A stretch of DNA of 64,000 nt from Octopus vulgaris (Eukaryota). The notes under the pieces were generated by a model. That model saw nothing but the letters and a program-made list of their open reading frames with translations, was not told the DNA's origin and made no database searches. The position numbers were made by a program, and so were the translations under genes. The stretch covers positions 40,300,001 to 40,364,000 of the forward strand of contig OX597816.1 of assembly GCA_951406725.2 (NCBI GenBank), written 5' to 3'. This document shows, piece by piece, positions 1-64,000 of this stretch; within the stretch, counting starts at the first letter, position 1; every line of letters starts with the position of its first letter.

Positions 1-249
1 ATATTGATGATGATAATAAGGATGATGATAATGATGAAGATGATTATGATAACGATAATGACGTTAATAAATATAATACAAATAATAAATGTAATAACAA
101 CCATAATGGCAACAATAATAATAATGTTAACAATCATGATAGTTTCAAATTGTGGTACGAAGACAGTAATTTTTAAGGTAGTGGACTCTACAATTCAACT
201 TTTATTTATTCTTCAGATACTTAAACGATGCAAGGCAAATAATAATAAC

Positions 250-319
<70 letters not shown>
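1..319. repeat. (AAT)n microsatellite, degenerate then pure
   Basis: Direct reading; further (AAT)n tracts at 878-924, 1138-1237, 1388-1557, 3082-3185 and 31345-31480. Confidence 0.95.
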
Positions 320-322
<3 letters not shown>

Positions 323-876
323 GCCCTGATGCAGTACCAGGCAGTGGCTCTCATGGCTTCTGATCTTAACTGATTGGATGTGTTATCATGTACATTGTTT
401 TGCCTTGATATAAAAGATGGGCTACAGCAAATATTCTGCTCAATACCACATATTTGCTTGTCAGTTGTTTGACCGTAACCAGTTGAGCATGTCCCTTAGT
501 GGCTGACGATATGTGCATCTCTGATCACGAGCAGAAGTAGTGGGGGAGCATCATAGCCATGTGTTGAGAGGGATTCTTTGGGGTTTGAATGATTCACCTT
601 TGGAAACATGGGTGGTTCATTCAACATCCTTAAACAACCCTTATTCAGGGACCTTTTGAGCGGGATGGGCTACTCAACCTGAAGAAAATTCTAACTGGGC
701 CCCACCTGCAAGGTCATGTGCTGTTTATCTTGATATGAGATCACAATGTCGCGCACATATGGTTGTGATGCATGTGCCTGGTGTACCCTTATCAGACGGG
801 TAGTCATGATGGGTATACTGGGCTTCATATATTTTACCCCAGTGTAACTTTGATGGCATGAACTGCTCTCTCACTC

Positions 877-877
<1 letters not shown>
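320..877 (+). mobile_element. Unclassified ~560-bp non-coding insert inside an (AAT)n array, probably the 3' UTR of a microsatellite-targeting non-LTR retrotransposon
   Basis: Complex-sequence block with sharp (AAT)n boundaries on both sides and no long ORF. Class and strand are inferred. Confidence 0.45.
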
Positions 878-917
<40 letters not shown>

Positions 918-924
918 TAATAAT

Positions 925-1137
925 CCTTTCTACTATAGGCACACGACCTGAAATTTGTGGGGAGGGGACTAGTCGATTACATCGATCCAGTTTTTTACTG
1001 GTACTTAATTTATCGACCCCGAAAAGATGAAAGGCAAAGTCAATCTCGGCGGAATTTGAACTGAGAACTTAGCGTCGGGCGAAACACCGCTGGGTATTTC
1101 ATCCAGCGTGCTAACAATTCTGCCAGCTCGCCGCCTT
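925..1137 (-). mobile_element. tRNA-derived SINE, group A (Meta-domain-like core)
   Basis: Reverse complement of AGGCGGCGAGCTGGCAGAA...GAGTTCAAATTCCGCCGAG...CTTTGCCTTTCATC..TTCGGGGTCGATAAATTAAGTACCAG, present in many copies in the window. Confidence 0.85.
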
Positions 1138-1149
1138 AATAATAATAGT

Positions 1150-1221
<72 letters not shown>

Positions 1222-1274
1222 CATAATAATAATAATACTTTATTTCTATAAAAAAAAAATGAACGAACTAGTGA

Positions 1275-1387
1275 GTTTAGTTTAATGGCCTACCAATGTA
1301 TACTATGAGTTTCTTTGCCCTAGGAGTCGGGAAGACACTCGGCAAGAAATGGAAGCAAATTTGAAAGAAGAAGAAAAACCCATTAAC
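1275..1387 (+). mobile_element. Very short 5'-truncated R4/Dong-like 3' end
   Basis: CCCTAGGAGTCGGGAAGACACTCGG followed by an A-rich tail running into (AAT)n, resembling the end of the 1558-3081 element. Confidence 0.35.
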
Positions 1388-1422
<35 letters not shown>

Positions 1423-1448
1423 TAATAATGATAATAATGATAATAATA

Positions 1449-1541
<93 letters not shown>

Positions 1542-1557
1542 TTAATAATAATAATAA

Positions 1558-3081
1558 CTTGGTCTCGATAAAGGGAAAATGACAGAAACATGCATTGTTA
1601 ATCTTGACCAGCAGAATGTCATAAAGGAATTAGAACCAGCAGAGAGCTACAAATACCTATTGGTATTTGAAGAGGACAGAATCAAACAGTTAGTGACGAG
1701 GGAAAGGATCAGAGGAGAATGTTATCGCAGGGTAAGGGCAATACTCAAGACAGAGTTGAATGCAAGAAACAAGATCGAAGCGATCAATACTTTAGCCATA
1801 CCATTCGTGACTTTCAGTTTCAATATCATTAACTGGTCAATTACCGAAATATGTAATCTTGACAGAAAAATACGAAAATTGTTTACAATGCATAGAATGC
1901 ACCACTCTAAGGCAGATATAGAAAAAAGGGTGGCCTTGGACTTTTGTAACTGGAATTAGCAATGAAGATTGCCACAATTGACCTAGACACATACTTGAAA
2001 AACTCTGATGACTGGATGTTAAAACTTGTCTTAAAGCATGAAAACAAGAAAGCAACATACTCAGTAACAAAACAGGCAGAGGAATATCTAGGTGAATACT
2101 AAATACAACAAATTCCAGAATTAGACGTACTAGAAACAATCTCAGAAAAAAGCTAAGGCTATGAAAACCTGTGCTAAAACTGCTGCTTTAGATATTCTTA
2201 CTGATAAATGGCAAGGAAAACCTCTCAATGGCAAATACTCAAAGAGAGCTAATAGTGCCGATGTTGACAAAGCCCTTACCCATCAATGGTCAGTGTTTTC
2301 TAGCTTAAAATCAGAAACCGAAAAGTTTATCATAGTAGCCCAAGATCAATGCCTATCTACAAGAAACTACCAGCCCAACATATTAAAGGACCGCAATAGC
2401 CCAACATGTGTATGTCAACAACAAAATGGAACCATTGATCATGTTGTCTCCATTTTCAGTCTTCTTGTGCCTACAGAGTATCTCAACAGGTATGATAGAG
2501 CATCACAATATATTCACTGAGTAGTTTGCAAAAACTTGGACCTGCTCCATGATAAAAACTGGTGGGAACAAACCACCTCCAGGGCTTGAAAGTAATCACA
2601 TCTCACTCCTCTGGAACTTCACCATACAAACTGACAGAAAGATAGATGCTGACAATGTATCTGTGAAGACCTACCAAAAACTGAGCAAGTATAAATGTCT
2701 TGAAATAGAAATTGTCAAAATGTGAAACCTCAAGACTAAAGCAATACCTGTTGTTATAGGTGTTCTAGGAATGATAGCGAAAGGGGCTGATTGCTACCTA
2801 GCTCAGATACCAGGAAACCCCAAAATGGCAGAAATTCAAAAGATAGTGCTCATGGGAACTGCCCATATCCCACGTAAAATACAGTTTATGCAATCTCAAA
2901 TTTTAAAATAAACTCATAATTTTCTTATATTTTCTTAAACATTCTCTAGAACAATAATACATGCAAAACCAAATATATGACACCCTAGGCATAACACCAA
3001 CATGAACTTCTAACTTGTTGTCTTTTGAGGTCTCTGGGTGAGATTTGGAGCCAACTTATACAAAGCAAAAGTCAAACATAC
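1558..3081 (+). mobile_element. R4/Dong-clade non-LTR retrotransposon, 5'-truncated and decayed (RT C-terminus plus restriction-like endonuclease)
   Basis: ORFs 1579-1959 (YKYL...YRRVRAILKTELNARNKIEAINTLAIP...LDRKIRK) and 2161-2520 (LKSETE.FIIVAQDQCLSTRNY, degenerate CCHC); downstream frames give LLWNFTIQTDRK, IPVVIGVLG and IQKIVLMGTAHI; flanked by (AAT)n, the known Dong target. Confidence 0.9.
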
Positions 3082-3185
<104 letters not shown>

Positions 3186-3591
3186 TATTTAGAGTATGAG
3201 TTTATATGTGTATGATTTTGGAGGGGTGTTGCATAGTAGTATGTGGGTGTGTATCTCCTAAATCACCTATTTTATAGCATTTAAGTTTATCCGTCCGCCG
3301 TTCTTTTCCTTGGATTTTGTTATGAGTTCCGTTAATTATTGTTGTTGTTATTATTATTATTATTATTATGATGCTCTGATGGGCACTTTCCATACAATAA
3401 CCATCAGAGCATCATAATAATAATAATAATAACAACAATAATTAACGGAACTCATAACAAAATCCAAGGAAAAGAACGGCGGACGGATAAACTTAAATGC
3501 TATAAAATAGGTGATTTAGGAGATACACACCCACATACTACTATGCAACACCCCTCCAAAATCATACACATATAAACTCATACTCTAAATA
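3186..3591. repeat. Near-perfect inverted repeat, ~195-bp arms with 18-bp spacer
   Basis: 3186-3382 is the reverse complement of 3401-3591 apart from trinucleotide copy number; spacer GCACTTTCCATACAATAA. Confidence 0.95.
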
Positions 3592-3864
3592 CCCAACAAA
3601 ATGACCAAAACCTACAACATGTACCATAAAATTCTGATACATGACAGAAAACACAACAAGCGCTACACAAACAACACACAAGATAAAAATTAATACTACC
3701 GAAGACTTCAACAAAACCCTGTAACAAAGTGTACTGATACAATAAAATATCCCTCCCACCGGCCCAAAAATGATGCAGCACACACCACCTCATCAGCACA
3801 AAGGTGCAACAAATGATGCAATAAAAAGTGGCTTCACACTTTCTGATGTCGAGAAATAGAGGAG

Positions 3865-4249
3865 GGAAGCACTCCGTCGGTTATGACAACGAGGGTTCCG
3901 GTTGATCCGAATCATCGGAACAGCCTGCTCGTGAAATTAACGTGTAAGTGGCTGAGCATTCCACAGACACGCGTACCCTTAACGTAGTATCTCGGGGATA
4001 TTCAGCGTGACACAGAGAGTGACAAGGCCGGCCCTTTGAAATACAGGTACAACAGAAACAGGAAGTAAGAGTGAGAGAATGTTGTGGTGAAAGAGTACAG
4101 CAGGGATCACCACCATCCCCTGCCGGAGCCTCGTGGAGCTTTAGGTGTTTTCGCTCAATAAACACTCACAACGCCCAGTCTGGGAATCGAAACCGCGATC
4201 CTATGACCGCGAGTCCGCTGCCCTAACCATTGGGCAATTGCGCCTCCAC
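3865..4249 (-). mobile_element. tRNA-derived SINE, group B, full length
   Basis: Minus-strand head GTGGAGGCGCAAT.GCCCA.TGGTTAGGGC...GGTTTCGATTCCC (A/B boxes); TSD ATGTCGAGAAATA at 3846-3858 and 4251-4263. Confidence 0.92.
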
Positions 4250-4380
4250 TATGTCGAGAAATAATAGTGGTGATGACGATGATGACGAACGTTACATTAC
4301 CTCAGTTTATGAGAGAAGTTTCTGAAAAAACTCTGGTTGTAACAGCGAAAATGAGGCTGGATATTTAAGTGAAGGCCTCT

Positions 4381-4637
4381 CATCATCATCATCATCATCA
4401 TCATTGTTTGACCGTGGTCGAGACAATGGAATTTACCATGCTACGCCAGACTTCACGGTCCATCATGGCATTACGGAGGTCCTGTTGCTGGATGCCTGTA
4501 TCCCTGGAAATTACATCAGGGTAGGAGAGTGTGCGCCCTCTGGTATTGCGAGTAGATGGCTTCCAGAGGAGAAGAGTAGAAATTGCCTCGTTTTCAGCTC
4601 TACAACAATGTCCAGCAAACTGGACTCTCCTACCTTT
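4381..4637 (-). mobile_element. RTE/RTE-X LINE 3' fragment with (GAT)n tail
   Basis: Minus-strand translation KGRRVQFAGHCCRAENEAISTLLLWKPS...RGRTLSYPDVISRDTG...AMMDREVWRSMV* then (GAT)n. Confidence 0.8.
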
Positions 4638-4639
4638 CT

Positions 4640-6960
4640 AGCAGGCCTCTCACTCGGCAGTGGAACAGTAAAGATGCAGACTGATCACAGTTGCCATCCT
4701 AATACAGCATCAGCAGATAATAGAGCAAGGAGGAGGAAGTAGAACAGCGAAGAAAAGAGGATAGTGATACAGTGCTACTTAGAAAGTGAACCTAAAAGAA
4801 GGGACTATAGAAAACGGATGTTCCTACTTTGGGGAGAGAAGGGTATGTTTAAAGTGACTGAGCAGAGATAAGTAGATAGCGCTAATGCTATTAGGAGAAG
4901 AACGTAAATGACAGAATTGGACGTAGAAGAGGTCACAAGAGAACTGGAAAAGAAAGACCAGGCAGTGAGAAAGACAAACAAGAACATAAGAGATACATCT
5001 CAACCTTAAGAAGAGCCCAAAGGAAAAATAATAATAGTGTTACTAATAAGGAAGGAACAACTGGCTTAAGTGATTTAAGTGAGGAAGATCAGAAGACTTT
5101 AGATGTGTTGCAGGAAGTAATGAGTAAAGAAGAAAAAGAGTGTGAGCATTAAAAGACATCAACTGAAGGAAGCTACAAGAAATGACTAGGAAAGCAGAGT
5201 CTGTTATCAGGACGATAGATACTAAAAATATAGAAGACACTAGTTAGTAGTCATCAGAGGATTACATATCTCACAGGGAAATATTAAAAAAGAGCAAATG
5301 TGGAAAAGGAGACTACGAAATAATGGGAAGACTTTAAGACAAGATCTGATTAAAATAGAAACCTGGGTACTGGCAAAGAAATTCAGTCGTTTACATGGGA
5401 GGCTGAGCAGACAACTTCAGGATTGCCTTAATGGAGGAATAATACCAGATTGGATGACTAGAAGGAGGACAATACTCATTATGAAACATAAGAGCACTTA
5501 CCATTAGTGTGGAAGCTGTTAAGATTTAGATTCCTTGATACAGACCGTAAGACTCTTCAGTAAAGATATAGGCATGGAATTTGGCATAGATAAGTGTGCA
5601 ATATTAGTCATGAGAAGGAGACAGCAGCGAAGGCTTCCAATTACTAGATGGCCAGACATTAAAATCATTGAAAGGGGGAGAGAGTTATAAGTATCTAAGA
5701 GTATTAGAATCTGGCAGAGTACTAACTACCGAAATAAAAACGAAAATTGAGAAATATTACATCAGAACGATGAGGAAGCTAATGCAGTCAAAGCTGAATG
5801 GTCCGAATCTAGTGAAGGCTGTAAATACTTGGGCAGTATCATTACTTAGATACATCTTTTGTAGATTGGACAAAAACTGAATTAACAAAACTAGACAGAA
5901 AAATTAGGAAGGAATTCAATATGAATGGAGATTTCTACCCAAGGACAGGAGTAGCAAGATTATACCTGCCAAGAAAGGAAGGTAGAAGAGGGTTAATATC
6001 AGTGGAAAACTGCGTAGAGTAGATACAGACTCCTATGTAGGTAATAGTGAAGAAAGTTTATTAAAAGCTGCTAGACTTACAGTTAGACATAGGGAAACCA
6101 AAATACCAAACGAACTTAAGCCAGACCCCCCCCCCCCGAAATTATCTGATTGGCAGGAGAAAGCGTTGCATAGTAGATAGTTTCAGCAAATAGTAGTAGC
6201 GAGACATGGTTACGGCTGCAGAAGGGAAAGCTGAAGAGGGAGACAGAAAGTTCGTTAGTAGCTACACACGATCAAACATTAAGGACTAATTGGATAAAAG
6301 CCAAAATAGACAAAAACGAAGATTCCCAATGCAAATCAAAAGAGGAAAGCGTTACTCATATAGTAAGTGAAGGTAGCATACTGCCAGAGAAAGAATACAA
6401 GAAAAGATATGTCAATCTAGGAAGAGGAATCCACTGGAAGCTTTATCGAAAGCTAGGAACTGAACATACTGATAAATGGTATGAGCATGAACCTATTAAA
6501 GTACTAATAAGTAAGAAGTAAAATATAGTGTGGGACTTTAACATTGAGGTTGACAGAAAGCCTGATTTGGTAGTAGTAAATAAAAAGAATAGAAAGTGCC
6601 AGATAATTGACTTTACAGCCCCGAATGATGAAAAAGTTAATATGAAAAGTATAGAAACATAGCAAAGTACCAGGACCTAACTATTGAATTACAGAGACTG
6701 GAAAGTGCGGGTAAAATGCATCCCACTGGTTATAGGTGCATTAGGATCTAAACAGATGGATAGAGGAAATAGGTATGACATCCAGTTTAGTACAGCTGCA
6801 GAAAACAGTGCTATTAGGGACAGCTAGGATACTTAGGAGTGTTCTTGGTATCTAAAGCAACTTGTTGCCCGATGTTAGGATTCTTTTCTTTTCCAGCAGT
6901 CTAATCTGCTGAGTGCATATGACTACTACTACTACTGCTACTACTACTACTACTACTACT
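4640..6960 (+). mobile_element. R4-clade non-LTR retrotransposon, second family, internally deleted, (TAC)n tail
   Basis: N-terminal IVIQCYLESEPKRRDYRKRM..W...GMFKVTEQR, then IPDWMT, GMEFGIDKCA, YKYL.VLE, KLNGPNLVKAVNTWAV, RKPDLVVV..K...CQIIDF, LQKTVLLGTARILRSVLGI*; ends in (TAC)n. Confidence 0.88.
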
Positions 6961-6961
6961 T

Positions 6962-7213
6962 GAAGCACTCCGTCGGTTCCGACGGTAGGGTTCCGGTTGA
7001 TCCGAATCAACGGAACAGAAACAGGAAGTAAGAGTGAGAGAAAGTTGTGGGGAAAGAGTACAGCAGGGATCACCACCACCCCCTGCCGGAGCCTCGTAGA
7101 GCTTTTAGGTGTTTTCGCTCAATAAACACTCACAACGTCCGGTCTGGGAATCGAAACCGCGATCCTATGATCGCGAGTCCGCTGCCCTAACCACTGGGCC
7201 ATTGCGCCTCCAC
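6962..7213 (-). mobile_element. SINE group B, internally deleted
   Basis: Same head and tail as 3865-4249 with ~130 bp lost between two AACAG microhomologies. Confidence 0.9.
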
Positions 7214-7404
7214 ACTACTACTAATATCCTAATTCAATTATTGTACTATTATTTTCTAAAAACAATGATCATACGAAAATAGCGGAATAACATGGGCTAT
7301 CTTAACATAATGTGTTCAATACGTTTTTTTTTACATAAGCATACAGACACATACGTGCGTGTGCGCACACACGCACACACGCACACACACATACGGATAC
7401 ATAG

Positions 7405-7406
7405 TA

Positions 7407-7499
<93 letters not shown>

Positions 7500-7512
7500 C
7501 TCTATCTATCTC

Positions 7513-7594
<82 letters not shown>

Positions 7595-8086
7595 TATACG
7601 TATATATATATGAATATATACACACGACACACACATACATATATGTATATATACATGTATGCATATATGCATTCACACATCCAAAATGCAGGAGTGAAGT
7701 CTATCGTAATCTATTTAGAAATGTTACTAGCACCTTAATTTGATTTCAAGGTGTCGACATGTTTCTTACACCTACGTTCAGGAGATGGTAAAGTGCTACC
7801 CAAAATGATTTCTTCAATGTCGTGCAGGAACATGAAAGTCGAGTAAAGCATTGAAAAGATTTCATTTTATTATGTATAACATTTGTATGTGTACGTGTGT
7901 GTGTATGTGTGTATATACATATACATATACATACATATATCTATATCTATCTATCTACTTTTTTCTTTTTCCATCTTCGAAAAGAAAAGCTCTACATTTG
8001 TTTTTGTCCCCTCTGTATTCAAGCCTGTGTGGCCAATAAAGAAAGTTATCTATCTATCTATCTATATATCTATCTATCTATCTATA

Positions 8087-8153
<67 letters not shown>

Positions 8154-8158
8154 GTATA

Positions 8159-8193
<35 letters not shown>

Positions 8194-8244
8194 GTGTGTG
8201 TCTGTCTGTCTGTCTGCCTATCTATCTGTCTGTCTGTGTGTGTG

Positions 8245-8333
<89 letters not shown>

Positions 8334-8400
8334 ATCTATATATATATATACAATTATTTATGTATGTATATATGTATGTATATATGTTATACATACATAA
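7405..8400. repeat. Compound (TATC)n/(TGTC)n/(TA)n/(CA)n microsatellite region
   Basis: Direct reading; the source of the YLSI-repeat pseudo-ORFs. Confidence 0.95.
7960..8046 (+). mobile_element. Short retroelement 3' end inserted in (TATC)n
   Basis: AAAAGAAAAGCTCTAC...TTGTCCCCTCTGTATTCAAGCCTGTGTGGCCAATAAAGAAA, homologous to 13265-13330 and 36241-36263, TATC repeats on both sides. Confidence 0.7.
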
Positions 8401-8895
8401 ATATGTATATATATTTGTTAAAGAGGACAGCCAACACTAAGGTGAGACAAGCATCTCAAGTCATATGCGTTATTATTATTAGAAAGATTTTAAGTCTTAC
8501 AGCTGTTTCTGGGATATCCCAGTGTATGAGATATTCCGTCATCGGAGACAAATAGGGAAAATTTGAAGGGTATAGATTAAGGAAACGATGGAATAAAGGA
8601 GTGGAGAAATAATGTGATAAAGAAATGAAGAAAAAAAGAAACATATAAGTTCACTGTTCAATTTACCGATAGCTTAGATGCTAGTCCATAAACCTTTAGG
8701 TTCAATCCTATGTAAGTCCGGGTATGATTGTAGCCTTAAGAGTGTAAATATCCAGAGAGAAACGCGACCATATTGATGCTTCGTAAGTGAATGATAGCAG
8801 AAGGGGTTATTGAGGGATAAAGAGAAAGAAAAGTAAATAGAAAGAGGGAGCGTTATCGACAGGGAAGCTGAAGGTACAGATATATATACAGATAA

Positions 8896-9131
8896 AGGAG
8901 GCGAGCTGGCAGAAGCGTTAGCACGTCGGGCGAAATGCTAAGCGGTATTTCGTCTGCCATTACGTTCTGAGTTCAAATTCCGCCGAGGTTGACTTTGCCT
9001 TTCATCCTTTCGGGGTCGATAAATTAAGTACCAGTTACGCACTGGGGTCGATGTAATCGACTTAATCTGTTTGTCTGTCCTTGTTTGTCCCCTCTATGTT
9101 TAGCCCCTCGTGGGTAATAATGAAATAGGTA
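8896..9131 (+). mobile_element. SINE group A, full length
   Basis: Head, B box GAGTTCAAATTCC, core and tail ending GAAATAGGTA; flanking repeat AGGTACAGATATATATA. Confidence 0.92.
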
Positions 9132-9132
9132 C

Positions 9133-9203
<71 letters not shown>

Positions 9204-9304
9204 GAATGCAATTGACAGGTCGTTGGCGATTGGTAGGAAGAATACAATACGGAATACAAAAATATAACGTATAAAAATGAACAAGAAAATAAATGTATAA
9301 ATAT

Positions 9305-9690
9305 TGTTGGCATCTTTTTGTCTCAGGAGACAATGGAGTTCCGCATAAACTAATCCAATCTGGTTTTTACCTTTCATGTCCTCTCCAGTTCTGCACAGGC
9401 CTGGGCTAGATGTAAGAAAATCCTGGGTAGCCCAATCTTCAGGATTCCTCTCTCGACCTTGCTGACGTAGTCCAAAGGAGTGCAGAGCATTACGTTTGGC
9501 ATCAGCTTGGTTGCAGGAGCTGCCGGGAGAGTGTCGAGTCGAACACTAAACCGCCCACGGAGCTCCACTCTGGATTTCTTTGAAGGTTGTCTCCTTTCCG
9601 TAACCCTGGATAGGGGCCCATACCAGGTACTGTCAGCCGGAGCCAGCTGAGCCTGGGCCTAGTGTCAAGCAGGGTCGTCACTCCCTGAAG
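9305..9690 (-). mobile_element. Non-autonomous bipartite RTE derivative (5' UTR-like part fused to RTE 3' end)
   Basis: 9305-9381 matches the RTE 3' terminus at 22268-22345; the remainder is GC-rich, non-coding and resembles RTE 5' UTRs (GGCAGCTCCTGCAACCAAGCTGATGCCAAACG on minus). Confidence 0.65.
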
Positions 9691-9927
9691 TAGTGAAGAA
9701 AATCACTACCCACTACCTACAAAATAAATATACAAAGGTAAATAAGGAGACAGAAGGAAGGTAAAGGAAGATAAAGTAGAAAATAATAAGTAAAGTAAAA
9801 TAAAATGAAAGGGATTTACACTACGAAGGCTATACCTGGATTTACATAGGATTGTACCCAAAGATTTATGGACTAGCATCTACACTATCGGAAAATTGAG
9901 CGCTTACCTAGCGTACCTAGTCGTTTC

Positions 9928-10781
9928 GGATCTTTGATGTTGTCGTCACTGTTTACAATTTTGTTCCAATTAGTTTAAAATTCGGTAAATGGATTAAGTT
10001 TTGTATAGTAATTATGAAAATGAAATTCATTTTCCGTATAAATCCATAATTAAAAAGTTATGAGCCTTTAAAATTTGTAAAATTTGGGTATTTTAGCCAA
10101 TCTGAAATGAGTATTTTAGACATCACCGTGGCGAAGAAGTCTGTTTCTATATTAAACAAAGCAAAGAAGCACCACGCGTTCCATAGCTGATTGCGAAGAA
10201 GTTTGTTTCTATAGTAACCAAAGATGCTGCGCATGCGCACAAGGAGACTACCGACCACTTGTTCAATAATTGTTTGTTTTCATAACAAACGGGACTCAAG
10301 CTCAACAAATTGAAAGTACCTGGGCATGGTTGACTCTTATATTTATGAATTTATGTGGAGAAACAGATACGAGAAAGATAATTTATTTTATAAAATCTTA
10401 GAGTGTATTGCAAACTTTGATTCTTGAAGTTTTAAAAACTAATAAATGTCTGTTTTAAACAATGTTTTGACTGTTATTTTTTGTAACTCCTGTTGCCTTG
10501 TTCGTAGTTTTTAAATATTTAATTTGCTCACGTAGCTAGTTTATTGTTTTGACAAGCCGATGCCCCTCCCCGCTGATGATGGAAGAGGCAGCGAACGCAC
10601 TGTTTTCTGATTGGCTGAAAATTCTGAAAATTATCAAATTTTTACACCTGTAACACTTTTGCAAACATTTTCTGGAATAAATAAATATCAAATTCGGATT
10701 CAGCGTCAAAAATTAAATTTATATGAGACATTAAAATATTTTTTTAATAATTGTAAACAGTGACGAAAACTACAACGATCC
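9928..10781. mobile_element. Non-autonomous DNA transposon (MITE-like) with ~33-bp TIRs
   Basis: Left GGATCTTTGATGTTGTCGTCACTGTTTACAATT vs reverse complement of right GGATCGTTGTAGTTTTCGTCACTGTTTACAATT; sub-terminal inverted AGCCAATC / GATTGGCT. Confidence 0.75.
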
Positions 10782-10789
10782 CCATATTT

Positions 10790-11034
<245 letters not shown>

Positions 11035-11443
11035 AGGCGTAGGAGTGGCTGTGTGGTAAGTAGCTTGCTTACGAACTACATGGTTCCGGGTTCAGTCCCA
11101 CTGCGGGGCACGTTGGGGAAGTGTCTTCTACTATAGCCTCGAGCCGACCAAAGTCTTGTTAGTGGATTTGGTAGACGGAAACTGAAAGAAACTCGTCGTA
11201 TATATATATATATATATTTATCTATATGTATGTACGTGTGTGTATATGTTTGTGTGTCTGTGTTTGTCCCCCCAACATCGCTTGACAACCGATGGTGGTG
11301 TGTTTATGTCCCCGGCAAAAGAGACCGATACAATAAGTACTAGGCTTACAAAGAATAAGTCCTGGGGTCGATTTGCTCGACTAAAGGCGGTGCTCCAGCA
11401 TGGCTACAGTCAAATGACTGAAACAAGTAAAAGAGTAAAAGAG
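11035..11443 (+). mobile_element. tRNA-derived SINE, group C, with internal (TA)n/(TG)n and (TAAAAGAG)n tail
   Basis: AGGCGTAGGAGTGGCTGTGTGGTAAG...GGTTCAGTCCC head; GTGGATTTGGTAGACGGAAACTGAAAGAA; tail GACTGAAACAAGTAAAAGAG. Confidence 0.92.
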
Positions 11444-11454
11444 TATATATACAT

Positions 11455-11650
11455 ACTAGGAGTGGACCTGAAAGGGTCTTGGCTTTAAGAGTATCGCGAA
11501 AGAGCTGGTTGGAAGTCTAACCTTCTCAGTTCTTTCACAATGCTTAAAAAAACTGAAGTGTGTGAATCTGAGAGGGGAATATGTTGAATGAACTCACAAT
11601 TAACTGATCCTCCTGTATTTTCTTTTACCCAGGAACTCTTCAACCCCTCT

Positions 11651-11655
<5 letters not shown>
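11455..11655 (+). mobile_element. Mariner-derived MITE (irritans-like), degenerate
   Basis: Keeps the transposase C-terminus KCVNLRGEYVE*; degenerate TIRs and TA flanks. Confidence 0.6.
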
Positions 11656-11692
<37 letters not shown>

Positions 11693-12214
11693 TAAATTTA
11701 ACACAATAAAAGATTTTCTTGGTAAAATGTAACGATGTCGCAGTTTGCTTTATTGCATTGTGTGATTCTTTACTTAAGATTTGATAGGTTTTATATACGA
11801 GGTTAAGCGAAACGTTTGTTTCAGTAATATATCAAAACAAAAATAGGGTCCTTCTTCCTGCAGCTCGCTAGCTTGCTTACAGCTGTGGCCAAAAGTTTGG
11901 AACATTTAAAAAAAAAATTAATATTGTTATGCTGAAGTACACTTCGATTCAAATATATACAACGTAAAGATATACTTACCTAATAGTTTTCAGACCTATG
12001 TTTCGAACGTTTGAAGAAGTAATAATATATTGCAAATTAAGTATAACTTTGGACGTTTACTATAAAAAATTCTATTTTTCAGACCTATTGTGCATTGGCA
12101 TACAACAGTAATACCTGCTTCGACAATGGACCTTGGCCTTACGTATGAATTACTGGTTTTAGTTTGTTGACCAGCATTTCCCTTTAGCAGACACTAGTGA
12201 CTTTAGACTACTTT

Positions 12215-12900
12215 TCTAGCTAACGTTGATCCTTTTGCGTCGCCAAAGCAGTTAACCCCACTTTTCTGCGGAAGGATGAGTTTTGAATTTCTTTTTCACA
12301 GGAGATCCCGGATTTTCTACTCCCAACTCTACCTTCTGAATTTTAACTCAAAGTGAAGCACCCGGGTCTAATCATTTCTTACCATTCTCTCCAAAACTAA
12401 TTCGGCATCATCGTTGTAGCTATTGAATAAGCGTTGGCAGATTTCTACACGATTGCGCTTGTGCGCTTTGATTAGCCCTCTAGGCAGCCATCTCGCACAG
12501 AATTTACGAAAGCGAAGCTTGTCGTGGATGATTTTGTCAGCAGAACCATGACAAATCTGCAGAGAATATGCCAGCTCATAGATGGTCTCTCGTCAGTTCA
12601 CCAGTGCCTTCTTTCGAGTTTGCTGTCTAGTGATGGTCATTGATGGGTCTTCTTCCCCCTCTTCGTTCTTCACGCTTCTCTGGCAATTTTTAAACTTCTC
12701 CATTCACTCATACACACGTCTACGCGTTGAGCACTGTTCCCATATTGAAAATCTGCCTGGAATTTCGGACCACGGTTGTCTGTTCTGCCTTGGTGCACAA
12801 AGTCAGCACGGAATGGCCACGTTTGCTCTGTAAACACAAGAATAAAAAAAACCCGGAGTGATCAAGACGAAACCTCGGTTCCCATCTTTTAGCAAGCGAG
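12215..12900 (-). mobile_element. Mariner transposase relic, N-terminal half
   Basis: Minus strand reads TIYELAYSLQICHGSADKIIHDKLRFRKFCARWLPRGL...KRNRVEICQRL (WVPR-type motif), then a decayed VTGDETW region. Confidence 0.8.
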
Positions 12901-12974
12901 CGCTATGTATGTATGTATGTATGTATGTATGTATGTATGTATGTATGTATGTATGTATGTATGTATGTATTTAT

Positions 12975-13056
<82 letters not shown>

Positions 13057-13330
13057 GACACTCTGACGAAGGTGACTAAAACGGGTAAACCTCACTTGTC
13101 CTCCCCTTTACACTTTATATTGACATTTCTGTGATAACGATCCCTATTGATCGATTTTTTTCCTTTACTTTTTATTTTTTATCCCCCCCTTTTTTTTGCT
13201 TTCCTCTTTCTTTCCTTTTACGATCCCTTTTGATCGAAAACCAAACCCCCTTTTTTATCCCCCAAAAGAAAAGATCTACCTTGTAATGTGTCCCGTCTGT
13301 GTGCAGCCCTGTGTGGCTAATAAAGAAACA
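13057..13330 (+). mobile_element. Retroelement 3' UTR (~270 bp) inserted in (TATC)n, possibly Tx1/L1-type
   Basis: T-rich UTR ending CAGCCCTGTGTGGCTAATAAAGAAA; pure (TATC)n on both sides; its first ~26 nt recur at 13548-13570. Tx1 assignment is not shown by linkage in this window. Confidence 0.65.
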
Positions 13331-13419
<89 letters not shown>

Positions 13420-13950
13420 GTGTGTGTGTGTGTCTGTCTGTCTGTCTGTCTCTCTTTCTCTCCCTACTCTCTCTCTATCTATCATATTTTTTACAAGAAA
13501 AAGTTGACATTGATTAAAAAATTCCGGTCGGTTCTCTCTCGACTGGCACTCTGACGAAGGTGACTAAAACAAAAAATTGAAACACTCAGCATTTTCGTAG
13601 TAAAAATATATATACAATACTCCATTTAATACGTATGCGTATATAACGATACATGTAGACAAACGTTAGCATATATGTATGCACCTTCTCGATATGTTTT
13701 CTGTATGTACGTATTTATGTGAGTATATATCCCTATAAGCGTAAGTCTATGCTTACATGTATTTATATATGTACATACATGCATATACAAACATACACAC
13801 ACACGCACAGATATATATATATATAAATATATATAAGTATGTATGTGTGTGTATTTGTATACCAATACACGCATACCGACTAGCTCAAACCCACACACTT
13901 ATGCAGAAAGGGAGAGATAGATAGATAGAGAGAGAAAGACAGAGTGAGAG

Positions 13951-13985
<35 letters not shown>

Positions 13986-14481
13986 AAGAGAGAGAAAGAG
14001 AGAGAAAGAGATAGATAGATAGATAAATAGATAGATAGAGAGAGACAGAGAGAAGGGGAGAAATGGAAAGAGAGAAAAACTGTCAGAAAGACTGGCGGAG
14101 AGAAATGTAGGATTATATGAACTGATTTAGCGATATACATCCTTTAATTATATGTATGCTGATTTTGTGCAGTTGAACGAGTTAACATTCTCGAAGGTAT
14201 GTTGGATCAAATTATATTTGCAATCCTCGTGAGCCAGTTCTCTATTCTATGATAGGTACGTAGCCTTAGTCAATTGAATTATGGTAACAAACTTAAGTAT
14301 TCCTCACCTAACAACTTGTTATCCAACCGAACGTCCGTATAAAGTGTAAAACTCATACATGTTATGGTTTCTGTTTAGCTGATAATTTGCTGTGTTCAAT
14401 GCAATGCATGCATACATTATGCATACAATGCATACATACATACATGCTCTCTGTCTATCTGTCTGTCTCTCTGCCTTTCCC

Positions 14482-14527
<46 letters not shown>

Positions 14528-14528
<1 letters not shown>

Positions 14529-15045
14529 TCGCTGGAAGATGGTGGGGATTCGTACTTCTCCTTACAATATATATATCGTGTGGAGATTGCATCGATAACT
14601 AGCTGCAAGATGCATCCTTCTGGGGTTAAAAACAGTAGTAATGTTGTGTTCCTAAGGAAAGGCCATGTTGAAGAGTCGATAAACGTTACTTCTCTGTATA
14701 GTAATTACTTTCATCTCTTATAGAGATTTTTTATCTAGCTACTTAGCTTGTTGCAAGATCAGTGACTGGTTGTCATTTATTATTTTTTTATAATATATTA
14801 CGAGCTGGAGCGGACTACTATTATCTCTAGCGGACGAGTATTCACTACTGAGATAATCAGAAACAGCTCCAAACCGGACTGTCTCGTGCTCCCGTCGCTG
14901 ACAAAAGATGGTGGGGGTTTCGCTCCCCTGCTTGCATTATATATCGGGTGCAGATTGCATCGATAACCACCTGGAAGAGGCGTCGTCCTGGGATTAAAAG
15001 CAGTGGTAACATTGTGTTCCTGGCGATAAACGTTACTTCTCTCTT
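14528..15045 (+). mobile_element. Candidate non-LTR retrozyme: ~1.4 tandem copies of a ~370-bp unit with a degenerate type I hammerhead
   Basis: GATGGTGGGG at 14538 and 14907, GATTGCATCGATAAC at 14585 and 14953 (period 368-369). Core CTGAGA 14848-14853, GAAA 14860-14863, stem III ACAG/CTGT, GTC 14881-14883, inside a long imperfect hairpin of about 14795-14943. Confidence 0.55.
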
Positions 15046-15048
15046 GCA

Positions 15049-15139
<91 letters not shown>

Positions 15140-15539
15140 GCATAAATAGATAAGAAGAATAAGGATAAACACAAGTTATAAGTTCTTATTTAAAGATCCG
15201 ACACGTGTTTCACAGTTATAGTTGTTTGGAACACTGAGAGAGATGTTCCAAATGTGTAAAGATGCTCAATCACAACGGACTCTCAGACAACACGTTAATG
15301 TATCAAGTTACGCACGCACGCACGCACGCACACAGACACAGACACACACACACACACACACACGCGCGCGCACACATGCACACACGCACACAAACACACG
15401 CACAAACATATACGCACACGCACACATGTAAACTTTTTGTTTGAGGCTGGTACTTATTCTATCGATCATTTCACTTTTGTTGAACCTCTACATCGGCCGT
15501 GAGAGGTGATAAATATAAACACTAATACACACATACTCG

Positions 15540-15622
<83 letters not shown>

Positions 15623-16074
15623 CTAACTGTCTATCGGTATGTGTGTAATGTGTGCTTGTGTCTTTGTTTATATTCACACACATACACACACACGCTTATT
15701 GATTTACTAAAATGCACAATTTACTATAAGAATTAGGGTTGGTTTACCTACCTACATTGAAACCCTGTTCTCGTATAATGCTTTCCATAAACGGCAAGAA
15801 TGATTTTGTCATTCATTCCATCACCTTCCATTCCTTTGGAGCCGATAAAAATCTGGCAACGGAACTGTAAGAACGTAGGGCCAGATACCTAGTAGTATTG
15901 TATCAGGCACATGGCAATTTGTGTCCTCGTCATGGTCTATTTTAGTACATTACTCGGTCTAGCACCTGCAGCGGAGTCTACAGCTACAAGTTTTCAAGCC
16001 TGGCCTCCTCACTACCAGTCTCAGGGATCTTGTGATGTTATGACATTATTTCTTGAATAATATATATATATATA

Positions 16075-16482
16075 CTCTTTACTCTTTACTCTTTTACTTG
16101 TTTCAGTCATTTGACTGCGGCCATGCTGGAGCACCGCCTTTAGTCGAGCAAATCGACCCCGGGACTTATTCTTTGTAAGCCCAGTACTTATTCTATCGGT
16201 CTCTTTTGCCGAACCGCTAAGTAATGGGGACGTAAACACACCAGCATCGGTTGTCAAGCGATATTGGGGGTACAAACACAGACACACAAACACACACACA
16301 CACACACACATATACACATATATACATATATACGACAGGCTTCTTTCAGTTTCCGTCTACCAAATCTACCCACAAGGCACTGGTCGGCCCGGGGCTGTAG
16401 CAGAAGACACTTGCCCAAGATGCCACGCAGTGGGACTGAACCCGGAACCATGTGGTTGGTTAGCAAGCTACTTACCACACAG
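16075..16482 (-). mobile_element. SINE group C
   Basis: Reverse complement of the 11035-11443 family. Confidence 0.92.
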
Positions 16483-16499
16483 GTGTGATTTAAGGGTGA

Positions 16500-17050
16500 T
16501 TTGACTGCTTTTTCTAGCGATTGAAGAATCACTAATAGCTATCATCCTCCTCCTGCATTGGTTCATATTTCATATTTGGGAATTTTCGAAATGCATCGTA
16601 GTATTAGTCTCGCTTCCATCGTTAATCTCCTATATTTTGGAGAAATCTGCAAACAATAGATGCATTATTTACCAATATTTTCCCATCAAATGTTGGTTGA
16701 AATGTTTTGTGACGTAGTACATAGAATTAGTTGTAATAAGAAGTATGGTGGATCGGCGTATGTCTTAATTGAAAGACCAATTCTTATTCGTATATTGGCT
16801 TTAGTCATTAGACTGCAATCAGACTGGAGCATCGCCGTCACGGATTTTAGTGCTTATATTTGTAACGATAATATTTGTGGTGCTTAATACATCGAACTTA
16901 TGAAATAAGAAAATTCGCTTTTGGCTTTCAGCTTTTGCATGATTAATTAATCTACATTTACGATCTATATTATTGGCTTTGAGTGTGACGAACGCGTCAC
17001 ATTTACGCAAGTATCTTTATCTTTTCCCTATTTATCAGCTAAGTGGGTGC
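16500..17050 (-). mobile_element. Highly decayed Penelope-like ORF remnant
   Basis: Ordered traces across frames resembling KP..YIH / HPPNI / FN..PPY / ENIGK / PNMK of the Penelope thumb-linker region. Confidence 0.3.
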
Positions 17051-17300
17051 AATAATTTTTTTTCATAGTTTATGATAATATATTTAGTTAAATGTTAACT
17101 GTTGTTTAAAAGTACATAACCGTTAACTGGTTTTAGTTTTTAATTCGACGAATTTCAATATATTTTCCTATTTATTTATTCTAGCATGATTAGATTCTCT
17201 TCTTAAAACAACCAAAACCAGTAGCTGCTTAGTTAAAAATGTAAATATTGTCTATCTGTTTTCCATAGCAAATATCCGGACCATTTTCTTTTTCTTTCTT

Positions 17301-17359
<59 letters not shown>

Positions 17360-17949
17360 ATACACAAACACATGTTTGTATATAATATACGGGAAAGGCT
17401 AGAATAAAATGCCCGTTAATTACTTCAACCGATTTCATTGTGCAGTTAGGAGCGAACCTACTTCATCTCTTATTTCCTGTGCAAAATATTTGTATCCCTA
17501 TGTGTGTGTGGAAGTGTGTGTATTGTGCGTATATGTGTGTGTAGGAGTAGATGTAGCTAAAGGTACATATACGTAGACCGACAGATAGTGCGGCTTAGTT
17601 TTACTCTCCCCGCTCTCTCTCTCTCTCTCTCTCTCTCTCACTATTGCACTGGAACGCAGAAATAAACTACGTATGTGACTGGCTGTATATGAAATATCAT
17701 TCAGAAAAGAAAACCTGACTGTCCTCCATTTTGGAAAATTTAATTTAGAAGCGCCTCTGATATAAAACCTGCGGTCGAAATACTTAACGGACATCTTGTT
17801 TGTGTTTGTCACTGTATATTTACCTATGTATAATTACAAAGAGTAATACGTGTCACACATGTGTATGTTACTATAATTCGATGGTGTACATATAATTTAT
17901 CACGTCATTTAGTTTCATAGAGGCACTTAATTTGGAGTATCATATTTCA

Positions 17950-18800
17950 ACTAGACTGATAATACTTACCTTGGCCCTTGGCGGGAGAGCACCATTAGAA
18001 GCGTTGTGAGATCACAGGGGGGAGGTAAATGTAAGGAAATAATATGCTAGACGTTGTATGTTTAGAATTGCGAAGTTTCCAAGAAATATATTTATACACT
18101 TTCTGCAATTCTTGTATTTTGAATAATTTCTTTACTTGTCTCTAGTTTTCGTTGAACTTCACGTCCACTGTACATCGTTTCTCTAGATCAGTAAGCGGCC
18201 TTTTCACACCGATTCATGTAACAATATCTTGCATTTTGTGCTTAAAGCAAGTTTCTGATTCTATTGTAATATTTCACTAATATTCTTAATTTTTTGAGGG
18301 TTGGATGCATTGTGGTTTTAGTGTGGCTTTGGTTTGTTCATCAGAACAATCTTTGCTGCATATTGTATTGTTGACAGTTTTGACGATGTCATATCTTATG
18401 GGAAGGTAGGAAATTGTGGGCGTTTTAGGACAGGTTCAGGTATGGATGATAACTTTCTCAATAGTATGGCATAATTGAAATTTTATTACCCAACCGGATG
18501 TTTTGATGCATCCTTATCTCTTATCTTGATCGAATATTTTGTTGCTACTACATGTTTATCGATAGCGAAGGCGTAGTCATCTGTGTGCCTGTATCATAGT
18601 TGGTTTAAAAGAAGATATTCATGTGAAAGTTGTTGGTATTCTGAAGATTACTGTAGCATATTTTCTACTGTTATGATGAGTATTTCTCCTCGAAGTCTCT
18701 GTTTAAGTAGGTGAGTCCGGATATAAATGACTCGAGTACACCAGCTGTGCAATTAGAATTCCTGTTGAAGTTCTTCGTCCAAATTCGTGATGTTATTTCT
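17950..18800 (-). mobile_element. Decayed Penelope-like element (RT to GIY-YIG)
   Basis: Minus strand L*YRHTDDYAF near 18570-18603 (RYxDD-type RT motif), followed by linker and GIY-YIG-like traces. Confidence 0.4.
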
Positions 18801-18809
18801 TTCAATGTT

Positions 18810-19020
18810 AAGGCGGTGAGGTAACGGAACCGTTACCCCACGCAGCAAAATGCTTAGTGGTATTTCTTTCTTTTTTAGGTTTTGAGTTCAAATGTTGCCG
18901 AACTCAGCTTTGCCTTTTACCCTTTCGAGGTCGACAAAATAAGTACCAGTTGAGCACTGGGGTCGATGTAATCGATTTAGACACTTTCCTAGAATTCTTC
19001 GCCTTGAACCAAAATTTTGG
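18810..19020 (+). mobile_element. SINE group A, old copy
   Basis: AGGCGGTGAG head, GAGTTCAAAT, CTTTGCCTTTTACCCTTTCGAGGTCGAC core. Confidence 0.75.
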
Positions 19021-19319
19021 ACCATCATTGCTTTCACTGTTGAATATAAATGTGATGTACTTAATTCCTCTCCTTACACATCAGAAGGTGTTGTCTACGT
19101 GGTAGGAAGCGGCACTCAATTGCTGACTAAATTGATTTTATGCATTTGAATCCTTCCCACTGATGGAGTAACAAAAATCATAAACAACATCGCAGGGTAA
19201 TTGTAACATGAAGTACACTTCAACAATACCCGTGTGTATTAAAATGTATGTATGTATGTCTGTATGTCTGTATGTATGTATGTATGTATGTATGTATGTA
19301 TGTATGTATGTATAACTAT

Positions 19320-19523
19320 TGATTTCAAATTTTGGCACAAGGCCTGCAATTTAGAGGTAGTGGGTATGGCGTTTACATCGACCTAAGTACTCAATCGGTA
19401 CTTACTTTATACATCTCGAAAGGATGAAAAGCAAAGTCGATCTAGCAGAATTGGAACTCAGACGGACGAAATCCCACTAAACATTTTACCGGGCGTGCTA
19501 ACGATTCTGTCAGCTCCTCGGCT
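19320..19523 (-). mobile_element. SINE group A, old copy with alternative tail
   Basis: Core AAAGGATGAAAAGCAAAGTCGA; tail TTTCAAATTTTGGCACAAGG on the plus strand. Confidence 0.75.
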
Positions 19524-19650
19524 ATATATTTATACATATTAATGTTTCTTTTTTTTGACTGCGACAATGGCTTAGCTGGCCAACACTTCGAAGTCACTGT
19601 CACTTATATATATATATATTATTAATATATATATAGAATAGAATATAAAC

Positions 19651-19681
<31 letters not shown>

Positions 19682-19734
19682 AATATATGTGTGTGTGTAT
19701 ATATATATGTGTGTGTATAAATAAATAAATAAAC

Positions 19735-19773
<39 letters not shown>

Positions 19774-20524
19774 GATATTGGTACATTTGTATGGTTATAC
19801 ATCTTAACGTATAGTTTGGGGTTAAATCTAATAATGGCATCTATTTTATATAACAAAATAACTGATTCTGCGTACTGAACATATATTTCTATACTTTAAT
19901 TTAAAAAAAAAATCTTGTCTAACTGTTTTTCTCCCGCGAATTATTATGAGATATACAATTTCAGTTCAATCTCATCAAATTCAAAATTTTTAAGACTATT
20001 AATGAGATTAAAACATATTATTAATATATCTTCCCTGCACACCCATGTAACATTATTTCCATCTGATCAAGCCTTTTTTATTTCACTATTATGTCACAAT
20101 CTTGTGCATACGAATACACTGATACACACATGAACACACACGCACACACACATACATATATATATGTATATGGGCAAGCACTGAGTGTATATTTACGTTT
20201 TTGTTTATATACGTTACCCGTATAACTACATATTTGTACAGATATATGCACTTATATAGAAACACAACACTGTGTACATGAATTCACTTGTTTCCTTATA
20301 TAGGCACGTGTTTGTATAAGGTCGAATATTTATTTATATATCTATATTATATTATTATCACTTCATTTAAAGTTTTCATAGGGTCAATTATCTATTTCAG
20401 ATATCTGAATTAATTAGTATGTTCTGAGGTAATTGAGTGCTCGAAAACAGAAATAGGTTTAGTTGAATATATATATATATATTAAAGTGTGGTGCGCATA
20501 CATACACGCGCAAATGTGTGTGAG

Positions 20525-20614
<90 letters not shown>

Positions 20615-20995
20615 CATATATATATATACCTATATATATATATACGTATATATATATACATACATATATACATATATATATACACATATATATGTACATA
20701 TATATGTATATATATATATATATATATATGCATACACACATATATATATATACATATATATATACATACATATATACACACACATATATATACATACATA
20801 TGTATATCTATATATATGCATATATAAATGTATGTACGTATACGTGCATATGTATTAGTATATATATACATATATATTCATATATATTTTACATATAAAT
20901 ATATGTATGAATGTGCGTATGCATATATATATATACATAGATACACATACATACATATATATATACATATATATATATACATATATATATGTATG

Positions 20996-21027
<32 letters not shown>

Positions 21028-21093
21028 AATAACTTTTACTCGCTATCTCTCTATCTATCTACCTATCACTTTCTCTCTTTATATACATAGGTT

Positions 21094-21209
<116 letters not shown>

Positions 21210-21391
21210 TATATAAAGTGAATAAAAGCCTAATTAATGGAAACGAATGATCGCATAGGACAATTTATAGATATATGTCTGAAAAATAAATAGATAGGTT
21301 GATAGGTAACAAACATGTAGAGATATTAAGTGAGTAGGTAGGAGTTAGCTTGGTTTATAAGCACATAGGTAGATAAGTATGAAGTTACAGA

Positions 21392-21430
<39 letters not shown>

Positions 21431-22119
21431 GATCTCTCTCTATGTATATACGTGCAAATATATATATGTGTGTGTGCGTGCGTGTGTGTAGGTAGATTGA
21501 GTGATATGTAGATAGGATGTTACGATATGTACCTATTTATTGATGCAGAATATTGCCATTAGAATGCAACGGTAGATATGGTTCGGAACATGTTGATATT
21601 TCCGTTAAATATAACTTAGAATCTACAGGAAATATGAAAGCATATAATATTTGCATTAGGCTCTGACTTCGGAAGAATATTTGTATGGTTTAAAGCGGAA
21701 AATGATACAAACGACGAATATTATATAAATACAATGAAATTCCATTTGTAGCATCTGCAAAAATAATAGGTAATGCATGGTCGAAAGCAATAAAATAGCA
21801 TAATGGAAATATATTTGCAGTTTACTTGAGAGCGAATATCTTGATATATTGATTTCTCACATCGACTAATGTTAAACAATTACATGGAAGCACTGTGTTA
21901 GATTACACCGACCAGAATATATTACTGGTCCTTACATTATGAACCTCAGAACGATAAATGGTGATATTAATCTCAGAGGTATTTGAAGTAATCTTGTCAT
22001 ATTAAATGGAAATTCGTGGTGCAATGGCATGAAATCTTAGCAAAAGAATCATAGAAAAGTTAGTTCTAATATATCTCCATTTATGAAAATAAAACTGTTA
22101 CAATATTAACGATAGAAAA

Positions 22120-22860
22120 TTGGTTTCAAATTTTGGCATAACGCCAGTAAATTCGGGGGTGAATAAGTCGATTTCATCGACTTAAGTGTTCAGTTGGCAT
22201 TTATCTTATCGACCCCTAGTGGATAATAGGTGAAGTTAACCCCAACGGCACTTGAACTCAGAGTGTTGGTTGGCATCCTTTCTGTCTCGGGAGACAATGG
22301 AGTTGCGCATAAAGTAGTCTAGTCCGGCTTTTATATTTCATGTCCTGATACATTTCCTGCTGTGGCTGTGTAGTCCTATCCTGGACAAACACTCCCTCTG
22401 GCAGGTACGGCAAATGTAGCGAAGACTGTTCCTGGCTGGTTGTAATGCCATAGTCTCTTGTTGATGTCTCTTCTTTTCTTTCCATTTCTCCTCTCTCTCT
22501 CTGTCACTCCTTTGTATTCCCTCTTTTACGGTACGTCGCCATTCTCCACGGTTGCCGGCAACTGCCTCCCAACCGCTAATATTGATGTTGCAGGCCTTCA
22601 TGTCCCTTTTGCAAACATCCTTGCAAAGATCGGTCTACCCACAGACCTAGTACCCCTAGCAAGCTCTCCGTAGAGTATGTCCTTGGGGATTCTGCCATCT
22701 TTCATACGGCCAACATGCCCAAGCCATCTCATACGTCTTTGTGTGAGGAGTGCAAACATGCTTGGTATTCCTGCTTGCCTGAAGACATCTTTGTTGTAAA
22801 GTGGGAAAAAATACCGCTAAGCATTTTCCCGGCGCGGTAACAACTCTGCCAGCTCGACGA
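22120..22860 (-). mobile_element. SINE group A split by an RTE insertion
   Basis: SINE 3' part at 22120-22265 and head at 22796-22860 flank the RTE fragment. Confidence 0.7.
22266..22795 (-). mobile_element. RTE-clade LINE 3' fragment
   Basis: RRMRWLGHVGRMKDGRIPKDILYGELARGTRSVGRP, then ORF 22338-22601 ending in the C2H2-like YICRTCQRECLSRIGLHSHSRKC; 3' UTR CCATTGTCTCCCGAGACAGAAAGGATGCCAAC. Confidence 0.92.
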
Positions 22861-22939
22861 CATATATTAAGGTTAAAATATTAAGATCTTGTTTCATATG
22901 AAAAATAATACATACTACTGTTTATTATTACAAATTCTA

Positions 22940-23140
22940 AAGTGGCGAGCTAGCAGAATCGTTAGCACACAGAGCAAATAAGCTTAGCGGCATTTCGTCC
23001 ATCTTTAAAAGTTTTGAGTTCAAATTTCGCTGAATTCGACAAAGCCTTTTATTCTTTCGGGGTCGCTGGAATATGTACCAGTTGATGTAATCACTTCCTT
23101 TAATTCCTCAAAACTGCTTGCATTTGAGGAAAATTAGAAA
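22940..23140 (+). mobile_element. SINE group A, old copy
   Basis: GTGGCGAGCTAGCAGAATCGTTAGCAC head and degenerate core. Confidence 0.7.
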
Positions 23141-23146
23141 GAATTA

Positions 23147-23375
23147 TATTGGTTTGTCCGGAAAGTTCGTGCCGATTTATAGTAGCTTACCTTTCGACTT
23201 ACCCTCCCAGGCATCTCAATTCTGGGAAGAGGTTATTTTCAAGTTAAAGGAAAGATGGAGATGCATTGTGCAGCAAAATGGTTCATATTTGCTTGATTAA
23301 AAATGTAATGGCAAGTATTTATTGACCTTTTACTTTCCTTTAAAAATCGGCACAAACTTTCCGGACAACCCAATA
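23147..23375 (+). mobile_element. Mariner internal-deletion derivative (MITE)
   Basis: TIRs TTGGTTTGTCCGGAAAGTTCGTGCCGATTT / AAATCGGCACAAACTTTCCGGACAACCCAA, TA flanks; keeps the C-terminus FWEEVIFKLKERWRCIVQQNGSYLLD*. Confidence 0.9.
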
Positions 23376-23479
23376 CACTGATATAAGCCGTCAGACAAAA
23401 TACTTATAAAATCCCAAATCCTAGGTATAATATGGGACGAGAGCGAGTTATCTGAGTAAATAAGGCACCGAATTTATAA

Positions 23480-24560
23480 TTGAAATTTTCACGCACAAAC
23501 ACACATATTAAGGCAAATTTAAGAATGAAATAATTTCACCGTGGATGGTATTCGAATGCTCTATTTTTCAATTTCACAATTTCATGTTCAGTAAATTAAT
23601 ACATTTCTATTTGGGTACCATTAGTGGCACATCAAGACGGTAATCAATTTATTGCCATGTTCGCTGTAGCATAGCCTTATTAATGGTGGCAATGGCATCA
23701 ATGGTGCTTTGCTTCAGGTCGTTGATCTTCCGTATCTTTGTTCAATACACGATGTCTTGAAAATAAGCCCATAGTAAAAAGTCCAGGGGAGTGATATCTG
23801 GGGAAAAAGGTGGCCAGTCTGGAAATGTTTGATTTAGGAACCAACGAACATGTAGTCCTGAACATGGTGGTGCACCATCCCGATGGAAAATGATGGTTGG
23901 TTGATGGTCATCCAATTTTGGTGCCACATATTCAGTCAAAAGGTCAAGGTAAACATTTGCAGAAATTAGACCAATGATTCGATTCCACACCAGACATTCA
24001 CCTTTGAACTATCTCGGTGAAGTTCCCTAGTTACATGGGAGTATTCCAATCCCCAGATCGTCACATTATGTGTATTTAGCTTCCCTGAAGCAAAAGGTTG
24101 CTTCATCACTGAAACAAACTCGGATGAGGAATGTTGCATCCTCAGAAATTCGTTTCAGCATGATAACGACTAACTCTTTTCGTCATTGTTTATCATTTGT
24201 TTCCAGTGCCTGTACAAGGTGCATTTGGTAAGCATAATTAAGGCGGTGAGCTGGCAGAAACGTTAGCACGCCGGGCGAAATGCTTCGCAGTATTTCGTCT
24301 GTCTCTACGTTCTGAGTTCAAATTCCGCCGAGGTTGACTTTGCCTTTCATCCTTTCGGGGTCGATTAAATAAGTACCAGATACGCACTGGGGTCGATGTA
24401 ATCGACTGAATCTGTTTGTCTGTCCTTGTTTGTCCCCTCTGTGTTGAGCCCCTTGTGGGTAGTAAAGAAATAGGTAAGCATACAATCACAAGTTCTTGTG
24501 TAGAACTTTGTGTAGTGGTACCTACAACTGTCTGGCAGCAGTACGTATGGACTTTGTAGA
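23480..24560 (-). mobile_element. Tc1/mariner-superfamily transposase relic (rosa/maT-like), interrupted by a SINE
   Basis: VCFSDEATF...GKLNTHNVTIWG near 24050-24120 and DGAPP...VRWFLNQTFPD...WPPFSPDITPLDFLLWAY in ORF 23742-23990. Confidence 0.85.
24241..24472 (+). mobile_element. SINE group A, young, inserted in the transposon relic
   Basis: Full length; flanking direct repeat GGTAAGCATA. Confidence 0.93.
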
Positions 24561-24747
24561 AAAACTAGCAACAGGGTACCTGAAGAACACAAATATAATG
24601 CGATTAAAAGCTTTGATAACCACTGATTACATAGAACAAATCTGATAAACATATCGCATCAATCGCATTTGTAATAAATTTTTCAAATTGTTAAAAGACT
24701 TTATACATATATATACATACATATATATATATATATACATAATGTAT

Positions 24748-24787
<40 letters not shown>

Positions 24788-25599
24788 GCATCTCATATGT
24801 TTATATGTTTTATATACCAAAAATGATTGAGCTAAGTTTGAGCTGCGTTTGCATGTATCCTTTTTATCTAATTATTTATTGAAAAAATAAAAATAGAAAA
24901 TAAAATTCCTTTTCTCATTGCATTTCTATAGGAGGAACAAAACATAATTAGAAAGAACACATCAATCTGATAAAAAAATTGCTCGTGGTATTTGGTATAA
25001 TTTGTGTAAAGATGAGACATTGTACTGTAGTCATTGCAAAGATTACACAAGCGAACTATCGTAATTTGAGTATGAAAATACTCAAATAAAGATATAAAAA
25101 AGCAACTAATAAATAAATAAATAAAAGTAGAAAGATAAATGAAATAACTAAAAGTTTTTTAAGTTAAAGTTAAATTTCTTCCAGGTTCGCAGAAAAAACT
25201 GAAAGTATTGAATATACTTCCTTCAAAATATATGCTTCCATTAGTGCGTCAATTTCTATTGACCTACAACATAAGCGCCATATTTCTTGTCGAGCCTTTA
25301 GGCAAAATCTTTAGCTCTGCCTACATTGCATAAATACATTTAGTTGTTTTTTCATATATAATTTAGGAAAGACAATATTTTTTTCTTTTGCAATATAACT
25401 TCCTTCCAAACACCATTGCGCTAACCTTGTATGATCTGCTATATGTATGATATTCTTTAGTATTTATTTTTTCAGACTTTTTTTGGCATCGCTTTACCCC
25501 ACCCCAGCTCTGAACCGGTAAATTTACGATCCATGTTGTTTCAACTTCAATCATTCTACCTCATCTTTTCAGATATTATACACCTTGGTCTATAAAGAT

Positions 25600-25785
25600 T
25601 GTGAGCTGGCAAAACCGTTAGCACGCCGGACAAAAATCTTAGAGGCATATCGTCCACTTTTATATTCTCAGTTCAAATTTTACAGAAGTCGACTTTCCCT
25701 TTCGGCTTTTCGAGGTCGATAAAGTAAGCATCAGTAATCGACTTCCCTTACCTAAAAGTTGTGCCAACAACAGAAAGAATTATAT
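25600..25785 (+). mobile_element. SINE group A, old copy
   Basis: GTGAGCTGGCAAAACCGTTAGCACGCCGG head; GTCGACTTTCCCTTTCGGCTTTTCGAGGTCGATAA core. Confidence 0.7.
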
Positions 25786-25920
25786 ATTTAAGCCACAGAG
25801 TTCACTGCATCATAAAAATTTCAAAATAATGTAATTTGAAGAAAATATAACTGCTATTTTTATTATGGTTTCAGGTTTTTTTCAAAGATAAATATGATAT
25901 TGATTTTGGTAATCAATATA

Positions 25921-26078
25921 AGCGTAGGCGTGGCTCTGTGGTAAAGAGCTTGCTATCTAACCACATATATCGGAGTTCAGCCCCACAGCACGGTACCTTG
26001 GGCAACTGTTGTCTACTATAACCTCGGATCGACCAAAGCCTAGTGAGTGGATTTGGTAGACGAAAACTGAAAGAAGCC

Positions 26079-26143
<65 letters not shown>

Positions 26144-26167
26144 GTATATATATAGAAAGAAGCCCGT

Positions 26168-26198
<31 letters not shown>

Positions 26199-26342
26199 AC
26201 ACACACACATATATATATGCATATATGTAGCAGTTTGGCAGAAGAGACCGATATAATATGACCAGGGATCGATTTCTTTGACTACAAGCTGGTGCTCCAG
26301 TATGGCTCCAGTCAAATGAATAAAACAAGTAAAAGAATAAAA
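25921..26342 (+). mobile_element. SINE group C with expanded internal microsatellites and internal deletion
   Basis: Head at 25921, AAGAAGCC.GTC duplicated around (AT)n, tail AAACAAGTAAAAGAATAAAAG. Confidence 0.8.
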
Positions 26343-26795
26343 GTATATTAAAAAGATGTGCTATAATACTATACCACAGCCATACCAATAATCTAACATA
26401 CCTCCATCATCAGCTGCCCCACGGATATCATTATGGTTTCGACACCTGGGCAGTACTATTCAATCCGGCTGCGTCAACAGTATAAAATATTTGTTGTTTG
26501 GGAACAAATAAACCAAAGAAACCACAACTTTCAACACATTTGCCCTATGTACAACCGAATCGATAAATAAATTCAATAAGTAAATTACAACCACTCCTGA
26601 ATACGTAACTAAAAAGCCACAACACTATTAAGTCATACAAAATTTATAATCCCTACCGTCTTCCGTAGTATAATATAAAGTAAAAGCTTAATAACCGCAT
26701 TATTTCAATCAATCAATATATAGGCAGGATTAAACTCTAACTTTAATAAAACTACAGCAAAGCGACATATAAACCGATGTACATAGATGGGGGAT

Positions 26796-27179
26796 GGAAG
26801 CACTCCATTGGTTACGACGACGAGGGTTCCGGTTGATCCAAATCAACGGAACAGCCTGCTCGTGAAATTAACGTGTAAGTGGCTGAGCACTCCACAGACA
26901 CGTGCACCCTTAACGTAGTTCTCGGGGATATTCAGCGTGACACAGAGAGTGACAAGGCCGGCCCCTTGAAATAAGGTACAACAGAAACAGGAAGTAAGAG
27001 TGAGAGAAAGTTGTGGTGAAAGAGTACAGCAGGGATCACCACCATCCCCTGCCGGAGCCACGTGGAGCTTTTAGGTGTTTTCGCTCAATAAACACTCACA
27101 ACACCCGATCTGGGAATCGAAACCGCAATCCTATGACCGCGAGTCCGCTGCCCTAACCACTGGGCCATTGCGCCTCCAC
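26796..27179 (-). mobile_element. SINE group B, full length, flanked by an ~79-bp direct repeat
   Basis: Matches 3865-4249; flanks 26706-26784 and 27179-27257 are near-identical. Confidence 0.93.
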
Positions 27180-27326
27180 AATCAATCAATTTATAGGCAG
27201 GATTAAACTCTAACTTTAATAAAACTACAGCAAAGAGACATATAAACCATTGTACATTGTATCGGTATTAATAGTAAACTGCAATATCTAAATTGTATAC
27301 TAAATTGCGATCAAGCTTTAAGTCCA

Positions 27327-27379
27327 TATAAATAATAATCCCACCGGTCTAAGGAAGACCGGTGGGATTATTATTTATA
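27327..27379. repeat. Perfect 24-bp hairpin with 5-nt loop
   Basis: TATAAATAATAATCCCACCGGTCT-AAGGA-AGACCGGTGGGATTATTATTTATA. Confidence 0.95.
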
Positions 27380-27404
27380 ACAGATAACAGTAATAGCTAG
27401 ATAA

Positions 27405-27825
27405 ATTTAGTAGTTTACATGGGAGGCTGTGCGAACAACTTCAGGTCTGCCTTAATGGAGGAATAATACCAGATTGGATGACTAGAGGGGGGAAAATACT
27501 CATTATGAAACATAACATTAAGATCTAATTTTTCCCTAGCAATCTCTGAACAGATATGCCTTTGCCTTCCTCAATATTAAACTGAGGGGTATCAAACCGA
27601 ATAATGATAAAATTAATATGAGAAATGTAGAAAAATAGCAAAGTACCAGGACCTGGTGCAGGAGTGGCTGTGTGGTAAGTAGCTTGTTTACCAACCACAT
27701 GGTTCCGGGTTCAGTCCCACTGCGTGGCACCTTGGGCAAGTGTCTTCTGCTATAGCCCCGGGCCGACCAATGCCTTGTGAGTGGATTTGGTAGACGGAAA
27801 CTGAAAGAAGCCTGTCGTATATATG

Positions 27826-27858
<33 letters not shown>

Positions 27859-30018
27859 TTGTGTGTCTGTGTTTGTCCCCTTAGCATTGCTTGACAACCG
27901 ATGCTGGTGTGTTTACGTCCCCGTCACTTAGCGGTTCGGTAAAAAGAGACCGACAGAATAAGTACTGGGCTTACAAAGAATAAGTCCCGGGGTCGAGTTG
28001 CTCGATTAAAGGCGGTGCTCCAGCATGGCCGCAGTCAATGACTGAAACAAGTAAAAGAGTAAAAGAGTAAAGAGTATAGCAACCAATCACTGGCTCACCA
28101 TTAGTATGGAAGCTGTTAACGGGAATGTTTCAGAAAACATTTACGAGTAGCTTGGCAACTAGAATTTACTACTCGAAAACAAAAAGGTTGTAGGAAGAAG
28201 GCTGGAGGAAAGCATGATCTATTTTATATAGACAAAGCAGTTCTAAATGAAGTAAAAGCTAGAGAGAAAAGTCCAACAATAGCAAGGATAGATTTTACAG
28301 GAAAGCCTATGACATGATCCCACACTCATGGATAAGTGAATGTTTGAGTATATTCAGAATAGCAGACTACATAAAAGAATTAATTAGCTTTAGCATGAAG
28401 AAATGGAAAGTAGATTTAAACTCAGGTGACACACTCTTAGGGAAAGTTAATATCAAAAGAGGAATTTTCCGGGGGAACTCCTTATCCCCTTTCATATTTG
28501 TCTTATGTTTGATCCTCCTCAGTTTAGTATTGAGGAAAGCATACGCAGAGATAGCAAGGGAAAAATTAACCATTTCCTCTACATGGATGATCTGAAGTTT
28601 TGTAGTGAGAATGAATATGAGATAGATTCATTGGTACATACTAAGACTCTTCAGCAAAGATGTAGGCATGGAATTTGGCATAGATAAGTGTGCAATATTA
28701 GTCAAGAAAACGAGATAGGTAGTCAGCAGCGAAGGCATCCAATTACCAGATAGCCAAACATTAAATTCATTGACAGGAGGAGAGAGTTATAAGTATCTAG
28801 GAGTATTAGAATCTGACAGAATACTAACTACCGAAATAAAAATCGAAAATTGAGAAAGAAGGCTGTGGGAACTAATGAAGTCAAAGCTAAATGGTCCGAA
28901 TCTAATGAAGGCTGTAAATACCTGGCCTGTATCATTACTTAGATACTCAGCAGCTTTAGCATATTGGAAAAAAATGAATTAGCAAAGCTAGACAGAAAAC
29001 CTAGGAAGGAATTCAATATGAATGGAGGACTCCACCCAAGGGTAGGAGTAGCAAGATTATACCTACCTAGAAAAGAAGGTGGAAGACTGCGTGAGGTTAG
29101 CTAGAGTAGATATAGATTCCTATGTAGGTAATAGTGAAGAAAGTTTATTAAAAGCTTCTAGACTCACAGCAAGATATAGGGAAACCAAAACACCAAACGA
29201 AGTTAAAACCAGAAAAAGAACAGGAGTTATCTGACCGGCAGGATAAGGTGTTGCATGGTAGATTCCTAAAGATAGTGGCAGCGAATAATAATAGTGAGAC
29301 ATGGTTGCAGAAAGGAAAGCTGGGGAAGGAGAAAAAAGTTTGTTAGTAGCACACAAGATCAAGCATTAAGGACTAATTGGATAAAAGCCAAGAAAGACAA
29401 AAACCAAGTAGATTCCCAATGTGGATAATGAAAATCAAAAGAGGAAAGTGTTACTTATATAGTAAGTGAATGTAGCATGCTGGTACAGAAAGAATACAAG
29501 AAAATACACGACAATCTAGGGAGATCATTCACTGGGAGCTATGTAGAAAGCTAGGATTTGAACATACTGATAAATGGTATGAACATGAGCCTTGTAAAGT
29601 ATTAGAAAGTAAGAAATACAAGATGTTGTGGAACTTTAACATTCAGACTGACAGAATAATAGAAGTTAGAAGGCCTGATTTAGTAATAATAGATAAAGAG
29701 AACAGAAAATGCCAGATGATTGCAAATTTTTCCCTAGCTATCTCTGAACCGATATCATGCCTTTGCCTTCCTCAATATTAAACTGAGGGGGATCAAACCG
29801 AATAATGATAAAATTAATATGAGAAGTGTAGAAAAATAGCAAAGTACCAGGACCTGGCTATTGAATTACAGAGACTGTGGAAAGTGCGAGTAAAATGTAT
29901 ACCAGTAGTTATAGGTGCATCGGGAACTATCTCCAATGTTCCGAATAGATGGATAGAGGAAATAAGCATGAAACCCAGTTTAGTACAGCTCCAGAAAACA
30001 GTCTTATTAGGGACAGCT
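27405..30018 (+). mobile_element. R4-clade retrotransposon (same family as 4640-6960), rearranged and truncated at both ends
   Basis: IPDWMTRG, KAYDMIPHSWI, IKRGIFRGNSLSPFIFVLCL, INHFLYMDDLK, GMEFGIDKCA, RRPDLVIIDKENRKC, LQKTVLLGTA; high nucleotide similarity to 5385-6825. Confidence 0.9.
27657..28075 (+). mobile_element. SINE group C, young, inserted in the R4 element
   Basis: Full-length match to the family with (TAAAAGAG)n tail. Confidence 0.93.
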
Positions 30019-31138
30019 TGACGGACCGATCGAGCGATGCTAAATGATTCCGATAAGTGGCAATTTACTTTAACCACCGAACAGATGTCCCTGTACATTG
30101 CAACGATCCAGCCTCTGAAAACTGGACGGAAACCAGCTGCTGCGAGAACAGCCTCCAAGTATTGGTGGTCGACCTTATCAAAAGCTTTCGATTGATCTAA
30201 ATTGATCAAGGCCCCACCTATGTCATGTTCCTTACCCATCCTCTCTATGATGTAGTGCATGAGGTGGAGGATGTATATAGTTCTGGTGCGGATAGCGCTT
30301 GTCTGTGCATCACCAGCTAACGTATCGACGACAAGCGCCAACCTCTTGGCTAACACCTTGGCCAAAATCTGACAATCTACACTCAGCAGAGTAATGGGCC
30401 TAAAGTTATCAATTTTGTCCCCCTTATTCAGATCCTTCCTCACCAGGTCCACCACTCCACGGTTCACAGCACTGGGAATTCTCTCGTTCTGATGCCAGTC
30501 GTGGTATATGTCTGCCAAGAAATCACCGAACAAGTCTGATATATGTCTTAGGCTGTTACCGGTATTTCGCAGAACTCCGCTTCTCTGGTTGAGAGGTACG
30601 GCATGCCACTTAGATAGGAGATGAAATCCACCACCGTCCCAGAACCACCTCTCGCCCCATACATTTCGGCGAATTGTCGCTGAAATTCCTCATACATCTG
30701 CTTGGGCTCGATTATCATGCTCCCATCACAACTCGCCAAAGACCGAATTGTTGCTTTGTTTCTACGTAGCGCCTCTGCCACCCGGGCGTCTCGAACGGCT
30801 TTCGTTCCCTCCCGTCTCAGTGCACGCGCCCTAGGTCTGACATTGCAACATTCGTGCTTGGCATTGAAGAACTGAACAAGAGCCAATCTCGCCGCTAGCA
30901 CGTCGGTCGCTATCCTCTCCTAAGCGTCTCTTCTAGCTTTCTAACTAAGCCTCTCTCCATTCTAGATTCCTCTAATGTTATTTCCTTACCAAGACTTACA
31001 GCTTCTACTCCAATAGCCCTTTTCAGAGATATCCACCATCCGTTGTTGAGGATTACGCCCATCATCTCTCGATGGACAAACTTGCTGACACGATCTCTGA
31101 AAGCTTGGCGCACCGGGAAGGACGCGTTCAGCTTCCAG
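30017..31138 (-). mobile_element. Tx1/L1-clade ORF2 fragment (tower region and RT N-terminal part)
   Basis: WKLNASF...WWISLKRAI; NFRPITLLSVDCQILAKVLAKRL; LINLDQSKAFDKVDHQYL; FSIARSVRQ. Confidence 0.9.
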
Positions 31139-31325
31139 CAATTTCAGGGGTGAAGTAAGTCGATTCCATTGACCCCAGCCCTCAACTGGTATTTATGTTA
31201 TCGACCTCAAAAGGATGAAAAGCAAAGTCGACCTCGGCGGAATTTGAACAATTCAGAACGTAAAAACAGACGAAATGCCGCTGAGCATTTTTGCCGGCAT
31301 GGTAACGATACTGTCATCTCGCCGT
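31139..31325 (-). mobile_element. SINE group A
   Basis: AAAGGATGAAAAGCAAAGTCGACCTCGGCGGAATTTGAAC core on the plus strand. Confidence 0.8.
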
Positions 31326-31344
31326 GTTGATGATGATGATTATG

Positions 31345-31413
<69 letters not shown>

Positions 31414-32269
31414 TTAATAATAATTATAATAACAATAATAATAATAATGATAATAATAATAATAACAATAATAGTAATGATAAAAATCTCTAGAATTTAT
31501 TGTTAGAAATACTTTAAACGAGCCCCAAGTTTAAATATAAGATACAGAACTGGTTTCACTAACTCAACTGATGTACTGTTGTGTAGCAGTGAAGGCGATA
31601 TAATGCTGTTAAATATATCCTTGTAAATCAACGTTTTATTCATAATTCTATAACCCCAGGTATTGACAGCTTCACCTCGTCTTCAAAATCTTATCGATAA
31701 ATTATAAAATCTAAAATAAGAATAGATAAAAGGGTTTCTAAATGATTCAAATACAAGAAAAGGCGATATCTTAACAGACTGTAGCTTCTATTGATAATTT
31801 GGAAATGGAATCTATAAATAAACTTACTTATCTTCTGGCATTTCATTTCTTTTTTTGCGTTTATATTATATATTTATTATTTATTTATTTTTTTACAGAA
31901 ATTGACCTGGCTGAAAGATACCACCACATCTTCGATCATTCGAAAATAACTGAATCTAAAAATACTTAGAAATCTCTTGAAAACCTGCTGTTATAATATA
32001 ATATGGTATTATATTCTGAACAAAAGTATATCAAATTAATGTGTTCATCTCGAAATATGGCTAATTCTCCAACTTCTCGTGCAGCCTGTCAGCATCAATA
32101 TCAATGCATATTTTATATGCTCAATAGGAATATACGAAATAGCCATCTGTGAAAAATACATTTAGCTTTTATGGAAATGTATTCTGCTTTCTAAAGAGTA
32201 ATGTTTACTCTTTTTATCTGCAGTTTCATTGCATAAGTTCGACTTTCAACAGTTTTTCCCCCTTCTCTC

Positions 32270-32353
<84 letters not shown>

Positions 32354-32415
32354 TTCACATATGCTTACACACATATATATATATATGTGTGTATAGATAT
32401 ATATAGATATTTATG

Positions 32416-32446
<31 letters not shown>

Positions 32447-33309
32447 TGTATGTATGTATGTATGTATGTATGTATGTATGTATGTATGTATGTATGTATG
32501 CATGTATGTATATATATATATATATATATTGCTTTTTTCCCTCTTTTTTTTAAAATCTATATATCTATATATCGATTTTTCGTATTCTATATGCGAAATA
32601 ACAGACCAAGGAAGATAACGGCAGAAACTCTGCCACAGCGAAGAATCCAACCGGTAAATGTGTATGTGTTTCTTTTGATTTTGAGAAAAAAAAAAAAGAA
32701 TTTTATAAATAATATCATCCTTGTCTTTGTCATCATTATTGTTTAGGAACACGCCAGTCCTATGATAAAATATGTACTGTCGTCTATTTTCCATTAGATT
32801 CACTTAATCTCTCTAATAGTAAACTAGCCTATTAAGAATAGTAAACTAGCCAATTAAGACTCATTTGATACAGTAAAATGTAATTTGAAACCGTTTTTTG
32901 CTGATATTTCTGCATATAAGCTAATTAGTTAGAAGCTATTCCACTGTATTTTGTGAATATGAGAAAACATTTTAGTAGGTGGTGTACACCTAGTTTTGTA
33001 ATATCTGCATTTGATGAATGTGAAATCACTGGTAAATACAAAGACACTGTGAGTTTAAGAAGAAGATGACTGGGGGATCAGAAATTGGACAATGTAACGA
33101 AATAGAACAAATTAACCTGATATCAGAGTTATTTAATCTAAAGGCGCTACTATGTGTCTCTGTATATATAGAAATAACGAAAAATCAGTAGTAGATATAA
33201 AATATAAGCTACGAAAGACCTCATAACTGATATATTCTACTCTTTCTGTCCATCTGTCTGCTTGTCCATCTCTCTCATTCTCATATACATATATGACCAA
33301 TAAAATCAC

Positions 33310-33655
33310 TCATAGATCGCTCCGGCACCTGGTATGTTTCCTGTCAATGCCTTTCCTAACGTTATCACAATGGACAGTACTATTCTGAGAAGAGTGGGCT
33401 CATACCATCTCCACTGAAGCATTCTCATCGCATTCACATCTCATCCCGTTGCTGCATCCACCTAACGAAACTACAGACTAATCATTACACCAAAATCTAC
33501 GATTCCAGAATGTCAAGTCATTGGATTACCTTGTGTGTTCATATCTTTTCACAAGTGTTGAATTGCAAAGATTCAAGAGATCATAAACTGCATCCACTTC
33601 ACTAGTCTTCGTGGGCCTGACGAGGCCATGGACATCGCATTTTCCTACAATCGAG
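33310..33655 (-). mobile_element. Decayed RTE-like LINE C-terminal remnant
   Basis: Minus strand RMLQWRWYE...KALTGNIPG, reminiscent of R.RW.GH..R...K.AL.G...G.R. Confidence 0.3.
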
Positions 33656-33672
33656 CAAATAATATACATGCA

Positions 33673-33895
<223 letters not shown>

Positions 33896-34472
33896 TAGTT
33901 TGCATAATTTTGGACTACACATACATACACACAACTGTATTGCACGCATCTGACTAGCTATTATAGAAACGCAGTGCAACCCATCATTCAGACACACACA
34001 CTCACACACTCACACACACGCACACATCCATACACACACACGCACCACAGAACAGAGATGTCAGCTGATAATACCATCTCTCCGAAGATTTCCACGGCGA
34101 AGTGTCTTAACTTGGAATATTGAAATAGAAGGTGGTAGTACTGGCCATCAACCTCAGTTATTTCCCATAACTTGCATTGCTTTGGACGTGTAAAAATTAA
34201 AACAAAGCACGCACACACACACACAGTAAGTTTCGGAATTAGTATAAAAATGAAACAGAGAAAGAAACGACATTCACACAAAAGAAAAGACGTTGCTAAT
34301 CCTTATCAGTTACCGCCAAATCCAAAAGATCCTTACAATCTCACGCTTTTCACGATATCAGCGGCGAGAAACTGCTGGGAATAGCGAACGGACAAGGAAC
34401 AGCATCAAAAACAAACACAACAAAATGTGAACATACAAATAAAATAAATCGAATATACTTTACTCGTACATA

Positions 34473-34874
34473 AGGCGGCGAGCTGGTAGAAACGTTAGCG
34501 CGCCGGGCGAAATGCTTAGCGGTATTTCGTCTGTCGTTACGTTCTGAGTTCAAATTCCGCCGAGGTCGACTTTACCTTTCATCCTTTCGGGGTCGATAAA
34601 TTAAATACCAGTTCCGCACTGGGGTCAATGTAATCGACTTAATACCTATGTCTGTCCTTGTTTGTCCCCTCTAAGTTTAGCCCCTTGTGGGTAATAAAGA
34701 AATAGGTATTTCGTCTGTCGCTACGTTCTGAGTTCAAATTCCGCCGAGGTCGACTTTACCTTTCATCCTTTCGGGGTCGATTAAATAAGTACCAGTTACG
34801 CACTGGAGTCGATGCAATCGACTTAATCCCTTTGTCTGCCCTTGTTTGTCCCCTTTATGGGCAGTAAAGAAATA
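34473..34874 (+). mobile_element. SINE group A with tandemly repeated body and tail (dimer)
   Basis: After the tail AAAGAAATA the sequence restarts at internal GGTATTTCGTCTGTCG (about 34704). Confidence 0.92.
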
Positions 34875-35177
34875 TATACTTTACACGTACATACATCTCT
34901 CTATCGATGGAACCATCCATCCAGCCATCATTCGATCTATCCATTCATTCATCCATACTCACTTTCATACATACAAGTACAAATTTACACGCTAGAGGAC
35001 TCATACTTTTACGCCACATTACGCTGAAGAACATCAGTTACAACGTTAACTTTTTAATTCTGAAATTTAGGCTGTCATCAAATAAATTGCTAATAAAAAA
35101 AGCTAATAAGTTTGCGCGAATGAAACTTCGGAAATATTTTTCTCAAATATACCTCTTCTTAACTGCAAATCAGAATT

Positions 35178-35464
35178 AATTTCGTCTTGGCTACACTGAA
35201 ATATTAAAACTTTAAGATACTATACACTAGAAAAGACGTATTCTTCAGCTAGAAATGCAAAAATTTCTCAAGCAGAAATGAAAATTCTTTAAGTTGCCTA
35301 CTTGTACATCCATCCATCCATCCATCCATCCATCCATCCATCCATCCATCCGTCCGTCCGTCCGTTCGTCCGTCCGTTCGTCCGTCCGTTCGTCCGTCCG
35401 TCCGTCCGTTCGTCCGTCCGTCCGTCCGTCCGTCCGTTCGTCCGTCCGTCCGTCCGTCGGTCGC

Positions 35465-35513
<49 letters not shown>

Positions 35514-35626
35514 GTCTCTGTCTCTGTCTCTGTCTCTCTGTCTGTCTCTCTCTCTCTCTATCTATCTATCTGTCAGTGAGTCTGTCTGTCTGCCTGTCTG
35601 CCTGCCTGCCTGCCTGCCTGCATACC

Positions 35627-35681
<55 letters not shown>

Positions 35682-36092
35682 GTCTCTGTCTCTGTCTCTC
35701 TGTCTCTCTCTCTCTCTCTATCTATCTATCTGTCAGTGAGTCTGTCTGCCTGTCTGCCTGCCTGCCTACCTTCTGCCTGTCTGTCTGTCCGTCCGTCCGT
35801 CCGTCCGTCCGTCTGTCTGTCTGTTTGCATGTTTGTACGTATGTATCATCATGTATAGCATGCTAAACGCAAATATACTGTTGAAACACTGGAAACCGCT
35901 AAATTTGTCTTAGATGCTAATTTCGCCTTGGCTACACTGAAATATTAAAACTTTAAGATACTATACAATAGAAAAGACATGTTCTTCAGCTAGAAATGCA
36001 AAAATTTCTCAAGCAGAAATGAAAATTCCTTTAGTTGCCCAATTTTACATCCATCCATCCATCTATCCGTCCGTCCGTCCGTCCGTCCGTTC

Positions 36093-36124
<32 letters not shown>

Positions 36125-36187
36125 GCCTGTCTGTCTGCCTGCTTGTCTGTCTGTCTGCTTGTCTGTCTGTCTCTCTGTCTGTCTCTC

Positions 36188-36226
<39 letters not shown>

Positions 36227-36240
36227 ATCTATCTATCTAT
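35178..36240. repeat. Local duplication (offset ~740 bp) of ~130 bp unique sequence plus a compound microsatellite
   Basis: TAATTTCG.CTTGGCTACACTGAAATATTAAAACTTTAAG... at 35178 and 35918, each followed by (CATC)n(CGTC)n(TGTC)n(TC)n(TATC)n. Confidence 0.9.
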
Positions 36241-36339
36241 CACGGCCCTGTGTGGCTAATAAACTTATCTATCTCTCTCACTTATTCACTCACTCAATCA
36301 CTCACTCACTCACTCACTCACTCATTCAATCTCTGTCTT

Positions 36340-36610
36340 CCACAAGCTTACAAGCTAATCGCGACACTATCTCCTGTTCTGGCACTGTTATTCTCTATAT
36401 CGCTAGCGGGGAGATGGATCCCCGTTACCTCTAGCAGTCAGGAGTCCAAGAAAGGTCGAAACCACATGATCTGGTGGTCTGAGTGGGGAGGTGACGGGGA
36501 TTTATCTCCCCGCTAGCGGTATATAAGAGAGTTCATATTCAAACCAAAGTCAATATAAGAGTTTCTCTCCTGGTAACTAACGCAGTATAGTTTGTTCTTG
36601 TATAACATCC
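36340..36610 (+). mobile_element. Second candidate retrozyme copy: type I hammerhead at the apex of a 36-bp stem
   Basis: Arms 36396-36431 and 36488-36523; GTCAGGA 36437-36443 in place of CTGANGA, stem II GTCC-aagaaa-GGTC, GAAA 36458-36461, stem III ACCAC/GTGGT, cleavage C at 36479. Confidence 0.6.
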
Positions 36611-37159
36611 ACATTTAAGTGTGAACAAATATTATCTCTCGGTATTAGTATTATCCCTGTCGCTAATATATATATATATTTATATATATATGAGTTTATA
36701 TGGAATGGATCCAGGAGTTAATTTGTTAAAATAAAGGTGGGGCTCCAGTGTAACCATATTTATATGAATGAAGCAAGTAAATTTGTATAAAAGAATTAGA
36801 GAATACAGAGTAAATTGTAGTTATATAAATTAATTTAACTATGTGGTAATTTGAGTATATTTGTATTTCATCGTAGTTAATTTTAAATTTTAGGTTTCTA
36901 GTGAATGATATCCTAATGTTTAGTGATTTTATTCTCTCTTAGAGATCTTATTCTCGTTTTGTTAAAGCTAAAATTTGTATAATTCACCTAAAAAGCTGAT
37001 TTTAACGTACTGACTACTTGGTAAAATTATTAATTTATTAATTGATTAATTAATTTTACTCTTTATCATATATATATATATAAATTTGTGTGATATGCAT
37101 GCATGCATATATATGTATATATATATATATATTTGAATTCATATTTTCATAGAACTCTC

Positions 37160-37392
37160 TATTTCTTTACTACCCACAAGGTGCTTAACACAGAGGGGAC
37201 AAACAAGGACAGATAAACGGATTAAGTCGATTACATCGACCCCAGTGCGTAACTGGTACTTAATTTATCGACCCCGAAAGGATGAAAGGCAAAGTCATCC
37301 TCGGCAGAATTTGAACTCAGAACGTAACGACAGACGAAATACAGCTACGCATTTCCCCCGGCGTGCTAACGTTTCTGCCAGCTCGCCACCTT
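37160..37392 (-). mobile_element. SINE group A, full length
   Basis: Reverse complement of the 24241-24472 type; flanks TTCATAGAACT / TTCATAAAACT. Confidence 0.92.
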
Positions 37393-38240
37393 CATAAAAC
37401 TATGCGTACGCATACATACATTATAGGAAATAACAGCTTCATTTACCTCTTGCTTCAATAGAATATGTTAATAAAAGTCATATATAAATTTATCAGTTAT
37501 TAGAATTGGCAGTATTGATTTAATATAGAAGAAATATGAAAATATAAGCCTTCAAATTAGACGGAAACTCGAAGAATACCTGATTATTTATATTTTTATT
37601 GTACTCGCTTTATATTAGCCGTTTACTTGTTTTGTTTACTTATTGTGGTTCGATGTTCATCTTCTACTCGGAAAAAGAAAATATTTGACAGCTTTATCAT
37701 TATTGAATCAGAAAAGAAAAAAAAATAGAGGCTGGCACCAATAGAAGAAAAATGGCGATCGTGAGAGAAGAAGAATGACAGATAGAGAGACATTTGGGAA
37801 TAATGTCTGTGTTGGTAGGAGCCTTAATAAAATATTATCGTTGCTGGATTGTTTAAGTGACAAGTCCCAAGTCACAAGTGAATTTTGTGAAGTCTAACCA
37901 TAGATATGAGGTCAAAAGTTGGTCAGGTTCAAGCCAGGCGAAGAGAATTAATCCTCAATAATATGCAGTGATGAAAAAACTGGAAATATTTATCCTTTCA
38001 TGAATATTGACAGCACCACGTCAAATAGTACTTATACACACGCAGAATATATAAATTCTTACACAAGTACACACACGCACATATTCGTATATATTTTTAA
38101 ATATATGTGTATGTGTACCAGTATGTGTGAATGTATCCTAACCATGGCAATTCTTACAATTATATGGCCTCTTTGAATAGAACAACACTCACGGACACAT
38201 ATGTATGTATTGTGTATGCATTCATATATATCTTATAAAA

Positions 38241-38565
38241 GGAGCACTCCGTCGGTTGCGACGACGAGGGTCCCAGCTGATACGACCAACGGAATAGCTT
38301 GCTCGTGAAATAAACGTGCAAGTAGTTGAGCACTCCACAGATACTTGTACCCTTAACGTAGTTCTCAGGGAGATTCAGTGTGACACAGAGTGTGATAAGG
38401 CTGGTCCTTTGAAATACAGGCACTACTCATTTTTGCCAGCTGAGTGGACTAGAGCAATGTGTAATAAAGTGTCTTGCTGAAGGACACAACGCGTCGCCGA
38501 GAACTGAACTCACAACCTTACACTAGTGAGCTGAATGCCCTAACCACTAAGCTACGCTCCTTCAC
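38241..38565 (-). mobile_element. tRNA head + CORE-like domain + group B tail SINE
   Basis: Minus strand GTGTCCTTCAGCAAGACACTTTAT...TGCTCTAGTCCACTCAGCTGGCAAAAATGAGT, then the tail shared with 3865-4050. Confidence 0.8.
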
Positions 38566-38586
38566 ATATATATATCTTATATATAA

Positions 38587-38932
38587 AGGGTAAAGACCCC
38601 CTTCGGTCATGAGTGACCATGGGTTTGCACCTAGAGAGTTACCCTCTGAGGCACAAGTCTGGGCAAGGTTGTTTTTTTTTTATGGAAGACCAGTAGTCGC
38701 CCATGCATACCGGCCTCCCCTCTCCACGCCACCAGTGTTATCCAAGGGAAAGACAAAGGCTGATACAGCTTGGCACCTGTGACGTCGCAACTCATTTCTA
38801 CAGCTGAGTGAACTGGAGCAACGTGAAATAAAGCGTCTTGCTCAAGAACACAACACGCAGCCCGGTCCGGGATTCGAGCTCACAACCTCACGATCGTAAG
38901 CTCGACGCTCTAACCACTGAGCCATGCGCCTC

Positions 38933-38935
<3 letters not shown>
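38587..38935 (-). mobile_element. tRNA head + CORE-like domain SINE with a different tail
   Basis: Head GTGGAGGCGCATGGCTCAGTGGTTAGAGC; CORE-like GTGTTCTTGAGCAAGACGCTTTATTTCACGTTGCTCCAGTTCACTCAGCTGTAGAAATGAG; tail ends CATGGTCACTCATGACCGAAGGGGGTCTTTACC. Confidence 0.85.
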
Positions 38936-38998
<63 letters not shown>

Positions 38999-39004
38999 TA
39001 TAAT

Positions 39005-39037
<33 letters not shown>

Positions 39038-39869
39038 CATACATATAAGTATATATATGTATATATATATACAATAGATATTAATAATATTATGTATATA
39101 TGTATAAGTGTGTGACCATGTAAGCTACATTGTAGATACGACTGTGCTCAAGTTCAGTCGTTTTTATTAAATATTCTTTCACAATAATTTTTAGTCCTCT
39201 ATGTTATTTTTACAAAATTCCAGGAATTTGTGATTTCCCTGAATAAAATGATATTAGTGGTGTTTTGTTTCCACGTTCTGTCTTAGGCATCGGATGATCA
39301 TAGTAATAATGTAGTAGCACTGAATTTACCATGGCCAGTTTTAAACTTCATTTACGATTGATTGCCTAATACTCACAAACGGTAATTGGTTTCAGCTGCA
39401 ATTTGTTTATATGTTGCAATGGATAAAACATAAGTAGTTAATTTACATTTTTGTTTTGTAGATGTCTACATAAATGGTAATGATATCAATTAATGTTTTC
39501 TTCTTATAGTTTCGCTTCGTATGTTGTATTATGATATATCATCTTGGCCCTATGTTCTAAATGCATAGAAACTGGTGACAAAGTTTTGTACATGTATGGC
39601 CAATGTACTGTATATTGACTGACGTATAACCTCGTAACTATTGGATGCATATTTCCCTGAAAATAAAAATACACACATTCACGCACACAAATGCACACGT
39701 GCAAAAGCACATGCAAAAATACAACTAAAAGTGTTCAAACATACTGACATATACTTGTATTTATATACAGAGTTATGTATGTATGTATGTATGTATGTAT
39801 GTATGTATGTATGTATGTATGTATGCATGTATGTATGTATGTATTTATGTATGTATGTATGTATGTATG

Positions 39870-39912
<43 letters not shown>

Positions 39913-41190
39913 TTATCTGTGTATCTACCTATCTATCTATGTATCTATGTATCTATCTATGTATCTATCTACGTATCTATCTGCCTGTCTGTCTGTCTGA
40001 CTGTCCATCTGTCTATCTGTTGGTCTGCCTGCCTGTCTGTTTGTCTTACTCTCTGCCTGTATATGCGTATATATGCTTATATGTGTTAATATATATATTT
40101 TTCTTTCTATCAGTCTTGATACTTAAACACGTGTGCGTTAACATCCACGCACTTATACAGATAGATTTTCGTGCAGTTTTCGTCAAACGAATGTCAATGA
40201 GTATAAGTCGCCTAGAATCTGGTCCTCAATCCAATGAAACCCGTAACGCTGTACTTTGAAGCAAACTACTTATCCTTGCAACAATGTATGCAGGCATTAC
40301 TTAAACTAAACAAAATGCTGAAGCAATGAATGATCTAGTATGTGATTTGTCGAAATGCAAGAGAGAGAGAGAGAGAGAGAGAAGGCAAACCTCACTCAAA
40401 TAACATACGTCCATTTTCAAAAAGTAACTATATATGTAATTAAAAAAATAAAACAATGAGTATACTGGAAAATGCAGTCCTAGAAATACAATGTGTAGGG
40501 CTTGGAAGTTCTTGATCACAAGCTTACTAAATGGGACTTTTCCTGGGGCTAAACAGTAGCTAATTACAAAATGAGTTGGAGTAAGAATGTCCTATTAGAA
40601 GACATGTTTTACATCCATCCAATGGCTTCTACCACTAATTCCGACCAATGAAAATGTCGCTGAGTATTTTCATATTAATTTTATAAAAGCTTCTTTCGCA
40701 TATACAACTATATAGTTTTCAACCCCATACTGGCAAAATATCAACATAAATACGCTCATAGATATTCTGCCAAAGTAGTTAAATATACTTTTTTTTCTGC
40801 GAGCAGGAAACTGACACTTTGTTTTGTGTCTGGACATTATCCAAATGTCATCTATTGAAAATTTATGGAAGATCAATAAGTAAAACCTGAATTCAATATA
40901 TCTTTTATATGAAATGGGTGTATATTTGTGGTAGTACAGAAAGAACACTGCAACTGGGAATTGCACAAGTGTTATTTCAACTATTAAGACTGTCTCACAA
41001 TATGTTGGCTGAATGGATTAAACCCAACGACAAATGTAAAATTCAATTGTCACTAAGTATGACTAAGGGTGTCGACACACCTTTATTGATAGAAATAAGA
41101 GTTAAAATAATACTCTTAATTCTGTAGGAAGAGCGCAGATATATGCTGACAGGGGCGCCAACCACACCGTGAGAACTCGAAAATGTCAGC

Positions 41191-41236
<46 letters not shown>

Positions 41237-41279
41237 TTCTCGGAAATGGATACGTGGCAATCAATCATATAATAATATA

Positions 41280-41324
<45 letters not shown>

Positions 41325-41329
41325 TGTAT

Positions 41330-42292
41330 ATACAGGATGTCATAGAACGTAAACAAAATGAAATACGAAATATGAAAAGTTGGAATATGAACTTTTTTTT
41401 GCGAATAACGAAAGAAACAAATGGAAAATGACACAAGTAACTTAAAGAATCACCCTTCATAAGTTGTCGCCTGTTTTATCTACTCCGCATTCCGAGTAAT
41501 TGAGAGAAGATGTGCCTTCGTCAAAACAGTTGCTCCCGAAACGCGATTTAAATAAAATTGGGGATTTGCGGAAGGCCAAAGTTGGTAGAACAAGACAGTG
41601 AAAACAAACAGTAAGCCATAACCTTGTGAGGTGGCGAATGCTGGAGTTTTAGCGTAATTGCTTGAAATGCGTAGAAGATAAAACAGCTGACAACTGATGA
41701 AGGGTCGTTATATTACTTGTCTTGTTTTCCATTTGTTTCTTTCGTTTCTTCTCTCTTCCTTTTTATTCCCCTTCTCCCCCTTTCGGTTTTTCTCTCTCAT
41801 CCTTTCTCTAACCGTCTCTCTCTCTTCCTCAGTCTTCCTCCTTTAATCTCTCGTTGCTCACACATGACCATCGGTCATCTTTCTTTTCCTAACTTGAGTT
41901 TCTTTCCTTTCGGTCAGCTACAGAGATAAGTTGCATTCTTGTGCGTCTCTTGTCAAAGCTTGTTCCTCCAGCGATCGCCACCTCACCTCGTTATAACTTA
42001 GTAGCCCTTACTGTTTGTTGCCACTGTCCTGTTTTTGTTACCAGCTTTGACCCTTCGCAAATCCCAAATTTTATTTAATTTGCTCTGCCGAAGCAACTGT
42101 TTAGACGAAGGCGCATCTTGTCGTAATTGCTCGAAATGCGGAGTAGATAAAACAGTCAACAACTGATGAAGTGTCGTTCTTTACGTTACTTGTCTTGTTT
42201 TTCATTTCTTTCTTTCGTTGTTCGCAAAAAGTTCGCATTACATGTTTTCCTATTTCGTATTACATGTTGTTTACGTTCTATGATGTCCTGTA
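41330..42292. mobile_element. Foldback element with ~290-bp diverged inverted arms
   Basis: 41330-41615 (TACAGGATGTCATAGAACGTAAACAA...) mirrors about 42008-42292 (...TTGTTTACGTTCTATGATGTCCTGTA); a third partial copy at 41652-41745. Confidence 0.85.
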
Positions 42293-42368
42293 CCCATATA
42301 TGCATATGTATATACATATATATGTAAGTATGTACATACATGTACGTATATATACATATATAAATATC

Positions 42369-42399
<31 letters not shown>

Positions 42400-42639
42400 G
42401 GTGTGTATGTGTGTGTGTGTAGAATATAATTAAAATATAAAAATATTCAAGCCACGAGCATTCAATCTTGAAAATGTGAAAGCAGCAAACTTCACTATTC
42501 CAATTGTTGAATTAGCCAGATATGTTTATGCATGTAAGCATGTGTATGCTTTGTGCATGTATGTGTGTGTGTGTGTGTGGTTGTGTTTGCGAATGTGTAT
42601 TTGCAAAAATAATGATACATAATCATAATACCAAGATCT

Positions 42640-43550
42640 CAGTATGAGCACGCTGAGCTTACTGAGAGATATATAAATTGCAATCATTTGGCCTTTAAAG
42701 GTTTCATATGCACTTTCAATCATCAGTAAAGACAAAAAGCGAGTTGGAGAAAAAAAAGCTGTTCTGAATATAGTTGCATCATTAATCGTTTATTTTCCTG
42801 CCTAATTTTGTAATTTTATATTTCTTATCGACTAGTATTTTCTTATATAGTATCTTTTGTGTTATATGGTGTAGTGCATATGGTGTAGTGCATTAAAATT
42901 GGACCATACTCTAAGTGCATAATCAGCCATCAGGTGAATGTCATATACGTACGGCCAATATAATAGTTGACGTCACGAAGTTTACAGCTCTTACGTTGGC
43001 AATCGTAATGTATAACTGGTAATTACTAGCATGTTCCTTGCATTACATAACTGTAGTTATTGCCGATAAAATGTTTTATAATTTTAGTGATTTTGCAATA
43101 GAAAGAATTGTTGTCAATTATCGTTTGATGTAATGTATTTGAAGTTCCATTGTACGATGCATAATGCATTCATTTATGAAATCATTTTTGATTTTCTAAT
43201 TTACCAATTGAAAAGTCAACTTAACTAAAAGCCATGATCACCATTTTGAAGTTGAAATTATCTTTCCATTCGTAGGTATAGTATTTTACCGTATAGAATA
43301 TCATAAATGGAACGTTAATATATCATACTTCTGCATTCTGTTTTGAAGAATCTCAAAGTATAGAATAAACGAAGTAATATCTTTTAAAAATATACTTCTT
43401 GCGAACATATATGTTCAAGTACTTTGAGGATGCAATCAGATTTGTAAGCAGTATTCTAACTTTTCTTTAACGCCAACGTTTCCTTTAATGTTTAAATTAC
43501 GTCTTGTAAAAATTAATCTTTGAGTAGTTTCAATTAAGTAACACGCATCA
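42640..43550 (-). mobile_element. Penelope-like element remnant: GIY-YIG domain followed by a hammerhead relic
   Basis: Minus strand SCKLRDVNYYIGRTYMTFT*WLIMHLEYGPI at 42900-42990; downstream CTGATGA (42726-42720)...GAAA-CCTTTAAAGG-CC. Confidence 0.6.
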
Positions 43551-44437
43551 TGAATATTTAATTATTAGATAAGAGGGATTCCATGAGTCCAGGATTAGAT
43601 TCTACTACTGTAGAAGTATTTGTTGCTGCCGTTGTTTTATAGCCTTAATTTATATCTAATTTAGTAGAGGCCTTCAGACTCAAGTTTATTTTCAACCAAG
43701 TCTTATTTAGTCTGCATTATTAATTGTTAGTTCATATTACTTAAAATGCTAGGTTTGATTTGAGGAAAACCTGGTCGTTATTTGTAAAAGATCGTTAAAC
43801 CTTGTAAAAGATTTGTCGTTTGATCGTGTTTGCTTTATGTTTGGAATTTGTTCTTTTTTTGGGGACTGCATGAGATATTTCACTACATATTACTTCACGA
43901 TACTGTATCATACATGCATTCATTGTCTTTAGATTGTAAAGGTAACACATATTCCAGCAATAAAAAAAACTTATTCTTTGAGACAATTTAAACTATTCTT
44001 TGTTATAAAGTACTGTGATCCACACTTTTCCGGACCATTGTTGTAGTATGTGAGAGAAAATGTTTTTGCTAGCCCCTAGCTCACTCCCCACTCCATTTCT
44101 TGGATGAAAGAGACACCGAGAGTGGCGTCTCACAACCTTTTCGTAGCGGAGTCAAGAGGATTGTGTGGGAGGTAAAGAAAAAGAGAGGAAAATAGTGCAT
44201 ATTTGATTCACTCCTCGTTTACAACCCCTGAAAGGATTAAATGCGAAGTTAACCGGATAGTTTTGACCTTAGAAGGTAAAGGAGACAGAACAATTACCAA
44301 AAGTCGTTTGTCCGACGCTCTAACGATTATGTCCATTGACTTCTTTGTATAAGGCAATAGGCAATACGTAATTACGCTCTTCTATTTCCCACTCAGTATA
44401 TAACGTGTGTGTGCATGAGAGAAATGCATTGTTTAAT

Positions 44438-44765
44438 GGAAGCACTCCGTCGGTTACGACGATGAGGGTTCCGGTTGATCCGAATCAACGGAACAGCCTG
44501 CTCGTGAAATTAACGTGTAAGTGGCTGAGCACTCCACAGACACGTGCACCCTTAACGTAGTTCTCGGGGATATTCAGCGTGACACAGAGAGTGACAAGGC
44601 TGGCCCTTTTGAAATACAGGTACAACAGAAACAGGAAGTAAGAGTGAGAGAAAGTTGTGGTGAAAGAGTACAGCAGGGATCACCACCACCCCCTGCCGGA
44701 GCCTCGTGGAGCTTTAGGTGCTTTCGCTCAATAAACACTCACAACGCCCGGCCTGGGAATCGAAA
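44438..44765 (-). mobile_element. SINE group B, 5'-truncated
   Basis: Family match; TSD GCATTGTTTAAT on both sides. Confidence 0.92.
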
Positions 44766-45149
44766 GCATTGTTTAATACTGAAGTGATAAATATAACTGC
44801 GTGTAGCATGATTAAGAAGTATGATGCAGAGTCACTATCTTTCCAGTACTTATTGTTCCGCAGCTTGAGCGATTTTCTTATTTTACCGTTGTCTCAGTTT
44901 TATTCAAGCTTTGTGAGTGAATTGGGAGGGACAGAAACTGCATAGATTGTTTTGTAATTCAAAGATATTGCATTGCCACATACTGTGTTACACTGATCCT
45001 ACGCTGGATAGAAGTATTTATGGAATGTTCGGCCACTTACACATTAATTTAACAAGAAGGTTATTTAGCCGATCGAATAACTCAATCATCTCGTCGAAAG
45101 TGATGGTGATCCATTCACTTAACTTACAAGGACAAATAAGTAAATCTGT

Positions 45150-45530
45150 TATCATTTGCTTGTTTCAGTCAAAGGACTGCTCCCATACTGGGGCATCGCC
45201 TTGAAGGGTTTCTCAGTCGAATAAATCGCTCCCGAACTTATTTTTAATTCTGCCACTGATCTGATTGCTCTGTTTTATCGAACCGCTAATTTAAGAGGAC
45301 TACAACAAACCAATACCAGTTGTGAACTGATGGGGCTATTGGGACAAACATAGATACAAAGACACACATACACATATATACGTTGGGCTCTCGTACAGTT
45401 TTTGTCTACCGAATTCACTCACAAGGCATTGGTCAGCCCAGGACTATAACAGAAGATGACATGCAATGAAATCGAACGCAAAACTGTGGTTGCAAAGCGA
45501 TCTTCTTAACTATACATCTTTACCCGCACC
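45150..45530 (-). mobile_element. SINE group C, old copy
   Basis: CTTGTTTCAGTC...GAACCGCTAA...CAGTTTTTGTCTACCGAATTCACTCACAAGGCATTGGTC. Confidence 0.7.
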
Positions 45531-46986
45531 AACTCACAATCATATATGTAAGTTATTTCATGCAATATAAAAACTCTAGAACATTCGCCTTTTCTCTGCT
45601 TATTTTATATACGTGCGTACGAGCGCACACACGTCTGTGTATGTATGATCGCATGTATATATGTGTATATGTGTTGTATATTTATAGTTCAGCAGATATG
45701 CTGATGAAATCTCTCGTCGAGCGTAAGACTCAATACACTTTTGCTTACTTGCAGTTATTACGCAGGTTAAAACACTTTTCAGAATTACCAAACCCTTAAG
45801 TTGGTGAAACATTTTCAGACAACAGTATTAGTATTAACATTAGTATTAATAGTAATATAATTTGTAGTCGCAGTAGTAATAGTATGTAGTAGTAGCGCTG
45901 TTGATAATGGCTTTTGCTTTGGTTTTTCTTTTCTTTCATTTTTGCCCATTTCTTTTCTGTCTATATGTGTTCCGTGAAGTTATTTCATCTGACATGATGG
46001 TGGATTAATTGAAGTGACCAGTTCTGGCTGATCTCAAATCCTTTTTAAATCTCTATTGTTAATGTATCTTGCTTGATCAAATTGTATTTTTAACTCTTTA
46101 CAGCGTTCGTATTTTTTGTGGAATTTTGTTTTTTTTTATTCTTTTTCATGGTATAACACTTTCCAGAACACTTTAAAGGAGATTATTAAAGACAAGGAAG
46201 TTCGCAAGAAGTATAAAAATGAGAGAGAGAAAGAACAAACAAAAAAACAAACACACACACAAAAAAAAGCAAGCAATAAATAAAGAAAGAAAATGGAGAA
46301 AGTTGGAACGAAAATAGAACTGAAAAGAGTCGGAAAGTGGTTTGATGAAGAAAAGAAAAGACGGTAAAGAAATGATGGCCGATAGAGAAAACGAGAAAAT
46401 AGCTGTAAAGGCGGACAGTATGAGACAAGAACAAAAATAAACGAATGAAGAAATAAATACAAAATATACAAGTATAAAAAATGTAAAAATCTAAGATATA
46501 TAAAATGTAAACAACATAAAAACAAAAATATAAAATATAAAAATATAGAATATATAAAAATATAAAAATTTGAAATATAAAAAAATATAGAAAATATAAA
46601 AATATAAAACATAAAAAGGTATAAATGATATAAAAGAGGAGAGAGGCTAATTTTTCCCTATACACAAGATTCATATGACAGATATCTATGTAAAATTTTG
46701 GATAATAAACACGATGGGACTCCTTTTCCTCCCCAGATTGTACCGATTTTAATGCTAGCAGATTAGCATGAAAGGGTGTGCTAAGGGACTACTCTCTTTC
46801 ACTAATTCCTTAAACTACGCCCCCTTGATTATTTGTTGAGTAAATTAACTGAAACAGAAGCAACATGACCGAGAGTTGGCTAAGGAGTAGGCAAATATCC
46901 ATATATATTAGATGTGAAGAGTGAACAACAGTGTATCGAAATAATGGAGCATTCTCCAACGTTCTGATCCATCAGTGGTTTATAAA

Positions 46987-48198
46987 TCTACTATATAAAA
47001 TCCGTTCTGTCTGTCTGTCTCTGTGTGTCGTCTAGGATCTCGGGCTTCCTCTATCCGATTGCGCTCAAAGTTGATATATAGATACCGACGGTATCAGGGC
47101 CTGTATAAGTCTTGAAACATTTACAAAAATCGATTCCAGTTGAGAATGCGATCGATAAAGCCGTTTTTGTCCTGCCTTTTTTCCGTCAATCTGTACATAA
47201 CTGCACCTTCCATTTTTTGCTGTTTTTGTACTGCTTAAAGGCACATTTCTTTCCTGCCAAGCTTACTGTTTAAACCATGTTTCTATTCTCCCAGTTAACA
47301 GCCTTATCATTACTGGTACTTTAAACTCTTAGGTTGCATATTTGTGTGAATAAAGTCTATCTTTATTTCTTCTTTTTCTGGTGTCTCAAATTTAGGTTAA
47401 ATCAATGTTTCTCAAAGGGGAGGCCTATGGGACGGTCGGACAAGTTGTTTTGAGAAAATTTGGTTTAAATGTTTGACAACTCAGCACCGTCCATTGAACG
47501 GGGGGCGGAGCGTTTTGCTCGTACAGAAATAAAGATAGAAATGTGTGGTTACTACAGATGCAACATGTCTGAATAAACATTTGTTTGTTTTTAAATCACA
47601 AGGTCGTGGGTTCCATTGAGCTGCTTGGCAAGAGAAGGTTAGCGTTTTTATTTTTTTCGTTATTGTGTCTATTCAAACCAAAACTGGTGAGTAAATTCAG
47701 GTAGACGGAAATCATTATACCTGTAATTGAAAAAGTACCGCGTTTTAAAGATGATTTTACTCTTAGGGTTATATGGGTCAGCTGGATGCCAAACCACTTA
47801 CATCCTAATCCAATGTGCACTAAATAAGTTGCATTTCCACGGAGAGTACTGAAATTCTCAACCGCCTATTTACGCTCATTACACTCATACATTCGCACAT
47901 AAAAACACTCACCCACCCACCCACTCACTCACTCACTCACTCACTCACTCACTCACCCACCCACTCACTCGCTCGCTCACTCACTCACTCATCGCTCGGT
48001 TCAAAGTCTCCCTTGACCAGAAATGGCCTGAACTCTTTGCATGAACACCACCCTGTACATAACTCCATGCCCCCCTACGTGGCCTTGCTTTTTGCTTTTT
48101 GAGCCAAAAAATTAACTTAACTTAACTTAACTCACTCACTCACTCACTCACTTACTCACTCACTCACTCACTCACTCATTCATTCACTCACTCATACG

Positions 48199-48230
<32 letters not shown>

Positions 48231-48303
48231 TACATACGCGCGCGCATACATATATCCACAGATACCTAAATGTTACTATAAAGGCACCGGGAAATTATGC
48301 TAG
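46987..48303 (+). mobile_element. Non-autonomous Helitron-like element
   Basis: 5' end A^TCTACTATATAAAA followed by (CTGT)n; 3' end GGCACCGGGAAATTATGCTAG; internal (ACTC)n. The terminal hairpin is degenerate and the next base is C rather than T. Confidence 0.55.
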
Positions 48304-48448
48304 CAATCATCCCAAAATAATGAACGGAAAACTTGTTGTTTGCTAGTGGAGGTAGTTAGTTGAAGTCTTGCAAGTCGTATCCTGAGTGAGGCCTATAAAA
48401 CCTAGGGCATTGCAGAAATTAGAAGAAAAAGAGCCATGAAGAACGTAA

Positions 48449-48587
48449 GGGCTGCTGATAAAAGCATCCAGATGGGTCTGGTTGGAAAGAGATGATCGTT
48501 GGGGGTCATTAGAATCTAGGGGCTGCTGATAAAAGCATCCAGATGGGTCTGGTTGAAAAGAGATGATCGTTGGGGTCATTAGAATCT
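48449..48587. repeat. Tandem duplication of a ~70-bp unit
   Basis: GGGCTGCTGATAAAAGCATCCAGATGGGTCTGGTTG.AAAGAGATGATCGTTGGGGTCATTAGAATCT occurs twice. Confidence 0.95.
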
Positions 48588-48949
48588 GCTCGGACACAGA
48601 TCTAGGCTTGATCGACCTAGGTCAGAGTACCTGAATCAGGGTGTATGTTGTGAGATACAAAACAACTAATGATAAAACACGATAGAACATCGACGATGTG
48701 TCCAAGTATTACATCTGTTCATGGATGCTGAACTATGGATAAACTTAATCCTTCATTCATTTTTCGACTTGCAATGAAAGAACTTTAAAACATATAAATA
48801 AAACTAAGTCATATCGAAATTGCGCTTCTCTTGTTTTGAAAGCCGTATGACCCTTCTACAGATTACAATTTTAAAGTTGCATGAGAGGAAATATAAATAT
48901 ATTTGTGTGTAGATTCTCTGAGTATGTTCTCGCAAGCACTAGTTTAAGT

Positions 48950-49919
48950 TATTGTTTTGTTGCTTTGTGGCGTTGTTGTTGTTTTGTGAATTTAGTTCTG
49001 TTTCGTTTCGTTTTCCCGTGTCATATATTTCGTCATATATTTCTCATCGTTCAGTGATCATTCATTGTAATCCTATACTGTCCCTAGCCATTTTAAGATC
49101 TGGTCGTAACGACGGCATTATGCTTAGCTGGTGAGGTCTAATAAACCGAAATAGATTCCAAATTATAACTGCATTAACAAAGGTCAAACTAACCTTCCAC
49201 TGGATTCTAATTTTCAACAAATTCAAATTAATTTTAATTCCGAGATTGTCCCCACTGTCGTTTCTGACGGGAATAATTCATTAAGATAGGGATTTGCTCC
49301 TCCTCACTATAAAAGTTTAATTAAAATAAATTCGTTAATACAAGTATCTCAAGCACAGCTTTTAATACTCATACGCTGTATGCTGTATTCTGTGAGTTTT
49401 TGTTTTTTCTGTCCCACATTATCAAGACTACACTAGCATGATAATTTATTGTGAATACTGGCAGGTAAAGAATCAGTCTGATCGAGTTGATATGCGGGGA
49501 TTCTCCAAGAAATGAAGCAGATAAGACCCGTCTAAGTCTAAATTACAACTTTACGAGTGATAAACACATGTGTTCTCTGGAGCGATTAAAACCCCAGGTC
49601 TGGAGGTCAAATCAAGTACTAAAAGAGACGGACCATGCATTAGGCACCATGCAACCTCAACTCACCTAGCTACGATTGTATTGTTAGTAATAGATCCCAT
49701 CGGAATCCAGTAGTAGCGTTAATCTAAAATATGCATTAGTGGTTAGTTGTTTTGGCTGACCAGATTAAATAGACAAGAGGCACACGTCATTTTAGAGCTG
49801 TTAATCTTCCAAAGTGCGAGACAATTGCCACTTTCTCTCCAGCGAACACTTTAAATGCTTTATCGCATAATCCTATTTCCAATATTTCTTTTCTTCACTA
49901 TTTCTTTGTCACTATCCCC

Positions 49920-49973
<54 letters not shown>

Positions 49974-50478
49974 CTTTCTTCCAATTCCAGCCAGTTTAAT
50001 CAAGTAATCTCTAAGAAAAAAAAAAAACGAAAAACAAAAACAAAACAAGAACAAACCACCCCCAAAAAAACTTCCTTTCTCGTTTAAGAAGAAAAATAGA
50101 TGTTGCGGAATATTCAGAGAACTTTCGAAAATAGCAATAATAAGCTATCATTTTTCTCTCCAAATTTTGTCATTTCTCCTCTATTTATTTTCGCTTTATT
50201 TTTCTTTCTTCTTTTTCCACATTCTTTGTTTTTTTTTACTTTTATAATTTTGTTTTTATATTTTTATTATTTTCTTTCTTTTGTTTTATCATTCTATTTG
50301 TTTTTTTTTTATATAGAGCCTATTCTGTATTTATTCACTTTCTTCATTTCATTTCTTTGTTCCATTCTGCCGATGACTTTCTTATTTTATTCATTCAGTT
50401 TCCTTTTTTTTTTCATTGCGTCATTAATCACTTTCTACATTCATTGCGCACCATTACTATCATTCCCTTACATTAAAC

Positions 50479-50558
<80 letters not shown>

Positions 50559-50984
50559 AATACACACACATATATATACATATATATACAAATATACACA
50601 TAACAGAAGAGATGCCACCTTTTTTCTTTCTAGGTTGTTTGCTCGATTCATAGCTTCAGTGTCCGCTTTGGTGTCTCAGAAACTACTGAAGCGAGGGGGT
50701 CCAATAATGTTATCAATGATTACTAGCTAAAAAAAAAAAAAAAATGTTGCTTTGTCGTTATACTTGTGTTATAATTTTGCCTCTTTATACCAAGTTATTT
50801 GGCTGTATGCGGTATAACTAATATGAAAAACCGAAATGACTTACAAGAAAAACGAAAGAGCAATAGAAATACTGGATACAGGAAAAGACAAAAAACGAAA
50901 ACGAAATATATGACACGGGAAAACGAAACGAAACAGAACTAAATTCACAAAACAACAACAACGCCACAAAGCAACAAAACAATA
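48950..50984. repeat. 84-bp inverted copy pair, 1.9 kb apart
   Basis: 48950-49033 is the reverse complement of 50901-50984; I saw no mismatches. Confidence 0.92.
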
Positions 50985-51585
50985 CGACGACACAAAGTAA
51001 CAGCAAAAATGACACAAAGCAACAACAACAACAACAACGACCGCAATAATAACAACAACGCTATCAGATATCAGTAGTGATGGTCGTGGTGGCAATGGTT
51101 GCTATTTATTTCTAGATCAAACCTGACTGAACAAGACCTATGATAAATGCCGTTCTCGCCTTGAATATCTCATTTGAATTATTGTATATTTAGGAGTACA
51201 TTATTCAGTGTACTTTCCCATTTTTTCCCAAGACAGACTCACTCCCGTGCTACTTACCTTGTCTCTCATTAATCTCGCTGTGTGCAATGCTCCAGGTCCA
51301 GTACTAATCGCTGCGCTCAGACTTTTCCTTCCACAGAACGTCAGTCATTTTCAAATTTCGTTTTTTTTTTTGTAGGAATGACATCAATTTCAAACTAGGA
51401 GAGCCTTCAAAGGCCTTGAGAATTATATATTTTTGTTCAAACACATTAAGTGAGCTTTGGTTACTCTTTTTAGGTTGAGCAACCATGCGGTAGTCCCCTC
51501 TTTAGATTTAATTATTGATGATTATAACAGTTATTCATAGCAAAATAAATTTAAATATTTCAGAATAAATTAACGGCCTTTTATA

Positions 51586-51985
51586 CTCTTTTACTCTTTT
51601 ACTTGTTTCAGTCATTTGACTGTGGCCATGCTGGGGCACCACCTTTAGTCAAGCAAATCGACCCCAGGGCTTTTTCTTTGTAAGCCTAGTACTTATTCTA
51701 TCAGGCACTTTTGCCGAACCGCTAAGTTACGGGCACGTAAACACACCAGCATCGGTTGTCAAGCGATGTTGTGGGGATAGGGTGGGGGACAAACACAGGC
51801 ACACAAACATATACACACACATACATATATACGATGGGCTTCTTTCAGTTTCCGTCTACCAATTCCACTCACAAGGCTTTGGTTGGCCCGAGGCTACAGT
51901 AGAAGACATTTGCCCAAGTTGCCACGCAGTGGGACTGAACCCGGAACCATGTAGTTGGTAAGCAATCTACTTACCACACAGCCAC
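51586..51985 (-). mobile_element. SINE group C
   Basis: Reverse-complement family match from the (CTCTTTTA)n tail to the head CTTACCACACAGCCAC. Confidence 0.92.
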
Positions 51986-52059
51986 GAACACTAATTTGCT
52001 TTCTCCTATATTTGTCAGACCTTTTGTTAATATTCACCAAGTATTTCTTACGATTATGT

Positions 52060-52857
52060 AATGGAGTGGGAGAGGATTTAATTTCTTTTCATATATTTTA
52101 TTGTAATGCTCATTAAAAGAGATGTATTACGTGGGTGAAGACCTTCTTTAGCTTGGAGTACCGGTGTTTCTCTTTTCCCTAACCACTGCCTTCGGCGCTC
52201 AACAGTTTTATGGAGAGTCCATTTCTTGTCACCAGTCACTATTCGGTCCAAAAAAGGTTCATTCGTGAGACGTGATGACAAAGAAGAAGACACATTCACT
52301 CTCTGCGCGCGATTAGACTCGAAAAGTTTGTGAGGAACCCATTGACCTAATTTGCTAACTTTTCCGATGGCACACAGGTGTGAATGAATGGTTCAATAAC
52401 CAAATCCAAGCTTCTCTGGTAGTCGCTCAATAGTTACGATGGGATTTTGTTCCATCAGGGTTTGCAGGACGTCCTCATCAAGCTCTACAGATCTTCCAGA
52501 ATGAGGATTGTCTTCTAGGGTGTAGTTTCCGAAAGGGAATTTCTGAAACCACCGTTGACACTGCCTTACGCTTATTGTCGCATCCTCGCATACTGCATTA
52601 ATATTCCTCGCACTTTCTGTTGCGTTTTTGCATTTATTGAACTAGTAAAGCAAAATATGCCGAATATACTCCTTTGACAGTTCCATTATAGCTCTGAAAA
52701 AATCGAAGTGCACACTTCAAAACCTGCACGAAGAATAAGAAACACTAAAATTACTACCTATTTTTATTGTAAGTTGATGCAAGTAGTTTATCTCATCTCC
52801 CCGCGACTTTTAGTTCATGCAATTGAAAAATCGCATTATTTATGGGATGACCTAATA
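52060..52857 (-). mobile_element. Mariner transposon relic (5' TIR and N-terminal part)
   Basis: TIR-like TATTAGGTCATCCCATAAATAATGCG; CQRWFQKF..GNYTLED.P.SGR; KLGQWVPHKL; PFLDRIVTGDKKW. Confidence 0.88.
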
Positions 52858-54873
52858 TTTTATTCCTTGTACTTATAGTAAAAAAGGATATTATGGAAGA
52901 CCGGAGTGAATGGTTTATATGTCTCAGTGATTTGAATTTTAGTTCTGATTTTCAATAATTTCTGCATGAACTTATGGATTAATAATATCGATAAGTTGTT
53001 CTCTTTAGTAAAATACTACATTTGAGGTTACTACAAAAATAACATTATTAATGTATTAAAACACCTGACGTAAAGGAGATGTTAAATTATGGAGAAGCTT
53101 CTTGCTCAATTAAGATATATTTCTTGTAGTAGAGATTTTATGCGTGTTAAGCTAATTGTGAACAGGTCACGGTAGGCGGTTGCATCCAGATTTCAGAATT
53201 AAGATTTGAATCCAACGGCAGGGCAAGGGAGACAAATGGTGGATTATGCGTTTAAGCTAAACTATTATCTTGTCACTACATGTTCACGAAAGCTTGGTAA
53301 ATTGGCTGTAGATTTGACTGTGCTAGCTACAACATATGGATACGCTGGTAGCGTCATTTAACTCATCATTTATGAAGCGGTAATGTTATTCTTTATCATA
53401 TAGAAATGCAGAGAAGCCAGAATATCAAAGAAATTCTGAAATAGAATTTAATAATCGTAAGAAAGGCAAATCTCGTTTTCATTTTCCGAGCTTATTTTAT
53501 AAAGGTTCTCATAATAAATGGAAAAATTGAAGGAGATATTTCAATGCAATTATCTTTTCAAAATTCTACCTGATGTAAAACTTATTATTTTATTTTGTCT
53601 GTCTTTTTAGCCCACAATGAACTCACTATGTCGAGTAGATTATTTTACAAGGTGTTTTGCCTAATTTTAGTAGATTTTAAAATCCAGCTTTAACAAAGAT
53701 AAGTGAAAATCATTTTTATTTGTTAATTTATATTATTTAGTTTTTTCAATCTATTCTTTTGTACAAACACCGGTAATGCAATGAAAAGGTTTCCATACAT
53801 GCATTTACAGGAAAGACGTTGTAAAAGGTTTTCTGTTTTAAATTCCCACTTTAAATTTCGTTAAACTGTGAGAGATATCTAACAAATAAATTCTCTCTAA
53901 AATGTCTTTATATATTTCTAAGTTTGATACATTATCAGTAATAGTAGTCGCCGTCTTCTATTATAGACAATAAGAGCGACTGTAACACCGTGTGTTACTG
54001 TCTCTCTCATTCTATTAGTTTACAGCTTTGCGATATTTTAAAAGTGTTCTTGATTTGTTTTTCTAACGTAAGTTAGATTGTTCTGTGTATTTTATTGTTC
54101 TCACATCACGGAAAAGGAAGAGAGTTGAATTATTATGTATCTTCCCATTTAGGGGAAGAAATCCAGTATCTTATTTATTTTTCTATCTTTCCTGCAATAT
54201 TTTTTGTTGCAATGTTGCAACGATGGCGACGTTGAAAGATGTTTCCCAAAATAGTAATGGCGAATTTCTTCATTGGGAGGAAAATAAAAATAAAATGGAA
54301 ACATTTTATGTATTAATAATATTTTCCACAATAACAACGCAACAATAACGTTAATAGCAATATGTCTATTCATTATTCATTCTTAATACGTCCTGACAGA
54401 TTCGAACGTGAATATGTGCCAGAACGTATTGACAATGAATAGATACGTTATTGTTTGGATTCTCAGAGTTCTGCGTGTATCTCATAAATAATAATAATTT
54501 TAGGAAAAAAAGAACAAAAACACACACCCTCAAAAAAAAAAGAAACACATACATACACACAAAATTAAAACGATGAAGTAAATACATGTGAAAAATATGG
54601 GGTCATCTATGCAGTTACTTAGCCTACTAGAAATAGCATCCAAATCCCCGTGAAATCACAACTGTCTTAAGAACAAAAGTGCAAATTAGTCCTCGTTAGA
54701 AAAAAAAATCTGTACTATTACATTTTAGTACATTTGATCATATAGACGCTCATGTGATAGATATGATCTAGGGCAAAGAACAACAGCAACAATAACAATA
54801 CTAACAACAATGGCGGCAGGGTTACTTGAGTGAAAGTAGTCGAACAAATATTTATACGTAAATTAGGAAAATG

Positions 54874-54920
<47 letters not shown>

Positions 54921-55429
54921 GTAGATGTGTATATTGTACGAAAATGAAGTCAACTGGGACTTTATAATAAATTTAATTCTGCCTTCATTATAGTGGTTCA
55001 TCATGAGTAAATGTTCAGTTGCTTATCTTCAAAATGATTTAAAATTTGCATTAGATTCAAATTTACACACATATACACATACACACCTGTGCTCGCACAT
55101 ATGGACAATGCTTTCCCGTCAACTTTTCGACTTATGCATGATGGCCTAAAAATTGTAAAGAAGTCTGTCAGAAAGAAAGAATAGGGCTATTAAATCTAAT
55201 TTCACGAGGGCAAACGTAAAATGTTTCTAATATCTAAGTACGTCTACATAAGTAGTGTATGGAAAATCTACTTAATCTGGATATGATAATTATGTTAAAG
55301 GAACTGAGGCCATTCATTACACATCTGAGAAGGGTTCTCTATTTTGCCTTCGAGGTTATAGCTTTTCTAGTTGGAGTCATTTGTGAAGATAAAATGTCTC
55401 TATGAAATCTGTATCGAAGAAGTTAATGT

Positions 55430-57460
55430 AAGCAATTATTTTTGTTTGAAATCTTATGGCAATAACGACAGTTAGACCTTCAGTTTCCCGTAGACACGGT
55501 CGCTGCTTGACTATATCCACAATGGAGCATTGGGAAATTCCAGCCTATATGGATCTGCTAGCTCAAAGCAGCTTAGCAGCTCCTGGAACCTTTTCTATCT
55601 GTACACGAGCCAACATAATCATCGCGTGCGTCGCAGATTGTTTTGCAGTCTCCTAGCACAACTTCTCCCGGTTCCGAAAATACTAGCTTTGACCAGTTGA
55701 CGTGGGTGCGTAAATTGCAACCAGTCTGATAATCTTACTACGGCTGAACGTCAGGTCCATGACGAACAGCCTACCTCCTAGATCTGAAAAAAAAAATTTT
55801 TTTCTCAGAAACCCAGTTTCTTTTAAATAAGACCAACACCCCGCTTCCCTTAGATGGACAGCCCGGAGAGAAAAAAACTCTCGTAACTATCCAACAGCAG
55901 GGAACAGATCTGTTGACCTCACTTAACCGGGTTTCTGTAGCAATAACATCCAAATTACGCGACCTGATATTATTAAGGAATTGATCTTGCTTCCAGCCTG
56001 ACACCAGGCCACGCACATTTATACAACCTACATGAATACTAGACATGACTTACCTCCCGTCAGTTATTCGTGGAGGATTCGCTTTCCTCCTCTTTTTCTT
56101 TCTCTCGGGCTCGTGGGTTTTTTCTTTTTACATAGGCCCTCGTAAATGTATGGAGAATAGTCCATCTTGAGAAGGCCCACGTCGTGAAGAAATTCGGACC
56201 TAATCAGTCCGTAATCCTTCCGGCCTATCCTGTAAATAAGAAAGTCTTCCGATGAAGTTTTTTCTACTCGTTTGGCAGATGAAATAACTGCCAAACGGTT
56301 AATCTGTCTGTTGTTGAATACCTTAATGGCCATATAGTAAATGCTTTTTCTTTTCCGTTTGTTTTCTTTATTCTTAGTTTGGTAGGAGCGAACTGTGTTT
56401 TTTCTTTCTTTTTTTAAAGACAGTTGATCACCTCTCCACTTTATCTTTATTGTCGCTCTCTTCCTCTTGTTTTGGTGGTGTTGGTGTCGTCTCTACTGAT
56501 GTAAGTGACGCTTACACTGTTGTTGTTCCTTCTTCCTGCACTTTTTTTGCGGGTTTGCATTCGGACCTTATATGGCTGCAGTTAAAGCATCTAGGCTTGC
56601 TGCTTTCTACGAAGACGATCAGCCTCCCTTCTCCGATGTTTATTATTTATGGAATTTCTTCCAGCGTAGGGACTTCTGCTTGAATTAACATGTTCAGGTA
56701 TTTTCCCCTCCAATTTAGTTATTGCACCACTGTGGCCTAGAGAATGGTTATTTTTTCCTCAAGGTCCATTATTATAGCCGCATCTAACCAGGCAGCATCT
56801 ACTTCCGGAGGAATGTTAGTAATTTTTATTTTCAATGCTTCTCTTCCCATATATATGTGGGAAGAAGAACCACCTCCTCGGTTCTCAAATTTTTTGAAGA
56901 GTGCCGTCTGGCTACCTCCTCTGATGTGAACCTCACCTCGACCGTTCCAAATCTTTTGCCTCTAGTCATGTACATTATATCCGACCATATCTGTTTAAGG
57001 CATTTTTCAATAAATTTTTCCTCAGTTTTATCTATTAGTTGTTTTTTATCACGTTGTAGGTCTTGTAAATAATTCCTTTTCTGTTTACTTGCTCGGTTGT
57101 TTCTGTTGGAGGGGCTACTTGTATTTCCGTCTCCTCCTTTTTTAACATTGGCATAAACTTTTAAAACTATTTTTATCAGTGTTGATGTTTCTCTCCTTTC
57201 CTTCTGCCGCGGCAAAGTTTAACATTTTGGGCGACACCACCGGTGACTTTTTCTCTTCACCTGTTACGAACACAGGCATATCAATGATTAATTGATTTGG
57301 TGACTCCATTGAATTGAATGGTGACTCCATGATGTTGTTTTATTTAACAAAACAAAATTTACGGCTATACGCCGAACACAAAAGTTTGGGCTTACGCCCC
57401 ACAGAATTGGTTCGAAGCCGCACAGTACAACAATAATAATAATTCCCCGGCAGGGGGAAT
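55430..57460 (-). mobile_element. Tx1/L1-clade LINE 5' half: 5' UTR, ORF1 and start of ORF2 APE endonuclease, frameshifted
   Basis: ORF1 pieces 57142-57330 and 56832-57215 (RGKRFGTVEVRF), zinc-knuckle relic GRLIVFVESSKPRCFNC.HIRSECK near 56550-56610; ORF2 56046-55771 MSSIHVGCINVRGL...LDVIA.ETRL...SGVLVLFK. Confidence 0.85.
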
Positions 57461-58161
57461 TGAAAAAAAGCTGCTTCAACGATAATAAACATCTATATAT
57501 CAATCTATCTATCTATCTGTTTGTTTGCCTGTCATTTGGGGCACATGGTGAATTGACAGAATGGCAGGAGCATTTTGCGGTGTTATTATTACTTCTTTAC
57601 GTTCTGTGGGCAGATTTGCTTTCCATTCTTCCTAGGTCGACAAAATGATTCACCATTCCAAGATTATGTATTAGAGGAATTGTTAGAATTTTGGACAAAC
57701 AGATTTAAGGTACGGCCTGAGTACCATGGTGGATTCTGAGAATCCAGGTAGGTATCTGTGTCTAGTCATGAAGATAGTCTTGTAAAAAAAAAAAAGAAAA
57801 GTACTCGGAGTAAGGTAGTAAGAAAACATCTAATCATCTTTGTACTCTCCCAGGAAACTTTCATGGAAAGATCATAGCACTTACCAAGAAAGTCAGCAAG
57901 TATCGTAAGTTGGCCTGGCGATGCTGAAAACAAAAGCAAAGCAAATCCCGTGTGGTAATCGCATTTTTTACTGTCTCTTTTTGTTTCTCATTCTGTCTCT
58001 CGTCACCGTTTACTTCTCGCACTCCCAATTTCGACGATGAATTTTTTAGAGAAGGTCAAATAAATTTGCATAGCGTAGATCTGACCATCAAACCACAGGT
58101 TTCTAGACAAAGATATTGCTGTTGTGGTTGAAGAGAAATTATCATATATGTAGCCCTAGGA

Positions 58162-58394
58162 AGGCGGCGAGCTGGCAGACACGTTAGCGCACCGGGCGGA
58201 ATGCTTAGCGGTATTTCGTCTGTCGTTACGTTCTGAGTTCAAATTCCGCCGAGGTCGACTTTGCCTTTCATCCTTTCGGGGTCGATAAATAAAAGTACCA
58301 GTTTCGCACTGGGGTCGATGTAATCGACTTAATCCGTTTGTTTGTCCTTGTTCGTCCTCTCTATGTTTAGCCCCTTGTGGGTAGTGAAGAAATA
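58162..58394 (+). mobile_element. SINE group A, young
   Basis: Full length; 17-bp TSD CATATATGTAGCCCTAG. Confidence 0.94.
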
Positions 58395-58459
58395 CATATA
58401 TGTAGCCCTAGATATATTCATGAATAAACGGAATGTTGTTATTTAGCCGTAGGTCAATC

Positions 58460-58746
58460 AGATCGTAAGGTCGCAAGTTTGATTCCCGGCGGCGCGTTGT
58501 GTCTTGGAGCAGGACACAATTTCACGTTGCTCCAGTTCACTCATCTGGCAAAAATGAGCAGTTCCTGTATTTCAAAGGGCCAGCCTTGTCGCATTCTGTC
58601 TGTGTCACGCTGAATCTCCCTGAGAACTGCGTTATGGCTACACGTGTCTGTGGAGTGCTCAGCCACTTGCACGTTAAGTTTACGAGTGAGCTGTTCCGTT
58701 GATCGGATCAACTGGAGCCCTTGTCGTCGTAAACGATGGAATACCA
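58460..58746 (+). mobile_element. CORE-like SINE with group B tail, 5'-truncated
   Basis: B box GTTTGATTCCC, TTTCACGTTGCTCCAGTTCACTCA.CTGGCAAAAATGAG, tail GTCGTCGTAAACGATGGA. Confidence 0.8.
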
Positions 58747-59573
58747 GTCAATCAAATTCTACATAGAGCCAAATAGCAACACAGCATTTCTAATACGACT
58801 CAGTAAAGTCACTCGACATAAAAGAAACAATAGACAAGTCCCATTCAAATCATACTGTACTCTGGTATATGATATCATTGACCCGTGGAAATAAGGAGAC
58901 AGAACGGATACATTTTGAATGCCTTATATATTGATCTGCATGATCACGGTTACTTACGTCGAAACAAAGACGAGAACAACAATATCTCTTGCAATATTTT
59001 AAACCCTACTGCTGAAGAAATCAGATATATCCACTCGAAATTTCATCAGGCTTAACAGCTAAAAGCAGTTTTGCATGCCAGTCTATCTTTTGTTAAGAAA
59101 TGTCTCATGTTTAAAACCATTTTTTGTTGAGATATGTCAAGTTTATTGAGGCAAAGTATTTTTCAGGAAATTGTTTCGTAGATATTGAACATAATTATTT
59201 GAATAAACATGAGATTTAATTTTATTGTTAAAGGTTCCACTAAATTCATAATTTTACTCTCAGAATTTACTCGGAATTGTTCATCTTTTTGTTAGCAGGT
59301 AACGGAATATCCTTGTCCTTTATAGTGTGTTGGAGACTTGTAGGAGGGAGTGACGAAAGAGGGAGGAAATTATCCTAAACCTAGAAATCTCTCACTCAAA
59401 GTGTCAGGTACTAGTATTAAACTGGGTGATGGATGAAGTTTGAAACTCATTTAGGCCATGGTGGAATTTGAACTCAGAATGAAAAGAGTTGAACCCAAAA
59501 TTATGGCAACCAGTCCCATAACAATCTCGCCAATCTACAACGTGTGCTTGGTATTATATATATATTTTTGATT

Positions 59574-59987
59574 AGGTGGCGAGCTGGCAGATACGTTAGC
59601 ACGCCGGGCAAAATGCGTAGCTGTATTTTGTCTGCCGTTACGTTCTGAGTTCAAATTCCGCCGAGGTCGACTTTGCCTTTCATTCTTTCGATAAAGTAAG
59701 TACCATTTACGCACTGGGGTCGATATAATCGACTTAATCCGTTTGTCTGTCCTTGTTTGTCCTCTCTGTGTTTAGCCCCTTGTGGGTAGTAAAGAAATGG
59801 GAATTTCGTCTGCCGCTACGTTCTGAGTTCAAATTCCGCCGAGGTGGACTTTGCCTTTCATCCTTTCGGGGTCGATTAAATAAGTACCAGTTACGCACTG
59901 GGTTCGATATAATCGACTTACTCCGTTTGTCTGTCCTTGTTTATCCCCTCTTTGTTTAGCCCCTTGTGGGTAGTAAAGAAATAGGTA
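59574..59987 (+). mobile_element. SINE group A dimer
   Basis: The second body restarts at GGAATTTCGTCTGCCG (about 59800), right after the tail AAAGAAAT. Confidence 0.92.
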
Positions 59988-61274
59988 TTATATATATTTT
60001 TTTGCTTCGACTTCTAAAATATAAAAGCAAAGTTGGTCCGAGAACTCAGAGCGTAGAGAATCGAAACGCTTACCGTGCTGTAGTCTGTCTAATGCGTTAA
60101 CGTCTTTACCAGCCTATGATTTCGCGTAGTAGATTTCCAAACAGACATTCTAAATGCGTGGGTTTATATGCATATGTGTATACCTGTGTGTATGTATATG
60201 TAGCGTATGTGTGTGTGTGTGTGTTCATTTGTACATGTATATGCGTATATTTAGTGATGCAGTTCTGCATATTTTTCTGATGTATTCTTCCTTCTTTCTG
60301 TGTATCTATTTATTTCCTATCGATACTATGTACTTTCTTATCGTATATAAACTTATATTCTTTATTATTTGCGACAAAGCATTATCTATAGGAATATTGG
60401 GTATTGGTAAAAATAATAGATATCGGAATTTTTCTCCAATAATGACGTCTTTTGTTTTTAAAGCAGGTTCTTATTTATATATTTACATATCTGCATTTAT
60501 GAAATTTATTAACTGAACTCTATATATCATACTCGTCATCTTTCCCAATATATATTTTCCTCTATACTTTCTTCAGAGGACTCTTCTTACGCAGACACTG
60601 GCAAAGTAATTTATTTAAGAAGTTTACTCACATCGCAATGCTATGGTAACGGGTTCGCGAGAGAGTCATTAGTGTGTTGGACAAAATGCTTTGCGGTACT
60701 TTCCTCGGCTCAGTACTCTGAATTCCAATTCCGTCGAGACCAATTTATATATATATATATGTATATATATATAACTTCTCTTCTTGCTCACTTTCCTTCC
60801 TCTTTTCGCTTCACTGTGTCCCTTCACTTTTTCTCGCCCCTCCTTAATTCTTCTGTCCCTTTGCCTCTTCTCTCCCCACGTGACCGGTGTTCGGTCAAGC
60901 CTGATCTTTCTTTCTTGGTTCGGTCGTCGTCCGTGCAACATCTATATCCCTCCCTGTGCCTGTAAAATCATGTAACCCTGCCGTAAAGCTTTATTTCCAC
61001 ACATGCCAGCTTACTCTAATTTGTCCTTAGTCGAAGGAAACCTGTCGTTATGTCCTGTTATATGTATTTGTGTAGCATTCTCCGTTTTTTCGTTTTTTTC
61101 GTGTAATAGTTTAACGCTCGGGAAGAATGGAAAATTCTTTGACATTTGGAGCCTGCGCTCTTCAACAGAAAGGATTAAGACGGGAAAAATGGTGAGAGAA
61201 GAAAAAAAACAAAAACAAAAGAACGTAGAGAAAAAATTGCAGGGATTAGCGGTCCAACATGATGTATATATATA

Positions 61275-61488
61275 TTTCAAATTATAGCACATGGCCAGGA
61301 TTTTCGGGGGGAGGGTTTATGTCGATTACAACGACTCCACTGCTTTACTGGTATTTAATGTATCGGATGCCAAAATGACGTAAGACAAAGTTTACCCCAG
61401 CCGAATTTGAAATCGGAACGCAAAAACGGACGAAAAGCTGCTAAGCATTTTCCAGGCATGTGAACAATTCTGCTAGATCGTCGTCTTA
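61275..61488 (-). mobile_element. SINE group A, old copy with alternative tail
   Basis: TTTCAAATTATAGCACATGGCCAG...GTCGATTAC...CCGAATTTGAA; further degenerate copies near 44200, 57540, 59400, 60020, 60670, 63400 and 63600. Confidence 0.7.
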
Positions 61489-61869
61489 TTTATATATATC
61501 AACAGTCACGGTGCTATTACACGCATGTAAATCCAACTAAATATGCTGAGTGCTAATTTCTTTCATTGACTCTGCAAGACTATATAAATTCCCTACTGGG
61601 AATGACCTAGTTTAAAAATCTGCTGGATCTCACTCATAAGGGAATCTTACACTGCTTATAAATTATAGATTTGGAAGGACTCATTATAAACTCTGTTGGA
61701 CTTTTGGACTTTACTCGTAGGATATTGGAATATTGCATATATACCATTATGCCTAAAAAATGGATTTACAACTTCAATACCCATACTTGCATCTATTTTC
61801 TTTCCTCCACCTCACTCTCTATTTTGTATCACATTTAAACTAACTATGACTTAACTATCCTCTCACACC

Positions 61870-61921
61870 GTCTCCGATGAAGGGATACAATTAATAAATA
61901 CCCTAGAAACAGCTGTAAAAC
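61870..61921 (+). ncRNA. Penelope-type minimal type I hammerhead relic
   Basis: GTCT-CCGATGA-AGGGATA(loop)TACCCT-A-GAAAC-AGCT-GTA-AAAC: palindromic stem III, one core and one stem I mismatch. Confidence 0.65.
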
Positions 61922-61986
61922 CTTCTATCTATAAATGCTCTAATATCTACACAGCCTTGTTTTTTTATCTTATTACGCAAAAAATG

Positions 61987-62049
<63 letters not shown>

Positions 62050-62054
<5 letters not shown>

Positions 62055-62270
62055 GGTATTTGCGCGTGTGTGTGTGTGCCTATGTTTCCCCCCACCATCG
62101 CTTGACAACCGGTGTTGGTGTGCTTACGTCCCCGTAACTTAGCTGTTCAGCAAAAGAGACCGATAGAATAAATACCAGGCATACAAAGAATAAATCCTGG
62201 GGTCGATTTGTTTGACTAAAGTCCATGCTCCAGCATAGCCACTGTGAAATGAATGAACCAAATAAAAGAA
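62050..62270 (+). mobile_element. SINE group C, 3' half
   Basis: CATCGCTTGACAACCGGTGTTGGTGTG...CAAAAGAGACCGATAGAATAA...GCTCCAGCAT. Confidence 0.85.
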
Positions 62271-62393
<123 letters not shown>

Positions 62394-62748
62394 TTATATA
62401 TGCATGCGGTCTCAGATAGTGATGAGAAGAATAGAAGCCGTTCCACACAACGCGACAAAATTATCGGTATAGTGGTGACAGGTTACACAAAAGTTTGTGT
62501 GTCATGCATATGTGTTTGTGGTATAAACATAGATCAGTACTGGTAGCATACTATAATACTGCAGGTAAGTGATATATTCTAACTATGAGCAAAGTATTAC
62601 ATCTGATGGCCCTTCATATTTGTTTACTTATTTTAATTGTTATGACCGACAGCATTTTAACCTATGGCTGTTTCAAATGTGTATGCTAATTTAGTTCTTG
62701 CCTGGTTAGCTTTCTTGCAAATATTTCTATAATGCAACCAACATTTTT

Positions 62749-62805
62749 GGCTTTACTGATGAGCGCAAATCAGGTCGAAACGCCGTGTGTGGCGATGTCG
62801 CTTTC
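62749..62805 (+). ncRNA. Type I hammerhead-like motif with intact core and decayed stems I and II
   Basis: CTGATGA 62756-62762, GAAA 62777-62780, stem III ACGCCGT/GCGATGT (one mismatch, two G-U), GTC ending 62799. Confidence 0.55.
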
Positions 62806-64000
62806 TGAGAGAAGTTTCGTGTTTTTCGACACACAAGTCTCCTTGAGAAATATATATTTTGCAATTCCACTAAGATAGATTTATCGGTTTATCCTTTTTG
62901 TTTTAAGCTCTTAAATTTTCTATAGTTTAGCGAAATTACAACTATTGTTTGGAATAAAGAATAACAATAACATTTAATTTGTTGGACCGTGAATAAAAAA
63001 TATCAACCACATCAGCAGGCAACTAAGGAAATGGAAGCGGTCAGTCAATATGAGAAGAATAATCGGAAAATCACTTTAAAATTACCTTTCAAAAAGTAGA
63101 CTTAGGAAATAAGTTCGTTTGTAAAGACGGGTTTCTAAAGATTGAAATTTTCCGGTTGAACCTTGGCTGCTTAAAGACAAGTAGCTTGTCGACAAAAAAA
63201 TCCAGTAAAGCACGCGCGCGCACACACACATACGCACACATACACACATAAAGAGATAAACCCTTTCCAGTATCATTACATGCTACTTTATACTCACAAT
63301 CTTGTATTGCGTGACAAAACGTAAAGCCATAATAAACAGAAATAATGATGATTTAGATTTTGGCTCAAGGCCTTCACATTCTATAACTGGGTCACTTTTC
63401 TATATCGATTCCGCAGCGATTTGAACTGAGAACGTAAAGAATGACTCCCAACGACTCTGCCAGCTCGGCGCCTTCGTATCTAATAGCATCAATAATTTAT
63501 AAAATAACAACAGTATGTGATATTTTGTGAACAGCTGTAATAGAGTAAAGCTCAAACAACACTTGGCTGTTAATGAATTGATCCACATAGGAAGATTAAA
63601 ACGCAGTGTCGACCTCGGCTAGATTTGAACTCAGAAAACAAGATGACATAGCTAAATACTTCAAGACGTTATTCCAGAGATCTACGGATTATTCTGACAC
63701 TCTGCCACAAGAGGATTTTAAAACATCGAATATGATACTGCCATGCAATAGTGTAATCTATTTTAGCGCAATAATAACTGTAATAAAAATGTTAATATGT
63801 TAACAGATGATCATAAATGATTCCTGAATGGCTGAAAGAAGGTCGTTTATTGTTGTTTAAAACAAATAAATATGCTGATCAATTAAACAAAAACAAACTC
63901 AGAAATCACTAAAGCAATTCAAACAAATAGTCTTATCATCTGCGCGCCAATAACTTATGAACTCCCTATCGAAGTAGTGTGTATGATAAATATCTCTAAA

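What the first reader, a model, noticed from the sequence alone, without database searches (positions are those of the whole stretch)
36340..36610. Second, dispersed hammerhead-in-hairpin copy whose 36-bp stem differs only by G-U pairs
Seen: arm TATATCGCTAGCGGGGAGATGGATCCCCGTTACCTC (36396-36431) pairs with 36488-36523, and all four non-Watson-Crick positions are G-U on the plus strand (A-C on minus). The 56-nt apex holds stem II GTCC-aagaaa-GGTC, GAAA, a perfect 5-bp stem III ACCAC/GTGGT and GTC; the first core box reads GTCAGGA, two changes from CTGAGGA. The flanks align loosely and in order with the 14.7-15.0 kb unit (AGCT.AC..AGCT...TTATT..TATA upstream; GGGG.TT...CTCCCC.GCT.GC..TATA and AAGAG....TCCTGG...GCAGT...TGTTC.TG downstream). 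Inference: a diverged subfamily of the same element with different stem II/III sequence but the same topology, suggesting structure-level conservation.
Basis: partly seen in the sequence, partly recalled or inferred. Interest (0 to 1): 0.75.

Follow-up and report, generated by a model that had tools for sequence, protein, structure and literature searches.

The report
Broken retrozyme copy with polished stem
This hairpin is one old, broken copy of a common jumping repeat that carries a hammerhead (self-cutting RNA) motif of a known kind; this copy has lost the core of that motif, and its only oddity is an unusually perfect stem, likely because one arm was copied onto the other.

Summary
The hairpin is real: 32 Watson-Crick and 4 G-U pairs. 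It is one decayed copy (36342-36673, +) of a ~354-nt dispersed and tandem repeat, family A. The 14.5-15.0 kb unit belongs to a sister family B; their consensuses are 70.5% identical. In this copy a 15-nt deletion removed helix I 5' and the CUG of the core, so 'GTCAGGA' is a deletion junction. Copies show a Penelope-type footprint: a non-LTR retrozyme, a published class that this scan has noted at other DNA of this genome. The G-U bias is largely inherited from the family; later decay is close to strand-neutral. One thing remains odd: this copy has the best-paired stem of 81 and a left arm unique in the genome. Arm-to-arm template switching is the likeliest cause; selection is not excluded. Cleavage and expression are untested.

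The parts
36342..36673 (+). One near-full monomer of repeat family A (~354-nt unit), 79.9% identical to the family consensus, between a (TCAC)n tract and a (TA)n tract
36396..36431 (+). Left arm of the long stem (extension of helix I). Private or rarer states that match the right arm at 36405, 36421, 36423, 36425, 36428; family G-U kept at 36416 and 36426; new G-U at 36417
36439..36440 (+). Junction of a 15-nt deletion that removed part of the distal helix, the bulge, the 5' strand of helix I and core bases C3/U3-U4-G5 (placement can slide by one base)
   Evidence: no such insertion listed in the orthologue, so shared with organism D
36440..36443 (+). Remnant of the first core box (A6-N7-G8-A9)
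   Evidence: alignment to family
36444..36457 (+). Helix II (4 bp, 6-nt loop); one pair broken here (36445 T against 36456 T)
36458..36461 (+). GAAA core box
36462..36469 (+). Helix III palindrome of the family (8-mer), broken here by two changes (36462, 36466)
36469..36471 (+). Predicted cleavage triplet AUC of family A; the cut would fall between 36471 and 36472
   Evidence: inferred from hammerhead consensus, not assayed
36472..36477 (+). 3' strand of helix I (TGGTGG); its partner is deleted in this copy
36488..36523 (+). Right arm of the long stem; 36494 G>A is mirrored by 36425 C>T; 36519 A>G makes a new G-U
14531..15021 (+). Partial tandem (about 1.4 units) of sister family B (~358-nt unit); its hammerhead is also broken (one base missing from the first core box, GAAA changed)

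Best explanation
The locus is a single old copy of a ~354-nt protein-free repeat family whose consensus holds a type I hammerhead at the tip of a long G-U-rich stem; the family likely spread as a non-LTR retrozyme copied by a Penelope-type reverse transcriptase, and this copy has lost the ribozyme core by a 15-nt deletion and is predicted to be inactive. Shown: the family, its sister family B, the helix register, the deletion, the insertion footprint. Inferred from published retrozymes: tandem copies were transcribed, hammerheads cut (probably as dimers, through the palindromic helix III) to release monomer RNAs that circularise, and a Penelope RT/GIY-YIG enzyme pasted them back as 5'-variable partial tandems, often with an inverted 5' piece. 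The plus-strand G-U bias was shaped in the active parent RNA and is inherited. The extra perfection of this copy's stem most likely arose after insertion by one or more arm-to-arm template switches (my odds for this step about 50%; chance plus picking the best hairpin 25%; a lost parent with a tighter stem 13%; selection 12%).
For: Family: 54 matches from 40 scored of 1539 candidates, 2686 candidates with a second query; B 981 candidates. This fits the canonical metazoan type I form: helix I 6 bp, helix II 4 bp, short palindromic helix III (PMC4209133, passages). Core pair 3-8 among 91 informative of 110 units: U3-A8 54, U3-G8 21, C3-G8 13, C3-A8 3 (p=1e-4). Footprint: 5'-to-5' inverted pieces in 17 of 80 A loci and 11 of 30 B loci, none tail-to-tail; 24 of 80 and 15 of 30 longer than a unit; 66 of 80 A 3' ends in a 70-nt zone. 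Open RT plus GIY-YIG frames exist in the genome. Stem oddity: 36 of 36 paired and 32 Watson-Crick, against medians of 30 and 24 in 81 full stems; 0 of 200000 neutral simulations at the copy's own rate and 1e-5 at 60% of it; three changes in 5 nt copy the opposite arm, one mirroring a change in the right arm; C at 36421 and 36423 in 1 of 98 left arms genome-wide, the query itself.
Against: No cleavage or expression data. No autonomous partner found by sequence: one 24-nt match (E 0.008) in 30 GIY-YIG loci. No target-site duplication is evident at this copy. Rfam gave no hammerhead match in the window at E<=1 nor in 8 loci at gathering score. 21 of 91 cores are U3-G8 and position 8 is part of a CpG, so some A8 may be plain decay. 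The 3' end clustering may be inflated because queries ended near that zone. For template switching: two family G-U pairs (36416, 36426) survive between the matched sites, so one long tract needs two reversions; a single 5-9 nt tract still gives only 2.5e-5 to 3e-3; organism D has A, not C, at 36421 while sharing 36423 and 36425, which may mean separate events. A modest A>G over T>C excess at stem A-U pairs (56/1197 vs 31/1209, p=0.006; p=0.046 without one subfamily site; B p=0.067) shows decay is not fully strand-neutral.
Confidence: 0.8

Rival explanations
1. The dead copy has been taken over by the host as a structured RNA (proto-microRNA, siRNA source or ADAR substrate), and selection keeps and improves the 36-bp stem.
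For: Best-paired stem of 81, none of 9 arm changes breaks a pair; neutral simulation at most 1e-5; against organism D the window states at 36405, 36421 and 36482 all pair better (-93.3 vs -73.1 kcal/mol with all D states); both residual new mismatches are G-U on +.
Against: The orthologue in organism D (about 3% diverged; one contig, depth 6.3) has two insertions and two pair-breaking changes in the left arm, so the stem is not kept across close species. The locus was picked for its hairpin. The family consensus stem is as stable (-98.1 over a 16-nt longer span). No Rfam match. The 56-nt structured apex is unlike a typical pre-miRNA loop (own knowledge).
Confidence: 0.12
2. The perfect stem is luck: a copy in a low-CpG-decay setting, picked from about a thousand because it looks good.
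For: 11 of 19 CpGs are intact here and CpG decay varies widely between copies; another copy also reaches 36 of 36 paired, with 28 Watson-Crick; the family has roughly 600-2700 copies.
Against: Expected number of such copies genome-wide is at most about 0.03 (1e-5 times 2700); three matched changes cluster in 5 nt.
Confidence: 0.2
3. The copy comes from a separate, nearly extinct parent element with a tighter stem.
For: Second-highest non-CpG divergence from the consensus (0.156, median 0.097) with many CpGs intact; family A has linked variant sites.
Against: Best full-length hits are 76-77% identical; the left-arm variant occurs once in 2.8 Gb.
Confidence: 0.1
4. Families A and B are solo pseudo-LTRs of an old Penelope-like element rather than separate retrozymes.
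For: Same inverted and partial-tandem footprint as PLEs (PMC8557442 passages); PLE loci here carry U3-A8 hammerheads; animal retrozymes are proposed to derive from pLTRs (bioRxiv 10.64898/2026.07.22.740005, part 1 of 5 and passages).
Against: Units follow each other directly in arrays of up to about 4 with no coding DNA between; no homology to 30 GIY-YIG loci. Flanks of family loci were not scanned for RT remnants.
Confidence: 0.15

Closest known systems
Metazoan non-LTR retrozymes (Cervera and de la Pena 2020, PMC7229834; section 14 and passages read; mussel 350-390 bp repeats)
   Same: 150-450 bp protein-free units, one type I hammerhead each, dispersed and tandem copies, highly self-paired RNA predicted.
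   Different: No mention of octopus or cephalopods in that main text. Here the families are old, and the hammerhead tops a ~45-bp stem. Circular RNA and cleavage are untested. This copy is broken.
Canonical metazoan type I hammerheads and PLE hammerheads, including the U3-A8 variant of Schistosoma Cercyon (PMC4209133, passages read)
   Same: Helix I 6 bp, helix II 4 bp, short palindromic helix III, U3-A8 alongside C3-G8.
   Different: The palindrome is 8-10 nt and fully covaries between A and B; many A copies have U3-G8.
Endonuclease-positive Penelope-like element insertions (PMC8557442, passages read)
   Same: Partial tandems with an inverted 5' piece; microsatellite flanks at some copies.
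   Different: No ORF; no sequence link to the 30 GIY-YIG loci tested.
Template-switch mutations that fix RNA stems (PMC8794818, abstract and outline read; PMC5453318 and PMC8604942, search listing only)
   Same: Clustered changes that make one arm the complement of the other, including a two-sided change.
   Different: Here two ancestral mismatches survive inside the matched region, and the event order is not resolved.

Membership tests
Non-LTR retrozyme | Short (150-450 bp) protein-free unit, dispersed and in tandem | tested here: met
   Units of 354 and 358 nt; 24 of 80 and 15 of 30 loci longer than one unit
Non-LTR retrozyme | One type I hammerhead per unit (family level) | tested here: met
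   Descriptor hit in both in-script consensuses (A read with A8), covariation on alignment A1, 15 and 1 exact genomic matches to core patterns; Rfam models did not score it
Non-LTR retrozyme | Complete hammerhead in this copy | tested here: not met
   15-nt deletion, broken helix II pair, broken palindrome; no descriptor hit in the window
Non-LTR retrozyme | Highly self-paired RNA with strand preference | tested here: met
   Circular fold of consensus: A -144.5 (+) vs -115.3 (-); B -147.5 vs -119.2; 64-69% paired
Non-LTR retrozyme | Self-cleavage and linear or circular monomer RNA in tissue | not testable with these tools
   No assay; no RNA holder listed, which is no evidence either way
Non-LTR retrozyme | Target-site duplication when present | tested here: inconclusive
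   None evident in 30-nt flanks of this copy; not searched systematically in other copies
Penelope-mobilised element | Partial tandems with inverted 5' piece and variable 5' ends | tested here: met
   17 of 80 (A) and 11 of 30 (B) 5'-to-5' inversions, 0 tail-to-tail; absent at this copy
Penelope-mobilised element | Autonomous partner sharing terminal sequence | tested here: inconclusive
   RT plus GIY-YIG frames exist; only 30 of 148 GIY-YIG matches were compared, one weak 24-nt hit
microRNA precursor | Processed mature and star reads; match to a known family | not testable with these tools
   No Rfam match at the locus; supplements of PMC9699675 gave no hits, but the control term also missed in file 2

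The most novel reading that the evidence does not exclude
After its ribozyme died, this retrozyme copy had its stem repaired step by step in one lineage and is being turned into a host double-stranded RNA hairpin (proto-microRNA or ADAR substrate), while the family's G-U richness partly records A-to-I editing of the mobile RNA before reverse transcription.
Probability: 0.1. Interest if true: 0.6.

Novelty: new member of a known kind. Interest (0 to 1): 0.25.

Why it matters
As a family it adds two old sister retrozyme lineages with a fully covarying helix III palindrome, which supports the dimeric-hammerhead model, but the class, the U3-A8 core and the Penelope link are published. The single point of wider interest is the near-perfect stem in a dead copy: a datable test case, with an orthologue in a close species, of whether template switching alone can build long RNA hairpins from retrozyme debris.

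Tried and rejected
Rfam: no hammerhead at E<=1 in the window (132 matches, nearly all microsatellite-driven miRNA models) or at gathering score in 8 loci. One search used mis-numbered columns for three helices and is disregarded; helix II is misaligned by one column between A and B in A1, so its 57.9% is an underestimate in both counts. Young subfamily: none; best pairwise identity 76-84% apart from one 96% duplicate. Sisters sharing this left arm: none. Family-wide arm correction: not seen (C at the 36421 position in 0 of 97 other left arms, T in 5). ADAR footprint: weak; the stem A>G rate (0.047) is close to the rate outside (0.040) and the B signal rests on two probable subfamily sites. Autonomous partner: none among 30 GIY-YIG loci. 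Expression: no RNA holder listed. Runs X10, X12, X13 held nothing usable and X2, X3, X6 gave no spanning piece. Octopus miRNA supplements: uninformative; supplements of the bioRxiv paper were not available, and species tables in the supplements of PMC7229834 and PMC4209133 were not read, so a prior listing of these families cannot be excluded. Literature searches for a description of these families: (none found in the held library); for retrozyme plus ADAR: (one cancer circRNA review, listing only). Earlier scan notes: no look-alike of this sequence and nothing near it.

Full report
Observation. The arms 36396-36431 and 36488-36523 pair with 32 Watson-Crick and 4 G-U pairs on the plus strand around a 56-nt apex. 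The region folds far better than shuffles, more so on plus (z -8.5) than minus (z -5.7). Homology with 14735-15040 is significant (1 of 1000 shuffles local, 0 of 1000 global). Rfam finds no hammerhead in the window.

What it is. The window lies in a 2.8-Gb animal genome, octopus-like by my inference and so named in earlier scan notes. The locus is one copy of a repeat family, A: 54 matches from 40 scored of 1539 candidates, 2686 candidates with another query, about 600-800 well-preserved copies by pattern scaling. The unit is 354 nt and this copy spans 36342-36673 at 79.9% identity to the consensus. The 14.5-15.0 kb element is a 1.4-unit partial tandem of family B (358 nt; 981 candidates). The consensuses align over 346 columns at 70.5% identity; 49 of 54 mapped pairs hold in both, 7 by two-sided changes. 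Both families are old: 72 to 91% identity of copies to the A consensus, 15 exact matches genome-wide to the A core pattern and 1 to the B pattern.

The hammerhead register. The family alignments give helix I as CCAYCA, directly before the first core box, paired with TGGTGG; a 4-bp helix II; GAAA; a helix III that is an 8-nt palindrome, different in A and B; and a predicted cut after AUC (A) or GUC (B), just before TGGTGG. On alignment A1 (59 sequences: 30 of the 70 gap-poor A segments, 28 of 33 B segments, and the query) this register pairs 79.1% of cells with 126 two-sided changes, above all 500 shuffles and all slides. The two-sided changes are mostly single events between A and B counted many times, so they are about 7 independent changes. 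The form matches the canonical metazoan type I hammerhead with a short palindromic helix III that works as a dimer (PMC4209133, passages); helix III is predicted unstable as a monomer. In family A the core pair 3-8 is U3-A8 in 54, U3-G8 in 21, C3-G8 in 13 and C3-A8 in 3 of 91 informative units (p=1e-4). U3-A8 is a published variant; CpG decay at positions 7-8 may add to A8.

This copy is broken. A 15-nt deletion at 36439/36440 removed the bulge, the 5' strand of helix I and the first three core bases, so GTCAGGA is a junction. Helix II has a T-T mismatch and the palindrome has two changes. Deletions of 5 nt or more in this part of the hairpin recur in the family (8 of 81 full stems cover column 100). 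The B copy in the window is also broken.

How the family moved. 3' ends cluster in a 70-nt AT-rich zone in 66 of 80 A loci, 5' ends vary more (37 of 80), arrays exceed one unit in 24 of 80, and 5'-to-5' inverted pieces occur in 17 of 80 A and 11 of 30 B loci with none tail-to-tail. That is the layout described for Penelope-like elements (PMC8557442, passages). The genome holds many GIY-YIG frames, some open for 781 aa, and the two tested also match RT. None of 30 such loci shares real sequence with A or B. Transcription, dimeric cleavage, circularisation and Penelope-driven reinsertion are inferred from published retrozymes (PMC7229834, section 14 and passages; bioRxiv 10.64898/2026.07.22.740005, part 1 of 5 and passages), not shown here.

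The G-U question. The A consensus has 6 G-U pairs and one G-G mismatch in these 36 pairs, so the plus-strand bias belongs to the parent. Of the four G-U here, two are the family state and two are private A>G changes. Across 80 other stems, derived G-U against A-C at consensus Watson-Crick pairs is 208 to 164 (p=0.026) overall and 105 to 88 (p=0.25) without CpG pairs. With one unit per locus (76 of 110 units kept), A>G exceeds T>C at stem A-U pairs (56/1197 vs 31/1209, p=0.006; 0.046 without one subfamily site), C>T does not exceed G>A (p=0.36), and B shows a similar but non-significant trend driven by two sites. This is a weak bias, explained by subfamily variants as well as by editing.

The remaining oddity. 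This copy has 36 of 36 pairs and 32 Watson-Crick, the most among 81 full stems (medians 30 and 24; next 29; one other copy reaches 36 paired), although it is the second most diverged at non-CpG sites. Neutral simulation gives 0 of 200000 at its own rate and 1e-5 at 60%. Three changes within 5 nt (36421, 36423, 36425) copy the opposite arm, the last mirroring 36494. The variant is unique in the genome, and C at these positions occurs in 1 of 98 left arms, so neither a subfamily nor a family-wide correction explains it. Template switching is known to fix stems in this way (PMC8794818, abstract). Simulated copying of the whole arm makes such a stem common (0.09-0.15), but needs two reversions to the family G-U; a short tract gives 2.5e-5 to 3e-3. 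An orthologue in organism D (one 372-nt contig, depth 6.3, 8 substitutions and 3 inserted letters over 341 nt) shares the deletion and most arm states, but has G at 36405, A at 36421 and insertions that weaken the stem (-73.1 vs -93.3 kcal/mol). The stem is therefore not conserved across close species, which counts against long-term selection, and the order of events at 36421 is open.

Verdict. A real but broken copy of a non-LTR retrozyme family with a Penelope-type footprint: a new member of a known kind. I found no description of these two families in the held library, and the scan has noted related elements elsewhere in this genome but not this sequence. Interest 0.25.

Noticed in passing
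window 3186-3591: Fold-back of two 181-nt arms, 99% complementary, 44 nt apart, after an (AAT)n tract; looks like a young inverted Penelope-type or MITE insertion; no hammerhead descriptor hit.
   Followed up: no
window 29814-30689 (-): 290-aa open frame matching RVT_1 (E 2e-10): a reverse-transcriptase fragment of unassigned type.
   Followed up: partly
L142, L144, L146, L147, L150, L155, L161: GIY-YIG loci carry a U3-A8 type I hammerhead with a 4-nt palindromic helix III (L142 with a longer one); L141 has a CCGANGA-type core.
   Followed up: no
family A columns 81/174 and the matching place in B: A purine-purine mismatch interrupts the long stem at the same position in both consensuses (G-G in A, A-G in B); it may be a kept feature of the active RNA, and this copy has lost it.
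   Followed up: partly
family A loci: CpG decay ranges from 0 to 76% intact and does not track other divergence, so old copies could serve as a record of local germline methylation.
   Followed up: no
L003 and L020 (C22:23.75 Mb and C22:24.28 Mb): Two arrays 96% identical, 0.5 Mb apart: a local duplication, not young transposition.
   Followed up: partly
window 36700-36900: A second, unrelated repeat follows the element (raised contig depth in run X9).
   Followed up: no
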